A stretch of 63,951 nt of DNA, the filler included, from Licmophora abbreviata (taxonomy: Eukaryota): NCBI GenBank assembly GCA_900291995.1. It is 10 parts of 10 records of this genome, joined end to end, with 100 filler letters (N's around TTAATTAATTAA, not from the genome) between each part and the next. Parts side by side here need not be neighbours in the genome. Positions count along the whole stretch, not along the records: positions 17,189 to 20,784 come from OLMU01003363.1; positions 20,885 to 22,916 come from OLMU01003364.1; 8 more parts are not named here. One strand, 5' to 3'. The notes beneath the pieces are model-generated. The model was not told the DNA's origin. It did no database searches and worked only from the letters and a program-made list of their open reading frames with translations. Of the stretch, positions 1 through 63,951 are shown in pieces; the stretch's first letter is position 1, and the number at the start of each line of letters is the position of its first letter. The position numbers and the translations under genes are program-made.

Positions 1-17
1 CTACTACTACGACGCGG

Positions 18-1775
18 GTGCTACCTCGCAAGCGCCGTATCGCAAGACAACGACCCCCTGCTTCTATACCAAAAACAACAACAACAACAACCACAACAAC
101 TCCCGCCAAGGTGTCCATGACCGACTGCTTGGCCTGTTCGGGGTGCGTCACGACGGCAGAAACAGTACTCATTGAAGAGCATTCCTTGGAGACACTGAAA
201 ACAAGAGTCCAGCAGATGTTCCTCCGTGACGACGACGAGGATCGTAGCACCACTGTGGCATTCACCCTTTCTCCTGCGTCGTGGGGTGACTTGTTTCGAA
301 TCTTGCGAGTGAGTACTACTACTTTGCAAGGGGATGAGGTCCTCCGGATGCAGCGACGTCTGGTGACTTTCTTACACAGGACCTGCCGTGCTTCGCTTGT
401 ACTGGATGGTAGTCTGCCACTGCAGTGGTCTTTGCGAGAAGCGGCGGAAGAGTTTTGTCGTGCACATCAAGAGAAACAACGATTGCATGTACAAACAACA
501 CCTCCTCCCTCTGTCGCCTTGTCGGCACGAGAATCGCAAGTCTTGGATGATGGCGGCACCATGGTGGTACGACCGTCGCCTCCCATTCCAGCAGTCTGGC
601 CTGTCGTTTCCTCCTCGTGTCCCGCACTGGTGTGTTTGGTGGAAAAGTCAACTCCGGCGGCAGTCCCACACTTGTGTTCGACTAAGAGTCCCATGGCGGC
701 GGCCGGGTCCTACTTGAAACAGCACAACACGACTAATAGCAGTCGGAATGCAACACTATTTCACGTTGCCATCATGCCATGCCATGATAAAAAGTTGGAA
801 GCCTCTCGAAAGGATCTATGGTACGACGATGGTGATACAAAGGATGTCGATTTGGTCCTCAGCACGTCAGAACTCTGGACGCTTCTGCAAGAGACCTTTC
901 AATCGACCGAGCCAAGTGTCATTTTAGAAAAGCTCAACGGAATGCCCATGGCATCATTATACAACAAGCGGACGGAGGAGGATATGCCAACGAACCATGC
1001 GGAGTCTGTGACCTTTATTACGACGGAAGAACGCAGTCGTTGTGAGAATGATATGGACAAGGACGGAGATGACGTGCACATGGAGGATGCACCATCCGAC
1101 GTCTTTTTCGCTTTAGGTTCCGGTGGCTATGCCGACTACATTTTTCGATATGCTGCTTGGAAACTCTTTGATTACAAGCTGGATGATGATCCACTTCCTT
1201 GGGTGCCAGTGCAATCGGAAAGTCGAGTCAAAATGAGTGCTCGGGTGGCCATGGCTCGCAAGTCACGGCGTGACTTTTATCAAGTCGTACTCTATCGACG
1301 AACTTCCGATGGACGCTTGTCTTGTGACCCACAATGCGGTGATGATGATACGGAACATACTGCTGTCCTACGATTTGCTACTGCCTATGGTCTTCAGACG
1401 ATTCAACGTGTCCTTCAACCCTTTGGAGATGCCGCTTCCAAAACACACAGTGCAGACTTTCCGTTTGACTACATGGAGGCCATGGCATGTCCTTCCGGAT
1501 GTCCCAATGGAGGAGGTCAGATTCGTAGTGCGACAGGCGGCGGGGCTCCCCGAGAAACTCCCACGGAAACGAGACAGCGTGTCGGTGAAACGCAACGTAT
1601 CATGAAGAGTGTTGGATGCGGAGATGCATCATTCGCTACTAGTAGTAGTATTGAGCCAAACGGCGCGATGGCTCCGCCAAAGTCGTTGATGCACACGAGC
1701 TTTCACGTGGTTCCACCCTTGCAGCATACCATGGGCGCGACGGCTGGAGTGGCAGTACAAGATATGCAGTGGTAG
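18..1775 (+). CDS. NAR1: Cytosolic Fe-S cluster assembly factor NAR1/NARFL (CIAO3), [FeFe]-hydrogenase-like; 5' end probably outside the window
   Basis: Motifs DCLACSGCVTTAE, SSSCP, IMPCHDKKLEASR, EAMACPSGCPNGGGQ and a C-terminal W are typical of Nar1/NARF. Confidence 0.92.
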   Translation: MLPRKRRIARQRPPASIPKTTTTTTTTTPAKVSMTDCLACSGCVTTAETVLIEEHSLETLKTRVQQMFLRDDDEDRSTTVAFTLSPASWGDLFRILRVSTTTLQGDEVLRMQRRLVTFLHRTCRASLVLDGSLPLQWSLREAAEEFCRAHQEKQRLHVQTTPPPSVALSARESQVLDDGGTMVVRPSPPIPAVWPVVSSSCPALVCLVEKSTPAAVPHLCSTKSPMAAAGSYLKQHNTTNSSRNATLFHVAIMPCHDKKLEASRKDLWYDDGDTKDVDLVLSTSELWTLLQETFQSTEPSVILEKLNGMPMASLYNKRTEEDMPTNHAESVTFITTEERSRCENDMDKDGDDVHMEDAPSDVFFALGSGGYADYIFRYAAWKLFDYKLDDDPLPWVPVQSESRVKMSARVAMARKSRRDFYQVVLYRRTSDGRLSCDPQCGDDDTEHTAVLRFATAYGLQTIQRVLQPFGDAASKTHSADFPFDYMEAMACPSGCPNGGGQIRSATGGGAPRETPTETRQRVGETQRIMKSVGCGDASFATSSSIEPNGAMAPPKSLMHTSFHVVPPLQHTMGATAGVAVQDMQW

Positions 1776-1805
1776 TGTATAACTGGGAATATGCAATAGA
1801 AATCG

Positions 1806-2351
1806 TTAGAAGGTCGTGACTGCTTCATACGTTCTTAGCAACGTACACGACTCCAAGGGAATCCGCCATTGCGGCTCGGATGAAGGAAGATCTCGTCGTC
1901 GTTGAATCGTAGGATGCTGCCAGAAGTCCTCCACAACTTGGGCTCCACCAAAGAGATCGGCGAGACTCAGATGTTGGCTTTGAAGGATATGGTCAAAGAG
2001 CACTTCGTATCGATCGCGCAGCTCGCTGGCGGACGCTACGGCAATGGAGGGCGGAAAGTCGGGGCCCTCGACGCTACATTTGAGAAGCGGAAATTCGCCT
2101 TCCGCGATTGGAGTACCTACGAAAAATACCCCCTCGAACTCCCCCGCTCCAGTGGATAGGTCTGGAACCCACACGATATCTCCAGTCTGGATTTCAGGAA
2201 AGGATCTCTGAGTTTGTTCTAGTTCAAATGACTGATTCGGAGCACCTGATGTAGTCGTCGTTACGAGGATCCACTGGTGGTGAAACCTGTCGTAGTTATC
2301 ATCTCCTACTAGAGGGGATTCGTGGAGCTTTAGAACGTGCAAGCGCGGCAT
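1806..2351 (-). CDS. Hypothetical protein (~181 aa)
   Basis: Clean ORF from ATG 2351 (MPRLHVLKL...) with globular-looking composition, convergent with NAR1; no family recognised. Confidence 0.6.
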   Translation of the reverse strand: MPRLHVLKLHESPLVGDDNYDRFHHQWILVTTTTSGAPNQSFELEQTQRSFPEIQTGDIVWVPDLSTGAGEFEGVFFVGTPIAEGEFPLLKCSVEGPDFPPSIAVASASELRDRYEVLFDHILQSQHLSLADLFGGAQVVEDFWQHPTIQRRRDLPSSEPQWRIPLESCTLLRTYEAVTTF

Positions 2352-2598
2352 GATTGTTGAGGTTCTTGAAACAAGCACAGTGATGGTGATGTGATAGCGA
2401 TGATGATGTGCGGTTCGCAACGATAGATTTCAACCATCGCGAATGCGCGGCGGCAGCAAATTTCAGCCTCCGGGTGTGCCGGCACAATCCTACTGTCGCG
2501 TTATGGCGGTGGCTCTCGTCGGCAGTCACTGGTACCGTTTCTCAATTTGCCTTTGGACTACTCTAGCATACGACATCAACTCTATGGCTTGGCGTTTT

Positions 2599-3749
2599 CT
2601 ATACCGTCATGAGAGGCGATGAATCAGCATGCATCACACTGTTGCTGCTCCTCACCGGACTATTACTACTACTGCCGCTCGTCGTCGCCGTCATGCTGGT
2701 TCGTCTTACGGGTCTTCGAAGGGCAGCGGACGATGATTCTAGTACCCATCTTTTGTCATCCTCCGGATGATAATGACCCACCATTGTTTGCATTTCCATG
2801 TCATCATAGACTTCTTCCTCTCGACTTTCTTTCCTCTTGATTCTACCACTGTTTGCTGATGGATACGACTGTTGCCTCATGATGCCGCTGTTGTGATTTC
2901 GATTTCGATGATTCGGCATGACTCGAATCGCGGCCGGCCCCTCAAAGATATCACGAAAGTCGACCGTCTGACTTTCATCAAAATCAAATCGCTGCATGAC
3001 ACGCTTGTAGTTCGAATGAATCTTGAGACACGTATAGAGCGTCACCATCATACACACCAAGGCTGCCTCCCAATGCAAAATCAACCACACGCAGAGCAAG
3101 ACACTCCCGACGGTACAGGCCAGTCCTACTCCAAAGACATAAAAGACACTCTTGCGTTCGTCGTACAAGCCGTCGGTGGCGGTCATCATACTTCCGTCGG
3201 GACCGCGGAGGGCCATGCCGGCACCCAAGACGCTCAGTGCGGTAGTGTGAGAGACGACCATCATGTTGGCGCAAAAGGCAGCGACGATTGTAACGTAATA
3301 GAGAAACTTGATGGATCTTGCAAGTAGTATCAAATAAGAATCCGTGCCCTATAGGGGAAATATAGCATTAAGGTAGGTGTGGCTCGACGAGGTGAATAAT
3401 TGCGATGTACAAGCATGGAAAAGTAAGCCTCCGAGAAAGAGCACGCATACACGAACGTACCCAGGTTTCGTTCCCAGGAGGCTGAAATTCGATAAACATG
3501 GTAATATCCAGTCCAGCGAGTACTGCCGCCTGTGTACCGACAGTCACTGAGCGAGAAAAAAAAGAGATGATAATGGTGAGTCATGAATGTGGGGGATGGT
3601 GAATACACGCAGCTGCGAGCGGTGCCGTGTCCATTCCCAATAACGAACGTACTTAGATTTGAATGATGCAAAGTGAATTCCTTCTCTTTCAGAGCAGTCG
3701 CCTGCTGCTTGAGGGCGCTCTGGAGCTGAAGCTTGTCCGCAGCCAGCAT
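2599..3749 (-). CDS. Four-TM membrane protein, Orai/CRAC-like; 3 exons (3749-3653, 3546-3461, 3348-2599)
   Basis: GT-AG splicing gives MLAADKLQLQ...NLMTVGTQAAVLAGLDITMFIEFQPPGNETWGTDSYLILLARS... followed by three more hydrophobic helices and an ALRGPDGSM loop. Confidence 0.7.
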
Positions 3750-4537
3750 GGTGGTAAGCAGGAAGTCGAAACGCGAGGTAAGCGTTGAGTTGGTCTTTTC
3801 AGGAGTCGGTCGCTTTCAAAAAAGCGATCTCTTGGTCAGTTTCGAATAAACTGAATCCAAACTTCGACAAAACAGCCAGTGGAGCTTCAAAACGTCGACT
3901 GTCGTGGACCAACGGGACGATTCAAGACAAATTCGGTCGATAACTCTTCACCATGGACACACCGCGAAGAGCCGCGAGAGTCCTCTTGCTGTTTGCGTTC
4001 CAAAGGATATATCATAGGTATGGGTAAATTCCGGGTCTTCAAAAGTGCGGCGCGCGCGGCCTGTTCGGATCATCCGCGCCGGGCGACGATCTGAAAGTCG
4101 TGCGAGATCCCTTTTCATATTCATCAGTCGCCTGCAAGAAAACGCTGCAGATTCACGGACTGACATCTCACCTACCTATGACTCTCCCTTGTCATGGCTT
4201 GGAAGGCGTTGATCTCTACTCACAAGACTGAATTCTTCGCTCGTTCAGTCGTACCGGTGCATGAACGCTTCAAATTTTACTTAGGGAGAACTCGCGTACG
4301 CGAGCGACACACATTACATCAGTTTGACCATCATACCGAGAATGCAAAGGTGATATGGAGGCCAAAGTTGTATGAAGGGCCGTATGAGCGTGGGCGAGGG
4401 AGGGCGCCTTGACGCGCTAGAATGAGCTGCACGAGAAGTCGTCGTCATGAAACTGAAAGCGGACGTATTCCTACCGTATTGGAGATAGTTACCAAGCAGC
4501 AAGTACTACACATAGGCATCATTCATCTCAAACACTG

Positions 4538-5414
4538 CTATCCAGTTTTCTCTTTCAAGGTTGTTTCGAGTGTTTCCATTGTCACTCCATACGTTTCAAT
4601 GTCCTCCACCATGCACATTCCTGTGATTCCACGCACAGGTTCTCCCAGCAAATGAAGCGCAAAGGCTCCATAGAATGAACCCATGTCACGTTTAGCCATC
4701 AAATCTCTTTCCTGCTGAAGAGCTTCTTCTTGAACCAACTCAGTCAACTCCAATTTCCTTCCCCCCCCCCCCTCTTTTCCACAAGCGACAACGCGTCCTT
4801 CCACGGCATGGCGTCTCCCTGCATGGATAAGTAGTATTCTTAACTTTTTCCCGTGTGGCCCAGATAGTACCAATATCACTGCGTCGCGTAAAGGAGTATA
4901 CAGCAGTGCCTCCTTCGAGAGACCGTCCGGGCAGTCATGTTCTTGAGATCGGCGAGAAAGACGAAGATCGCATCCGAAAAGCATCCGACAAAGACGCTCA
5001 GCGTGGGGAGTCCAATCGTCCTGGCATGTTCCAAAATCACCCTTTTGCCTTTTATAAAGGGAAAGTTTCCCCTCCAACGACGATGGTCGACTCCAAACTG
5101 CGATGACACATACAAGGAGACACCCGCGGTTTTGCTGGCGTCCATGACGCTGGTTTCCAGCTTGACCATGTCGGTGCCACTTAGTGTGGAGACAACCACC
5201 TTGGTCTCATTCGTTTTCAATGCGTCAAAGTCGACCACTTGAATTTCCCAGCCGAGCGTTCCTAGATTGTGAGCCTTTTCGCCATTTCCACTCTGTGCTG
5301 GTCGCAGGAGCGAGCGAGGGCGACGACTTTCGAAAATCTTTCGGCTTTCACGATCCCCTTGGCGAACTCGCTACCAAGTCCACCAGTTCCTCTCACCAGA
5401 ACAAGATAAGGCAT
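4538..5414 (-). pseudogene. NmrA-like / isoflavone-reductase family remnant, frameshifted
   Basis: MPYLVLVRGTGGLGSEFAK (degenerate GxxGxxG), then VVVSTLSG...SSQFGVD...GKRVILEH, then the C-terminal part, in three different frames with no obvious intron at the first junction. Confidence 0.65.
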
Positions 5415-5774
5415 GATGGACGATGAAAGCACGGGGACAAAGGCCGAACAAGATCTTTCGAGTGCTTTTCTTTCATCGCCCGCACGAAACTTTTTGATTG
5501 ATCGAAGAACATCTTGGAGCAACGAAAATGCTCGAGCTCGAAGTTTGCAGACTTCGTCAGAAAGCTCGAGATTCAAGTCAATTTCCGCCTCACAAAAATC
5601 AAACATCGAAACGCGTCTCAGCGTCGTCTCATCGCGTCACGCAGAAAAGGTGTGGCAGCCCCTCCAAGTCTCAAGAGACAAAGAAAGAGAGTTATCCCGG
5701 CTTGCAGTTTGGAAGCCTTTGGTTCTGTTCCGAGCAGAGAACTGGTCGAACGAAAAAGAGAGAGTTTAGAGAAC

Positions 5775-8306
5775 ATGACGCAAACCGCCCATGATGCTGG
5801 CATTCCCGCCGAAAGCGGCCAAGACCATCAGTACTGTTTGGTTTGTTATTCAGAATTGGAATATGCTGGGATCCTCCCATGCGGGCACAATGATGTTTGT
5901 GCGACATGTCATCTCCGATTACGGCACTTACATTCCGACACGAAATGCATCATGTGCAAGACGCCGAATGAAACCATCGTGGTGGATACCGACCACAGGA
6001 ACAAGCAGTTTCAGGATTATCCCATATGGGGGGATGAGCTCGGGTCGGAGTTTGTGCATCGAGCGGATGTGGGCATGTTCTTTCCTGTGACCTACTATGA
6101 GCGCGAAATACTTTCTCTCTTCGGGTTTTCCTGTACCGAACACAAGTGCGGGTACGATGGAACGACGCCGGATCCGAATATCTACAAACAAGACAGCAAG
6201 AATGCAAACCATCACAAGAAGAAACCAGCTGCAACGCCCCTTCGAGCTTTGCAAGACCACTTGCGCAACAAGCATCGACTGACGCTGTGTGAGCTGTGTG
6301 TGGAGCACCGTCGAGATTTTGTTAGTTTGCTGCCACGCTTTTCGCCTTCACAACTCAAACAGCACTTGAGCAAAGGTGATGGCGCCGAGTCGGGCTTTAA
6401 AGGCCATCCAGTTTGCGAATTCTGTCGTCCAAAGCGCTTCTATGACTTGACTCAGCTTTACCAACATTTGCAACGTGAGCACTACAAATGCGATGTGTGT
6501 GACAAGCAGGGATTATCCAATCAGTACTTTAAGAACTACGGCAGTCTGGCACGACATTTTGAGCGACAACACTTTCTGTGTCCAGATCCGCAATGTCTAG
6601 CGGCACGGTTTGTTGTGTTTGACAATGAGATTGATTACAGGGCACACGAACGGAGCGTGCATGGAAGGACCACCGGTGGATCGACCAAGATTCAATTGGA
6701 GTTTCGTGTGCGACGGCCAGGACAAGAAGACCTCGAACAACAGGATGTACCGACCGACCAAGACTTTCAATACGGGCTAGACGGACAAGCTTTTGTGCCA
6801 GAGCCGTTACCACGTAACAGCCAACCAGATGAACAGAGCAGCCACCCGTTGCATCTTGCGCGTACTGCAGAGCTACGAGCACATGCAGCGCAGATTCGGC
6901 ACGAGCGCGAGATGGAGACGGCACCAGATGCGTTTCCCAGTTTAAATGAGGAGGCACACAATTCTAGCAGTGGAAATCTACGGATTGGCTGGACGGGAGA
7001 GGGGCGAGCGACGGTTGCCCAGAGAGTCTCAGGTAACATCCCCATGCGTAATACGCAAGAGAATTTCCCGTCTCTTCCCACCGGCGGTAGCAAGAAGAAG
7101 ACACCGTCGGCAGCGGCGTCAACCAAGAGTGGGGGAGTATCAGGGAGCCGCTCTTTTGCAGCCATGCGCAGCGCTGCCATGGGCACAGCTCCGGGGCCTG
7201 CGACTGGCGGTGCCTCGTGGGGTATAGCGGCCAGCGCGACAGGAGCGGCATCTGTACCGCCCCCTGCCGCGTCGTTCCTTGCTTCTTCATCAGCTTACCC
7301 CCCTGCTTCTCCGTCGCTCGGTGGAGCCAGCAGCACTCGTTATCCTGCCGCGGAGCGTGTTGTGCGAAGAACTCATGCTCCTCCAGCCTTGACAAGCTCA
7401 GTCGACTTCCCTCCGCCTCCCATGGCCTCCAACAAACAGTCCGTCCGTGAGAAGATGATTGGTAATCAGAAGGCGAAAGCTCCGTCACAGGCAGCTTTGG
7501 ATAATGTCATGAATTTCCCGCCTCCTACAGCGTCTTCGTCATCTGTTGCACATGGCAAGGCGACCGTTGAACAGATGAAGGCGACCTTGGGGTCGGCAAA
7601 GTACAAGCAGCTAAAAACGCTCACCATGGAATTTGCATCTGATTCACTTGGTCCAGAGGCGTATGTTGATCATGCAGCTGCCCTGTTTGACTCTGGATAC
7701 GGTGATCGCGACTTTTGGTCTTTTCTTCCTAGTCTGTTGGTTTCTTGCCCTAACGAAACTACCGCTCGACGCGCATCGAGGTACATGGAGGAGATTCGTC
7801 AGAGCCAATACTGTTCGTCGCTCACTTCTAGGCAAAATTCTTCACGGGAAAGATCAAGCCCAGGAAAGACGAAGGGGGGCTGGTCGGCTCCTCCCAGGGT
7901 GACCACGGCACCAACCTCCACCAGGACTGCTTCTCCAGTGTACCCCACTGCCTCTGCTAGTGGAGGATGGGCCAGTGTGTCTGCTGCGAATCGTCCAAGT
8001 CTAGCTGGTGTTCCGACTCCCGCTGCGTCATACAGACGTACGATTGCTACCACTGTAAAGAAGTCAAAGAGTGCATGGGGAGGCACCGCTAGCGGAGTTT
8101 CAGCGGCCGCACGTGCGAAGGCGCCACCTGGGAGCGTGGCGGTTGCTGCCGCGCAGGAAGGCCCAAAGACGGGGACGGCCACGGCATTTATGGCAAAGCA
8201 GAGCAAACAGCAGTCGAAGCAAGGCCAGCCATCGACAAAGAGTTCAACGAAGAAAAACAAGAAAAAACAGAATGAGGAACTCCGTGCTCTAGCATTCGGC
8301 AAATAG
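5775..8306 (+). CDS. ZNF598: E3 ubiquitin ligase ZNF598/Hel2 (ribosome quality control)
   Basis: RING CLVC...PCGHNDVCATCHLRLR...CIMCK, tandem C2H2 fingers (GHPVCEFC, HYKCDVC, HFLCPDPQC) and FP-S/P repeats; single exon, ATG at 5775. Confidence 0.92.
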   Translation: MTQTAHDAGIPAESGQDHQYCLVCYSELEYAGILPCGHNDVCATCHLRLRHLHSDTKCIMCKTPNETIVVDTDHRNKQFQDYPIWGDELGSEFVHRADVGMFFPVTYYEREILSLFGFSCTEHKCGYDGTTPDPNIYKQDSKNANHHKKKPAATPLRALQDHLRNKHRLTLCELCVEHRRDFVSLLPRFSPSQLKQHLSKGDGAESGFKGHPVCEFCRPKRFYDLTQLYQHLQREHYKCDVCDKQGLSNQYFKNYGSLARHFERQHFLCPDPQCLAARFVVFDNEIDYRAHERSVHGRTTGGSTKIQLEFRVRRPGQEDLEQQDVPTDQDFQYGLDGQAFVPEPLPRNSQPDEQSSHPLHLARTAELRAHAAQIRHEREMETAPDAFPSLNEEAHNSSSGNLRIGWTGEGRATVAQRVSGNIPMRNTQENFPSLPTGGSKKKTPSAAASTKSGGVSGSRSFAAMRSAAMGTAPGPATGGASWGIAASATGAASVPPPAASFLASSSAYPPASPSLGGASSTRYPAAERVVRRTHAPPALTSSVDFPPPPMASNKQSVREKMIGNQKAKAPSQAALDNVMNFPPPTASSSSVAHGKATVEQMKATLGSAKYKQLKTLTMEFASDSLGPEAYVDHAAALFDSGYGDRDFWSFLPSLLVSCPNETTARRASRYMEEIRQSQYCSSLTSRQNSSRERSSPGKTKGGWSAPPRVTTAPTSTRTASPVYPTASASGGWASVSAANRPSLAGVPTPAASYRRTIATTVKKSKSAWGGTASGVSAAARAKAPPGSVAVAAAQEGPKTGTATAFMAKQSKQQSKQGQPSTKSSTKKNKKKQNEELRALAFGK

Positions 8307-8345
8307 AGTGTTTAGACTGTTTATAGCTAGTTGATTTGCCGCCTC

Positions 8346-10358
8346 TCATTTCCGTCTCGATTTCGGACGATCCTCCAGTATGTCGACTGCACACACAAAA
8401 CTGCAGATGTTATGGGACGTGAGGTCGCTTCTCATAGCAGTTGATCGCAATCGATCACGAAAGCCTCCCAGAGTTAGCTGTGGATTCTGCATATACATGC
8501 TTGTCGTCGCCGCCGAATATTGCCACTGGAGCTGGTAGCGTAATGCAAGCCCAACTGATTGTGTGATCTTGCCTGCCGTTTCTCCCATGTTATGATCAAC
8601 AGCTAGTTGATGCACGCTGCACAGTCCTTCCGAAAAGATGGCAGTGGTTGTAGCAGAGTCCTCCTCATAGTAGATTCCAACCCATTGAGCAGAGAGAACA
8701 TCTTCACCCCCTCCGTCTTGATGCTCTGAGAGTGAGCCTATGGCTCGTTTCACGTGATCCATGTACTTTGTACTCACCTGCCCATCGTACCGGTGTATTT
8801 CACCGACCGCCTTCAGCAACCAGCCGTCCACCCTATCGTCTAATGGCCATGCTTTCATGTCCTGTGTAACAATGACTTTCGCCGCTCGGACAGCCACTGT
8901 CATCCATTCCTTTTCTGGTATGTATCCAGCCTTGTCGTTGACGAGGTTGTACAGTCTCGCCAAAGCGTATATCGTCCGACTATGGGCGTATCGATTGTAG
9001 TGATCCTCGTCCACGTCCAACTCGGGAACTTGTACCCACTGCAGGAACCAATCGTCCATCTTGAGTGCATGTGTAATCCAGTACGCAATGTCCTTGACAG
9101 TGTCAAATGGAGACCAGTCGCCCGTTGCGTCCATGTACTCTGCAATCGCCATTACAGTTTCCGAATTTGTCCCTGTCCAGCTCTCTTGATATCCGTCGAA
9201 GTCTTCGCCTCCCTCGACTTCTTCCACAACACACTTCGCAACCGTCGTTGGCTCGTACGGTGCAGGACAAGGTTTGATGGTGTCCAACAAGTAGTGCAGC
9301 GCTCGTTTCAAGCCCATACGCAGTTTGGTATTTTCTGGATCGATGCGATAGGCACGCGCCATGGCGTACATTCCAGAAGCATGTCGCAACATTGGACCCT
9401 CGGACACGGTTCGATGCGACCGTGGCAAATATTGATCGATTATCCTTCCGTCACCATCCATCGTGTTCACCAAATACGCCACAGCCTTGCGTGTTGCCTC
9501 GCGTAGAAGCGCAGGTGTAATGCTTTCACTGTCAAAGATGTCATGTCCATGGACTATCGAAACTGGCAATGGCGTCGAGTCTGATGCTGTATTGTAAGAG
9601 ACGCTTTCCGTTCGAAATAGATCCAACGGTGTTTGCATGATAGTTTCGTCATCAGACCAGCTCGGCACCGGCCATCCCTCCAGTGCCTTGCTACGTGCAT
9701 ACGAAAGAATACGCTCCCATCGCAGCAATCCGTCGTGGTCCACGAGGGCATGAGCAAGTACTTCATCTGGCAGGAACACCCATTCATTGTCCCAGTCCAA
9801 GGCTATGCCATACCATGGACCGGGTGAGTCGATGACATCATAGTAATTAAATTCCTCGATTCGTTTGATCCCTGTTACCACATCAATCTTGATCCAGGGA
9901 TGAGATGTGGTGTGTTTCGGAAGCCTTCGCTGCGCTTGCTGCAAGGCATGTTCGGCCGAATGCTTCGATCGACTCGATGCAATGTACGTTTCGCCAGGTA
10001 GACCATTGCTCACGCTTACAAAGACGACATATTCATCGTTGTAGGCGGCGGGGGCATCGTCCAGAAAGTCAGAGATGCCTTCCAGCATGACGGCATAGTT
10101 TGCAGACGGTCCACTCGGGACTCGTAGGATCAGGCAGTACACCATCCCCGATAACAGCAGTACAACCATCACAATCAGTTTCGGTCCGGTCAGTATTGTT
10201 CGACGGAAGTAAGAGATGGTCGCATTATATCTTTCGTGCTTGCCGTGACCGTTTCTTCTGTATCCATAGGATGCGTACTCCATGTCATCCTCGGCGCTAC
10301 CCATCAGGACGGTCTCTCCGCCCAATGGAGGCCCTCCACTTCCCCGTCGTCTCATCAT
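8346..10358 (-). CDS. Type II membrane protein with a bacterial-like luminal domain (probable alpha/alpha-toroid; resembles proteins loosely annotated poly(glycerol-phosphate) alpha-glucosyltransferase)
   Basis: Long intronless ORF; TM KLIVMVVLLLSGMVYCLIL; motifs WIKIDVV, GIALD...FLPDEV, DGRIIDQY...LRHASGMYAM, GGFR...MRSDLTSH. Confidence 0.6.
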   Translation of the reverse strand: MMRRRGSGGPPLGGETVLMGSAEDDMEYASYGYRRNGHGKHERYNATISYFRRTILTGPKLIVMVVLLLSGMVYCLILRVPSGPSANYAVMLEGISDFLDDAPAAYNDEYVVFVSVSNGLPGETYIASSRSKHSAEHALQQAQRRLPKHTTSHPWIKIDVVTGIKRIEEFNYYDVIDSPGPWYGIALDWDNEWVFLPDEVLAHALVDHDGLLRWERILSYARSKALEGWPVPSWSDDETIMQTPLDLFRTESVSYNTASDSTPLPVSIVHGHDIFDSESITPALLREATRKAVAYLVNTMDGDGRIIDQYLPRSHRTVSEGPMLRHASGMYAMARAYRIDPENTKLRMGLKRALHYLLDTIKPCPAPYEPTTVAKCVVEEVEGGEDFDGYQESWTGTNSETVMAIAEYMDATGDWSPFDTVKDIAYWITHALKMDDWFLQWVQVPELDVDEDHYNRYAHSRTIYALARLYNLVNDKAGYIPEKEWMTVAVRAAKVIVTQDMKAWPLDDRVDGWLLKAVGEIHRYDGQVSTKYMDHVKRAIGSLSEHQDGGGEDVLSAQWVGIYYEEDSATTTAIFSEGLCSVHQLAVDHNMGETAGKITQSVGLALRYQLQWQYSAATTSMYMQNPQLTLGGFRDRLRSTAMRSDLTSHNICSFVCAVDILEDRPKSRRK

Positions 10359-10805
10359 TGTGGGGGACAAGTTCGCGTACTCTCCGACATTGGTCAAGCA
10401 AGACAATGTTCCAACGCAGTTCCTTTCGCCTGCGATCTAGTCTAGCAGCAAGCCATCGTCGTTGTCCAAGCCGCAAAAGTCCAAACTGATGTGTCTTCCA
10501 AATTGAAAATCGCCAAATTGCGTTGCTTTTTTATTGAAAATGTCATGACATGATCCTGACGACGAGCTCTCTCACATAGGGCATTTCAATAAAAAAGTGC
10601 GCGCCACTGATGGAGCTCGTGCATAGAGATGATCGAGGTGAGACGCAGCGCGCGTTGAACACGCACTACTACATGGCACCGCATGAGCCATGACACTATC
10701 AGTGTTACTTTCCCGAGGCGGTACTTTTACTGCTTTGTTCATGCCCCACGCTGATGGTTAAAAGCGTCTAAGTCGCTAGAGAGGTACTACTTTGAGAAGT
10801 TCAGC

Positions 10806-11431
10806 ATGGCAAATGCAGCAGCCAAGAAAGCAGCAGCCGGTACGTGATCGCAACTCTGGGCGTCATTCATGATGTAGACCCGATGTGAAGCTTGCCATCA
10901 AATAAGTTTATACTCACATACTTCTATACATTGATCCTCTATTCCACAGCTCGCTCGGCGGCAAAGTCCACCTATCTTCCTCTGATGCTGGGAATGAATG
11001 CCGTCTATGTGTTGTTACGCCTACGTCGTCTTGACGAAGCGCTTTCATTTTGGCATGTCATTGGCACACTGGTCCTTTGGATATTGGAGTACATGAGCTA
11101 CCAGGGCATACTCGAAAGCGCTGCTGCGGGCGGCAGTAAAAAGTCCAACGGCGCACCAATAGCAGGAGGGGTCTATTTGGATCTACTGGGACTGACAGTG
11201 CTGGTTCAATTTGGAACCTGCTTGTGGACTGCAAACTTTTACTGGCTCTTGTCCATTGTGCCGCCCGTGGCGGCCTACAAAGTCTACACTGCATTCAAAA
11301 ACAGTATGCCCGGTGGAGGAAAGTCAGGACCCCAAAGGTCTGAACCGCCAACAGGACAAATTGGGGAGTCGGAGGAATTGGCGGAAAAGAGGCGCAAGCG
11401 AGCAGAGCGGAGGCGTCAAAAGCGGGCTTAG
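10806..11431 (+). CDS. TMEM208: TMEM208/Snd2 (DUF788) ER-targeting protein; intron 10840-10949
   Basis: Exon 1 MANAAAKKAAA, GTACGT...CACAG intron, DLLGLT TM segment and basic tail EKRRKRAERRRQK. Confidence 0.85.
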
Positions 11432-11609
11432 CGAACAGTCGAGGCCGCTCGCCAAGTCAATATCACGGTGAAGATGCATGTAAATTGATAATATGGGTAG
11501 CAAGCGACGTATTCTAGCAAAAGATAAAAAGACTGGACTCTGCCTCGTGTACGTGCTGGTCTCGTGTCCATTCATGCCATTCTCTGTTGACGTCCCCCTC
11601 ACTTGGGCA

Positions 11610-12569
11610 CTAGAGAGATTTCTTGGCACGTTTCGCCACCATGCGTTCCCTCGACTCTGTTACAAGCTGTGGTAGACTTCCCGCACGTGCCAGTTCTTTC
11701 AGGAGCTCCATGCAGAGTGGAATGTAGTTGTGACGACGACGCTGATTTTCAATCTTCCAATCATGCCGCTTCGATTCTTCGGCAGCAAGTTTGGCTTGCA
11801 CTTGGTGAATGGCTGCTTCATCCACACCCCCTAGAGTTGCCAACTGTTCCTGCAGCGGGACACGGCGATCTTGAGTGACAGCCATGAGATTGAACTTGAT
11901 CTCACCTGTCAAGGACCCCATGCGTTCTTGAATGGCGGTACGAGCGACGGTCATCCATGCAGTAGCAGCATTGTCTCCCTTTTCGTATTCACCAATGAGA
12001 ACAGGTCCCTTCTGAAGTCCATCCAGTTCATACACCTGATTGTCCATGGGAACGTACGCGACAAAGTGGAAGACGTCTTCGTCGCCCGTTGGCACGACAG
12101 TACGGCCTTCGGCCAGGAAGGCATCGCGGCGAGCAAAGCTGTTGTGAGCCTCCTTTATCTTGTCGCTGCTTCCAATGACCTCACCCTTGAGATCGGGAGG
12201 GAGAGAGGAAGTGAAGCTGCGCATCTCTGAAAGTGTCTCTCCCAGCTGGTCATTGAGACTCGGTGCATTCATAACGACACTCAACAAGGCTTGAGTAGCA
12301 CACGCATTGGTGGTGACTTGATGCGCAAAAAAGAGATTCTCTGGACACTCTTCCACGACAGTACGATTAGTACTCCCACTGATCATTCCACTCTTCCATT
12401 TGAACAAGAAAATGAGTCCATAGACGTCTCCCTGGTCGCACAGCAGATTCAAAGAGTCGTCATCGAGGCTCCAAAGCTCAGCGAGTTCGACGTGCTGGAC
12501 TCCGATCGTTTCTAGGAGTTCTGTGAACACACCAGGGTCACTTTCGATCGTACACCAATCGTCGGACAT
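11610..12569 (-). CDS. UCHL5: Ubiquitin C-terminal hydrolase UCH37/UCHL5
   Basis: WCTIESDPGVFTEL, GLIFLFKW, QVTTNACATQA, FHFVAYVP, YELDGL and C-terminal ENQRRRHNYIP. Confidence 0.95.
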   Translation of the reverse strand: MSDDWCTIESDPGVFTELLETIGVQHVELAELWSLDDDSLNLLCDQGDVYGLIFLFKWKSGMISGSTNRTVVEECPENLFFAHQVTTNACATQALLSVVMNAPSLNDQLGETLSEMRSFTSSLPPDLKGEVIGSSDKIKEAHNSFARRDAFLAEGRTVVPTGDEDVFHFVAYVPMDNQVYELDGLQKGPVLIGEYEKGDNAATAWMTVARTAIQERMGSLTGEIKFNLMAVTQDRRVPLQEQLATLGGVDEAAIHQVQAKLAAEESKRHDWKIENQRRRHNYIPLCMELLKELARAGSLPQLVTESRERMVAKRAKKSL

Positions 12570-12911
12570 TGCGAAGACTGGCCACGGTGGGGATATTGTG
12601 CAAGGAGAGAGGCGCCAGTGCTACCTGTAGCATATATCGGAGGGACATCAACAGCTCACTGTGAAAAAATGCTCCGTGTGTGGTCGAAAGATCGCAGTGT
12701 GCGCGCACCGCGCCGATCGAGAGGATCACGCGTCATGCCTTCATCAGAAACCATTTTGTGAGTAGAATCGACAATCGCTGCAACGGAACAACACTCCCAT
12801 AGTAGGACTCTAGCTCCAAGCACCATATGGTCTACCGTAGTATCGATCTCTCTAGTAATGAGGCGCTGCAATCAGGCCGCTTCGACCTAAAGTACGTATC
12901 TATGTTATCCA

Positions 12912-13781
12912 TCACAGCTTTTCAAACTCGTGAAATACCATGAGCAGGTTCCAGGATAGAAAAATCGGAACAACCACTGCAGGTCCCAACACCATGGGGT
13001 GTTCAAACACCAACCGATAGGAATGTCGCGATCGATAAAGAGCTGTGGGTGCCATGCCAAATTGCACAATCAGTATTCCAACGGGAACTAACACTATGAA
13101 CCCAATCAAGTGCCAGATCAGAAGAAAGAGAGGCTCTTGCGTAAAGAATGGACTCTTGTCGTTTGTGTTCGCAGTCGACTGCATATACAGAATCCACCAT
13201 GCGGAACATCCATACATCATGTCTGGAAAGGCCGTACCCCATGCAAAGGCCGTTGGAAACAACCCCATGTTCCACTTGATCAAGGACCCCACTGCAAGAA
13301 CACGTAGACCTTGCAAGGGTATCACGGTTGTCCTGACAGACTCCAGCACATTGTAGAGTATCTCAGAAGGTAATGTAAGTTGAAACATGATTTGTTGTAG
13401 AAATAGTGGAAATAACGGAAGCCAAAGCATAGGAAAGGCACGCAGAAAGTCGTCACGGGCAAAATACTGATATGTGCGTCCCAAATGATGTACACCGGCG
13501 GCCCATGCGATCTGTCCGATAGGGACCGTGAGTAGTACGAGTGCCTCCTGGGTGGTGATTCTTTCATTCTTGAAGGAGGCGCCAATGACAGCCAGTAGTA
13601 TGAAGAGCATCTGAATGACAAAGAGGTACAGCAGCGCGGATCGTTTCTTGGCGTGATGATGATGGTATGAGACTTCGCTGAGAAGTGGCGTGGCTTCACT
13701 CATGTCTTGTGGTGTAATGGTCAATATAGCTTGTTCGTCTTGGACTATAGTAACTTGAGGATATCTTCCGTATGAGTACAT
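12912..13781 (-). CDS. Multi-pass membrane protein of unknown function
   Basis: 289-aa intronless ORF with about 7 hydrophobic segments; LQGLRVLAVG, FAWGTAFPDMMYG, HPMVLGPAVVVP. Confidence 0.7.
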   Translation of the reverse strand: MYSYGRYPQVTIVQDEQAILTITPQDMSEATPLLSEVSYHHHHAKKRSALLYLFVIQMLFILLAVIGASFKNERITTQEALVLLTVPIGQIAWAAGVHHLGRTYQYFARDDFLRAFPMLWLPLFPLFLQQIMFQLTLPSEILYNVLESVRTTVIPLQGLRVLAVGSLIKWNMGLFPTAFAWGTAFPDMMYGCSAWWILYMQSTANTNDKSPFFTQEPLFLLIWHLIGFIVLVPVGILIVQFGMAPTALYRSRHSYRLVFEHPMVLGPAVVVPIFLSWNLLMVFHEFEKL

Positions 13782-14243
13782 TGTTTTAGGAAACGATGGA
13801 AAGATGAAGGTGTCAAGGGTACTATCGTCGTCGATGTCGTTCCAGGTCGATCAAAGAACATCAATGAGAGTGTCGATCTACTACGAGTAACGAAAGCATC
13901 ACATCATTGCAATGATTGTTTAACAGTTAAGGTGAATTTTGATATGAGTAATACAAGAAACGAGGTCATCATGTCATCGCGACTGCTTTTCTATCGCCGC
14001 GCGCGCACATCATCATGCTGTAGGTTTTGAGGCGCGCCAACCCGGAGAGGATTTAATTGCGTCCGTCCGACGCTCGTTGTCGTCAGATCTCTTCGAAAAC
14101 GTCAAAAATCCAAAATCGGAGAGATCATCCCGACGAGATTCAAGATGTGAACCGTGATGTGATCTCAAGATCCCGACGAGACCAAGACGACATGAGAACC
14201 GCTGAATAGCCCCACAGCACAGCATCCAGCCACACTCCATACC

Positions 14244-15935
14244 ATGCTTTCGCCATCCTTTGGTAACCTTGGTCGGGTCGGTGTCACCTGGCGGCTGGGT
14301 ACCCATAGCAGGTGTCTTGCGTTCCTGCCTCGCCATCATGCATCATCTTCTTCTTCTTCACTGACGTCCAACAGCAGCAGCAGTACGATCCAGCAGCAGC
14401 AGCAGCAGCAGCAGCCTCTTGCCCCTGTCAAACTCGGTTTGGGTGGACAAAATTACGCACGGTTGGAACCACAGCGCTACCAAAGCATTGTTCAGACTGC
14501 CATCGATGCCGGTATCAATGTACTGGAGGCAGGCCAAGACGGCGATGCGGCGCTTGCTGCAGCTGTCAAGGACAGATTGCCTCTGAAAACAACAGTGACG
14601 GTGAGATATGGCTATCGGACGCTCCAACACTCGCAGCCGGATGTAGATGCTCACAGAGAAGCCGGAGACATTACTGTCGAAACGCAGCGGAAAGATTATG
14701 AGAGTGCGGAAGAAGCCGTCGAGCAAGCTTCAGCTAGTACATCATCCGATGACGATGATGGAAGTACTAGCAGTAGGAGCAGTAGTCAGAAGGATGTAAC
14801 GGAAATTGTACACAACATTTCGCCGGGGTACATTCAAAAGACTCTAGAGCAGTCGGCTTTGGTGCAACTGAGACAAAGCAACAACGACAACACCAGCATG
14901 GAGCTAGTGTACATGCTTCACAATCCCGAAGTTCATGTCGATGCGAGCAATCAAAGTACACTCTTGGACAAATTGACGGACTCGTTTTGTGGTTTGGAAC
15001 AGGCCGTCTTGGACAAGCAAATTAGTAGTTTCGGAGTTGTGAGTAATGGATTGTCACTACCCCCCGATCATCCCTTGCACTTGCCGTGGAGGACTGTACT
15101 CTTGGAAGCTGCAAGTCGAGCGGCGCGGGAAGTTACACAGAACGAGTCGAGTTTGAGTACGATTCAGCTTCCCATGAATGTCTTGGAACCGAATGGACTG
15201 CAAGTTGCCAAGGATGTTCAGGCATACTTACAACAGTCTACGAAGCAGCCCAACTTGCCCTCTTCATTGAATGTGTACGGTATGCGTCCACTCACGTGCT
15301 ATTTGGATTTTGGAATGGGAAGTGTGCAGCAGCCCTATCGTATGATTGACTATCCGATTAAAATGGGAGACAAGATTGTGTACACGAACGAGTTGGAAGG
15401 ACCACCGCTGACCTATCAAAAAGCGCTGAACGAAGCAATGTCACACTTTGACGGAACGCAATTGCTGGAGGCAAAGGAAGAGCGGGATCTGACGGTGGAA
15501 GAAAAGGAAACCTTGGAGGGGTGTCGGTTGTTGCAGTCGATTCTTCATGATTTGGATGTCGGATTGGAGAAAGTATCGAGTTTTGCCCAACACGAGGATG
15601 AGTTGGTCAGCAAGGTCATTCCCATTATCCATGGCCATTTTGAAGAGTTTGACGAAGAAAGCAGCGACGTGCTACAGCACTTCTTTCACGCCCATGGGTT
15701 GGCAGTCCGCCATGCGATTGCCAAGCACATGCGAGAATTGTTGGAAAAGGGGACGGAGACGGTCAAGCCGTACGTAGTGCCAAAGGATATGAAACTGCAA
15801 GAGTTTGCCCTGGATCAACTGTTGAAGGAGGAAGCCGTGACCAAGGTGATTGTCGGCTGTTCTCACCCCATTCAAGTGTTGGAGCATGTTGAAGCCGCAA
15901 GAGCGCTGCTCCACACTTCCAGTCAAAGAACGTAG
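14244..15935 (+). CDS. Aldo/keto reductase-like protein with organellar-type presequence
   Basis: KLGLGG, AIDAGINVL, HNISPGYI...LEQS, YMLHNPE, ISSFGVVSN, IQLPMNVLE, VIVGCS. Confidence 0.75.
   Translation: MLSPSFGNLGRVGVTWRLGTHSRCLAFLPRHHASSSSSSLTSNSSSSTIQQQQQQQQPLAPVKLGLGGQNYARLEPQRYQSIVQTAIDAGINVLEAGQDGDAALAAAVKDRLPLKTTVTVRYGYRTLQHSQPDVDAHREAGDITVETQRKDYESAEEAVEQASASTSSDDDDGSTSSRSSSQKDVTEIVHNISPGYIQKTLEQSALVQLRQSNNDNTSMELVYMLHNPEVHVDASNQSTLLDKLTDSFCGLEQAVLDKQISSFGVVSNGLSLPPDHPLHLPWRTVLLEAASRAAREVTQNESSLSTIQLPMNVLEPNGLQVAKDVQAYLQQSTKQPNLPSSLNVYGMRPLTCYLDFGMGSVQQPYRMIDYPIKMGDKIVYTNELEGPPLTYQKALNEAMSHFDGTQLLEAKEERDLTVEEKETLEGCRLLQSILHDLDVGLEKVSSFAQHEDELVSKVIPIIHGHFEEFDEESSDVLQHFFHAHGLAVRHAIAKHMRELLEKGTETVKPYVVPKDMKLQEFALDQLLKEEAVTKVIVGCSHPIQVLEHVEAARALLHTSSQRT
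14391..14414 (+). repeat. (CAG)8 microsatellite encoding polyQ
   Basis: Eight tandem CAG units in the N-terminus of the AKR-like ORF. Confidence 0.9.
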
Positions 15936-16652
15936 TACGACGGTGGTTTTGGCACTTTGTCATTACCCATCCATCCATAGTAGCTTGCGTTGGCCTAAAT
16001 CGTCTAAATCGTTCTACAACGTTTTGGAGCTGGAAGACACACTCCTTAGAAGTGGTTCTGTCTGCCGGTAGTAGAGACCGTGTTGGAAGTCTTTCACTAG
16101 TCTGCTAATAGCGGGAATGGATCGAGCTTCGATTTCCGATCTGCGAGGTCGGTCCATCGGACACCGCGCAAAAAGCGCGTAGATTCATCGTGTCATTGTT
16201 TCGTGGAGGGCTCGCAGTGGTATGATACAGTTGTACGCATTTTCTACGTGTGTTTCCCTCCAAGCCATCAGTCATCGCTGCGCGCGCCAGCATCGATCCC
16301 GAACCACACTCTCCGCTCCTCATCCTCTCGATGAGGGAGTGTAGGGAGGGCCGTCTTAGTCTTTTGCTCGATATTTGTGAAGTCTTGGAAGCTTTTGTTC
16401 AACACCCAGGCCATTGAATCCTTGGAACGCCATGATTGGTCAATAAGAGTGGACTCCAGCGATAGAAAGAGCCCCAGACGCTCTCGCCTTTAGACCCCGT
16501 AGGGTTTGACAAAGATATTCACGTAGAATCTCTACCACAGTTCACGTACAGGAAAAGTCCCAAACCGCGTCGGAACCTTTTGTGTCGAGAACCTAGACTG
16601 CTGTTTCTCTCTTCGGCACCACGACTTGATCACTCTTGTACCAGGGAGTAGC

Positions 16653-17088
16653 ATGACGAGGATGATGCGATCAACTTGCTTTGCAGCAAGGGACGATGAT
16701 AGTGTCGCGGGAGTCAGTACGGCCGACTCGGTCGCGACGACCACTGCACCCTCGGACAGTACCGCGCGTCATCACGATGATAATTTGCGACCCATTCTGG
16801 TGGGCTATGCGTTTGGACCCAAGAAGATGAGCACCATGGGAATCATCATGGCAGAAGCATCCAAGGCCCAGCTTTCCTCGTCGGTCATTACTGCCGAAAT
16901 ACCTGTCACGATTGAAACGACAGCAAGACCGATCAGCAGCAGCAGCAGTGCGAGCAATGGTAGTGCCACCGAGGCAACGCTGGTGCAAGAAGCGTCGATC
17001 ACTACTGCGGCTACCGACAAGTCCTCCTCTTCCCATATTCCTTTGACGAGTGCAGCATTGGCGCGTGCTCAGTCTCCCCGCACGCATC
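16653..17088 (+). CDS. ITPK1: Inositol-tetrakisphosphate 1-kinase-like, N-terminal fragment truncated by a gap
   Basis: ILVGYAFGPKKMSTM matches the ITPK1 N-terminal VGYAxxxKK motif; the ORF runs into the N spacer. Confidence 0.55.
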
Positions 17089-17188
17089 NNNNNNNNNNNN
17101 NNNNNNNNNNNNNNNNNNNNNNNNNNNNNNNNTTAATTAATTAANNNNNNNNNNNNNNNNNNNNNNNNNNNNNNNNNNNNNNNNNNNN
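17089..17188. other. Artificial scaffold gap spacer
   Basis: N44-TTAATTAATTAA-N44; both flanking genes are truncated, so the true gap is far larger than 100 bp. Confidence 0.97.
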
Positions 17189-18025
17189 GAGAACTTCTTG
17201 CGACATGCAAGCCTTCTGCAAGTCATCATGAAGACAAAAATCGTAGCGTACTGCAAACCGAATGGCTCGCAACACACGAAGAGGATCGTCGTGAAAGGTT
17301 GTGTGCGGATTGAGCGGCGTTTCGATAACGCCTTTTCTCAAGTCCTCCAAACCTCGTCCAGTCCAGTCTTCCACTTGATCGGTCCGTAAGTTGAAAAATA
17401 GAGCATTGATGGTAAAGTCGCGTCGCTCCGCATCTTCTTTGGGGCTACCAAACTGTGTTGTGGGAATACGAGAGCCTGGCAGGTAGACCTCTTGCGATCG
17501 AAGATTGCAAAAGTCCACATCGATTCCAAAAACATCCATAGTGGCCGTCTCCAAATGTTTCGACTGGGACGGGTTCGCCGCAATGACTCCCATCTTGTGT
17601 ACTTCATCAGGAGCATGCTGCTGTAGATACTTTTGCACTACTGTTGCGAATTCGACTCCCGACATGCTGTCAATGGCAATGTCGACATCGTGCGTCTGCA
17701 GTCCCAGAATCTTGTCTCGGACCCATCCTCCCGCCACGCGAATTTCAATTGCATGAGGCGATCTGTGATTATTCCTGTTCTTTGCGTCCTCCAATGTGAC
17801 ACTGCCTGCCGCGAAGGCATCCGCTGCCTTCACTAGCGTCTCAAAGAGTTTCTCTTCTTGATCCGTCAACCAGATGATGACAATGCGATCGTCTGCCACG
17901 CTTGGATGAGGGTGGTCAGGATCGCCCTCGGTAAACACGATGGTTGCGACGGACGCTGTCGGGATCTGGATGGCCGAGAAAGAACTCGAGCGGCGACGAA
18001 CCGGTGGGGAGCGAGGAACGTCCAT
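17189..18025 (-). CDS. CCA1: CCA-adding tRNA nucleotidyltransferase (class II), 3'-truncated by a gap
   Basis: RVAGGWVRDKILG, DVDIAID, SKHLETA, EDAERRDFTINALF, DDPLRVLRAIRF. Confidence 0.93.
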
Positions 18026-18746
18026 TAGGAAGGGAAGATTCGATATTGGTGGGCTGACGTGCCGATTCGTGTCACAGCGCCGCCGTCGTGAAGAAGTCTT
18101 GCACTACAGTGTGTCTGTTCAGGCTTCTTGCCTCTATCGCGGTCAGATCTTTTTTGTGCAAGACCGAAATTTATATCTGAACATTTGTTGCAGAGATGAA
18201 CTATTCTCTTCTGAGCATATGTAGCAGGAAATGGAGGTAGAGTGTCATGCTGTCGCGTTTGGCTATCATTGTGATCTCGTCGCCGTCGCCGGTCGTCGGG
18301 AGATCTGAATTTCGAAATTCGAGCTCAAAACTGAGGAAAAAACTCATATTCCCACCCTTTGGGCTATCACACCCTCATTCAGATGCGGCAATCACGGCAT
18401 CATCGGCGTTCTCCGCAACTCTTCGGGCTTCGACTGTGGATTTGGCACTACCCTCTAGCCTTCCGCTCTTCCGGGCAATGGATGACACAATCCGGGTAAA
18501 CGAGAAGCGATAGATGATATGTGTAGATCTTGTCGGAAAGACACCTTGAGAGAGCTTCTTTAAAAGATGGCAAGGGCCTCCATGGCTTCTTTAAATGATG
18601 CATCGCAAGAGACGAATATCAGAACCACCAGATAGAAAAGACACTGTCGCTGTGAATAAGACTTATTATGAAATGACATACCATCATCGTGACACACATC
18701 TCCCCGATGACCAAAATATTTGAACCCAGCGTCAGACACACAAGTG

Positions 18747-19709
18747 CTAGTCGCCTTGTGAGTGCTCTTCCTCTCGCGACCACCACAATGGATCCTCCTC
18801 ACTTCGAGAGGCCCATTCCTCTTGGACAGATTCAAAGTCGACGGAACCGTCGTCCCGTGCCGGCGTATCTCTCTTCGGTGTGAGTCCAAGCCCACCCCTC
18901 AGCTTGGACCAAATCGAGTCCTGGGTGGTGTCGTGGATACCTTCCTGCATAATGAACGAATTATCATGTTCCGATGTCCAATGTGGCTGTCCGTTGGCGA
19001 GCAATGGATCATCCAGTGCGTTGTTGCGGTCTGGATTTCTTACGCTGTGTCGCCACCACCAGGGTCGATCGGATCCTCGTCGTCGCGGCGAAGCAGCAAA
19101 AGAGACTTCGTTTTCCCGCTCTTCTTGCAAGACCATCCATCGTCTCGTAGCAATCCACCGAAAAGTCTCAATACAAAATAGCGTCAACAACGATACCCAC
19201 AGCGCATGGTGACGACTATCGAGAAAGAGCCACAAGCGCTTGGACAAATGCAACGTGCTGGCATGATTTGCAAGGTATCGAAACACCTTGGCATGGATGC
19301 TGCCGCAGAGAATGCACAGAACCAGCAGGATAAGAATAATGCAGGGAGAGAGATAGTTGACATTCATCCTAGTTCCACAGGAACGGAATTGCGGGATTCT
19401 CATTCCCACAAGACCCAAGACGCCTCGAAGGAACAAGAGCGAGCCGATAGACAGCGACAGCGCAACGATGGTGCGGACATGAACGGAAGACGATTCCTGC
19501 AACAAAATAATGCCATAGAGCAATAACAAGAATCCCGTAAGACTGTCTATTGCCAGCCAGGCTCGAAGGAAAGACGTGCCGATGCTCGCTGTTCCCTGCT
19601 GTTCTGCGACGTCGTCGCGTCGCGCGCTTGTGTAGCTCTTGGGGTCATTTCTGTGGCTCAAATTTTCCTTTTTGGTTGCCGCTGTTGCCCATGGATTATC
19701 GTCGTCCAT
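18747..19709 (-). CDS. Four-TM (tetraspanin-like topology) hypothetical protein
   Basis: 320-aa ORF with four hydrophobic helices and a C-terminal VDFESVQEEWASRSEEDPLWW motif. Confidence 0.7.
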   Translation of the reverse strand: MDDDNPWATAATKKENLSHRNDPKSYTSARRDDVAEQQGTASIGTSFLRAWLAIDSLTGFLLLLYGIILLQESSSVHVRTIVALSLSIGSLLFLRGVLGLVGMRIPQFRSCGTRMNVNYLSPCIILILLVLCILCGSIHAKVFRYLANHASTLHLSKRLWLFLDSRHHALWVSLLTLFCIETFRWIATRRWMVLQEERENEVSFAASPRRRGSDRPWWWRHSVRNPDRNNALDDPLLANGQPHWTSEHDNSFIMQEGIHDTTQDSIWSKLRGGLGLTPKRDTPARDDGSVDFESVQEEWASRSEEDPLWWSREEEHSQGD

Positions 19710-20116
19710 TTTAAGAAGGTATGAAACACGTAATTAAGTGAAAAGAGAGGATAGGAGAGACATGCAAGGGGCACGAAGAGCGTTAGAAGGTGCGGTACAG
19801 TCACACTAATGTCGTTGTTGTGTGTGAAGAACGCGAGTTCGTCATTCACGAGAGAGGCGCGCGGCAATTTCAGTGACGAAATCTTGAAAATTCGAGCTCG
19901 AATATACTTCAACTGATTTTGAAGTGCGTAGCTCTCCGTACAACTTGTACGCAACACGTCATCATACTCTTGCGAGGAGGAAAAGCTGCTCTCTTTCTGG
20001 TGTTCATTTCAACACAAAATCGAAATCGGTGGCGCAAGATTGGAATGCTGAACAGAGTCGTCTTGTCGGGGCGTCCCTCTTGTTTGCATAGATCGCTTGG
20101 CTTGCGGGCGGATAGT

Positions 20117-22306
20117 ATGCACTTTCGTCGGTTGTGCTGGACGACCTTGTCTCTCTGGACGACAGCACTTTCATCGCGAGCAGCGCCGGCTCAAGCCTTT
20201 TCGGCGGCTTCCTCTAGCGGCAACAACATGTCATCCCTGTCCACAGTCGAATCATCCTTTTCGTTGGATCCACCGGGTACGTTGGAACCGGTCCAAGAGA
20301 TACTGGAGAACTCCTGGGTGCGGCAGCTGTCCCCCGAGACACCCGAGAATCTGAAAAAGTCGCGTGGTGTCGAGCGACTCATTGAGCTCGATGACAATCG
20401 CACGAAACGGCCCGTGTACAATGGACACTACGTATTGGTGAAACCGACGGGATTGATGAAGCCTCGTCTAGTCTTGTATTCTCCCAAAGTGGCGGAAATG
20501 CTCCATCTGACTCCCGATCAGGTGGAATCGGCGGACTTTCTGAACTATGTCAGTGGCAACCTAGCAATTGGCGAAACGTGGGCAACGCCCTATGCGCTGA
20601 GTATCATGGGAACGAGATACACAAATAATTGTCCTTACGGATCAGGAGATGGCTATGGTGACGGTCGAGCCATAAGCATTGGGGAATTCGGTGGCTATGA
20701 ACTGCAGTTGAAGGGAGCCGGCAAGACCCCCTTTCACAGAGGCGCCGATGGACGAGCCGTGTTGCGGAGCAGCATTCGTGAATTNNNNNNNNNNNNNNNN
20801 NNNNNNNNNNNNNNNNNNNNNNNNNNNNTTAATTAATTAANNNNNNNNNNNNNNNNNNNNNNNNNNNNNNNNNNNNNNNNNNNNTCAGTGGCACAGCTTG
20901 GAGTGCGAACGACGCGTGGCTTGTCGCTCGTAGTGAGTGGCGTGAACACATCACAGCGACCGTGGTACTCGGAGAATTCCAAATTACAGTTGCCGACCAT
21001 GGACGATCCTCGACTGTCCCAATACACGGAGGAACAGAAGCGTCAGATCCTATCACAGCTGCGTAACGAAAAGGCCGATCCCAACTTGATGATTACCGAG
21101 CCGAATGCCATCACGTGTCGTGTAGCTCCTAGCTTTACACGAGTTGGGCATTTCGACTTGTTTGCGCGTCGTGCCGAAAAGGCAAGCATTGCGAATGCGG
21201 ACAAGACGAACAGTAAGTATGATACTAGTACAAATGAATGGAAGGAGCTCGAGCAACTGGTGTGGCATGGATGCTATCGAGAGTTCCTGGAAGAAGCCTA
21301 CGATCCATTCATTGAGGAGCAGGATATTGCTGGTGCGGCCACGGTCATGCTGGAACAAGCAGCCGAACGTCTTTCGAGCATGGTGGCTTCCTGGGTTCGT
21401 GTGGGTTTTGCACAAGGAAATTTCAATGCCGATAACTGCCTCATTGGTGGGCATACGATGGACTACGGGCCTTTTGGGTTCATGGACGAGTACAGTCCTT
21501 TGTTTGCGAAATGGTAAGTCACGAAAATGCAGGTCTGCTGTTGGTCGACGTAATGGCGTGCTCAAGTGCTACCATTTAACTCTCTCTACATCAGGACGGG
21601 TAGTGGCAATCACTTTGGCTTCATGAACCAGCCTAGTGCTGGATTTGTCAACTACCAGGTGCTGGTGGAAAGTGTTGTCCCGGTAATTTGCGCTGCGCAA
21701 AAGGATGAAGATGCGGAGGCGGTCATCAAGAACTTCATGGAGCGTGCACAGGAGCTATTCATGGGAAAGGTCGATGAAATGTTCAGTATCAAGATGGGAC
21801 TGGCTCCCGGCAATGAGGCAAGCGAAGATTTGTGGCAGAACTTAGAGCCACTGATGCGAACCACTCGGGTGGATTGGACCATTTTCTGGCGACGGTTGTA
21901 CGAAGTGTCCAGGGACTTCGATTCCGACTCTACGGACTATGAAGGCATGCTGGAGAAGTTGGTCGGAATCGGGGACAGCGGCTCATTCTATGAGACACTT
22001 ACTCTCGGGCAGCGTAGGCAGTATTTGGCGTGGATTGAGCAATGGAGAGATGTCGTCAAGGACGAAGATGGCGCGACGGAACGGATGCGTCTTGCGAATC
22101 CCAAGTACGTCCTTCGGGAGTGGATGTTAGTAGATGCATATTCTGCTGCGTCGACTGGTGACGAAGACGTGCTAAAGGACTTGTTCGAATTGATACAAGA
22201 GCCCTACAAAGAAGGTAGCACTCGACAGTCCGAGTCCTTCTTTGTTCGCGCGCGCGAAGAGGCGTTGATGGCGGGCGGGACTGCGTTTATGTCATGATCC
22301 TCGTAG
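20117..22306 (+). CDS. SELENOO: Selenoprotein O (protein adenylyltransferase) with Sec encoded by TGA 22295-22297; spans gap 20785-20884; intron 21514-21594
   Basis: YGDGRA, QLKGAGKTPFHRGADGRAVLRSSIRE, GFAQGNFNADN, DYGPFGF, NPKYVLREW; 3' end ATG TCA TGA TCC TCG TAG = M-S-U-S-S-stop; alternative ATG at 20045. Confidence 0.93.
20785..20884. other. Artificial scaffold gap spacer inside SelO
   Basis: N44-TTAATTAATTAA-N44; only a few codons (LASEAM-like) appear to be missing. Confidence 0.97.
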
Positions 22307-22392
22307 TCGTGCAGTGTACGCCGTTCTGATAAGAGGACGGCACGCTGCACGCGCAGACTGCAATCTCCTTGGGGCTGTTGAAATTTGGTGTC

Positions 22393-22476
22393 TATTCATG
22401 GATGACGGGTGCACGGGACAAGTGGATAATAAAGACATACGTCGAATCACTCGTCTAGGCAACCTGAAAATGAGTA
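22393..22476 (+). promoter_or_regulatory. Candidate eukaryotic SECIS element (type II, long apical arm)
   Basis: Helix I TATTCAT/ATGAGTA; core ATGAC (22402) and TGAA (22465); helix II GGGTGC..GGAC/GTCT..GCAACC; unpaired AA at 22420; apical stem GTGGAT/ATCAC; folded by eye. Confidence 0.65.
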
Positions 22477-22597
22477 TGCACGTTGGCAGTTAAGGGCATT
22501 GATTTCTACATGAAGCGACGGGGAAGGGCTTAGTTAAGTTACACATAGCCGTGAATTTCTTGCTTTGATCCTCCGCACTGTTGGATGAACGTGTATT

Positions 22598-24174
22598 CTA
22601 CGATGTCCCTTGATAAAGAATCCCGCAATCAAAGTACTTCACACAGTCAGCGTCACAAGAGCTTGCCTGGTCATCAAAACAGCAGGCGGCACTTTTACAG
22701 ATCTCCTCGCAGTAGCTCTTGTCGCTACCCAGGCATGCTTGTCTTACGTCTGTCTTGCTTACACCGCCTCCGTTCGTGGTGCCTGGGCTGGAGCCCGAGC
22801 CGGAGCCGCTACCACCCGCCCCATTTTCAAGCACTATACTACAGTCAAAGTAGGTAATGCAATCCAAAGAAGCGTCGGAACACTCTTCATTGTCATCAAA
22901 GCAGCATCTGGCTGGTNNNNNNNNNNNNNNNNNNNNNNNNNNNNNNNNNNNNNNNNNNNNTTAATTAATTAANNNNNNNNNNNNNNNNNNNNNNNNNNNN
23001 NNNNNNNNNNNNNNNNTGCGAGGCAAGCTTCTTGGACGTCTTGCTTTGTGACATCACCTCCCGTTTCTTTTCCACCGCCTGTGTCCACACTGCCTCCCGA
23101 TGTGCTGAAGATATCTTCGCACGGCCCGTAGTCGACGCAGTTGACGTCCGACGAGCAATCTTCGTCGGAAAAGCAGCAGGCACCTCTGGCGCACACCAGC
23201 TGGCAGTATGACGTGTGCCTGATCTCTCCATGATCCCCGAAGGTACATGCCTCTCGGATTTCGAAAATGCTAGTTTCGATCTCCTGGCCGCCGGTGTGAA
23301 GCTCATTGCATTCCTCGTATTGGGAACAAAAGGACGTGTCGTGGTGTTGGCAATCTTCGGCGCTACCAGGGTCAGCAAAGCAGCAGAGTGCGTTGGAGCA
23401 AACTTGGTGACACTTCAGTCGATCTTCAGGTGTGATGAGCACCTCAGGGGCGCAAACGGCATCTACCAACTGAGGGATACTTTCATGCTCGTGGTCGGTA
23501 GCGCCGAGGTTCAAACACGGCGCGTAGGACTGGCATTCTGCTTGAGTGGTACACGATGTGACATTATCCTCGAAACAGCACTCAGCATGATGGCACGCAT
23601 CGTGACACTCAGTGAAGCCATCGACAGTCGCCAAACTCTCAGTTGTACACATTTCCGGAAGGTTGGCGGGGGCCTGGGGAATATCCGTAGGTGTTTCGGA
23701 CGCCTGGGTACCTGTCAAGACGCCACAGAACGCGTGATACTCGAGGCACCTACGTTCGTTTCCAGGGAGGCATGAAAGCGGCATGTTGGTTGGAAAGTGG
23801 CAGCATTCGGCTGGCTCACAGAGCTCCTGGCACGCTTGTTTGCCACCATCTGTGGCAACGAGCTCTTCTGAGCACTTGGTTGTCATGTCCGAGGGTGGGA
23901 GCGGAAGGCCAGCATGCGTTGAGACCGATGGGTCACTACCTCCAGAAGGTAGAGTTACAACAAGAATGATGATAGAAACAAGAATCCCAGCAATAGTAAG
24001 GACAATCTTGGTCTTCCGGGGGTCCAGCGATCGACGGGTGGGGGGGAGTGCTGAGTTGCGGATGTCCGACTCGGGGTATATGTTCTCGCCGTAAGAGTCC
24101 TGGACATCGGTCCAAGGCCGATGTGTAGGCACCCGTGTCATGCTGTTGGGATCGTAAATGGTGTCATCCGTCAT
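22598..24174 (-). CDS. Type II membrane protein with tandem Cys-rich repeats; spans gap 22917-23016
   Basis: N-terminal TM IVLTIAGILVSIIILVV, then at least 6 repeats of C-x3-C-x2-A-x-CC-x(n)-C-x(n)-C-x2-Y-x2-C continuing after the gap to the stop at 22598. Confidence 0.8.
22917..23016. other. Artificial scaffold gap spacer
   Basis: N44-TTAATTAATTAA-N44 within a repeat-containing gene. Confidence 0.97.
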
Positions 24175-24687
24175 GATGGAGCAGAACTATACTGTACAAT
24201 CAAGTGAAGAGAACATAAAGGATGAATCAAGTGTATGCCAAGATGCCAAGAAGTAAAACAAGCCCCCTTGCTTGATGCCCACGTTTTCACTGATCAAGGG
24301 CCCTCGTCACAGAATGCCACACATAAGACAAGTCCAGACTATACCTTGAGATAACGAGGAGCCAAAGGTCTGTAGTCGAGGGTCAATGCCACCAGAAAAG
24401 TGGGAAAGAGCGAGGCAGATGTGCGGAGACGACTCACAATTTGGTCAGGACATTATTCAATAAATACTAACGGGCCCAAAGGGTCATTAGATTTATAAAT
24501 TGGTATACGGGTATGTACGATGTAATATTTGAATAGCCCCCCTGATTGATTGATTCGATTCATTCAAACCCAACTCGACACAGCCTTGCCTCTCCCCAGG
24601 CCCCGACCGAGAGCCTCAACACCATTCCTTGAGCCACCAGTGTCCTCCAAATAGTCTAGCGAAATAAAGCTTTAGCTAGAACTAGTA

Positions 24688-25516
24688 CTAACCCGAGTAT
24701 GCTTTTGTCGGATCGGTGTACTTCTTGTACACAGATGCAATCTGCTCCATGGTCTCCTCGTTCAGCTTGATGTCGTAAGCACTGATGAGTGATAGGGATT
24801 AGCAAGGTCGTGAGCCACGCTATCAAAGGTATCAATGAGAAAGACTCTCGATCAGACCGTCAATCAATTCAGTCACTTACTGCAGGTTTTCCTTCAGCTG
24901 GGGAATGGTCGTCGCCCCAACGATAGTCGAGGCAACGTGCTCCCGATGATAGCACCACGAAAGAGCCAGCTCCGTGGGCGACATACCTGCTTTCTTCGCG
25001 ATCTCAGCATATTCAGCTACAGCGGCCTCGTTCTGACTTCCAAGGTAGCGATCCATGAATCCTGGAAATAGCTTCAAGCGGGCGCCCTCCGGAACCTCCG
25101 GCAATGAGTACTTTCCAGAAAGAACTCCACCTCCTAACGGAGAATAGGGAAGTAAGGCCACATTGTGATGGTAACACGTCTCCGCTAATCCTGCTTCAAA
25201 GTCCTTGCGGACAACGAGGGAGTAGCTGTTCTGGATAGAAACAATCTTGGGATACATCTCTGGATGTCGAATGGCAAGCTCTGCCATTGAGCAAACACCG
25301 TATGGCGTCTCGTTCGAAACGCCGACGTAGCGAACCTTCCCGGCGTCGATCACTTCTTGCAAAGCGCCAAGCTGCTCCTCGAACGCAGTAGACTCTTTCA
25401 AGTTTCCGGGGCTGAAATCTGGCTGACCAAACAAGCCTCCCGTGTAACGATCCGGCCAATGCAGTTGCAGCAGATCAACGTAGTCCGTTCCAAGACGTGA
25501 CAGAGAAGCGTCGACA
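24688..25516 (-). CDS. Aldo/keto reductase (Tas-like), 5'-truncated by a gap; intron 24782-24880
   Basis: LGTDYVDLLQLHWPDRY, GKVRYVGVSNETPYG, SIQNSYSL, LLPYSPLGGGVLSGKY, STIVGATT; last exon AYDIKLNEE...TDPTKAYSG*. Confidence 0.92.
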
Positions 25517-25616
25517 NNNNNNNNNNNNNNNNNNNNNNNNNNNNNNNNNNNNNNNNNNNNTTAATTAATTAANNNNNNNNNNNNNNNNNNNNNNNNNNNN
25601 NNNNNNNNNNNNNNNN
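25517..25616. other. Artificial scaffold gap spacer
   Basis: N44-TTAATTAATTAA-N44. Confidence 0.97.
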
Positions 25617-25936
25617 TCAATCAAAAAGGCCTAATTCTAGAAGGAATCTTGAGGGCAAACAAATGATCGATCACCTCATAGATGGCAAAAGCTCTTGCTA
25701 TTGACATAGATTATGAACTTGTTGCCTTGTGCATTGACACTCCTCTCTAGTATTGTACAATGATTAGCTATAACCTGTAATATGTTTGTGGTTTCTCGGT
25801 TTTGGGGTGTCTTTCTTCGTGACTAGCCTCGCAGCTGCCATCACCCAACTCAAAATGTCGGAGATGCAACTGTGGCGGGTGTGTGCATAATCTATGTTGA
25901 GATATTCTGCATAGAGCTCTTCTCTTTTTGCAATGG

Positions 25937-26536
25937 TTACATTTCGAGATCAAAGATCTCTTCTGGTTCTTGCAGTACGTCTTGTGACCGTGCTTGATGT
26001 TCCTCCTCCTTGCATCCAATCCCGAGTCGTGTTGTGCGATGACTCTGAAAGTTGGCATGACTCTGGAAGTTTGCATGTGGAGCAGGATCGATGGCATCCA
26101 CCTGACTCGCTTGATCTTGTCGAATGTGTTGAAACTTGGAATCAAGACCACGATGCGCGCTTTCCTCGACCAACGGTCGGTGGCGAGTCCGAATGATGCT
26201 GGAGATGCTCTCCTCGGTCTCGCTACGCCAGCTCTCTCCAAGACTGCTGCAGGAATCTTCGAGTCTCCTATTACTGTGGCTCATGCCACTGAGGATACGG
26301 ACGTACATGCAGTAGTCCTTGTACTCTGCCATGAGTTTATCTTCTTGGAGTTGCAACTCCGACCGAGTTCGGCGCATTCCATGTATAGGAATTCCCTTGG
26401 TCGGTTTAGATTGGCCGCTTTCGTCCGGAGTGATGATCCCGCTCGGCAGGGGGGTATCTTCCACACTCAGATACTCACGCCTGTCGACAATGCGGACGGG
26501 GGGAGTGACCGTGGGTAGTTCCGTCGAGTTCATCAT
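25937..26536 (-). CDS. Hypothetical protein (~199 aa)
   Basis: ORF from MMNSTE with core MRRTRSELQLQEDKLMAEYKDYCMYVRILSGM and acidic end EEIFDLEM. Confidence 0.65.
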   Translation of the reverse strand: MMNSTELPTVTPPVRIVDRREYLSVEDTPLPSGIITPDESGQSKPTKGIPIHGMRRTRSELQLQEDKLMAEYKDYCMYVRILSGMSHSNRRLEDSCSSLGESWRSETEESISSIIRTRHRPLVEESAHRGLDSKFQHIRQDQASQVDAIDPAPHANFQSHANFQSHRTTRLGIGCKEEEHQARSQDVLQEPEEIFDLEM

Positions 26537-26689
26537 GGAGATTCTTCTTCCCAGAACGAACGCAGAAGTTGTGCAGTTTGTGAGAATCTGTGGTGGCGAG
26601 GCATGCCCACACGGCCTGCACATGCCTCCACACGCCCGCACGTCCTCAAAACCGGTACAACGACGTTCGTATGTAGAATATGTACTTCA

Positions 26690-27490
26690 TGCTACGTCTG
26701 ACGCATTGAAGTTGCGTTTAGGCGACCTGCTCTCCCGAGAATGTGTGGCTCCTATGAGCTCACAAGATTGAGTTCATACTTATATACCATCATGAGGTAT
26801 TCTATTATAAAAAGTGTACTTATTGGAACTGCGACTGAGGTGTTCCTTATAAGAACGACATCCTCTGCGTCCTTTCGTATGTCTTTTTCATAAATAAGTA
26901 TGTCCCGCCACCACAGCATCATACATTCTGTGTACTGTTGCCGTCTCTTCTTCAATGGCTCGCATTTGTAACATACTTTGGTCAACGTATGTACAAAGTG
27001 TTTCAAAAACTGTGCTACCAAAAACACACACATATGGACGATATTAAGAGGGTTGTGAGTGAATTTTCTGACATACCGCTCGAGGTTGTTTCGCTGAGCT
27101 CTGAATCTAATTTCATGGAGCAGGTGTCTTTATTCCAATCTTTTGACATTTTGATAACATGTCATGGTTCACACCTTGTGAACATGATTTTCGCTCCATC
27201 CGAAGTTGCCATCATCGAGGTAGGAGCAGTGTTCTTCAACCAAGCCTGCCTCTTCAATGGCCAGACATTTGTCAAAAAATACGTGTATTCGCTTAGGCAT
27301 CTGCCTCCCAAAATAAGCGACTGGTCGGAATAATGGAGGGAATGTGGAAAAACCGTAATAATCCCGACTATGAGATTCCAAAATGGAATTTGTTCAGTCA
27401 AACTTGACTGTCAATACAAATATCTTACGATCGAATTTGCGGGAAGCAATGTCGTCTCTTTGTCCAGGGAAGACCTAGAAAGGCCGTGAT
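26690..27490 (+). pseudogene. Decayed glycosyltransferase family 61 (DUF563-like) fragment
   Basis: FMEQVSLFQSFDILITCHGSHLVNMIF...IIEV is the GT61 C-terminal motif; the flanks are broken by stops, there is no N-terminus, and the region is AT-rich. Confidence 0.6.
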
Positions 27491-27753
27491 AAGTTTACTG
27501 TTACTACTTAGGTGATTATAGTGTGTGGCTCGAGCACTGGAGAACAAAACTACAAGAGACGACAATACGTCGCCACTGTCCTTCAGTCGTCACCACTCAT
27601 CGTTATGATAGCAATACTTACTGACTTCAAGCCCGATAGTGTTCTATACTCCCCCGTACCAGGTACCAGCCTTATCGGTGTGGGCAATAGCAAATTGAAA
27701 CCTGGTACCGTACAGACCCGCTGTCGTAGCACGCATCCTACCATTGACGCCAG

Positions 27754-29529
27754 TTATGCGCCTCCTTTCTTCGTGTTCTTCCACTGCTCGGGAAAGAGAG
27801 CATCGGGAACCATAGCCTCGTGCCGGAAGGCGTTCGGCAAATGTATGTCTGAGGTGTACGGCTTGTCGACGAATTGAAAGGCTTCACGAGGTGCCTCGAA
27901 CTGAAAATTCTCCGGTACTCCACGGAGACGATTGTTGTTCCCTCGCAACTCGGCAGTATAGAAAAACTGCCCCTGCTCGTCCATTTCCCGACTTGTCACG
28001 ACACACTGCACCAAGCCGAAAGCGGATGTGCCCCACAAGAAGTGTCGTAGCTTGTCTGGATATAGCGCCTTCCATCGGTCGCTGTAAACGTAGGGCTTGA
28101 GACACTTGAGTTCAACATTAGTGGGATATGGATTTTGACTCTGCTCTGTTGCCGTCAAAAGAATTTGTTCCTTCTGGTTTAGCTCATGAGCGCCGCGAAG
28201 TTCTGGTGAGGGTGTCCATGCTCCCATGTGCGTCTGCCACGCATCTTCCCATTCCTGGCCATAGTCGACGAATAGTTCTTCACCAGGGACGAGGTCTCGC
28301 ATCGCTACAAGCTCCATGGCCAGTCCAGCTCGGTTCATTTCGCCAAGCTCGTCGACCGAGAGCTGCAGCCAATCGGGATGATGGTTGCTCTTGGCCGGGT
28401 CGGCCCATTGCAAACGGACGTTGGCCTGCGTCTGATTGTGGTTTAGCATACTAGTGTGGATTCCGTAAGGACACAAAAGCAGTGTCGATTCCGAGTGTCC
28501 CATGCAATAGTTCAATATCAGTTGGTGCCCGACCGCTTCGCTCCGGTCCATAAAACGCCTCCCATTTTCGTCCCTTTTAATTCCATAAAGTTCAAAGACT
28601 CGCCGATCCGGGATATGAACCAGCGGCACCGGAGCCACGATGGATCCTTCCTGTAGGGAGCGAGTGGCAAAGGTGCCTCGTCCGGCCTGCCGGAGAGTCG
28701 AGCGATGGACTTCCACGTTGTCCGCACAAACTCCATTTTCCTGCAGCCATTCTTGCGATCGTCGCATTGCTTTCCGTTTCAAGTCATACCTCTCTGACAC
28801 TACATCACTCCACGTCCGTCCCTCTGGAACATGGATGTCGCGTAGATTTGGACTTTGTTCCACTTCGCCTTTTCTACTCGTGAACCAGTCAGCACCGTAA
28901 TCGATAAGGAGCTCGTCGCCCGCTTGGAGTGGCCGTGAAGCAATCGTATGGCGATTGTAGTATGAGGTGAACGCTCCGGCACCAGGATCGACGTGTCGAT
29001 GCAAACCTGCGCCGTCAATGCCCTCCGGCATTTGCACTGCCGCATTGAGCAGTTGTAGTTCAGGAAGGCTGTTGGTCATCGCGCCAATGCCGAGGCTGGC
29101 TCCAGACACCTGTCTTGATTCACTGTCCATCATGTAGATATCACCGCCCCACGTATACTCCCTCCAGAGACATTTTTCGTCCATGTACCAGTTCATGTCC
29201 ACAATGGGCAGTACGACGTCTCCTGTTGACAAGAAGGGATCACCCGTTGCATAGTCTTGACCCGCAAACAGGCCCAAGCCTGCTCCAGGAATCGTAGACG
29301 GGGCGACCCAGACGCCACAGCTGTTTGAAAGATTGTCATCGGTGTGTTCGAGGTCGCCCAGGAGTGGGTCGCTTGGAAGTTCTACTGCAAGAGCCTCTTT
29401 CTGGATGCCGCTGTCAGCACACTCGGCGACGCGGTCTGCGCCAGTAACATTCAGGAGCTTGTCTGTCGCCTGCGCCTGAGAGACGCACAGGAGCGAAGCA
29501 GAGGCGACAAGAAAGCCTGTCCTCTTCAT
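27754..29529 (-). CDS. Signal-peptide-bearing double SET-domain protein (diatom-type lysine methyltransferase)
   Basis: Signal peptide MKRTGFLVASASLLCVSQAQA; SET motifs twice: APSTIPGAGLGLFAG...GDELLIDYG and STLRQAGRGTFAT...MLNHN...GEELFVDYG. Confidence 0.85.
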   Translation of the reverse strand: MKRTGFLVASASLLCVSQAQATDKLLNVTGADRVAECADSGIQKEALAVELPSDPLLGDLEHTDDNLSNSCGVWVAPSTIPGAGLGLFAGQDYATGDPFLSTGDVVLPIVDMNWYMDEKCLWREYTWGGDIYMMDSESRQVSGASLGIGAMTNSLPELQLLNAAVQMPEGIDGAGLHRHVDPGAGAFTSYYNRHTIASRPLQAGDELLIDYGADWFTSRKGEVEQSPNLRDIHVPEGRTWSDVVSERYDLKRKAMRRSQEWLQENGVCADNVEVHRSTLRQAGRGTFATRSLQEGSIVAPVPLVHIPDRRVFELYGIKRDENGRRFMDRSEAVGHQLILNYCMGHSESTLLLCPYGIHTSMLNHNQTQANVRLQWADPAKSNHHPDWLQLSVDELGEMNRAGLAMELVAMRDLVPGEELFVDYGQEWEDAWQTHMGAWTPSPELRGAHELNQKEQILLTATEQSQNPYPTNVELKCLKPYVYSDRWKALYPDKLRHFLWGTSAFGLVQCVVTSREMDEQGQFFYTAELRGNNNRLRGVPENFQFEAPREAFQFVDKPYTSDIHLPNAFRHEAMVPDALFPEQWKNTKKGGA

Positions 29530-29909
29530 CGCGTCCGTTTCTACTTGAGTGAGTGAGTCGAGTCGAGCGAGTCGAGTCGAGGCTCGTCACATCGTCATTT
29601 TTTCAAAGCCTCTGCGCGCTCGTCCAGCCTCTCGCACACATTGATTTCAAATTCAAATGAAACGCCGCCCGGCGCGGTTCCAAAAAGATCCAGCGACGGA
29701 CGGACGACTCATGTGGATGCTTGAGTCACTCGACTCAGATCGAAGGTGGATGCTGAGCCGGAACGGCGAACGGCGGAATGACACTGCCACAATGGGATTT
29801 TGACCGCGAGCTTCACCGCCGACCTCTTTGCAATCCTTGCATAACACTTGCTCCTGCTAATTTTCAAGGACCTAGCAAGTCGCTAGTTGGAAAGAGATTG
29901 ACCGAAACA

Positions 29910-32900
29910 ATGAGCGCGGCAGCCAGCAGCAGCCCTGCCTCTTCAGGGGCCTACACGATGCCCCGAGCGGATTTGGAGCTATGTCGGGCTGCGGTCAAGA
30001 CCTGGATGTCGAAGAAATACGGAGGGGCTAACTACCTATTCCTGGAGCCTGTGGATACGAAAGTATTTCCGACTTACTTGGATGTCGTCAGCCGACCCAT
30101 GGACCTTGGGACTCTGAATACTAATCTAGAAGCCAACCGCTACCCCACACGCGACGCATTCTTCGCCGACGCCATGTTGATTTTTGAGAATGCGCAGACC
30201 TTTCACCGGGGGAAGAAGGAAACTCAGTTTGTCATCAAGCTGGCGAAGGAAATGATCAAGCTGGTTTTGAAAGAAAAAAGAAAAGCAGAGAAGGGCGCGG
30301 CCAAGAAGAGTGGAGGGTCCAAACCTGGCAAGGGTGCCGCTGCGAAAGCAGCATCAACTGCGTCAAATTCTACAAAATTAGCACAAAAGCCTGCAGCCGT
30401 CCCAGAGAAGAAGGCAGGGATCAAACTGAAACTAGGGGGTGCTGCAAAGGCTTCAGGCGTCGGTGCAGGCGAGAAGTCGTCGCCTTCTACCAACACAACA
30501 CCGAACGCAACAGTGAAGGTTTCGGCTCCTATCGCCGCTGGTGTATCGACGACAGTCAAATCGGAGCCGGGGGCATCCAGCATGCCCAAGAAGCCTCGGC
30601 TAAAGTTGAATTTGAAAAGGGTAATTCCGCTGCTGCTGCGCCGTCGGCGGCGATACCGCCCGCTTCGATTCAGCCAAGAATCCAGTTGAAAATGTCTTCG
30701 TCGGGGCGTGGTGGCAAAGAGCTGCCACGAGGCCTTACGGCAAAGCCCGCCAGCAAGCCCACGAAGAAGTCCTCGATGGCCAAACTTCAGATCAAGCCAC
30801 AGCGTCCACCTGTTGCACACATGTCGTCCTCCAAGGCGAAGGCGGCCCAGCCGATCGGTGCACCGCTTGCCATGACGCCACAACGAAAAGTACAATGCAC
30901 AAAGGTGCTGGCTGGCTTGAAGAGTCGCCACGAACACAAGGAGATAGTCTGGTTTCTTCAGCCAGTGTCCGATAAGGTCGTTATCGATGACTACCGCGCG
31001 AAGATCAAACATCCAATGGTAAGCCTGTCGTGTCCTGATTGATGTCATCCGTCGGTCATCGATCGTTTTTCCTTACGCTTGTGTTTCTGCTTTCCTAGGA
31101 CCTGGGGACAATGGCCTCCAAGCTCGACAAGAATGAGTATGGTACTCTATCAGAATTTGTACTCGATCTGAGACGTATTTTTGCCAACTGTCTCCGTTAC
31201 AATAACTCAGTTCACGACGGCTTCCGGCCCATCGCCGTCAAGTTATTGTCAACGGCCGAGCAGTTGTTGGCGTACTTTGTGGAGAAGCCGGAGGCGCCGA
31301 CTCCCGTATATCCCTCTTTGCTCTACTGCTGGAAATTGTGCATCAACGTTCTGGATGGACTTCTGAACGTAACAAATCCCTCTGATGGGCTCCAGACAAG
31401 TCATTACTTCTTGCAGCCCGTGTCATTTTTTTGCGGTGGCAGTTTCCCTCCCGATTATCTCGCGAAGATCAAGCGCCCGATAGATTTTGGTACCATCACT
31501 TCTTTGTTAATCGAAGGGCATTATCAGGACATTGCCGTGTTTGCATCCGACTGTCGACTGGTGATTGGGAATTGCTTGGCATACTACTCGGACCGAGCTG
31601 ATGGCGCTCTCATCGTTGAACAGGCAACGCGGTTGAATGCGCTTATTTCACAGCAACTGGATGCGCTCGTTCGGTACGACCAGTCACCGAGTGCAACACA
31701 AGCTCGAGCGAGTGTCGTATCTTGGAAGAATGTGCGACTGGCGAAACCGCCCGAATCATGGTTGTTGGGCATCCTGGCAGATCTCCGCAACTCGACGTAT
31801 ACCGACAAATTCACAAAGGTGAGTTGACTCGCCGCTCATTGTCGACAACCATTGCCCGGTCATACTTACTCCTCTTAATTACTTGTCTTCGAAACAGATA
31901 ACTGAACCAGCCATGGCCCCCTTTATGAAGCCGGTCGACCTTATCCAGTACCGAGACTATGCTAAGTTTGTTAGCACACCCATGGATCTTGAGACGGTCG
32001 CACGAAAAGTGAGAAGTGGCGCTTACGAGACTCCCGAAGATTTCGAATACGACGTGAATCTAATCTTTCGCAACTGTGAGGCCTACAACGCCCCCCGGAG
32101 AAGTGATCACCTCGTCAATATGGGAAAGTATGGCGCGAAAGTCTTCAGGAGAATCTTCGCATCGTGGGTTCAGAAGGGAACAGAGAAGAANNNNNNNNNN
32201 NNNNNNNNNNNNNNNNNNNNNNNNNNNNNNNNNNTTAATTAATTAANNNNNNNNNNNNNNNNNNNNNNNNNNNNNNNNNNNNNNNNNNNNGCGATCGGTG
32301 CCAACCTCTGCCGCGCAACCTGCAACCAAGAAACAGCGCGTGGAATCATCAGAAGGAGTTACTTCGAAGCCTGTCCCTCGAATAACGATCAGTGCTGCTC
32401 GAATGCTGCCTTCCAGTGGGAAGCAGGCCAGCGCTCAACAGAGAGCGAAGTCGCCTAAACCCTCTGGATCACAGAAGAAGCGCACGTCAGATCCATCGAA
32501 GCCCAAGGATGAGGCACCGCCGCTTCACGTTGCTATCGCACGGGTCAAGGAACGTTTCCCCCTTCGTCGGCAGTATAAATTCCTCGAATCTTGGGAGAGC
32601 GCCTGCGCAAGGTTCTTCAAGGAGCTCATGCGACACCCGTGGATATCCGCGGCTCGTCCTCAGTTTATCTTTCACGTTCCTGTCCCGATATTGTTTCCCC
32701 AGCTGCAGGAGGCTTACACTGCCAACATTGCGAAGCCGATGGACTTGACAACAGTCGAAGCGAAGCTTTTACAGGGTGGAATGTACCACCGCCCACAAGA
32801 TTTTGTAGACGATGTGTCGTTGGTGTTTGCAAATGCCATTACCTTCAATAAGGCCGGACGTGACGAAGGCGACCCACTGTCGTGTGCGTACTATGACGCG

Positions 32901-34146
32901 TCGATCCATCTTCTTCGCTACACGAGGTGGCTGTCGTTGGAACTTCTGACTGCCTATCTGAAAGAGGACCCTCACGTTGACGAAGGCGAACCAGGCTTGC
33001 CACCTTTCCATTGGAAACTCACTTTGGAGAACAAGAAGAAATCTCGAGAGGAAATGGAAGCTATCGTCATGGACGAACCGATCGAAAAGAGCATTCATGG
33101 GGATAGATACACGTGGATGGAAGCCGAGTGCGAAAAGCTTTTGAAAGCCCTTCGTCATATGTCTGATTTGCGTTACATGACGTTCTTCATTCAGCCAAAC
33201 TACCCCGCGGACTACGCGGCATTTATTTCGAAACCGATGGACTGGGAGCATTGTCAGAAGACTCTGATGCGACGCGAGTACGACACATTTCGCGAGGTAA
33301 GTCGTACGAGAGGACATGGTTACTGTTGTCGAATTCACAGTGGCACTGCGCTCACGCTTCACCTCTATACACGTTATCTAGATTGTTGAGGATTTGCGTC
33401 TGATATTCTCCAATGCGCTCCGCTACAATGCGAGGGCCAAAGGCACTGAGACTGTGTCGGGAAGGGCTTATGAGTCTGCTCTGTTCATGTCCTCAAAGCT
33501 TGAAACAGCAATTGACAAGATGGTCCTCACTATAAGCGACCGATTAGAACGCGAACGCATTGACCATGCCAATGCCGAAAGAGAGATTGCTGCTGCGGAT
33601 CGGGCGGAAGCGGAACGGATGAGAGAAGTCCTCAAGCATGACCCCTCCGCTGCCGCAGCTGCTTCGCAAGCAAGAGTCGAGACTATCGAGACAATACGAA
33701 TTGTCAGCAAACGCTCGAGACGGGACATGACGAATTTTGAGATGCCGTTCTTCGAAGAAGCAGATGATGGTGAGCTCGAGCAGTCGCACGTCGATGCAAT
33801 GAGACTTCAGAAAGCAACCTTCGAACGACAGCGAAATGTTGAGAAGACTTTGCACGGGTCATCGGCCGTTGTGGGTGCAATGGTATTTGCACGACTGCAA
33901 CAAGCGAGGCAAGCTCGCCTATGGGCGGAGAAGAATGCCGATATCTCGGCTGGCTCTAACGGCAATGATGTAGAAGGGGTCGACAAGGGTGATACGCAGG
34001 ACTCTATGCCTGAAGATGCAGAGTCAATACGTCGGGTGGGATCGTCGGTTCTGGATTCCCTCAACAAAGAAGGGAGAACCTTGATCAAGTTCAAGCCGAA
34101 GAAACTGAAGCGAAAGAGGAAACTTCTACCATCGATTAAGCTTTGA
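29910..34146 (+). CDS. Multi-bromodomain protein (~6 bromodomains); introns 31019-31098, 31819-31897, 33297-33381; frame break or intron at 30621-30685; spans gap 32191-32290
   Basis: Six F-x2-PV...Y...(R/H/T/K)P(M/I)D...L-x-x-x-N modules; canonical GT-AG junctions restore the frame. Confidence 0.88.
32191..32290. other. Artificial scaffold gap spacer
   Basis: N44-TTAATTAATTAA-N44. Confidence 0.97.
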
Positions 34147-34735
34147 TGCGATGCTCTGTAAGGCACTGTATTATACATCATAAGTCTAAAATACAGGCGA
34201 AATCTTTTCGACAAGTCCGGCCGGTACGCAATCGCTTCTGATGCTTGGACGATGAACTCTGTACGACGAAAAGTCAAGTAGCATAAGTAGGTTGATTAGA
34301 CTGGCTTGATCTACATGGTATAATTTTGGTTGATGGCCATGGTCTTATAACGGGAGCATCAAGCTTCGCTTCCACATTGCACATTGTTGTGTAGTCTAAA
34401 ACAACAGACGAGCAGATCGAGCCCCTTAGGTACCGGTATCATACCCGGTAAACGACTGCCAAAGTACTGGTGCCGGTGGCGCCTGCAGAGAAAAAATTAC
34501 GTATATATATTCAATCATGGATACGTTTGGATGATCAAAATTTGGCATGTCCCGGCAAAATGCTACATCCGTCACGAGGACATTATATCATCGCAACAAG
34601 AGTCGAGTCGTGTCAATTATCAATCTCACAAGACCCGCGCTCCTCATCTTAGCGTTTTGTTCTCCGGCCAGTCCTTTGGAATACAATGCGTCCATTCCCC
34701 TAGTATTTCCTTCGGTTATTCTGGCTTTCTTCACC

Positions 34736-36769
34736 ATGGGTACGGATATGGCTGTCGTCGACACGGAAGCGGGGCATTCCCTTCCCAATCCGGAGGAGCT
34801 CAAGGTTGACTCTCCGACTGCTGCTAGCACGACAAGCACGCTCAGTTTCGGCAGTTTGCTGCGAAATAAATCGAAACGAAAGTATATTGTCATTGGAGGG
34901 ATTTTCATCGTTGTTTTGGTCTTGATCGTGGGTGTTTCAGTGGGCGTCTCCAACAGTAAAAGCGACGGCGTGGATGCGACCCGCAGCCGTGACATGGCCA
35001 TCAAAGCCTTTTTGAGTCAAGTCACTCCGATTGACCAGCTCCATGACGGATCTAGCCCTCAGGCGATGGCTGGCAGGTGGATTGCCAACCATGATGAACG
35101 CCAGGTGCCTGTGCCGGAGTCGTTGGACGAAGCCACTGTGTTCTTGCAACGTTATGCCTTGGCGGTTATGTACTTTGCCCTGTCGGGTGCGGAGTGGGCC
35201 TACAAACACCACTTCCTCAGCGAACGAGATGAATGTCAGTGGAATGGGGGGTTCAAGGCTGGAACAACCACCTTTCGGCTGGGAGCAGAATGCAACGACC
35301 AGGGAGAAGTAGATTCGCTCTTTCTCAGTAAGTGCACGCCAATATGGGTTTCACAGGAGTGGTAAGGGCATGATTAACTTATTCTACCTCCGTCCTTGAC
35401 TACAGCTGGCAACGGCCTGGCGGGTAGCCTCCCTGCCGAGGTAGGTCTGCTCACAAATCTGGAACATCTTTCCCTCTACCACAATTCAATCACTGGGGAA
35501 CTCCCAGACGAAATGAGGGCTCTCAGTATGCTGAACTTTCTAGCTATGGAGAACAACGCCATCACAGGCGAACTCCCTGCGTGGTTCGGAAATTTTGACC
35601 GCTTGCAGTTCCTCGCCCTAGGCGATAATCTCTTAACGGGGACCATTCCGAGCTCCTTTAGTGGAATGGAGAACCTCATTGAATTGGCACTGGAAGAAAA
35701 TGCACTGGAGGGAGATATTGGCATTCTAAACGTCCTTGCCGAGCTGGAGTCTTTGTTTCTCGAAAACAACCAGTTCACTGGAGAAATCAACGACTCGTTC
35801 TTGGGCAACTTGCGTCTTAAGATATTGGATCTGAGTTCCAACAAGTTCCAAGGAAGTGTGCCAGCTCGGTTCTTCAATGAAAATCTTTTGGAGATTCTAG
35901 ATCTCCATAACAATACACTCAGTGTTGGCATCCCGGACAACCTTGAGACAAACACGCGCCTGACTTTTCTGGCTCTTCACCGCAACGGTTTTGGAGGAAG
36001 TATACCGGACTCGCTGCTGCAGCTCAAAGAGCTGCGTCACCTTGACTTGTCCTTGAACGAAATGACGGGCGACATGCCCGACCTTTTGGGTGACATGACG
36101 AAACTGACGTATTTGTTCTTGGCCGACAATGACTTTACTCCGGGCCCTCTCCCCGACTTATCGGGTATCACTGGTTTGCGCGAATTGTCCGTCAAGAGCA
36201 CCACTCGAACTGGTACCATCCCATCCTACTTTGGAGGAATGACGAGACTGCGTTTGTTGGATCTGATGGATAATTCGTTTGAACAAAAAATTCCTTGGCA
36301 GTTGGGCTCGGCAGCGCAGCTGCATTTCTTGTTGTTGAATGGAAATGACTTGACTGGAACCGTTCCGAAGACTATTGCCCAAAATCTGAGCCATTTGAGT
36401 AAGTTTATGCTACATATCACGTTCAACGTGCGTCAATATGCGAAGAAACCCATCTCACGCCAATTTCACTTTCATCTTGTACGACGTATTTCAGCATTGT
36501 TTCTTGCACACCGGAATGGTCTCCATGGGGATATGGAAGCGTTCTGCCCGCGTTGGGTAGACTCTGTGCAGCTGTCCGCCGACTGTATAGGTGACAATCC
36601 GTTGGTCGACTGTCCGTGCTGCACTATTTGCTGTGAAGGTCCCGAAGACGAAGACTGCGACGAACTCGACTGGCTCGCCAGCTTTGACGGCGACTACGAA
36701 AACGGGTTTGACCGAGACACTTACGTATTTAGCGAGAACATTGAGTTCGTTCCAGCTCAGGAGAGATAA
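34736..36769 (+). CDS. Type II membrane leucine-rich-repeat protein (plant-type LRRs); introns 35328-35405 and 36399-36494
   Basis: TM YIVIGGIFIVVLVLIVGVSVGVS; SPQ..A..W and QRYALAVMYF cap; many LxxLxLxxNxLtGxIP repeats; ADC...CPCCTICC end. Confidence 0.9.
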
Positions 36770-36912
36770 GATGGAGAAGCAGATCGAGTTGAACTCTTTC
36801 GGTGACACCCTAAATGTTATATAGCAGAAAGTGAGGTGCACATGGTGTGCTCTGTACAGCCTCGGCATTCTGGTACCCTAGTTTTCCTTGTGCACCAAAC
36901 ACAGTCACTCGA

Positions 36913-38599
36913 TTAGTCCGCGTCAATTGCGCCATTCGTAGATTTCCACGTCACCCCGTTGACAGCTTTGTCGTTGGTAGGCTCCAGCTCGGTGGGGAAT
37001 ACCTTCATGCTCGCCTTTCCAACCATAATGTCAGCCGTCTTTTGAAGCCTTGTCCAAACACTCTCCTGAACGTAGGGAACACCATACTTTTCACAGATTG
37101 CTTTGAGAAGCGGAGCCCCGCGCTGGTACTGAAGCATTGACAAATCAGGAAAGACTGTAACAAAACGACGACGACGAGTTAGAAAGATATCACAACGCTT
37201 TTCGATCCCATACATAGCACATACCGTGGTGTTCAATCTGGTAGTTTAGCCATCCATGAGAAAAGTCGATCGGGTCGGTTCCAGTCGCGTAGTTCACAGA
37301 GCCAACAATCTGGCGCACATAGAACGAGCCCGTCTTGGGCTTGATTTCATCGTCAAACGTGTACACATCCTCGCCCGCATGGTTAGTGACAACGGTAACA
37401 AAGCCATGAAGATTGGTAAGAAGGTCGGCAAGGATAAGATTGATAATGGCGTGTCCAAACAGAGACGGTCCAACGCCAGGAACAGCCAAAAGTGGTGCCG
37501 GCAACAAGACAAATCGGCTAAAGAAAAAAGGACCGAGGGTCTTCGAGAGAAAGTCCATCGGATTGATCACCTCGCGGAAAGCCCTTTGTGAGGCGTCAAG
37601 AGGCACCAAGAGATTCGTGAACGTCACGGCATCGGTAGTCTTTATATCCTTGGGAAGAGCTTTGCCCTCCTTGCGCCACTGGGCCAGTTCGAGCTCCTTG
37701 TACGTGTTGGGCGCGTAGTAGAACCACTTCCATACGGCCGCCAATAAGCCGACGACCGGGTATTTGAGCGGCGTGGGAAGCTGCATGTCCCGCAGGAATA
37801 CCATGTTACGTTGGACGAGATCCGGATCCTTATTTTCTCCCAGATGATAGTGGTGAAGNNNNNNNNNNNNNNNNNNNNNNNNNNNNNNNNNNNNNNNNNN
37901 NNTTAATTAATTAANNNNNNNNNNNNNNNNNNNNNNNNNNNNNNNNNNNNNNNNNNNNACCATGTTACGTTGGACGAGATCCGGATCCTTATTTTCTCCC
38001 AGATGATAGTGGTGAAGACGATTGTGCTCCACGTTCCAAGCCTCAGGCATGATCCAATCACACCAGTCCTGGAGACGTCGAGACACAGTGCTGAGGGCAA
38101 AGCCTCGACTGTTATACTTGCCTGCATCAACACGATTGTATCCACCGTGACAGGTGTGATGAGCAATCATCACCCAGCTAGAATAGGTCCAAGTTGAGAG
38201 AGCGGCAACGGTGATTGGGTTGGGCGTCGTCCACATGGTGGCGATGCCTACGAACGCGGCAATGTCTCGCCATAGGACCATCTTTTCAAGATGCTTCACG
38301 TCTGCCTCTCCTGTTTCCTGCAGTAGCTGCTTGCCAAGGGCATTGACTTCCTTGGCAAAGCCATCGTAGTCAAGATTAGCGACCCACTCGTGCTCGGGAA
38401 GAACTTGCTTGTTCTGTCGCGAAGCGGCCGTCGGAAACGTATCGTCTCCGGGTGCATCGAGTGGGACCGCAATGGCTTTCGTCGCTACTGTATGAGTCGA
38501 GGTTTTGCGCACAACACGAGGAGGCGACACGTTCAAGGCACTAGTACAGCATGTGAGAGCCGCCACAAAGGCCACGACAAGAGTGTTTCTGGTCGTCAT
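36913..38599 (-). CDS. Membrane fatty-acid desaturase, bacterial DesA3-like with no cytochrome b5 domain; likely plastid-targeted; intron 37155-37224; spans gap
   Basis: His boxes HHTCH, HNRLHH, QIEHH; signal peptide MTTRNTLVVAFVAALTCCTSA-L; the gap flanks duplicate 59 nt, so the gene is contiguous. Confidence 0.88.
37859..37958. other. Artificial gap spacer between overlapping contigs
   Basis: 37800-37858 is repeated exactly at 37959-38017. Confidence 0.95.
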
Positions 38600-39066
38600 G
38601 TCGATCCTTACCTGCTGCCCGAAGCTGTGCGGAACCACAAAAGCCGACGACGACGAGAATTGACGCATGTGGCGAAACTTGAAACTTCGAGACTTCGCCC
38701 CACGTTGAACGTGCGTACTGGCACAGCGCGGTACAAGTACAGACCTCTTGTCGGAAGCAAATTTCCTTTCCGGGTTTTCCAACTGTGTTTGTGTGTGTAC
38801 CTCGTACACCGGTGGTATTCACAACTCATCACAGTCCACTCACTTATGGCAGGTACACACGTGAACGGGCTTACTTTTTTCATTGAATTCATATCTATTC
38901 AGGCCCGAATACATATCCGAAGGTACCTTAGATGCCATCCAGATCGTCCGTGAATCGATTTGTCCATTTTCGAACGAGAGTGTCGCGTAATGGCGCCTCT
39001 AGCCGTAGCACGATGTTGTCAGTCAAGGTGAACCCTCACAGTATTGTTCCTCGTGTATTGCATGTC

Positions 39067-40368
39067 ATGACGGGAATGATGTCAACACGAAATCATCAAG
39101 CAAGGGCGCCCATCGAAGGAGCATGGAGGTGGTTCTTTCTTCTTTGCGCACTCGGAACAACCTGGATGTGGGCGAACTTCACGCTGCCGCTCCTAGCCAG
39201 TCAGCGGGCATCCATGTTGAGGATCAACTCTTGTTTGCAAGGATGTCCGCATGAAGCTGAGAAACTTATGGTTCCTAAGGAGCTTCCAGTGAAAATTGAT
39301 GCGCCTCGCGATCCTTGCTCCGGATACGACGGGGTGCTTCGGATCCGAAGCGGTGACGCCGGAGCCGCAGCGGGAACAGTCTTCTATATCTACATGGCCA
39401 ATCACCTGATCTATGCAGAGATGCACAATCTCCTACCGTGGATTCATCTGGATAACACATCGCATCGAATTTATGATCCAAAAGTCCATGGTGTTGGCTC
39501 ACAATTGCTCCGCATGCATACTGGCGACATCCCCTCGGATGAAGAGACCCACCCGCTCGATCCGACTCCGCTGTCTGTCGAGAAGCTGGAGAGAGAGGAT
39601 CTGAAAATCAATTTTACTTTAACTGGCAATGGCGTCTGGGACTCCTACTTTGAGCCAGTGTCAGAGTTTTCTCCTTCCCTCAGCAGGACCTGCTGGACGA
39701 ACAAACCCTTGTACGAGATCCACTACAACCAAATTGTGCTGGGTCTACATGGCGGTGTAGACTGGGGCATTCGAGCCTGGCCATACGGAAAGATAGGCGA
39801 CGAACAAAAGAAATTGACGGTAAGGGAGTGGTACCGACCCATGCGTCGACGCGCGGCGTCCATGGTGAGACGATACATCCGGCCGAAGGCTTGGCTGAAG
39901 GAAGCAGCTGACAAATTAAACCCACTCAAGGGTGATCAACAATGCATGGCTATGCATGTGAGAACAACCGACAAGGGTTTGAGCGGTGGTCGGGCTGAAG
40001 TGTCTCTAGACCAGTATCTACCGCATGCTGAGTCGTTCTTGGAAAAGTTCGGTGCGAACAGCACCCTTTTCCTAGCGACGGACTCATCCCAGACCCTCGA
40101 AAACATCAAGAAAGAGTGGCCATCGAACATTTCAGGCCGCGTGAGAAGCCAGGAGAGTGCAGTGCGGTCCAGCTCGAAGGATCCCACCTTTGATATTGCT
40201 TCGCACGATCGAACCAATCGTGAGGTGTTGGCGGAGATCTATGCAATGGCTAAGTGCAAGTTCATGATTCATGGCCGATCTGCAGTGTCGGAGTCAGTGC
40301 TGTACATCAATCCAGATATGCGAGAGGCGAGTGTGGACTTGGAAGGTGATATCCGCTTGATGGAATAG
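39067..40368 (+). CDS. NodZ/GT23-like fucosyltransferase, tandem copy 1 (type II membrane)
   Basis: TM near N-terminus; GDAGAAAGT, MHVRTTDK, LFLATDS, EIYAMAKCKFMIHGRSAVSE (fucosyltransferase motifs I-III). Confidence 0.78.
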   Translation: MTGMMSTRNHQARAPIEGAWRWFFLLCALGTTWMWANFTLPLLASQRASMLRINSCLQGCPHEAEKLMVPKELPVKIDAPRDPCSGYDGVLRIRSGDAGAAAGTVFYIYMANHLIYAEMHNLLPWIHLDNTSHRIYDPKVHGVGSQLLRMHTGDIPSDEETHPLDPTPLSVEKLEREDLKINFTLTGNGVWDSYFEPVSEFSPSLSRTCWTNKPLYEIHYNQIVLGLHGGVDWGIRAWPYGKIGDEQKKLTVREWYRPMRRRAASMVRRYIRPKAWLKEAADKLNPLKGDQQCMAMHVRTTDKGLSGGRAEVSLDQYLPHAESFLEKFGANSTLFLATDSSQTLENIKKEWPSNISGRVRSQESAVRSSSKDPTFDIASHDRTNREVLAEIYAMAKCKFMIHGRSAVSESVLYINPDMREASVDLEGDIRLME

Positions 40369-41159
40369 CATGGAAGATTGCGACTGTCGTCTCTAGTCCG
40401 ATGCTGTGCAGGTTGGCTTTGTGATCAAGATGTTTCACCTAGCGGGTGCCGGGGTACGACTGTGATTGACACTGGGCCAATATACGTTATACTTGTGTCA
40501 GAGAGAAATAAATATCGTAACGTGCATCTATAATATGTCATTCTCTAACTTTACAGTTCTGTCGTTCTGAATGGTGGAGTCTGTGATCACACCTAGATCT
40601 GTTCGAGAAAGATGTGGAGCTATCTTCGATACACGAGCGCCGACGTGCCTCTGTAAATTCGTTGTTGCTTTTTTACAGCTGGTCATCAGTGCGCCGTAAG
40701 TCGGCAGAACGCACACCTGGTAGACGCGGTGCTACTAAATGATGAGCTAGTCTACCTGGTATCAATACGGTAGATACCGGTAGGGGGTTGTGACCGATTG
40801 TGGCTATCGTACAAGTACGAAAAGAATCTCTGTGTGAGAGATGTCGAAGAAAACTCAGCGCTCGTGTATGATATGGGGCTATGGTGACTACAAATCAGAC
40901 GCGATGCGTACGCTAAAAATATTCGACTTTTGGCGATGAAGTTGAGACGCGCGCAGAAAAAGTGGACATCACCATGATGATGATGGCTAGCTAGGGAACA
41001 GTGGAACCGCATTGCATATACTCCTGCCGAATTGGTTCGACCTGCGCACCCCGACACATGAAAATCTATCGAGAATTAGTGAAAGAAATGAAAGAGGAAA
41101 TGAAGGCTTAGTGACTTTCTTTGCCGAAAGAATCGAAACAGAGCTATTTTCTATTTGAA

Positions 41160-42428
41160 ATGAGCAAGACTCATCCCCACCAGCGCACTGGTGGATCTCG
41201 GACGCTGTCAAAGGTAGCAGGGGTCTTCTTCTTCATTGCAGCAATAACAAGCTGGTCGATTGCTCTTCATGATCATGGTCCTTCTCAGAAAACGACCCTC
41301 GCGCACGAACTCGAGAGACAGAAAGTCGTTCTGAAGCGGGATCCTTGCCACGGCTACGACGGCGTTCTTCGGATTCGCAGTGGTGACATTGGAGCTGCTG
41401 CGGCCACTGTGTTTTTCATTTACGTTATAAATCACTTGATCTATGCTGATGCGCACAATCTGCTGCCCTGGATTCATTTGGACAATACGTCGCATCGCAT
41501 CTATGATGGTGTTGTGCACGGGATGGGCCGGACGCACTCGTTTCGAATGGTTAAGGGCTATGTTCCTCCAGGGTGGAGACCAGGCGTTCCACGTGACCCT
41601 GTTCCGCTTTCGCCTTTGCAGATTGAGAACGGGACCGAAATAGTAACGATCGAGGGAAATGGCGTCTGGGAGTCCTACTTTGAACCTGTTTCCAGATTCT
41701 CGCCCTCCAGGAACAGCACTTGTTGGACCCCCAAGCCTCTTTATGAGATCAACTACAATCAAGTCGTTACTGGTCTCCACGGACAGGCATCCTGGGCTCT
41801 TCAAACGTGGCTGTACAATGACTTGCGAAAAGATCAAGAGGATCAGGTAATGAGAGATTGGTACCGACCGATGCGTCGACGCGGGGCGTCGTTTGTGCGC
41901 AGATTCGTAAAGCCAAAGTCATGGTTGCTGCATGCTGCTAATGAGGCCAACCCGTTGAGAGGTGGACATCAGTGTATTGCATTGCATGTAAGAACAACGG
42001 ACAAGTACTTGAGCGGCATGCGGGATGAAATTCCGATGAGAGAGTACCTCCCGCACGTCCAAGAGTTCCTGCAGAAGACAGACAAGCATGGGATTGTTTT
42101 TGTTGCCACAGACTCGTCCACGACTTTTCGAACCATCCAAGAGGAGTGGCCCTCCGAGATTGCCAGACGTGTCCGGTCCCAAGCAAATGCCGTTCGGTCT
42201 AACTCTTCAGATCCTGTCTTTGACTTGGCTTCCCACCACCGGACCAATAAGGAGGTCTTGATCGATATCTATGCAATGGCAAAATGCTCATTGTTGGTAC
42301 ACGGTAGATCTTCTGTGTCAGAAGCAGTCTTGTACGTCAATCCTGACATGAGGGAAGAAAGCGTTGACTTGGAAGACGATAGCTTGTTGATGAAGGATGT
42401 GATTTTGAAACAACGGGAAGGTAGGTAG
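41160..42428 (+). CDS. NodZ/GT23-like fucosyltransferase, tandem copy 2
   Basis: LHVRTTDK, VFVATDS, DIYAMAKCSLLVHGRSSVSE; colinear with copy 1. Confidence 0.78.
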   Translation: MSKTHPHQRTGGSRTLSKVAGVFFFIAAITSWSIALHDHGPSQKTTLAHELERQKVVLKRDPCHGYDGVLRIRSGDIGAAAATVFFIYVINHLIYADAHNLLPWIHLDNTSHRIYDGVVHGMGRTHSFRMVKGYVPPGWRPGVPRDPVPLSPLQIENGTEIVTIEGNGVWESYFEPVSRFSPSRNSTCWTPKPLYEINYNQVVTGLHGQASWALQTWLYNDLRKDQEDQVMRDWYRPMRRRGASFVRRFVKPKSWLLHAANEANPLRGGHQCIALHVRTTDKYLSGMRDEIPMREYLPHVQEFLQKTDKHGIVFVATDSSTTFRTIQEEWPSEIARRVRSQANAVRSNSSDPVFDLASHHRTNKEVLIDIYAMAKCSLLVHGRSSVSEAVLYVNPDMREESVDLEDDSLLMKDVILKQREGR

Positions 42429-42907
42429 CTCATTTCATTTATATATCTTGTAAAACGGTGTAGTATTGCGACAGAAACAATTTGATCCCTTTCAGTCAGG
42501 TCGTAGAACTAGAAGAGACGGTCCGTTGCTTGTGTTGTAGACAATCCATAGAGAGTGTCTTGCATCGATTTAGCATATCGTGCTACAAGGGTACTGATGA
42601 AGCGTCATGCTAGGTGGTCGGCTGGCGCGCGCATGCGTGGGCTTCATTTTTTATGCGTGATGTGTGATGTCAAGATGACGAGTTGAGCGTTGAGAGCGTT
42701 ACGCGGACACCTCAATCTTGCTTGTGAACGACGCGCCGATGAGGGAACAACCCAACCGCCGTTCTCAGCGTGTCGCCGCTCCTGAGGAATCCACTTCTTT
42801 TAACTTGCAGTGACACCCCTGAAACAAACCAAGCCGACCGCTACGAAGGCCTCTAGGATGCGTCGATGCTGTTTCTTCAAGAGTAATCGTCTCTTGAAAA
42901 ATAATCA

Positions 42908-44182
42908 ATGAACAAAAAATCAAAGCGTCGCTCCCACCACCGGGCGTTTCCAGGCGCGGTCCTGTCCTTGTTTTGCCTCATCAGCTTCTTAGCTCACTGG
43001 ATGAGTACACCTTCTACGTTTAGCACTGAGCGGATTATGTCCGATTCTCCTGTCCGCTGTCCCGAGGTCGTGCCTGTCGCTCAGCAAACTGAGCCCCCAA
43101 AACTTGATGATGACGGTGATGTGTGCGCTGGATACGACGGGGTGCTTCGGATACGGCGTGGCGACGAGGGGGCTGCAGCCGGTACTGTCTTCTTCGTGTA
43201 CATGGTAAACTACTTGATCTATGCAGAAATGTACAACTTACTGCCCTGGGTCCATCTCGATGGAACCTCGGAGCGCGTCTACGATCCTGAAATCCATGAA
43301 AGCGGTTCCCCCGTCAAATTTCGGATGATAACTGGAACTATCAAGAATGGCGAGCGTGAGATTCCCCGTGGACCGAAGCCTCCGTCCCGCAAGGCTAAGA
43401 AAAAGATGCATGGAATTACCGGAAATGGCGTGTGGGAGTCGTACTTTGAGCCTCTGTCGGAGTTTTCTCCTAGAAGGAACCGCACTTGCTCTTCCAGCAA
43501 ACCGCTCTACGAAATGGACATGGAAGGATTGGCGGGAGGCATGCACCTTGAAGCGCATTGGGCCGTTCGGGCTTGGATCTATGGAGACATTGAAAAGAAG
43601 GACCGACAGCAATCCATACGGGATTGGTACCGGCCCATGCGCCAGCGTGCAGCGTCTATAGTGCGAAGGTACATTCGACCAAAGCCATGGTTGCTAAGCG
43701 CAGTAGAACAGGTCAACCCACTGGAGGAGGGTCAACACTGCATTGCAATGCATGTGAGGACGACCGACAAGGAGCTCAGTGGTGGACGGAGTGTTATTTC
43801 GTTGGAAGAGTATCTGCCGAAGGTTCAAGAACTTATGAAAAAGTTTGGCGAAACGAGCATTATTTTCCTGGCAACGGACTCTGCCGAGACTCTGAAAACC
43901 ATCAAACGAAAATGGCCCTCTGAAGTAGTGACTCAAGTACGCTCTCAGGCGAGTGCGGTTAACTCAAAGTCATCGGATCCGGTATTTGATCTAGCCTCTC
44001 ACCACCGAACCAACACTGAGGTGCTGACGGACATTTACTCCATGGCAAAGTGCTCCGTTCTGATTCACGGTCGATCTGCAGTGTCTGAGTCAGTCTTATA
44101 CATCAATCCAGATATACGGGAGCGCAGCATTGATGTTGAGGACGATGAGCAATTCGTGGAGGACTTGGGTTTCTGGGACTGA
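42908..44182 (+). CDS. NodZ/GT23-like fucosyltransferase, tandem copy 3
   Basis: MHVRTTDK, IFLATDS, DIYSMAKCSVLIHGRSAVSE; colinear with copies 1-2. Confidence 0.78.
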   Translation: MNKKSKRRSHHRAFPGAVLSLFCLISFLAHWMSTPSTFSTERIMSDSPVRCPEVVPVAQQTEPPKLDDDGDVCAGYDGVLRIRRGDEGAAAGTVFFVYMVNYLIYAEMYNLLPWVHLDGTSERVYDPEIHESGSPVKFRMITGTIKNGEREIPRGPKPPSRKAKKKMHGITGNGVWESYFEPLSEFSPRRNRTCSSSKPLYEMDMEGLAGGMHLEAHWAVRAWIYGDIEKKDRQQSIRDWYRPMRQRAASIVRRYIRPKPWLLSAVEQVNPLEEGQHCIAMHVRTTDKELSGGRSVISLEEYLPKVQELMKKFGETSIIFLATDSAETLKTIKRKWPSEVVTQVRSQASAVNSKSSDPVFDLASHHRTNTEVLTDIYSMAKCSVLIHGRSAVSESVLYINPDIRERSIDVEDDEQFVEDLGFWD

Positions 44183-44297
44183 AGTTTGAATACGTCGTAC
44201 TGTAATTTCAAATTGATGTGTTATAGTTGCCTTTGTTTCAACAGCTGCTTCAGCACTCCACGAGCCACAAACATTGCTTTCTTCCCTCCAACTCTCT

Positions 44298-46288
44298 CTA
44301 GATACAGCTTCGTGCATAGGGCTCCTTGAAATCTCGCTGGTGCACCCCTTATATACAGAGGAGTCGCCAAAAAGGTACAATGTCTAGGCGTCAGTAAGAC
44401 GGTTTGGGCGCATTTAGCTCGATCACCATATCATTCACACTTACATGCATTGGCCCCGTATTTCAGACCCTTCTCGACTGGCAGTGCCTGATGTTCCGTT
44501 CGGGCATCCTTGCTATTGGGGAACTCGTCGAGAACACTGGGCCCTGTGGACGCGTGGCAGCGACGGGGGAAATCAGATTCAGATGGAAAAGGAAACGTAT
44601 ACCTGCCCAGGCGCCACACTTACATATCAGAGCCTTGCCTCGCTTTGGCATGACGGTTATATCGAGCTCGGGGAAGTTGGTCCCCCCACCTTCCTCAACG
44701 TCTGACAAGTAAAGGTAAACGGTAAGGATTCGAACACCCTCAGGACGGTCTATTTGGTAATCGATGTAGTCGTGGTGTTGCTGTGCATTAGGGGCGACGC
44801 AGTCGAGGTCAGTGCGCAATAGTCAGAAAGACCCGCCTCGCCAAGACTCTCCAATTGTCCGGTGAGATGCACGTACAAACGTACCTGATAGAACTGCCCG
44901 ATGTCGTACTGAAGTAACTGAAGGAATTCATTGTTTGGCTCGGGCACGCCCGTGACATTGACAATCTTGTCCAGCACCTTAGCAACTGCTGGGTCCTTGA
45001 AACAACTGTCGTTGCACCTGCCAGTCATACAATATTTTGGATTTGAGAACCGCATCTGCGTTGGAGACTGCCCTCCACTCTATATGTCCACGACAACTTA
45101 CCAGGCGTTCAAACTCGTGCGACCAGCATTTCGGAACGAAGAGAACGTGCCATCGAAATTCTCCTCTCCGACATCCTCAGATCTCGCGTAGCCTTCGTTC
45201 GCTCCATGCTTGATGAGCAGTTCGCACTCCTCTTCCGTGACAAAATCCTCCAGCGTCACCACCCATGGCCCTTCCCGGGGAGTCGGAGCACTCTCCTGCG
45301 TATTCGCGGCAATCACGAGCGGTTCTGGTCGTGAATGAATCACTGGCTTGTACTGAGCATAAGCAGGATCCGTCGTGAGCCGTTCAAATAGCCGATTCAA
45401 GTCTCCCGGCTTGAGCGCATCGGGGGTCTCTTCGGGATCCCAAGGACAGCGCACGTCAAACGAAATCTTGTCACACGTTTTACACGATGGGGCACATTGC
45501 AGCGTCATAAAAGGCGGGTTCGCTTCGCATTCGCCCGACAGGGCCCAAAAGGCGCATTGCGAGTTTCGGTTTCGGCATTGATCTCGAACTGATTCATAAG
45601 CTGGGTCTTCGAACACGACATTTCTCATGTAGTCTTCCATCTCCTCGATAAGCTTCTGTGTCTTGTCGGCACTGTTACCTGCGGCTTCCTGCTTTACGCC
45701 AAACTCGGTTTCGGTAATGTCGCTACAGAAGAAGGAGGATGGTGTCAACATTAATAACACGCTCAGACGTATCATAGCAGCGGTCCGGAGCCAAGGAACT
45801 TACATGTCACCTGCCTGATCTTTCACCTTCTCGTCAATCAGCTTCTTGATTGCACCTGGTGTCATTCTTTCGTGCATCCAACACACAGCAAACAAAAGAA
45901 TCATAGGTGAGTGACTCTTGAGTCAGTCCTCGGAGTCGGTCAACCACCAATTTCTAGCACCAAAAATCAAAATTTCTCTGATCATGGCCACTTACGAGCA
46001 AGTTTTGCAACTGACACGACAATTCTGAAGCATGTATTTTGGATTGGAACCGCATTCGCCTGATTCAGCCCAAAAACTGCACGCTGGATTTGAGTCCTCA
46101 CATTCGGCATCATTGCTGTCGGTGGTCAGAAGAGCGGGCTTTCCGTCGTCAACGCACGATCCTTCTTGACCCACAACACAGGTTTCGGATTCTACCGAGG
46201 CATAGGCCACCCGACAGGCAATCTGCAACGTCGCCAAGAGCAGGAAGGAACAGAACTGGCGTTGGATACAAACCATGGTCATGGTCAT
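44298..46288 (-). CDS. Prolyl 4-hydroxylase (2OG-Fe(II)) with two ShKT domains, copy A; 7 exons
   Basis: Signal peptide; two ShKT domains (C..WAxSGECxxNPxxMxxxCxxSCxxC); PWVVTLEDF, RTSLNAW, HHDY, RILTVYLYL, HQALPV, KYGANAW; six GT-AG introns; ends WVHQRDFKEPYARSCI*. Confidence 0.88.
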
Positions 46289-46465
46289 CAATGCAAAAAA
46301 ATATGGAAACACCCGATCCGCGCCCTTAGCGCTCGTGAATGAAAAAGTGTTGTGGGTATGGCGCGCGAGGTCTCAGCGTTCGTGCGAGCTCATTGCGGCA
46401 AAAGATCCAACGGCGCTATCAGTAGACTCTACTCGTACCGGTTGACCGGTTGGTCTAGAAAGAAA

Positions 46466-46565
46466 NNNNNNNNNNNNNNNNNNNNNNNNNNNNNNNNNNN
46501 NNNNNNNNNTTAATTAATTAANNNNNNNNNNNNNNNNNNNNNNNNNNNNNNNNNNNNNNNNNNNN
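46466..46565. other. Artificial gap spacer with near-duplicated flanks
   Basis: 46411-46465 recurs with small differences at 46569-46617. Confidence 0.9.
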
Positions 46566-46753
46566 CATCGGCGCTATTAGTAGAGACCCTACTCGTACCG
46601 GTTGGTCTAGAAAGAAAAGTATGGAAGAGCACCGGTACAGGAAAAGAAAGACGCAATACCAGCAAAGTATAAACCTAAGACTCCTGCAGCATTCTAGATG
46701 GATCACGCACGGAGCCCTTGAGGCAATACGGTGTGAAAAATGCATCACCAGCA

Positions 46754-48199
46754 TCATACACAGCCTTTTTCGTACGGGGTCTTGAAGTCGCGCTGATGTA
46801 GCCAGGCGTTCGCTCCATACTTGAGACCCTTCTCCACTGGAAGTGCCTGGTGGTCTGTCCGAGGATCCTTCATGTTTGGATCCTCGTCCAATACACTCGG
46901 CCAAATGACTGCTCTGCCCTTTTTCGGTTGGATGGTCAGATTGAGTTTCGGGAAATTAGTGCCCCCTCCATCCTCTACGTCGTTTAGATAGAGAAACACC
47001 GTCAATATACGCACTCCAGATGAACGCTTGCGATTGTGTACAATGTAGTCGTGATGAATCTGTGGGGGGTATCGACAAGTGTTAGAAGTGTGACGAAAAC
47101 TCTCTGTCTCAACATGGTGCGTCACAATCACGCACCCGGTAGAACTGAGTCTCCTCGTAGCGCAACAGCTGGAGAAATTCTCCATGTGAGTCGGGTACTC
47201 CCGTCACATTCTCAATGCGTGCGAGTACGTTCTGTGTCACCTCATCATGGTAGCATTCGTCGACGCACCACGCATTAGTCGATGTGCGACCGGCGTTTTC
47301 GTCCGCTTCGAACGTTCCGTCAAACTTTGGCTTCCCCACGTCCTTGGAAAGTTCTATCCTTGATCAGCCCCCAGCTTGATGAGCTGATCGCACTCTTCCG
47401 TTGTTATGAACTTCTCTAAGGTAATTATCCATGGACCGTCCTTGACGCCCGCCTCTATCGAATTCGGTCGCGAATGCACCATGGGCTCGTATTGTGCAAA
47501 GTAGGGGTCCGTCAGGATTCGTTCAAACATGCGATTCACGTCACCTGGATTGAATATGGTAGGAGCATCCGCGTCAAATGGGCACCGTGTATCAAAGTCA
47601 ATCTGATCACACGTCTGACAGGACGGAGCACATTGAAGCAACATGTATTTCGGATTCTTCTCACACTCCCCCAATGCCGCCCAAAATGAACACTGCGCGT
47701 GTCTGTTTTTGCATTCACGACGAACCATCTCGTAGGCCGGATCGACCAGGACGGTGCCCGTCATGTATTCCAAAGTCCTATCAACGACAGCTTGGACTTT
47801 GGCGGCATCATCCCCCGATATCTCTTGCGCGATGCCCCATTGATTTTTCGTCATTTCACTGGGCCTCTTTTTCGGATTGAGGTTGGCGAGGGCCTGATCA
47901 ATCAGTTCCTGAACATTCGCGACACATCCGCCACAGCTCCTCCTACAGTTGGTGAACATGAATGTAGGGTTCGTTTGGCACTCGCCCTGGGCTGCCCAGC
48001 TGTCGCACAAGTCACGTTCGTCGAAGCAGTCGGCAATTTCCTCATTCAGACATTCGCCATCGTCGCCCATGACACAGGTCCGACTACGCTTCGGACCTGC
48101 AGCAAAACATGATGGAGCGATACCAAGCGCCAGTACTACAAGTACTCGTCCCAAGGCTGCCAGGGGGTGGAGGCGACGAAATGAAGCTGAAGAAGTCAT
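46754..48199 (-). CDS. ShKT-prolyl 4-hydroxylase copy B; 1-nt frameshift/stop at ~47355; intron 47060-47135
   Basis: Signal peptide, two ShKT domains and full catalytic motifs; GGA TAG AAC where the paralogs read G-Y-x-x-S. Confidence 0.85.
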
Positions 48200-48434
48200 G
48201 GCAACAGTGCACTGCGGTCTCGTGGCTCATCTCACCATCGTGATGTGCTTTTGTCATGGCAATTTTCAATTTTAGTCGAGAGGGGCTGCCCGCTCGACGG
48301 ATTCGAAACCGCGCGCCGGCCGTGTTTTGAGTCCCGTCTGCGTAGAATAGACATCCGGCTCGTGACTCAACAGCAACGCGGATAATGTGTGCCAGAGGAG
48401 GAGCGATGCTTGTGAGTGCATTCTTTTCGACACA

Positions 48435-49670
48435 ATGACCATGATGAAGTCTCCGCCAACGTCCCGGCATGTCCAGCGACTTTGGAAAGCAGTTCAACTG
48501 GTGTTCTTCGTTTGTGTAATCTTAAGTTTAGCAAAGGGGGAAGTTCAAGAACAAAGTTGCGCGGCAAAGGATCGGACTTGCGCTACGGAGGACAAGCCTC
48601 GAGGTCTTGAACGAGAAGCGGAAGAGTATGGCATTCAACAAGTCTATCCTTCGCAAGGGGAGGAAGGGGAAGCAGTGAAGCGCGTCTTAACTGAGATGGA
48701 GACGTATATGACTGAGGATTTCACGACAGATCCGAAGCTGGCTAACATTGAATGCCGAAATAAACATCAGAGCTGTGTCTACTGGAGTAGCCTTGGAGAA
48801 TGTGAGGCGAACCCGAAATACATGAAACTGGAGTGCGCCCCGGCCTGTCGAAGCTGTGAAATGCTAAGCTACGAAGGTCGATGTCCGTTTGAGAAGGATC
48901 TACCGGGAATCTGGGACGAACCGGGATCTGTTGATCGGTTCTTTGAGCGCCTTTTGGCCGACCCCTATGTTTCACAGTTTGAACCCATTGTCCACTCACG
49001 ACCAGACGCAGAAAACCACTCCCCGTCTCAAAATTATGCCAACGGTGCTCCTCTTGAGGGTCCCTGGGTCGTTACGCTCAGTAACGTCTTGTCCGAGGAG
49101 GAATGCGATCAATTGATTCGACTGGGTCGCGAAAGAGGCTATGAGCGATCAACGGGACTAGGGGGTCTCAAAGCCGACGGTACTTACTCGAACGATAAAA
49201 CCGAAATCCGTACCTCAAGTAATACGTGGTGCATCGAAGATTGTTACAAGGATGCCATCAGTCAGCAGGTCGTGGAGAGATTGCACAATATTACCTTGAT
49301 ACCCGAAGTCAACTCTGAATATTTGCAGTTGCTGGACTATGAAGAGGGACAGTTCTACAAAACTCATCATGACTTTTTGGAACATCACCGGGAACGGCCC
49401 ATGGGAGTCCGTATCTTGACGTTATTCTTGTATCTAAACACAGTCGAAGAAGGCGGGGGCACGGAATTTCCATATCTTGGCATCACAGTTGAGCCAAAGA
49501 GGGGCATGGCACTTCTATGGCCGAATGTGCTTGACAAAGACCCGTACGGAAAGGACTTTCGCACTGACCACCAAGCGCTTCCCGTGATTAAGGGACAAAA
49601 GTTTGGAGCAAACGCGTGGTATCATCAACGTGACTTCAAGACGCCCTACGCCGACAATTGTTCTGATTAG
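48435..49670 (+). CDS. ShKT-prolyl 4-hydroxylase copy C, intronless
   Basis: Signal/TM segment, one ShKT, PWVVTLSNVL, RTSSNTW, HHDF, RILTLFLYL, HQALPV, KFGANAW. Confidence 0.92.
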   Translation: MTMMKSPPTSRHVQRLWKAVQLVFFVCVILSLAKGEVQEQSCAAKDRTCATEDKPRGLEREAEEYGIQQVYPSQGEEGEAVKRVLTEMETYMTEDFTTDPKLANIECRNKHQSCVYWSSLGECEANPKYMKLECAPACRSCEMLSYEGRCPFEKDLPGIWDEPGSVDRFFERLLADPYVSQFEPIVHSRPDAENHSPSQNYANGAPLEGPWVVTLSNVLSEEECDQLIRLGRERGYERSTGLGGLKADGTYSNDKTEIRTSSNTWCIEDCYKDAISQQVVERLHNITLIPEVNSEYLQLLDYEEGQFYKTHHDFLEHHRERPMGVRILTLFLYLNTVEEGGGTEFPYLGITVEPKRGMALLWPNVLDKDPYGKDFRTDHQALPVIKGQKFGANAWYHQRDFKTPYADNCSD

Positions 49671-49730
49671 GTTATCACTATTCTAAAGGGTGTTGGACGG
49701 ACTGCGAAGTCTCATCCTGCCCACGTAGGC

Positions 49731-51258
49731 TCACTGTGGAGGCGCAACCATTGCAAACGGACAAAAGGATCGGGTGTCTTTCGCATCCCCTCCCACTCGT
49801 TTAGCCTCGATTCCTTGGTGCTTGCCAAGCTCTTCGGCCACTCGCTTCGGGTGACTCTCCTCCCAAAATGCATGAAATCGGCGCATGACAGTCAAATGTT
49901 TCTGAGATATCCACCTTCGCAGCGGACGACACATCATAGCTGCTAGCGTCCATATCCGGACGAGCGACAGAAGATATATTGATTTCCACCAAATGCGGAT
50001 TCTCATCCATTGGTTGGTGTGGAGTGGCAGTTGTAGTGCGTCTGCCAACGGATCGCCAATGAATCGTCGACAATTCAGCGCACGCAGGTAAAACCAATAT
50101 TCATCCTGCTCATCTTCATCGACTAACTCATCTCTAGACAGCTTCTCTCTATCCCGAGCATTCGGTCTTCCGATTCGTAATAGATGGTGAGACACCGACA
50201 CAGACAGTTTGTCTGGATGGAGCAAGTGAAAAATAATCGACTGAAGCATGGCTCTGGAATGTCCAATTGAGTCGCCGCTGGCGCTACTTTCTGTTGCATG
50301 CCATCCAGGCCCGCAAGGATCGAGCGAACGCACTGGCAGGGCACCGTGAGTGCAGTTCTGTTCCATGTCACTTACAGTATGAACACCCAAAAGCCACCCA
50401 ATATACCGCCAAAGGGCAATGTAATCCAACTGCTCTTGTCGCGGCAGTCCCATGCCTGCTATGAACTCAAGACCGCATATTGCGTTGGTGCTAAAGGCAA
50501 GCAACGTTGCCGCCATGTCTTCTTGATTGATGGGAACGCCGTATGTTTCGGTGTCCCACTTTCGAGTGCCCGTCTTTCGTTTCAATAACGCCCGTCGCAC
50601 CTTGGCGTGCAATACTCTTACGTATAGCGCGGCACGCCACCCTGGATTGTCAGGTAACAGTGATTCATACTCTTCCGTCATGCATGCTGACAACAAGGCC
50701 CCAGTATCCAACAATCGCGTCCGTACTCTTTTGGGTGTGCCGATCAAATATCCGGTGCTCAATATCTGCAGCAATCTTGGGAATGCTGAAGCCTGCCACA
50801 AGCGAACGATAGTAGAGGCTGATTCCAATGCCAGCCGAGTATGTTAAGAAAACTTCCTGTCCACGTCGAATCTGATCAAGGTCAACCCATGATGGTAGCT
50901 TTCGATAATAGTCCACAAAGGCCCTCAAATCCTGTCGAAGTTTCGGCGAGAGATGGTTACTGGAAGGCGTTTCCGCAAGTTCCAAGAAATCGTCGCCGGG
51001 TTGTAGTGGACGTCCCTCTTGTTCGAGTCTGTCCAAGAGAGAATCTAATGCCGGATCTCCGATTTGTCGATATGGCTCAAGCTGTTCCGTCGATAGATTA
51101 TATCCCTCCTTAGACTTGCTGTCCTCAGTGTATGGACGCCAAAGCACTTCTTGACCAAACCACGTACGCAAAGTCGCGCCTTCTGGCCAGTCTTCCCTGG
51201 GGGCAATTTTCGTCGACGGCAAGTGAAGCGAGTCGAAACGGAAGATGGAAAAGAGCAT
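49731..51258 (-). CDS. ER-bound oxygenase MpaB / rubber oxygenase (Lcp) family; frameshift at ~50766
   Basis: GDPALD, LPSWVDLDQIRRGQEVF, SLVAGFSIPKIAA | STGYL, RLLDT, VRVLHAKVR, YGVPINQEDMAATLLAFS, LWRYIGWLLGV. Confidence 0.85.
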
Positions 51259-51551
51259 GGTCAAAAGACCTATATTGCTTGAAGTAAACTACTGTTCGTT
51301 ATAGGGAAGGTGGCTGCAATGGGTCACCACAGATGCAGCGACTAGACTCAGTGGTGGCATCATCATCAAAGCCGCATCGCTCGCTGTGTTGAATTCTCTC
51401 GCACAAAGTTTGGAACACAGTCAGCCAGTCCCGGTTGACAAGTATGAATGGCGTCATGTGTGACTGAAACTCAGAAGTACCTTTTTTCACAGAACGGCGG
51501 CGACGATGACGCGATGACCATGCCCTGTTTGCGTTCGCTGCCATCATTACC

Positions 51552-52609
51552 ATGCCGGGGATAAGATCCATCGTTCCAATCCTCCCCTGGGCTGTGATTG
51601 TTGTCCAGTGGGCTATATTCACCGTCATTCTCTTTCATTTCATCATAGAGGGGATGAAAAGTACTCAGTGACAAGAATACCCAATACACATATGCTTTCG
51701 CAGCAGCAGCAGCATCTCACTGACGACAGCGGAAAACCTGATCCACATGCTTCTTCATTTTCCACTGCATGGACAGGCGTTTCTGTTACGCTGGCCTTGC
51801 GTGCTCCCAAGTGGTTCCATCGACGGTACACTGCCATGTTACACAACGTTTTGGCGAATACCCCCGACACGTGGGCCGTCCAAGTAGTTGTACATCCCGA
51901 CTGGTGGCGAAAAGAAATCTTGTATCATCACCGAGGCATGCAGCAGTTAGTCGAAACGAATCCTCGTGTCATCATTACGCCCGCTCCAGAGAAATTCTAC
52001 AAGTCCAAGCCGAAGCATATCCTCATGAGTGAGTGGTTCTGGTCCAGCATCATTGCCGACCGAGTTTTGCTCTTCTCCGGCAATGGTGTGCTGTGTGCAA
52101 ACAGTGGGGCGCAGTGGGACGCATTTGACAAGACGGACTATGTGGGAGCACCGTGGAGTCGATATAAGGGTATAGGAGGAGATGGATCGACGCACAGTCT
52201 ACGGAATCGAACAATGATGCTGGAAGCCGTGCAGGAATACAGCACGAGTGACTTGAACATGGCAGAGCCACAACTTGTTGTCAAAACAGTGATGAAACTC
52301 AATGAAGAGCGCGGACGGAACTTTCGACTTGCTTTACCGAATGAAACAATGTTGTTTGGGGGCGCTCGGACTATTCTAATGGACAACAATACTATTGACG
52401 AACACGTCGGGCCGCCTCGTGTGGTATCGGGGACTCAACCGAGTCTTCCGTGGGATGCAAGAGATGTCTTGCTGCAGCTTTGTCCTGAGTGGAAGCTCAT
52501 ATTTCCGTCATTGCATGAGCCCAGCTGCTTTGGGGCGTCACCAAAAGCCGAAGCCTGTGCAGCCTCAGTATGTGCCTTGCAACCCAATCGGCCCAAACGT
52601 GGCTGCTAG
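51552..52609 (+). CDS. DUF5672-like (putative glycosyltransferase-associated) type II protein; frameshift at ~51633
   Basis: FWSSI.ADRVLLF, DYVGAPW and GDGSTHSLRNR (GNGGxSLR-like); signal anchor MPGIRSIVPILPWAVIVVQWAIFTVILF lies in a different frame. Confidence 0.7.
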
Positions 52610-52980
52610 AGAGCTCATGGAGACGACGCGTCTGTCTCCTGCACCGTCACACTTTTCGAAAAGGTTCATCTTGGAGAAAAATGTTCGACACATGCCAGCA
52701 GGTCTTCGTAAGTCTGCCGGAGACGTGCTAAAGCCCGAGTGATCGTGTGAGATATTGCGAAAAAGCTTCAAGTCGAAAGTTGCAAAGAAGTGTTCGACGG
52801 ACAGACGGGAGGGAAATTGCGCGCCAAACTTTGGATTGTTCTTTTGCGTTCTCGGTCCGTCACGTTATGAAAGTGGTGAAAGTGTGAAGCTGTCATCGAC
52901 GCATCACAGTCTGCGTCTTCTGACATGTTGAATATTAGCGCTTGTACCTTACTATCCCACCATCCACCGCTGTCATTATT

Positions 52981-53487
52981 ATGAGTCTGACAAAGCTGAA
53001 TGTGTCTGCGAATACATTGAAGAGATTCCTCAATTTCTATCCTCCATTGATCGGTGCCGGAATCAAAGTCAAGGAGATTCAGAGTGACTTTCGCTACGCA
53101 CGGGTCTCCATGCCGTTGACCTTTTACAATCGAAACTATGTCAATACTCAGTTCGGAGGGAGTCTGTATGCCATGACGGATCCCTTTTATATGCTGCTCT
53201 TGTTGAATGTCTTGGGGCGTGAGTTTATCGTGTGGGACAAGGCGGGAGCGATTGAGTATATGAAGCCGGGGAGGGGTACCGTGTCGGCGGAGTTTGTGAT
53301 TGAAGATGAGTTGATCGATAGTATTCGAAAAATGAAGCCCAATGAAGTAAAGATAGTTGATCTTCCAGTGGATGTCAAGAACGACGATGGAGAGGTTGTG
53401 GCACACGTGGTAAAGACAGAGTACATCAAGCGGAAAGGAGAGAAGGACGAAGGAGGTGGAAGTGACAGACTAGTCAGTCAGCTGTAG
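52981..53487 (+). CDS. Hot-dog fold thioesterase, DUF4442 type (bacterial-like)
   Basis: NFYPPLIGAGIKV, NRNYVNTQFGGSLYAMTDPFYM, VWDKAGAIEYMKPGRGTV. Confidence 0.88.
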   Translation: MSLTKLNVSANTLKRFLNFYPPLIGAGIKVKEIQSDFRYARVSMPLTFYNRNYVNTQFGGSLYAMTDPFYMLLLLNVLGREFIVWDKAGAIEYMKPGRGTVSAEFVIEDELIDSIRKMKPNEVKIVDLPVDVKNDDGEVVAHVVKTEYIKRKGEKDEGGGSDRLVSQL

Positions 53488-53515
53488 CTACTACCTAGAA
53501 GAGATGTGCGTTCGT

Positions 53516-54819
53516 CTATGTTTGTGGCGTAAAAAGCGTCTGCCGTGAGCACGTTTTGCCCGAGTAGAGTGGTCTGGAAGTACGGAGTCCCCCTGTGGCA
53601 CCGAACGAATACTCCGAACTGAGAACTACCAGATCCGATTCCCCAATCAAATACCAGTCTATGAACGCCTCGGCAAATTCCGCTGTGGATGGGTTTCCCT
53701 TTGGTCGAGTGTGTCGTCCTGTCGAACCAGTGGTGATTACTTGACGAGATATCGCGGGTTGGGATATGGATGAGGTAGTCGAGGATGAATTCGTCACATC
53801 CTGGACACTGTAGGTCTCCTTTACCCATTCCTTGATACTGGGCGAATCTGATACGAGCATCCATACGACTCGTTCTACTGGGGCGTCTTGAGATCTTGAT
53901 TCCAGCTGAAGCTTCCTGGACAAGTACTGTTGCTCCAGCTGTACTGCACAGTCTAGCGACGACTGGACAAGGGCTTTGTACTCATGGATGGGTTCTCCGT
54001 AAGCATCAGCTGCCCCACCTTCCATTTCTTCCTTGGCCACAACATCGGTCCGTCCAGTCCGAAAGTACAATGTGAATGACAGAGCATTCTCGTTCCGGAG
54101 CGTTGGCAGTATACTTGAAAAGATATCTGGCTGGAACGAAGCGACATTCGGAGACAAACAAAACAGGCTCCCCAATGCACAGGCCATGCCGCGATCCAGC
54201 TGAAAGCCCGGGAGCAGCCTTTGCAGCGCCTTCAAGTCATACTGTTCTGGTCCGCTTTGCTGCACAGATTTGGCATAAGCTAGACGTAGGGTGGTGGCGT
54301 AACAATGGCATCCATACCAAGACGAGAGGCTAACATAGTCAGATCTGTCTCATGTCGAAAACAAGTCGACCGTTCACACACAAAGTCCGAAGGAATCGTC
54401 CAATTTGGTCCACAGGGCATCAGTACTTGTGAAAGGTCTACACCATCGGCATACTGAAAGACCAAACCACAATCTGTCTCCCGAGACATCATGTAGGCAC
54501 GTGCGAGACCCGAAATCCAGTCCGTCATGCCCTCCTCTGTACTGGAGGGAAGCACTCGGAATGTACAGTTCTTTGGGGCTACCGCTAGTTCGTGCTGCTG
54601 TGATGTCCAAGGACACAAGCGATGAAAGTCCGGGGTCCCGTAGTTTGGAAAGAAACGAGATTTTGTCGCTGTGGGCTTGCTCATCAAGCTCTTGTTCGTC
54701 ATCGGCGGGGGCGGTGGTCTATTCAAGGCTATCAGTCCTAAACCGAGAAGGAGTATACAGGTTGACGCGACAAGGCGAGCGCCTTTTCGCTTCTTGTTCT
54801 GCTGCGTTGCCGACTTCAT
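53516..54819 (-). CDS. Fucosyltransferase-like (GT23/GT11-type) type II protein; frameshift at ~54285
   Basis: TM ILLLGLGLIAL; EGMTDWISG, YFRTG, MLVSDS, AFIDWYLIGESDLVV, SFGATG; the two ORFs join with one added base. Confidence 0.7.
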
Positions 54820-55342
54820 AATGAAGTAACGGGAAAAGTGATGATGGCGGTCGTTGCCGACGAAATAAAGTCATCAAACGAGTTTCTCGTTGTCCTTCTT
54901 CTTCTGGATACTGACTGATGAATTTCTAAGGAAACAAGACGATGAGCCGGGTTGTCATGGCCAATGCTTGAATGTGTGGCTTCTTGGACACATCAATACC
55001 ATCATCACACATCCGCTGCCGTCCTGATCGCGACTCTTGTCACACAAACATCGTCACACGCATGGTCGGCGCCATCACCACGGCGGGGGTCATTTTGTGC
55101 GGGTCATCTCATGGCGGTCGGACGGAAAACAGACGCCATCCCGTATCTAAATCGCGCGCCTTTGGCCCAATGGGGCGCGGCATGGTCGAGACTGACTCGA
55201 CTCACTCGACTCCAAACCCTGGCTCGTCGCGACACATGGCACCATGATGGTATTAGATTCTGCCGTCGTCGTCTGCGTCGCTGCTGAAACGCACAGCTCG
55301 TCCCTCGCTTCTTGCCGTGAGATTTGTTAAAGAAAGAGCAGC

Positions 55343-56653
55343 ATGAGCGATTATGAGTCGTCGTCGCAGCTGAAATTTTGGCTCTTTACGCCGAAACTCT
55401 TGGGGCAGTGCCGAGCACGAGCCAACCGACAGGGACGAGATCATGTGCTGCAGCAGACTAGCGCAACGGATCCCGAGGGTAGTGCTGCTGATTCGTCCAA
55501 CATCAGTAGGCGTCCGACGTACTCCTTTGCACGAGGGTATGCGAAACGAGTAGCAGCGGGTGGGGAAGAGAGCTCTGAAGACATGGCCACTGGCGACGAC
55601 GACACACAGACGACTTTGTCGGGCCACCCCTTTGTCACACCCGCGGAAGAAGCCTTGCTTGTGGACTTTTATGCTAGTAAGTTGCCTTCCTTACTAGGAC
55701 CCATGGCTCAGGTATCAAGGCTACGACGAGATGTCAAAGTACCCTCGACGGCAGCCTTGCTCTTTCGACGATTCTTCCTATCCAACTCGGTGATGCTACA
55801 TGATCCGAAATCCGTCATGCTCGCAGCGGCCTTTTTGGCCTCCAAAATAGAAGACGCCACGACGGATGTAAGTGTATCCTTCGTTGTATCGGTGGCGTAG
55901 AGTCACGGCGGAACCTGTGCAAATGGATGCTCATCGCTAGACTCCTTTTCTTCTACACTGTAGATTCGTTATCTGGAAGAGGGCACACGACTGATGAATG
56001 CACCCGTCACGGCTGCCGAAGTACTTCCCGCCGAACTATCCATGATCGAAGGTATTCATTTCGATCTTCAATGTTTTCATCCCTACAAGGCTGTTACTGC
56101 CTTTACGGAAGACTTGCGCATGTACTTGAAGTCTGAAAAGGGCCGAAGGTTGGTAGTCCATCATCATGGTGATCAGATCATTTCCGGGCAGGATCTCAAG
56201 CCCATGCACGATCGGGCGAGATCGTTGGTGGATGACGTTGTCGTCAGCGATGTGCCCTTGTTGTACAGTCCAGGACAGATTGGGTTGGCGGCTCTGATGG
56301 TCGCCAATGAAGAACTGTTGCAGCAACAAAAACAAGAGCAGCAGCAGCCGTCTCCAACAGTTCCCAAGATTGATCTGCTAGGATATGTGCACCAACGTTT
56401 CGATGGGGAAGGAGATGAGTTTATGAAACAAACCATGGACGATCTGTGTGTTGCGCTGAAGGCGCTCAAGGAAGGTCAATTTGGATGTGCAGCGCGTCAT
56501 GTGGACATGCAGAAACTCAAGGCCGTACACAAGAAGCTTAAGAAGTGTCGCATGTGGGGACAGTCGACTAGCAAGAAGAGCAAGAAGCGTAAGATTGACT
56601 CCGAGGACGGCCCAGATAATAAAAAGACGCGTACGACTTTGAAAACGACATGA
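55343..56653 (+). CDS. CCNH: Cyclin H (CAK/TFIIH); intron 55868-55963
   Basis: YESSSQLKFWLF, TAALLFRRFFLSNSVMLHDPK, FLASKIE, FDLQCFHPYK, LLYSPGQIGLAAL. Confidence 0.92.
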
Positions 56654-57200
56654 TTGAAAGACCTACTGTGGTTCGCTTTCGCCGATGAACGCGTGTGAAA
56701 TTTGTCGATGGAGTCGAGATTCCCGAGATTTTTTCTCTGCACCTTGGCGCATCACTTGCATCCTCGGAGGCGTCGTCTTCTCGCGCAACCAAAGTCTGTG
56801 AGCGAACTTGTGCGCCCTGCGACTCCTGCTTACCGTGTGACAACACAAACGGTCTGGCTGTTGTCTTGAGAATCTCACGGTGAAATGATCGCATCCATTG
56901 CGGAACGAAACAGAGGATAACAAAACCTACTAGTTTTAGTCATCTGGTTGGAGCTTTTCACAACCTTTTACTGACCTAGGCTTCGCCAAGTTCAGTGCCA
57001 TTGTCTGGCCCATCAACGATCTGATTCGAACTCGTTGACATCGCTATCTATCATACACTATACACTCCACTTCGTCCGTCGGCTCATTGAACGCGCCGCG
57101 CGCGATGTCCGCGACGATGTCGACGCGCGCGGTCGGCGACGAAGGTCGTCATGTCGGCGGCGAGACGAGGAATGAGTCTATACACTCTCTGTGCTTGACC

Positions 57201-58763
57201 ATGTCGTCTTCGCTGTCGTCTTCCTCGGGAGTCTTGGACTATTTACAGTCCTCATTGCCTCGCTCGACGCTGCTTGAACTGTATGCCGATGGAGCGAGAG
57301 GTCGATTCGTTTGCCGTGCAGTTCTTCAGCAACAGCTTTCCCAAGTGGCCCAACAGGTCGTTATGCGATTGCTGTACTGCGGTGGCAGTTTTCCGACCAG
57401 CACGTGTCAAGTCTGGACGAAGCTGAAACTGCATGAATGGAAATTGTTACTTCATCAGTTGTACGAATGGGGAATAATTACGGAGGATATCAGTAAAGCA
57501 GATGCCGCCACGGCCACGAAACTCACCCCTGAATTCAGCAAGGCTCTCCAAGAATGCATAACGACCCTGGAGTCTTCGCCTTGGACACCGCTCTCCCCAG
57601 CCCAGCTGAAGGCTCTTGCGCTCGAAAAGGGTGACGCTTCTTCCATTCCGCTAGTGACTCCAGAAGATCTCGAGAGATATACTCAGTCACAATGGGACGC
57701 CGTCTTACATTTTCTGGTCGGCACGCCGAACTATCCAAACGAGCCACCTCCAGCGGTGGTGCATTTTCTATTGCAGACAGGATTGATGCAATCCGACCCC
57801 GACTATCGCGGACGCGATGAATCCCAAGCGCCGCTTGTTATTACGCAAAAGGGATACGATTTCATGTTGCAAGATGTCCAGCACCAAGTGTGGCATTTCG
57901 TCTCTCAATACTTGAAGTCCTTCGAGACGCACAAGAAGCACATGAAACTCACGCAGGAGGCCTTGTTGTTTTTAATTTGTTTATCGTTCGCGCAAGTGGG
58001 AGATGCCTATCTTGCATCGTCATTGAGTAAGGACGGTCGAACCTTGATGAAGGACATGACACTGTTCGGTCTGGTGAAAGTGGACAAGATTGGCAAGACG
58101 ACCATTTTCTATCCCACCCGTGTGGCACTCCAGCTGTGCAACACTACATCGGACAATGGTGCTCTCTCATCTTCTTCGATGTGGACACTTTCCAGTAAAG
58201 CCCTGCAAGCGTCGCTGGCTCATCCCCGTCCACACGATTCATCGCATCTTGCTGTGATTGTTCAGACCAACTTTCAAGTGTGTGCCTACACGACGAGCGA
58301 GCTGCACGTGAGCATGCTTGGACTCTTTTGCGACGTTCAGACCATTCGACGTCTCCCCAATGTAGTCTTTATGATATTGACACGCGATAGTATCAAGTCC
58401 GCTTTTGCCTTGGGCATTGAAGCGTCGCAGATACTCAAGTTTCTGGAACAGCACGCGCACCCCAAATTACGACACAATGTGGGAGTGCATGGGACGGTGC
58501 CGCAGAATGTTCAAGATCAGATTTGGTTGTGGGACCGGGAACGACATCGAGTTCAGTGGACTGAAGTGTATGAACACACGTGTCTCATGAAGGGTGAATA
58601 TCGAGCTGTCCAGCAATACGCTCTGGACACGGGTGCACATGGGTGGAGCTCCAACGATCGGCAACAACTGTTCTTGGATTACAACTATGCGGAACGAATC
58701 CAGCAGTTCGCACAACAGTGGCGCGCAAAGACGGCGGCACGACAAGCTGAAGAGGATGAATAG
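57201..58763 (+). CDS. GTF2H4: TFIIH subunit p52/Tfb2
   Basis: QWDAVLHFLVG, ITQKGYDFMLQD, FYPTR, IVQTNFQVCAYTTS, RLPNVV, QILKFLEQHAHP, VQDQIWLWDRERHR. Confidence 0.95.
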   Translation: MSSSLSSSSGVLDYLQSSLPRSTLLELYADGARGRFVCRAVLQQQLSQVAQQVVMRLLYCGGSFPTSTCQVWTKLKLHEWKLLLHQLYEWGIITEDISKADAATATKLTPEFSKALQECITTLESSPWTPLSPAQLKALALEKGDASSIPLVTPEDLERYTQSQWDAVLHFLVGTPNYPNEPPPAVVHFLLQTGLMQSDPDYRGRDESQAPLVITQKGYDFMLQDVQHQVWHFVSQYLKSFETHKKHMKLTQEALLFLICLSFAQVGDAYLASSLSKDGRTLMKDMTLFGLVKVDKIGKTTIFYPTRVALQLCNTTSDNGALSSSSMWTLSSKALQASLAHPRPHDSSHLAVIVQTNFQVCAYTTSELHVSMLGLFCDVQTIRRLPNVVFMILTRDSIKSAFALGIEASQILKFLEQHAHPKLRHNVGVHGTVPQNVQDQIWLWDRERHRVQWTEVYEHTCLMKGEYRAVQQYALDTGAHGWSSNDRQQLFLDYNYAERIQQFAQQWRAKTAARQAEEDE

Positions 58764-59044
58764 CTGTAGCTATTTCTTTGGACTAGCGTTTCATTCCATA
58801 TAGCGTACTAGTAGTCTAGGATGTTTGACTTTCCAACCACAGCCCGTCTCTTGGGCCCGCACTCGAAAGCGCGACCATTTCGATTGATAGCAGACAGTGA
58901 GTCGAAAGAGTCAATCGTCAGCCATCTCAAAACTCACACCGCGGGTAAGCGGGACGGGGACACTGATGTGAGATGCGAGATGCGACGCCATTGTCTTCTG
59001 ACAACATCAGCAACTGGATCGCTTATATTGCTCAATCGATCACG

Positions 59045-61033
59045 ATGACGGTGGTCGATTCGGAACGATCGAAAGAGTCCTCAGATCGCCAGGATGTCTA
59101 TTCGTACGCTTCCCTGATGGCAGCGTCCAGGGCTGGAGCTGCGAGTAGCAGTCCAACACAACAAAATCCCTCTTCGGATCGCAATTCTACCTCGGACTCA
59201 TCTTCCTTGCAGCGGAATCGCGTCGGCAGTACAAGCTCGACCAGACACACGGATGCGGATAGTTCCACTCGCAGTAGCAATGCGGCTTTTAGTAGTCGGG
59301 CGTATCAGCTGGAAGCCTTGGCAACGACGCTTGCTGGGGGAGAACGAACACCCTTGTTGTTTCGTGATAACCCCGGTCCTCACAGTAGTCCAGCTGAGCA
59401 CGACACTTGGTCTTGGTTTCCCGGCATCTGGGAAGACGAAGACGAGGATATGGTTAATCCACAATGGACTCCGTACTACCACGGAGTCAAGAATAAGCCG
59501 CATCGCTTTTCACGTCGGTCTTGGCGGCGCCGCTTGTTCTTGTTTGTGTCAGAGCCCAGGGCGTCCATCGGGTCGGCTGCCTTTTTCATGATCTTGATTC
59601 TGGCCATTGCTGCTTCCAATATCATTATGATTATGCAGACTATGAATCACTGGCAGTTTGTGCCAGACGACTGTGAGAGTTGTGGGGGGAACGTCTTCTA
59701 CATGTTTGAGGACGATGAATTCCAGGTCGAAAGTAACGTGCCATGCGTATGTCCGCCAGCGCCACTGCCTTTTATTGTGTTGATGGAAGACTGGATTGTG
59801 TACTTTTTTACCGTGGAATGGAGTCTTAGAGTTTTGGCCTATGAGCCCAGTCCATCAGAGCGAAGCAAAACGTATGGTGGATCCTGTTGCCAGTACGTGA
59901 CAGAGTTGAACGAGTATATCTAGCGCCCCGTCGATGTCTCGAGTACCTGGTACTCATCCCCCGCCTCCGCTTCTGTCTTATAGGTGGCTTTCTTTTTTGA
60001 CAGAGTACACAACCATCATGGATGCCCTTGCTATCTTTCCGTACTATGTCGAGCGATTTGAAAAAAGCAACGGACTCATGTCTCTTCGCCTACTACGCTT
60101 ATTTCGCGTCTTCCAATTGGTCCGACTGGGAGCCTACAATACAACGTTCCTGTGCCTCACCAATGTCTTGTCCAAGTCCATTTTGTATTTACGTCTCTTG
60201 ATGGTCGTGCTAGTNNNNNNNNNNNNNNNNNNNNNNNNNNNNNNNNNNNNNNNNNNNNTTAATTAATTAANNNNNNNNNNNNNNNNNNNNNNNNNNNNNN
60301 NNNNNNNNNNNNNNAAGTCCATTTTGTATTTACGTCTCTTGATGGTCGTGCTAGTCTTTGGAGCTGCCTTCTTTGGAAGCATCGTTTACTGGTTTGAAAA
60401 GGGAAAGTGGAAGTATCATGCCGAGTCGGGAACGTATCAGTTTCTACGTTTGGCCAAAGATGGTGTGACCGAAGAAGTCTCTCCATTCACCAGTATCCCT
60501 GCAGCATTCTGGTGGTTTCTAGTGACCGCCACAACCGTCGGATACGGAGGTACGTTGACAATGAAAATCACGGTCGTATCGTCGTCATGTTGAACCCTCT
60601 CACAGCATTCACTCTCGTGATAATGTCAGATACTGTCCCGACCACGACACCAGGAAAGTGGGTGGCAGCACTGGCCATGGTTATGGGTGTCCTGGTGGTC
60701 GCATTTCCAGTGTCTGTCTTTTCGGACTTGTGGTCTCGCGAACTGAGAAGAGCTGGTATACACTACGAGGAAGATGACGACGATGATGAAGAAGACGAAG
60801 CAATGGAGCTGACGGACCGTTTCGAAGAGGAGCAAGTTGCAAAGAACGGTACAGAGGAGCGAGGCAAGATGGAGACCCATCACGAAATCATGGAATTCGC
60901 GGACGAGATTGATAGTCGAACCGTCGAAATGACGAGAAACGATGTGAATAAGTTGGCGAAGCACATGCGTGCTATCGACCGAAGTCAACAAAGAATACGA
61001 GATGTTCTGGCCAAGTACGAGATCGAAACATAG
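59045..61033 (+). CDS. Voltage-gated potassium channel (Kv, 6TM); introns 59893-59983 and 60550-60629; spans gap
   Basis: FFTVEWSLR, DALAIFPYY, S4 LRLLRLFRVFQLVR, pore [22 protein letters not shown] (completed across the intron), GVLVVAFPV; start could also be 58973. Confidence 0.93.
60215..60314. other. Artificial gap spacer between overlapping contigs
   Basis: 60174-60214 is repeated exactly at 60315-60355. Confidence 0.95.
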
Positions 61034-61170
61034 CATCGGAAGCAGTCAAACGGCAAGCTCTTAGTAACTTACAGTAGTCAAGCCGCAAAAAATCGGGAGG
61101 AAGCCGGTTCTGGTTGTGTACCGGATATAGGCGATATGAAGTGTTGCGGTAGTAGTGCTCCTTGAATGAC

Positions 61171-61905
61171 TTATATTACATCGCTATCGCTGTTGACCAT
61201 TGCATGTCGCTCCAAAAGCGGTTCTCGCTCCTCTTTTCGAGCCGCTTTCTCCTGCTCTTCGTGCGGATAGAACAGCACGTACCCGAACGCCACTCCCGCC
61301 ACAACAGACAGTAGCAACTCGAACGAATACATCATGGCCAAGAACATGAGGATGTAGCCCATGAGCTGTTGTAGGGTATAGATAAACACGACACTCATCT
61401 TGCGCACTCTGGCACTCCGGATCGTACGTCGCACAACCGCACGCACTACACTCAACCCTTGCGTGAGAATGGCCAACAAGAACGAGTATACCATGGCACC
61501 TTGGAACTTTCCAGAGTCTGCCAAGGTCCAACTGCGAAAATAGTAATTGAGACAGGGAAGCATGGAAGTGGTATTGTCGGAAGATAAGGATCGGTGAAAT
61601 CCCTTCATAAACATGACCATGGTCATGCTGTCTGCCTTACAAAACGACTCTTCTTGATCGTCTGTTCTACTATCGATGTCAGAAGTATCCATGTGATCGT
61701 GTGCCGCGCCGTGACTTTCGACCTCTTGGGGAGGCAGCCGCTGTATCATGCGTTCCGGTGATTGTATGGACTCAATCGGACTAGTTCTAGAGTCTACGAT
61801 CGGGGTTTTTGCCACTTTTCCTCCTGGCGGAGATGCGCTGCTCAAGACGGCTTGTCGGCTGACACACACGCTCACAACCGAAAACAGTACGATAGTCACC
61901 CACAT
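61171..61905 (-). CDS. Ctr-family copper transporter
   Basis: His/Met-rich ectodomain (HGAAHDHM, SMTMVMFM), TM2 MGYILMFLAMMYS (MxxxM), TM3 GVAFG (GxxxG). Confidence 0.88.
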   Translation of the reverse strand: MWVTIVLFSVVSVCVSRQAVLSSASPPGGKVAKTPIVDSRTSPIESIQSPERMIQRLPPQEVESHGAAHDHMDTSDIDSRTDDQEESFCKADSMTMVMFMKGFHRSLSSDNTTSMLPCLNYYFRSWTLADSGKFQGAMVYSFLLAILTQGLSVVRAVVRRTIRSARVRKMSVVFIYTLQQLMGYILMFLAMMYSFELLLSVVAGVAFGYVLFYPHEEQEKAARKEEREPLLERHAMVNSDSDVI

Positions 61906-62293
61906 GATTGTTGTCGGTTTCAATGAGAGGCAATCTAAAAATCGAGAGTACGGATGATGATGTATTGATCGAGGAGGAACGGGAGGCTGTGATGCAGGTA
62001 CCGTTGCAAGAAGAGCGAGAAGTCATCGCGGCGCTGTGTTGCTTCATGTCATCGTCGATCATCAAAACCGCGGGCATTCCAAATTCTGCGTTGCTGATAT
62101 CCGTCTTGCCAATTTTATCGTTGTTTTGCTAATTTTAAAGTTTTGGTCAATTCCGGAATTGTCAAAAACCACATTTTGCTCTTTTTGGAGAGAGCGTGCC
62201 AACGGCGTTCATCGAAGTTCCATTCCGCTCGTCGGCTTCCAGCACAACACCACAACTACTCGTATGATACAGCAACTGGAGCGATCCCAAAAA

Positions 62294-62401
62294 ACACAAA
62301 TGGTGTACATGTACACAATTTGTGTACACACAAATTCGTGACGTGGCAGCCTGCCACGTCAGAAATAGGGGACACAAATTGTGTAGGGGGACACATTTGC
62401 G
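62294..62401. repeat. Palindromic/short-repeat array at a contig end (possible transposon terminus)
   Basis: TGACGTGGCAG-C-CTGCCACGTCA (62339-62361), several ACACAAAT/TTGTGT units, and GGGGACACA twice. Confidence 0.5.
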
Positions 62402-62501
62402 NNNNNNNNNNNNNNNNNNNNNNNNNNNNNNNNNNNNNNNNNNNNTTAATTAATTAANNNNNNNNNNNNNNNNNNNNNNNNNNNNNNNNNNNNNNNNNNN
62501 N
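62402..62501. other. Artificial scaffold gap spacer
   Basis: N44-TTAATTAATTAA-N44. Confidence 0.97.
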
Positions 62502-62658
62502 GATGTTGAATGATGTGCTTGTTGGCACTCATCAAGCACAATGGAAGTCACGAGGGTCTTCTTGGTTTTTGCTGTCCATCACTTTTATTCTACTATTCCA
62601 TCACAGCTCTGTGCTAATCGAATCCAGAGAGATCCATAGAGTGTACACATAGTCCACA

Positions 62659-63951
62659 ATGACCTCTTCATCGTCGTCGTCGTCGACAACACGGACGGTA
62701 CTTTCGGTTGCCCTAGGAGCTTCGCTTATTCTGGCGTCATGGGGTGTCTACATGAACATAAGAGGAATGGGAAACGTCTTGTTTGATCCCTATAACTCAA
62801 TGAGTTACATTGGCTTTGCGGAGCCCTCTCTTTCGGAGGGACAGAATCCCGCACAGTCTAGTAGGGCGACAAGAGTCATCGACGACTCGCCTCCTTCTGT
62901 TCCTCTCTTTTCCGATCGAGCCTTGCTGACCATTGCTGTAGACAACTTTGTCTCGTGTCCTGAGAAGTGTATATTCGCCCATGTCAATATCCCTTCGTGG
63001 GTGCGCTATCGATACATTGACTTTGAAAACGAGAATGACCTGATTCAAAAGGACACCAACTCCACCCACCTCCTACTCGTGGTACGAACCAATATTATCA
63101 AACTGAGCGAGTTTGCTGTGCAAAGAAAGAAAGATCATGGTCACATGAGTGTAGGCATGTGGCATATGGCAGACGAACGGTTCTTTGCGGGTGAGATTGA
63201 GAAGACATATGCTCGATTCGACTATGTACTACGGCACTACTATCGAAGTGACTTTTTTGGGATGAATTTGCGGGCTCTGGGAAACATCACTTGCGGAGAT
63301 AGTCCGCCACTGCCCTCTACTAACCCAAAAGAGCCCAAGTGGGGAGTCCACTGGGTGCACTTGGATTCACACGGCATGTCGGTACATATGCAACGATCGG
63401 CATCATCGATCTGGCCGGTTCAACGGAAGCCAATGAATTGCTCCTTCATTGGACGAAACGACGTCAAGCGGTCGATTGGAGAGCGGAAACAGATGGCCGA
63501 TGCCGTGGCGCAACGTCCGGAGCTTCATTGCCAGGTAGAAATTACGCGGGGCTTTGCGGGAGGAGATGAGCCCTTCACGTACTACAATTATCGCCTGGCC
63601 GAATCCAAGATCGGTCTGAGTCCCCGCGGTAGTGCGATAGAAACTCATCGCTTGGCGGAGATTCTGCGGATGGGAGCAGTTCCGGCCCTTAAGGATGAGG
63701 AGTATCTCCATGCCAACTTTGTCGACTTGCCAGGAATCATTGCTAAGAACTGGACCCTTGTTGTGGATAAGATGGGATACTACCTCTTGGAGGCGCCGGA
63801 AGAGCTGGAATTGTTGGCACGAAAGTCTGCCAAGTTCTCGGAAGACTTGTACAAGTGTGTTGTCGCCGATATCGACTTCATCTTTCGAAAAGCGTTTGGT
63901 TTGGATGAAGATGAGACGGCTGGTCCCCAGTCTGCAATGAAGATCTCCGTA
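62659..63951 (+). CDS. Exostosin/GT47- or RXYLT1-like glycosyltransferase running off the window end (absent from the ORF track)
   Basis: Translated by hand: 431 open codons, TM VLSVALGASLILASWGVY, MADE, FDYVLRHY, CSFIG, LAESKIGLSPRGSAIETHRLAEILRMGAVP. Confidence 0.8.
   Translation, partial: MTSSSSSSSTTRTVLSVALGASLILASWGVYMNIRGMGNVLFDPYNSMSYIGFAEPSLSEGQNPAQSSRATRVIDDSPPSVPLFSDRALLTIAVDNFVSCPEKCIFAHVNIPSWVRYRYIDFENENDLIQKDTNSTHLLLVVRTNIIKLSEFAVQRKKDHGHMSVGMWHMADERFFAGEIEKTYARFDYVLRHYYRSDFFGMNLRALGNITCGDSPPLPSTNPKEPKWGVHWVHLDSHGMSVHMQRSASSIWPVQRKPMNCSFIGRNDVKRSIGERKQMADAVAQRPELHCQVEITRGFAGGDEPFTYYNYRLAESKIGLSPRGSAIETHRLAEILRMGAVPALKDEEYLHANFVDLPGIIAKNWTLVVDKMGYYLLEAPEELELLARKSAKFSEDLYKCVVADIDFIFRKAFGLDEDETAGPQSAMKISV

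Follow-up and report, generated by a model that had tools for sequence, protein, structure and literature searches.

Results

Structure of the SelO locus

The window, by which we mean the whole 63,951-nucleotide stretch of Licmophora abbreviata DNA that was analyzed (assembly GCA_900291995.1), carries a two-exon nuclear gene of the SelO/YdiU family on its plus strand, at approximately 20.1 to 22.3 kb. The coding sequence is laid out in three pieces, interrupted by a run of N and by a short intron:

20117..20784, plus strand: SelO coding sequence, first part, with an in-frame ATG at 20117 and a Pfam SelO match over 20117-20782
20785..20885, no strand: run of N with a TTAATTAATTAA core, either a masked stretch or a contig linker, which interrupts the SelO coding sequence
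20886..21513, plus strand: SelO coding sequence continued to the end of exon 1 (Pfam SelO match over 20888-21514; tblastn; GT at 21514)
21514..21594, plus strand: intron of 81 nt, GT...AG, containing in-frame stops, skipped in the homolog alignment and bounded by GTAAGT...CAG
21595..22294, plus strand: SelO exon 2 through the Ser that precedes the putatively recoded codon (...GGTAFMS), from translation, Pfam and tblastn

Each of the three coding pieces matches the Pfam SelO family (PF02696) above the curated cut-off (E 3.9e-09, 1.9e-15 and 9.9e-23). The closest full-length homolog, the protein P0002, aligns to the window by tblastn over its residues 4-618 at 65 % identity, and itself matches the solved SelO/YdiU structures 6K20, 6III, 9JYM and 6EAC with E values of 7e-41 to 2e-39. 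This alignment begins at 20282, leaving an N-terminal presequence of about 55 residues ahead of the conserved region. Approximately 4-5 SelO codons are absent at the run of N, where the homolog's ...FLASEAMHY... bridges the gap. The named homologs are from diatoms, namely Cylindrotheca, Seminavis, Nitzschia, Pseudo-nitzschia, Epithemia, Phaeodactylum and Thalassiosira. Their names point to a diatom, probably of the pennate kind, as the bearer of the gene.

As to the general gene content of the window, 15 of the 28 long open reading frames scanned match Pfam families. All of these are ordinary eukaryotic nuclear genes, with UCH, SET, bromodomain, LRR, TFIIH Tfb2 and Ctr among the matches.

The end of the SelO reading frame

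Under translation table 11 the last open reading frame of the gene spans 21566..22297 and ends at a TGA. The initial annotation had claimed that the DNA runs on from this codon (22295) with TCC TCG TAG, which can be read directly from the end of the frame: GCG TTT ATG TCA TGA TCC TCG TAG. With the TGA translated as selenocysteine (Sec, U) the C-terminus becomes ...GGTAFMSUSS*. The accompanying remark that this end lacks a Cys at position -3 (F-M-S-U) was correct, the residue at that position being Phe. The proposed end of the gene is as follows:

22295..22297, plus strand: TGA, very probably read as selenocysteine, third residue from the C-terminus; the aligned column is Cys in 64 loci and TGA in 13
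22298..22306, plus strand: Ser-Ser codons TCC TCG, then the probable true stop TAG (22304-22306); Ser-Ser-stop is found in 13 of 13 TGA-type loci

Among public sequencing runs none of RNA is listed for the stretch, and the only coverage is by marine-metagenome DNA contigs over parts of it. One such contig, X2, is identical to the window over 22169-22406, TGA included; the run may correspond to the source sample and its depth is low, so that X2 gives weak independent support. Neither TGC nor TGT was seen at this codon, and the one DNA contig over the site shows TGA.

Conservation of the codon in related loci

To place the codon in its family context we used 79 related loci, which are metagenome contigs fetched by a scan with a SelO family alignment. 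The column occupied by the TGA was expected to hold Cys or Sec in orthologs, and the alignment agrees: 64 loci read Cys-Ser-Ser-stop, 13 read TGA-Ser-Ser-stop and 2 read otherwise. The TGA-type loci (L001-L012 and L014) are the most similar to the window of the 79, at 33-55 % identity. Since the same TGA recurs in 13 other loci and the column is Cys in 64, the pattern seen in the window is not a chance occurrence.

The two codons that follow the TGA are particularly informative. Across the 13 TGA-type loci Ser-Ser is spelled in five ways (TCC AGC, TCC AGT, TCT TCG, TCT TCA and TCC TCG), and the stop that follows is TAA or TAG in every case. Switches between TCN and AGY codons with Ser retained indicate purifying selection, and hence that the two codons after the TGA are translated. 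Orthologs that end at the Ser before the TGA, the outcome that would have spoken for a genuine terminus, were not seen at the DNA level: all 13 TGA-type loci run on through Ser-Ser-stop and the 64 others have Cys.

Protein databases give a different picture of the same column. Among 120 listed protein homologs, 106 end one residue before it (...FMS and variants), 10 end in CSS and 4 are truncated or different; U is displayed as C in these proteins, so the ten CSS ends may be Cys or Sec. The ten belong to diatom-type homologs, P0002, P0006, P0007 and P0017 among them. Protein ends just before the column are what gene callers give at any Sec codon. The truncation by standard annotation that had been anticipated for this gene is thus seen in 106 of the 120.

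A candidate SECIS element in the 3′ UTR

Downstream of the stop, in the inferred 3′ UTR of the window gene, lies a hairpin with the architecture of a SECIS element, its core 105 nt past the TGA:

22388..22481, plus strand: probable SECIS element, helix I formed by 22388-22399 with 22470-22481, ATGA at 22402-22405 and GA at 22466-22467

The ATGA on the 5′ arm and the GA on the 3′ arm are located between the two helices, as for a tandem G.A quartet. Helix II is long, with an A-rich internal loop and a mini-stem, and folding energies are -14.5 kcal/mol for helix II and -11.9 kcal/mol for helix I. In SECIS elements an AA (or CC) normally stands unpaired above the core, at a distance of about 10-13 nt. 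The AA motif of the window candidate is found 15-16 nt after the core with one A paired in the minimum free energy fold, and its A-rich loop starts at 21 nt; in L002 and L003 the AA is at 11-12 nt.

An ATGAC core follows the TGA at a distance of 94-199 nt, both in the window and in each of the 10 relatives with enough 3′ flank to fold, a count that leaves aside L004 and L007 (short flanks, no motif) and L009 (cut just after ATGAC). Examination by eye, followed by folding, revealed an ATGAC...TGA core flanked by two helices as the common arrangement of the 3′ UTRs of the window and its relatives. With energy thresholds set from the relatives (helix II at or below -12, helix I at or below -8), 6 of the 11 SECIS candidates pass both: the window, L002, L003, L006, L010 and L012. 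L005 and L011 pass one threshold, and L001, L008 and L014 pass neither or are doubtful.

An energy scan of both strands of the 64 kb returned 20 hits, 4 of them with ATGAC and TGA, one of which is the SelO 3′ UTR site. The element at 22388-22481 is the only plus-strand hit between 21234 and 28615. From these frequencies, the odds of a chance hit of that quality falling on the right strand of a 300-nt UTR are about 1 in 100. Outside SelO, the scan's plus-strand hit at 56232-56297 is inside a long open frame and was dismissed as chance. Within the UTR itself, a second candidate with ATGA at 22510 was judged by eye to be without helix I and failed the energy scan.

Model-based searches were less informative. 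A search of 21800-22920 against Rfam release 15 yielded no SECIS family, even with E allowed up to 10, and neither did a search of the 13 TGA-type relatives; all hits were chance-level miRNA and snoRNA matches. As Rfam misses the elements of the relatives as well, its models are insensitive for this lineage. We therefore built a covariance model, R1, from the SECIS elements of L002, L003 and L006. R1 scores its own three sequences strongly and places the sites of L011, L010, L005, L001 and L008 at 9.1-14.5 bits among 9 other weak hits. The window candidate receives 3.1 bits (E 3.9 in 403 nt), with a site lacking the ATGA core slightly higher. Being weak beyond its own training sequences, R1 provides no independent confirmation. 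Its minus-strand match at 40479-40555 (E 1.2) lacks both a complementary helix II and a plausible selenoprotein frame upstream, and was likewise set down to chance. The apical parts of nine SECIS regions vary, and a MAFFT alignment of them was unusable. A pattern scanner that demanded 8 of 9 pairs in helix II proved too strict, missing the element of the window and those of most relatives.

Overall, we rate the SECIS evidence for the window gene as moderate, and consider it likely that 22388-22481 is the functional SECIS.

A conserved stem-loop immediately after the stop

A second structure occupies the space between the stop and the candidate SECIS:

22308..22351, plus strand: 44-nt proximal stem-loop just past the stop, its outer stem an unbroken run of 10 pairs (dG -29.4 kcal/mol; z -6.1 against shuffles)
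22352..22365, plus strand: 3′ flank of the stem-loop, where relatives have a conserved A-rich motif N-A-K-A-N-A-A-A, read by eye

Among 12513 sliding 50-nt windows along the plus strand of the whole window, no other is as stable as the one at this stem-loop. A stem-loop with the base GCG.../...CGC(G) directly follows the true stop in every informative relative. Counted from the U of UGA, the stem begins at 11-13 nt, both in the window, where this lies 1-2 nt past the stop, and in the 12 relatives in which the stem was registered. In L004 the stem is weak, with 6 bp only. The G of the TAG stop can pair in L001 and possibly in the window. Besides diatom-like loci, at least two GC-rich loci that are not diatom-like (L012 and L014) carry the structure. 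The A-rich motif is common to the diatom-type loci, and the copy in the window is the most divergent.

Stability is shared by most of the series. In 8 of 12 relatives, no more than one same-length window of the whole locus equals or beats the counterpart; in the other four, whose loops are long (80-148 nt), the counterpart falls within the top 1.6-12.5 %. Loop sizes extend from 28 to about 150 nt.

Evidence for base pairing comes from an alignment of nine sequences (A5), in which 83 % of cells across the nine outer pairs are paired, compensatory changes occur in 5 of the 9 pairs and the covariation score is reached by none of 500 shuffles. Because the arm is an alternating repeat, 72 % of cells remain paired at a slide of -2, and the 3′ arm of the window sits 2 nt out of register in this alignment. 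A cruder test requiring 8 of 9 pairs is passed at the UGA by 10 of 14 sequences (span 70) and 13 of 14 (span 160); it is weak, with random positions passing in 31 % and 55 % of cases, respectively.

Accessory recoding elements of the proximal stem-loop or SRE type are recognised by a conserved stem-loop, about 6-12 nt at most from the UGA, in which compensatory changes occur. We tentatively suggest, from the analysis of structure and conservation above, that the stem-loop and the A-rich motif could together form an accessory Sec-recoding element of algal SelO mRNAs that tunes termination against Sec insertion, although the balance of our judgment falls somewhat short of favoring it. Alternatively, the stem-loop may act as a pure spacer or have an unrelated role in mRNA stability. 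A narrow literature search, covering titles and the openings of abstracts, found no proximal stem-loop associated with a selenoprotein UGA in algae.

Discussion

Interpretation of the TGA codon

The proposal that the TGA is a Sec codon is supported by the Cys/TGA column, by the translated Ser-Ser codons and by the SECIS-shaped hairpin. On the strength of these sequence comparisons, we consider it very likely that TGA 22295-22297 encodes Sec, that the protein ends ...GGTAFMS-Sec-Ser-Ser and that the true stop is TAG 22304-22306.

Three other readings have to be weighed against it. The TGA may be a real stop, giving a protein that ends ...GGTAFMS with Ser-Ser-stop left untranslated. This is how standard annotation treats 106 of the 120 listed homologs, and it would fit with Rfam finding no SECIS in the window or its relatives and with the window being without a tRNA gene. 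However, database ends cut at this point are expected from gene callers at any Sec codon, and a real stop accounts neither for the retention of Ser-Ser and a stop across TCN/AGY switches in all 13 TGA-type loci, nor for Cys in the column in 64 loci, nor for the conservation of ATGAC...TGA hairpins in the 3′ UTRs. We find this reading very improbable.

Readthrough by a near-cognate tRNA (Cys, Trp or Arg), in which no selenium is involved and the stem-loop serves as a stimulator, draws on the SECIS evidence in the window being moderate only. Known readthrough signals share the geometry, with a stable stem-loop about 10 nt after the stop codon. Set against this are the SECIS core ATGAC...TGA conserved in relatives and the exchange of Sec and Cys in one column, a classical selenoprotein signature; moreover, in Ostreococcus and Porphyra the selenoprotein status of SelO is established, and SECIS elements have been published (PMC2375036). 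Such readthrough is less probable still. An assembly or sequencing error, or a decaying pseudogene, could be suspected in a window stitched from pieces, with a linker inside the SelO gene and low depth in public runs, but one contig is identical across the site, the same TGA is found in 13 other loci and the frame is otherwise open, with 65 % identity to a homolog over 615 residues. The chance that the TGA arose in this way is close to negligible.

Proposed decoding

Under the Sec reading, decoding of the UGA would proceed as is standard in eukaryotes, through a 3′ UTR SECIS, most likely 22388-22481, that brings SBP2, eEFSec and Sec-tRNA to the ribosome stalled at this codon. With the UGA in the A site, a structure at the distance of the post-stop stem-loop is positioned approximately at the mRNA entry of the ribosome. 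The stem-loop at 22308-22351, lying about there, might then modulate the choice between termination and Sec insertion, a step in which we have lower confidence. In the protein, the C-terminal Cys or Sec of SelO reportedly acts as a redox switch.

The 64-kb window contains no tRNA genes, and no Sec machinery families were recognised among the Pfam matches of the 28 open reading frames scanned. As for other diatoms, Thalassiosira pseudonana has yielded both a Sec tRNA sequence and 16 selenoprotein genes (Lobanov et al. 2007, PMC2375036), and 20-44 selenoprotein genes have been reported for diatoms (Jiang et al. 2020, PMC7539508).

Sec insertion itself, the machinery and a role of the C-terminal Sec as a redox-sensitive residue would follow from what is described for SelO, a protein adenylyltransferase and AMPylating pseudokinase, in PMC12409994 and PMC3281104. 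The review PMC12409994 presents SelO as an enzyme with a kinase fold whose AMPylation targets are Ser, Thr and Tyr of redox-homeostasis proteins, and human SelO as having a conserved C-terminal Sec.

Relation to known SelO proteins and recoding systems

Sec in SELO is described from Metazoa and a few small eukaryotes, including Ostreococcus and stramenopiles (Dudkiewicz et al. 2012, PMC3281104). The same source distinguishes a 'marine picoeukaryote' branch, including Thalassiosira and Phaeodactylum, that 'has usually the Uxx motif' and not CxxU; its members as given in PMC3281104 and PMC2375036 are Ostreococcus, Micromonas, Aureococcus, Ectocarpus, Thalassiosira and Phaeodactylum. Sec-SelO together with its SECIS has been described in Ostreococcus and Porphyra (Lobanov et al. 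2007, PMC2375036), and SELENOO is listed among the algal selenoprotein families (Jiang et al. 2020, PMC7539508). The window gene resembles this branch in its Pfam SelO match, in a Uxx end without Cys at -3 and in a probable SECIS in the 3′ UTR. It differs in that the closest protein is only 65 % identical, in a longer helix II of the candidate SECIS and in reading GGATGAC instead of GAATGAC.

The comparison extends to more distant relatives. Bacterial SelO/YdiU (E. coli 6K20/6III, P. syringae 6EAC), for which AMPylation and UMPylation activities are reported in PMC12409994, belongs to the same fold family, and its kind of C-terminus, -x-S-C-S-S, is found in the 64 Cys loci; unlike the window gene, the bacterial proteins have Cys in place of Sec and their genes have no SECIS, intron or N-terminal presequence. 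Vertebrate SELENOO, which is mitochondrial and ends C-x-x-U-S-S, has its Sec at the third-last position, with two residues behind it, as in the window protein, but has a Cys three residues before the Sec where the window SelO has Phe.

In its layout of a stem-loop near the UGA followed by a conserved motif, the window mRNA is similar to the SELENON SRE and to the SELENOS proximal stem-loop with SPUR, as described in PMC8704476 and PMC6844570. A Sec near the C-terminus is common to the window SelO and to these accessory-element systems, and the likeness is one of layout and not of sequence. Cockman et al. 2019 predicted proximal stem-loops for 6 of 7 other mRNAs with a C-terminal Sec, including mammalian SelO, where the stem-loop is at the start of the 3′ UTR; in their mammalian SelS assays SPUR was needed, whereas the stem-loop proved dispensable or inhibitory (PMC6844570). 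Possibly, the algal stem-loop dates to a common ancestor with animal SelO.

Implications for annotation and for SelO biology

The window SelO is a further instance of the known algal C-terminal Sec, which has been in print since 2007-2012, and a single Sec without Cys at -3 is already presented as typical of the marine picoeukaryote branch in PMC3281104. For annotation, the SelO protein should gain three residues and a selenoprotein label, and the same correction is due in most public diatom SelO entries, given that 106 of the 120 listed homologs are cut at the codon. The window gene brings nothing new to SelO biology; the post-stop stem-loop alone exceeds routine re-annotation. With loops of 28 to about 150 nt, the stem-loop series offers a natural comparison for accessory structures at a UGA located three codons before the real stop.

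Sec and Cys forms of SelO

Ten diatom-type SelO homologs end in ...CSS in their protein sequences (P0002, P0006, P0007, P0017, P0021, P0036, P0090, P0092, P0099 and P0105), and the closest relative of the window SelO, at 65% identity, is among them. Should these ends reflect genuine Cys codons, SelO alternates between a Sec and a Cys form among close diatom relatives.

The related metagenome locus L014 (2763-2870), which is GC-rich and non-diatom-like, carries GATGAC directly 3′ of its post-stop stem-loop. GATGAC is followed by CGAAG, whose complement, CTTCG, occurs in the Ser codons 3′ of the TGA, and therefore, judging from base complementarity, the Sec codon context itself might pair with the region adjoining an ATGA core. 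A search of the region downstream in L014 for a convincing canonical SECIS found none.

In L001, another related metagenome locus, a second SECIS-like element (336-424, + strand, GAATGAC...TTGA) scores 19.5 bits (E 0.015-0.056) with model R1, a covariance model built from SECIS elements of relatives. The SelO homolog of this contig is situated about 1.6 kb downstream of the element, which may belong to the 3′ UTR of an adjoining selenoprotein gene.

Features in and around the window SelO

20117-20281, + strand: SelO N-terminal extension, a hydrophobic signal-like stretch at the start, then A-Q-A-F
20785-20885: N run around a TTAATTAATTAA core, within the SelO coding region, hiding about 4-5 codons
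22598-22867, - strand: small Cys-rich ORF of 89 aa, convergent with SelO
22918-23000: N run around a TTAATTAATTAA core

The diatom plastid-targeting cleavage motif has Phe at +1. By its sequence, the A-Q-A-F of the extension recalls this motif. Vertebrate SelO is mitochondrial.

The Cys-rich ORF, which had no match in a Pfam search, ends about 120 nt past the probable SelO SECIS, and the 3′ UTRs of the two convergent genes probably overlap or abut. Inside both N runs the TTAATTAATTAA core has stops in every frame; the runs look like joined-contig linkers or masked stretches.

Follow-up and report, generated by a model that had tools for sequence, protein, structure and literature searches.

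A QGNFN-subtype selenoprotein O gene in the diatom Licmophora abbreviata, with a conserved in-frame UGA near its 3' end and a leader that suggests a plastid role

The window analysed here, a stretch of 63,951 nucleotides of DNA from Licmophora abbreviata, codes for a SelO/YdiU protein at positions 20117-22306 of the forward strand. The long loop, the variant catalytic loop and the in-frame TGA that an earlier note had read from the sequence were all confirmed. The locus is a nuclear gene of the diatom that has about three exons and runs from 20117 (or 20045) to 22306 on the + strand, and by its sequence the product is a selenoprotein O precursor of ~673 residues, a predicted protein AMPylase of pseudokinase fold. 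All three readable pieces of the gene match the Pfam SelO family (PF02696), for which the cut-off is 22.8 bits. The parts of the gene are as follows:

20117..20784, + strand: exon 1, readable part, coding for the N-terminal lobe of SelO (Pfam SelO, 57.1 bits, profile positions 18-132); its 3' end is hidden in the N stretch starting at 20785
20785..20884, no strand: N stretch inside the SelO gene, probably covering the last part of exon 1 (..FLASEA) and the greater part of an intron of ~87 nt
20889..21513, + strand: exon 2, with QGNFNADN (21413-21436) and the Mg-binding MDYGPFGF (Pfam SelO, 81 bits)
21514..21594, + strand: intron 2, GT-AG (GTAAGT...CAG), 81 nt; orthologues read PLFAKW/TGSG uninterrupted across this point
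21595..22306, + strand: last exon, ending ...GGTAFMS-U-S-S-stop (Pfam SelO, 36.2 bits)

The N stretch probably hides a further intron of roughly 87 nt, because 38 window positions stand here against 9 residues in the orthologues, a surplus of ~29 codons, and because a 'cag' at which the intron would end lies just 3' of the stretch (20886-20888). The introns of the gene are a feature that did not appear in the earlier note. Open reading frames neighbouring the gene gave no Pfam match, and a search for tRNA genes in the window found none.

YdiU/SelO entries of the PDB were matched with E-values of 1e-42 to 6e-38. The fold was tested on P0002, an orthologue and the closest relative of the window protein (74% identical), rather than on the window protein itself, which the N stretch interrupts. 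The AlphaFold model of P0002 (pLDDT 95.4) matched YdiU/SelO crystal structures in Foldseek at E-values of 1e-29 to 5.5e-27, with target-normalised TM-scores of 0.84-0.86. Four columns are invariant in a 63-sequence alignment: K148 (Lys of LKGAG), D358 and N359 (Asp-Asn of the catalytic loop) and D368 (Asp of DYG). In the SelO literature these are catalytic residues. The window reads LQLKGAG, NADN and MDYG at these places and, judged by sequence, the catalytic Lys, Asp-Asn and Asp are intact in its SelO. Canonical SelO/YdiU (E. coli YdiU and P. syringae SelO; PDB 6k20, 6iii and 6eac) has the same fold and the same invariant catalytic residues, but carries HGVMNTDN and a short GHQFG loop where the diatom type carries QGNFN and a long loop. 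In the alignment E. coli YdiU reads HGVMNTDN, with the short loop running GHQFG..GQLGDGRG. The diatom orthologue P0004 has extra inserts after RPWY and scores below the cut-offs of all three NCBIfam models of canonical YdiU: 274.8 against 431 for NF000658, 193.9 against 900 for NF040880 and 189.6 against 850 for NF045949.

These signatures assign the window protein to a divergent SelO subtype, marked by QGNFN and a long glycine loop, that is also found in many algae and in a large bacterial clade with marine members. The loop lies in exon 1:

20579..20671, + strand: 31-residue glycine-loop region with a subtype-specific insertion and a conserved Cys (NCP); the loop has the same length in orthologues

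A loop of this length is present in 100 of 121 orthologues and also in bacterial QGNFNSDN loci, and 48 of 63 aligned sequences retain its Cys. The window carries the full signature of the subtype, with W-A-x-x-Y-A-L-S-I-x-G...(N/Q)CP...GYGDGRA in the loop and Q-G-N-F-N-x-D-N as the catalytic loop. The earlier note had pointed to a bacterial subtype with a QGNFN-type loop, an insert and an ...SCSS end, and such a subtype does exist: 54 of the best 80 bacterial loci combine QGNFNSDN, the long loop and the ...SCSS end, and the subtype is present in cyanobacteria, proteobacteria and Campylobacterota. The other 26 of these 80 loci have the canonical HGV(M/L)NTDN and likewise end in SCSS, so this ending is not specific to the subtype. 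The note's picture of a proteobacterial YdiU subtype ending S-C-S-S is therefore right as to the ending, but canonical loci share it and proteobacterial YdiU spans both subtypes. Identity to P0004 is 36-41% for the 54 QGNFNSDN loci (with L032 at 34%) and 30-34% for the 26 canonical ones. The bacterial QGNFNSDN proteins, for example those from Shewanella, Marinobacter, Oleispira, Gallionellaceae, Prochlorococcus and Synechococcus, are mostly 36-41% identical to P0004 over residues 79-663 and have in common with the diatom type the same-length glycine-loop insertion with its NCP/QCP Cys, the Q-G-N-F-N-x-D-N loop and a [C/U]SS end. They differ in having Cys (TGT/TGC) where the diatom type has Sec, in being without the N-terminal leader, in their tail (GG(V/I)SHYS versus GGTAFMS) and in forming a separate clade in the tree. 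With two deep SelO subtypes in bacteria and eukaryotes, mechanisms worked out in E. coli or P. syringae, such as the activation-loop Cys partner, should be carried over to the QGNFN subtype with caution.

Two possible starts and a two-part leader precede the conserved domain:

20045..20116, + strand: upstream in-frame ATG and 24-codon basic, acid-poor extension (MLNRVVLSGRPSCLHRSLGLRADS), a candidate alternative start giving a mitochondrial-presequence-like N-terminus
20117..20197, + strand: predicted signal peptide of a bipartite plastid presequence (MHFRR / LCWTTLSLWTTAL / SSRAAPAQA), with predicted cleavage before the Phe codon at 20198-20200
20198..20305, + strand: Ser/Thr-rich, acid-poor, transit-peptide-like stretch from the Phe at +1 up to where the conserved domain begins (..ILENSW), compared with orthologue N-termini

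From the ATG at 20117 the protein opens MHFRRLCWTTLSLWTTALSSRAAPAQA/FSAASSS, the slash marking the predicted cleavage. The n-region MHFRR is followed by an uncharged 13-residue core, which is weakly hydrophobic (best 9-residue Kyte-Doolittle mean ~1.1, below the threshold of 1.3 used). At the junction, AQA/FSAASSS, a small-x-small motif meets Phe, and the acid-poor Ser/Thr-rich stretch follows. Of 44 N-termini, 24 have such a small-x-small junction to Phe or Trp after a hydrophobic stretch; in 200 shuffles the mean was 7.0 and the maximum 13. In support of the plastid-like presequence proposed in the earlier note, the AQA/F junction is of the kind expected for bipartite plastid signals of diatoms, and an AxA/F motif recurs in orthologues. 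The leader is also Arg/Ser-rich and acid-free, as mitochondrial presequences are. Taken as sequence, it suggests that SelO works in the plastid rather than in mitochondria alone.

Of the pseudokinase AMPylases SelO is the most widespread; its yeast and animal forms are regarded as mitochondrial stress enzymes. The SELO of Arabidopsis is reportedly a chloroplast protein (Fichman et al. 2018), and as a SelO homologue in a plastid it resembles the case predicted for diatoms. It is presumably a Cys form, and a primary-plastid transit peptide would be expected there, whereas the diatom leader consists of a signal peptide and an ASAFAP-type motif. It also belongs to a different branch of the family, branch 3 of Dudkiewicz 2012 (PMC3281104). 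That paper cites experiments that place the yeast homologue FMP40 in mitochondria and, for vertebrate SELO, the prediction of a mitochondrial targeting peptide, and gives 'secretory pathway' as the prediction for some eukaryotic SELO.

At the other end of the gene, the reading frame closes with ...GGTAFMS-TGA(22295-22297)-TCC-TCG-TAG(22304-22306), and the following features lie in and after it:

22295..22297, + strand: in-frame TGA, probably read as Sec, at the antepenultimate position, conserved in relatives
22308..22351, + strand: 18-bp hairpin, a candidate Sec-redefinition (SRE-like) element, 2 nt after the TAG stop and 13 nt after the U of UGA
22393..22476, + strand: favoured SECIS candidate, with helix I UAUUCAU/AUGAGUA, core AUGA (22402-22405) opposite UGA (22465-22467), a long helix II and an unpaired A before AGUGG/UCACU
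22502..22593, + strand: second, weaker SECIS-like candidate, with AUGA at 22510-22513 and GA at 22584-22585, which passes a generic AUGA/AA/GA scan

Aligned sequences show that eukaryotic relatives conserve the in-frame UGA, which stands two codons ahead of the true stop: TGA-Ser-Ser-stop closes the frame in all 26 related metagenome loci of eukaryote type whose end could be resolved, and the Sec position is TGT or TGC in all 41 bacterial-type loci. The in-frame UGA behind the Sec coding claimed in the earlier note is supported by this. The hairpin folds at -29.4 kcal/mol (z -6.3 against mononucleotide shuffles), and its position directly 3' of the stop is conserved. A closed hairpin starting at +11 to +13 is present in 18 of 19 orthologous UTRs, with differing stem sequences, and in 9 of the 19 it outperforms 95% of the alternative start windows. 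By analogy it resembles a Sec-redefinition element with a putative role in readthrough. The known elements, the SRE of SelN and SL1 of SelS, are likewise stem-loops a few nucleotides 3' of a UGA-Sec, and SL1 opens the 3'UTR of a protein with a C-terminal Sec (PMC3628699); the putative element differs from these in belonging to diatom and algal SelO and in starting 0-2 nt after the true stop. As a SECIS in its own right the hairpin was rejected, because an AUGA/GA core in the right arrangement is missing from it.

The favoured SECIS candidate (22393-22476) folds at -22.9 kcal/mol (z -2.47; 3 of 200 shuffles did as well), and its helix II is unusually long, with 14 nt from AUGA to AA. It has the motif ATGAC-N(5-16)-CAAGTGG in common with two orthologous UTRs (L084 and L085), and this motif occurs once in the window, with 0.15 occurrences expected over 64 kb. 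The candidate failed the generic scan, which is passed by 12 of the 706 AUGA sites in the window and which picked 22502-22593 instead; in the latter no motif common with orthologues was seen. Rfam SECIS models gave no match in the window UTR at E-values up to 10 and no SECIS in 14 orthologous loci, where they returned weak miRNA-like hairpin matches only. In sister lineages the UTRs contain canonical [A/G]UGAC...AAAG...YGAU SECIS elements. A covariance model built from six of these matched, beyond its training set, L089 (E 0.041) and L111, which is nearly identical to L107 of that set; it missed the window candidate, also when run with filters off. Aligning whole 3'UTRs with MAFFT brought only their first bases into register.

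The explanation that we favour, with a probability of about 0.6 for the whole of it, is that this is an algal-inherited SelO of the QGNFN subtype that reads UGA as Sec by means of a SECIS and the hairpin and serves as a plastid AMPylase. Translation would start at ATG 20117, cleavage of the signal peptide at AQA/F would leave the Ser-rich transit peptide, and the leader would take SelO across four membranes into the plastid. The UGA would be decoded as Sec with the help of a 3'UTR SECIS, most likely that at 22393-22476, and of the stop-proximal hairpin. Within the plastid SelO may AMPylate (or UMPylate) proteins under oxidative stress, the C-terminal Sec being a possible redox-sensing or regulatory residue. 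Redox gating is something that we purely infer, because the activation-loop Cys partner of canonical SelO is absent here (LFAKWTGSG). If the leader does work in the plastid, perhaps beside a mitochondrial isoform, major marine primary producers would carry out Sec-dependent protein AMPylation in their secondary plastid, and selenium supply would be linked to plastid redox control.

Gene callers in effect treat the TGA as a plain stop, after which the protein would end ...GGTAFMS without Sec: 105 of 120 database orthologues stop exactly before the Sec position (a further 10 read CSS), and the Rfam result for the window UTR and the 14 orthologous loci is in line with this. Against it stand the two Ser codons and second stop after TGA in 26 of 26 loci, the Cys-form relatives ending ...FMSCSS and bacterial homologues ending ...SCSS, and the clear SECIS elements of sister-lineage UTRs. 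With Ser-Ser-stop conserved and Cys at the aligned position in homologues, the plain stop was rejected and is very unlikely. Dudkiewicz 2012 (PMC3281104) also reached a Sec reading for Thalassiosira and Phaeodactylum SelO, in which Sec was unannotated, and described an algal SELO branch, so Sec in diatom SelO and in that branch is already known; Sec-SelO had been reported in Ostreococcus and Porphyra by Lobanov 2007 (PMC2375036). Also very unlikely is a recent bacterial or cyanobacterial transfer, by which a YdiU-type gene would have entered diatoms and later acquired Sec and a SECIS. It would account for the signatures in common with the bacterial QGNFNSDN clade, of which Prochlorococcus, Synechococcus and Cyanobium are members. 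In the rooted tree, however, the diatom sequences form a clade (SH-aLRT 98) within a larger one of 27 eukaryote-type rows, nested among algal sequences with SH-aLRT values of 96-99, and a second tree likewise places it within the algal clade. The eukaryote-type clade, whose relatives include dinoflagellates, prasinophytes, MMETSP/EukProt transcripts and Emiliania, is sister (98) to a separate 32-row clade that holds all bacterial QGNFNSDN sequences. Cyanobacteria sit deep inside this bacterial clade beside gammaproteobacteria, and there is therefore no specific cyanobacterial or plastid-ancestor signal. It is on branch supports only that a recent cyanobacterial origin was rejected. Other algal lineages have the same QGNFN subtype with UGA; since Sec coding is common to the algal clade, Sec was not gained in diatoms, and the earlier note's transferred gene that gained Sec does not stand as a diatom event. 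On the phylogeny the diatom gene is inherited within algae, with no recent bacterial import. The algal 'branch 1' SELO of Dudkiewicz 2012 (PMC3281104) comprises Micromonas, Ostreococcus, Aureococcus, Ectocarpus, Thalassiosira and Phaeodactylum, and in our trees the window protein shares its diatom clade with the Phaeodactylum orthologue (P0101). Branch 1 has the C-terminal Uxx> end of the window protein, flagged there as unannotated in diatoms; the branch 1 text of that paper names neither the long-loop and QGNFN signatures nor a bacterial counterpart clade, and proposes no plastid targeting.

More open to debate, though still doubtful, is a dual targeting in which a long form from ATG 20045 would carry a mitochondrial-type presequence and a short form from ATG 20117 would enter the plastid, one SelO gene serving both organelles. 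ATG 20045 is the first in-frame ATG after an in-frame stop at 19874. The two-Met layout recurs in all four orthologous DNA loci with a resolved N-terminus, as well as in the window, with 22-33 basic, hydroxylated residues between the Mets; the chance of an upstream ATG before a stop is ~1 in 4. Roughly 16 of 43 database models carry the extension. Over 16 extensions (the window and 15 orthologues; P0023, the 17th row of the table, is excluded) only 11 of 538 residues are D or E and 81 are R or K, and the frame and sequence of the extension are kept among related species (P0018, P0019 and P0025). The conserved upstream in-frame start thus makes a mitochondrial isoform possible, and a Met followed by a basic, acid-poor extension suggests, as far as composition goes, a second product of this possibly mitochondrial kind. 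Dual targeting to plastid and mitochondrion has been shown in diatoms, and alternative starts discussed (Gile et al. 2015, PMC4494062; Dorrell et al. 2017, PMC5462543), and diatom SelO genes are placed only in the algal branch by Dudkiewicz 2012 (PMC3281104). On the other side, the orthologous loci are few and related, and gene callers may over-extend open reading frames. We hold equally tentatively to the joint reading, in which a single diatom Sec-SelO gene would supply two organelles through two AUGs and its UGA decoding would depend on the hairpin and a non-standard SECIS missed by Rfam. The annotation of algal selenoproteins could make practical use of the hairpin and of the SECIS forms overlooked by Rfam, because 105 of the 120 database orthologues end at the UGA.

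All three readable pieces of the plus-strand frame are assigned to Pfam SelO (PF02696), at 57.1, 81 and 36.2 bits with a cut-off of 22.8 bits. The loop, the catalytic motif and both starts quoted in the earlier note are all present in the window, along with an intron and a TGA-Ser-Ser-stop end:

20045, + strand: alternative in-frame ATG, 24 codons upstream of 20117
20117, + strand: ATG opening the SelO frame
20579-20671, + strand: 31-residue loop
21413-21436, + strand: QGNFNADN catalytic loop
21514-21594, + strand: GT-AG intron; PLFAKWTGSG is uninterrupted in orthologues
22295-22306, + strand: frame end after ...GGTAFMS, reading TGA (22295-22297), TCC, TCG, TAG (22304-22306)

Across the N stretch at 20785-20884 the window has 38 positions versus 9 residues (FLASEAMHY) in orthologues, and 'cag' at 20886-20888 stands before the resumed in-frame ..(A)TG GCA CAG CTT GGA; a further intron of about 87 nt is therefore probably present, mostly hidden by the N stretch. 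The N runs with central TTAATTAATTAA (20785-20884 and about 22940-23020) are filler rather than biology, and break the SelO gene and the adjoining minus-strand ORF. Upstream, a divergent minus-strand ORF (18747-19709) encodes a membrane-protein-like product of 320 aa without a Pfam match; 335 bp of intergenic DNA (19710-20044) separate it from SelO, and three short upstream ATGs (19721, 19762 and 19809) come ahead of the SelO starts. Downstream, the product of a convergent minus-strand gene (22598-24174) is rich in Cys, has a transmembrane-like segment and repeats C..C.E.C....CC-like motifs; it too is without a Pfam match.

The E. coli YdiU protein has HGVMNTDN and a short loop, whereas the window protein has QGNFNADN and the 31-residue loop; the diatom orthologue P0004 falls below the NCBIfam cut-off for bacterial YdiU (274.8 versus 431). 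A bacterial subtype with such a loop and a QGNFN catalytic variant exists, as the earlier note had stated. In a profile scan of one genome per prokaryotic species, QGNFNSDN is found in 54 of the best 80 loci, together with WA(T/C)GYALSI(Y/F)G.EY.QQCPF.TGNGYGDGRA and a GG.SH.SCSS end wherever those regions are present. Their hosts include Prochlorococcus, Synechococcus, Cyanobium, Chamaesiphon, Marinobacter, Shewanella, Alteromonas, Glaciecola, Arcobacter and Sulfurovum, and they are 36-41% identical to P0004 (locus L032 alone 34%). The other 26 are canonical, with HGV(M/L)NTDN, a ...GCSMLSCSS end and 30-34% identity, so the SCSS end proposed as a mark of the subtype occurs in it but is not specific to it. 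The bacterial QGNFNSDN subtype is large: a search with the database protein P0204 returned 7996 proteins at E<=1e-30, the best 120 of which include named SelO of Gallionellaceae, Shewanella, Oleispira and Halobacteriovorax.

A search with the last exon returned 164 longer proteins, all with a SelO domain, the best match being 67% identical and the named ones all diatoms (Cylindrotheca, Seminavis, Nitzschia, Epithemia, Pseudo-nitzschia, Phaeodactylum, Thalassiosira and Aulacoseira). Among 120 of these plus the query, 117/121 have a QGN(F/Y)N(A/G)DN catalytic loop and 100/121 a loop of exactly 31 residues. With the query left out, 105/120 stop directly ahead of where the window has its TGA, 10 finish in ...CSS and 5 end otherwise. 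P0002, the closest relative, shares 74% identity with the window protein across some 530-540 aligned columns and has Cys at the Sec position, so Sec and Cys interchange within the clade. Cys is also found there in P0018 (Cylindrotheca), P0094 (Aulacoseira) and P0122, which indicates repeated exchange inside diatoms.

Searching exhaustively from P0004 yielded 5535 representatives at E<=1e-3, 760 of them at <=1e-30, and the best 150 are of QGN(F/M)N type almost throughout. Trees were built with FastTree (165 rows) and IQ-TREE 'quick' (78 rows, with seven canonical sequences as the root, namely the protein P0262 and six bacterial loci). In both, the diatoms group together (SH-aLRT 98) within a eukaryote-type clade of 27 rows, whose sister (98) is a clade of 32 rows. 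The latter comprises all the bacterial QGNFNSDN sequences and a few rows lacking a label; within it the cyanobacteria are deeply nested, adjoining gammaproteobacteria. In this sampling, without canonical eukaryotic SELO, with many unnamed rows and SH-aLRT as the only branch support, the transfer proposed in the earlier note shows no trace, either as an event specific to diatoms or as one from cyanobacteria. A profile built from the eukaryotic clade minus its diatoms matched EukProt and MMETSP transcripts as well as named dinoflagellates (Symbiodinium, Polarella, Durusdinium) and prasinophytes (Nephroselmis, Pyramimonas), and MMETSP transcripts occur in the cluster of one member. This eukaryotic algal group matches the algal 'branch 1' of SELO of Dudkiewicz et al. 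2012 (PMC3281104), where Sec in diatom SelO is also already in print, Thalassiosira and Phaeodactylum being listed with other proteins whose Uxx> end had not been annotated; the same paper describes duplicated SELO genes, 28% identical, in Acaryochloris and Marinomonas. Emiliania falls in a more basal group with QGNMNSDN. A further eukaryote-type group (P0209, P0221, P0243 and others) has QGNMNSDN yet a short, canonical-length loop (YGCH.YGHWFGQLGDGRA); it branches between the canonical and long-loop subtypes in the rooted 78-row tree and is apparently intermediate. In the gene models of two eukaryotic members SelO is joined to another domain (P0231 to a bromodomain, PF00439; Symbiodinium selO P0488 to PF07534); the fusions may be real, or separate gene models may have been merged.

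From 20117 the leader reads MHFRR, an uncharged core LCWTTLSLWTTAL and SSRAAPAQA|F; from there to the domain it is rich in Ser and poor in acidic residues. A rule of Met, hydrophobic window and small-x-small|F/W was passed by 24 of 44 N-termini (43 orthologues and the window), versus a mean of 7.0 and a maximum of 13 in 200 shuffles. The window fails on the hydrophobicity threshold alone; in several others that fail, F is preceded by P, V, L or I. Where the N-terminus of an orthologous DNA locus is resolved (4/4 loci), there is an in-frame Met 22-33 residues ahead of the one preceding the hydrophobic core, and about 16/43 protein models have such an upstream extension; these extensions are basic and acid-poor (R+K 81, D+E 11 of 538 residues). 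On these sequence features, the best reading is that the short form would be plastid-targeted, with mitochondrial targeting of the long form from 20045 a serious possibility. Of the earlier note's interpretation, the subtype, the plastid-type motif and the reading of Sec hold, but its recent transfer and its exclusion of the mitochondrion do not. Arabidopsis SELO, already in print, is reportedly a chloroplast protein. In the literature on selenoprotein O in diatoms, Phaeodactylum and chloroplasts we found no paper on diatom SelO localisation. Dual plastid/mitochondrion targeting is documented in diatoms (PMC4494062, PMC5462543); the main text of the latter (Dorrell et al.) does not mention SelO.

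Sec coding, as the earlier note proposed, is supported by 79 related metagenome loci (12 without a resolved end), in which 26/26 eukaryote-type ends read TGA-Ser-Ser-stop and 41/41 bacterial-type ends have TGT or TGC. Given this conserved UGA, some SECIS is very likely present in the window gene. The Rfam SECIS models gave no match in its UTR or in 14 of the related metagenome loci. Pattern searches and folding located clear SECIS-shaped elements, [A/G]UGAC-GCC...AAAG...GGC-YGAU, in UTRs of a sister lineage; the elements are well conserved, with a core that is mostly GUGA, not AUGA, and go unreported by the Rfam SECIS models at E up to 10. The candidates are:

22393-22476, + strand: favoured SECIS candidate of the window (-22.9 kcal/mol, z -2.47)
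22510-22513, + strand: AUGA of a second SECIS-like candidate
3632-3707 in L093; 3584-3657 in L095; 3158-3233 in L096; 3585-3662 in L106: sister-lineage elements
3610-3685 in L107; 3476-3553 in L109; 3353-3417 in L089: sister-lineage elements

A covariance model trained on six sister-lineage elements found, beyond its training set, only L111 (near-identical to the training locus L107) and L089 (E 0.041), with no match in the window UTR. The candidate at 22393-22476 has a helix I (UAUUCAU/AUGAGUA), AUGA at 22402-22405 facing UGA at 22465-22467, an extended helix II and an unpaired A ahead of an AGUGG/UCACU helix. The L084 and L085 UTRs share its ATGAC-N-CAAGTGG motif, of which the window has a single copy versus 0.15 expected over the whole 64 kb. 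We consider it likely, at about 0.7, that this candidate is the SECIS of the gene. The second candidate passes a generic scan, as do 12/706 AUGA sites in the window; the 3' end of the convergent Cys-rich gene comes within about 10 nt of it.

A further structure lies closer to the stop:

22308-22351, + strand: 18-bp hairpin (-29.4 kcal/mol, z -6.3), beginning 2 nt past the stop

A closed hairpin begins 11-13 nt past the U of UGA (0-2 nt past the true stop) in 18 of 19 orthologous UTRs, which come from related loci and are not independent; L087 has none at this distance. It surpasses 95% of the other start windows of the same UTR in 9/19, and its energy is unremarkable in the remainder. Stem sequences vary by lineage (CGUGCAG, GCGUGUA, UCUUUCC, CGCGCGG and others), so structure rather than sequence is kept. 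By analogy with the SelN SRE and SelS SL1, UGA-proximal recoding hairpins already in print (PMC3628699), it looks like a Sec-redefinition element.

The AlphaFold model of P0002 (pLDDT 95.4) superposes on YdiU/SelO crystal structures with TM 0.84-0.86, and both subtypes keep the catalytic Lys, Asp-Asn and Asp without exception. AMPylase or UMPylase activity would thus be expected of the window SelO. The redox partner in canonical SelO is reportedly, from work on P. syringae, an activation-loop Cys, which the window protein lacks. Cys residues conserved in the subtype are those of NCP in the loop (48/63 sequences) and of DNC (52/63).
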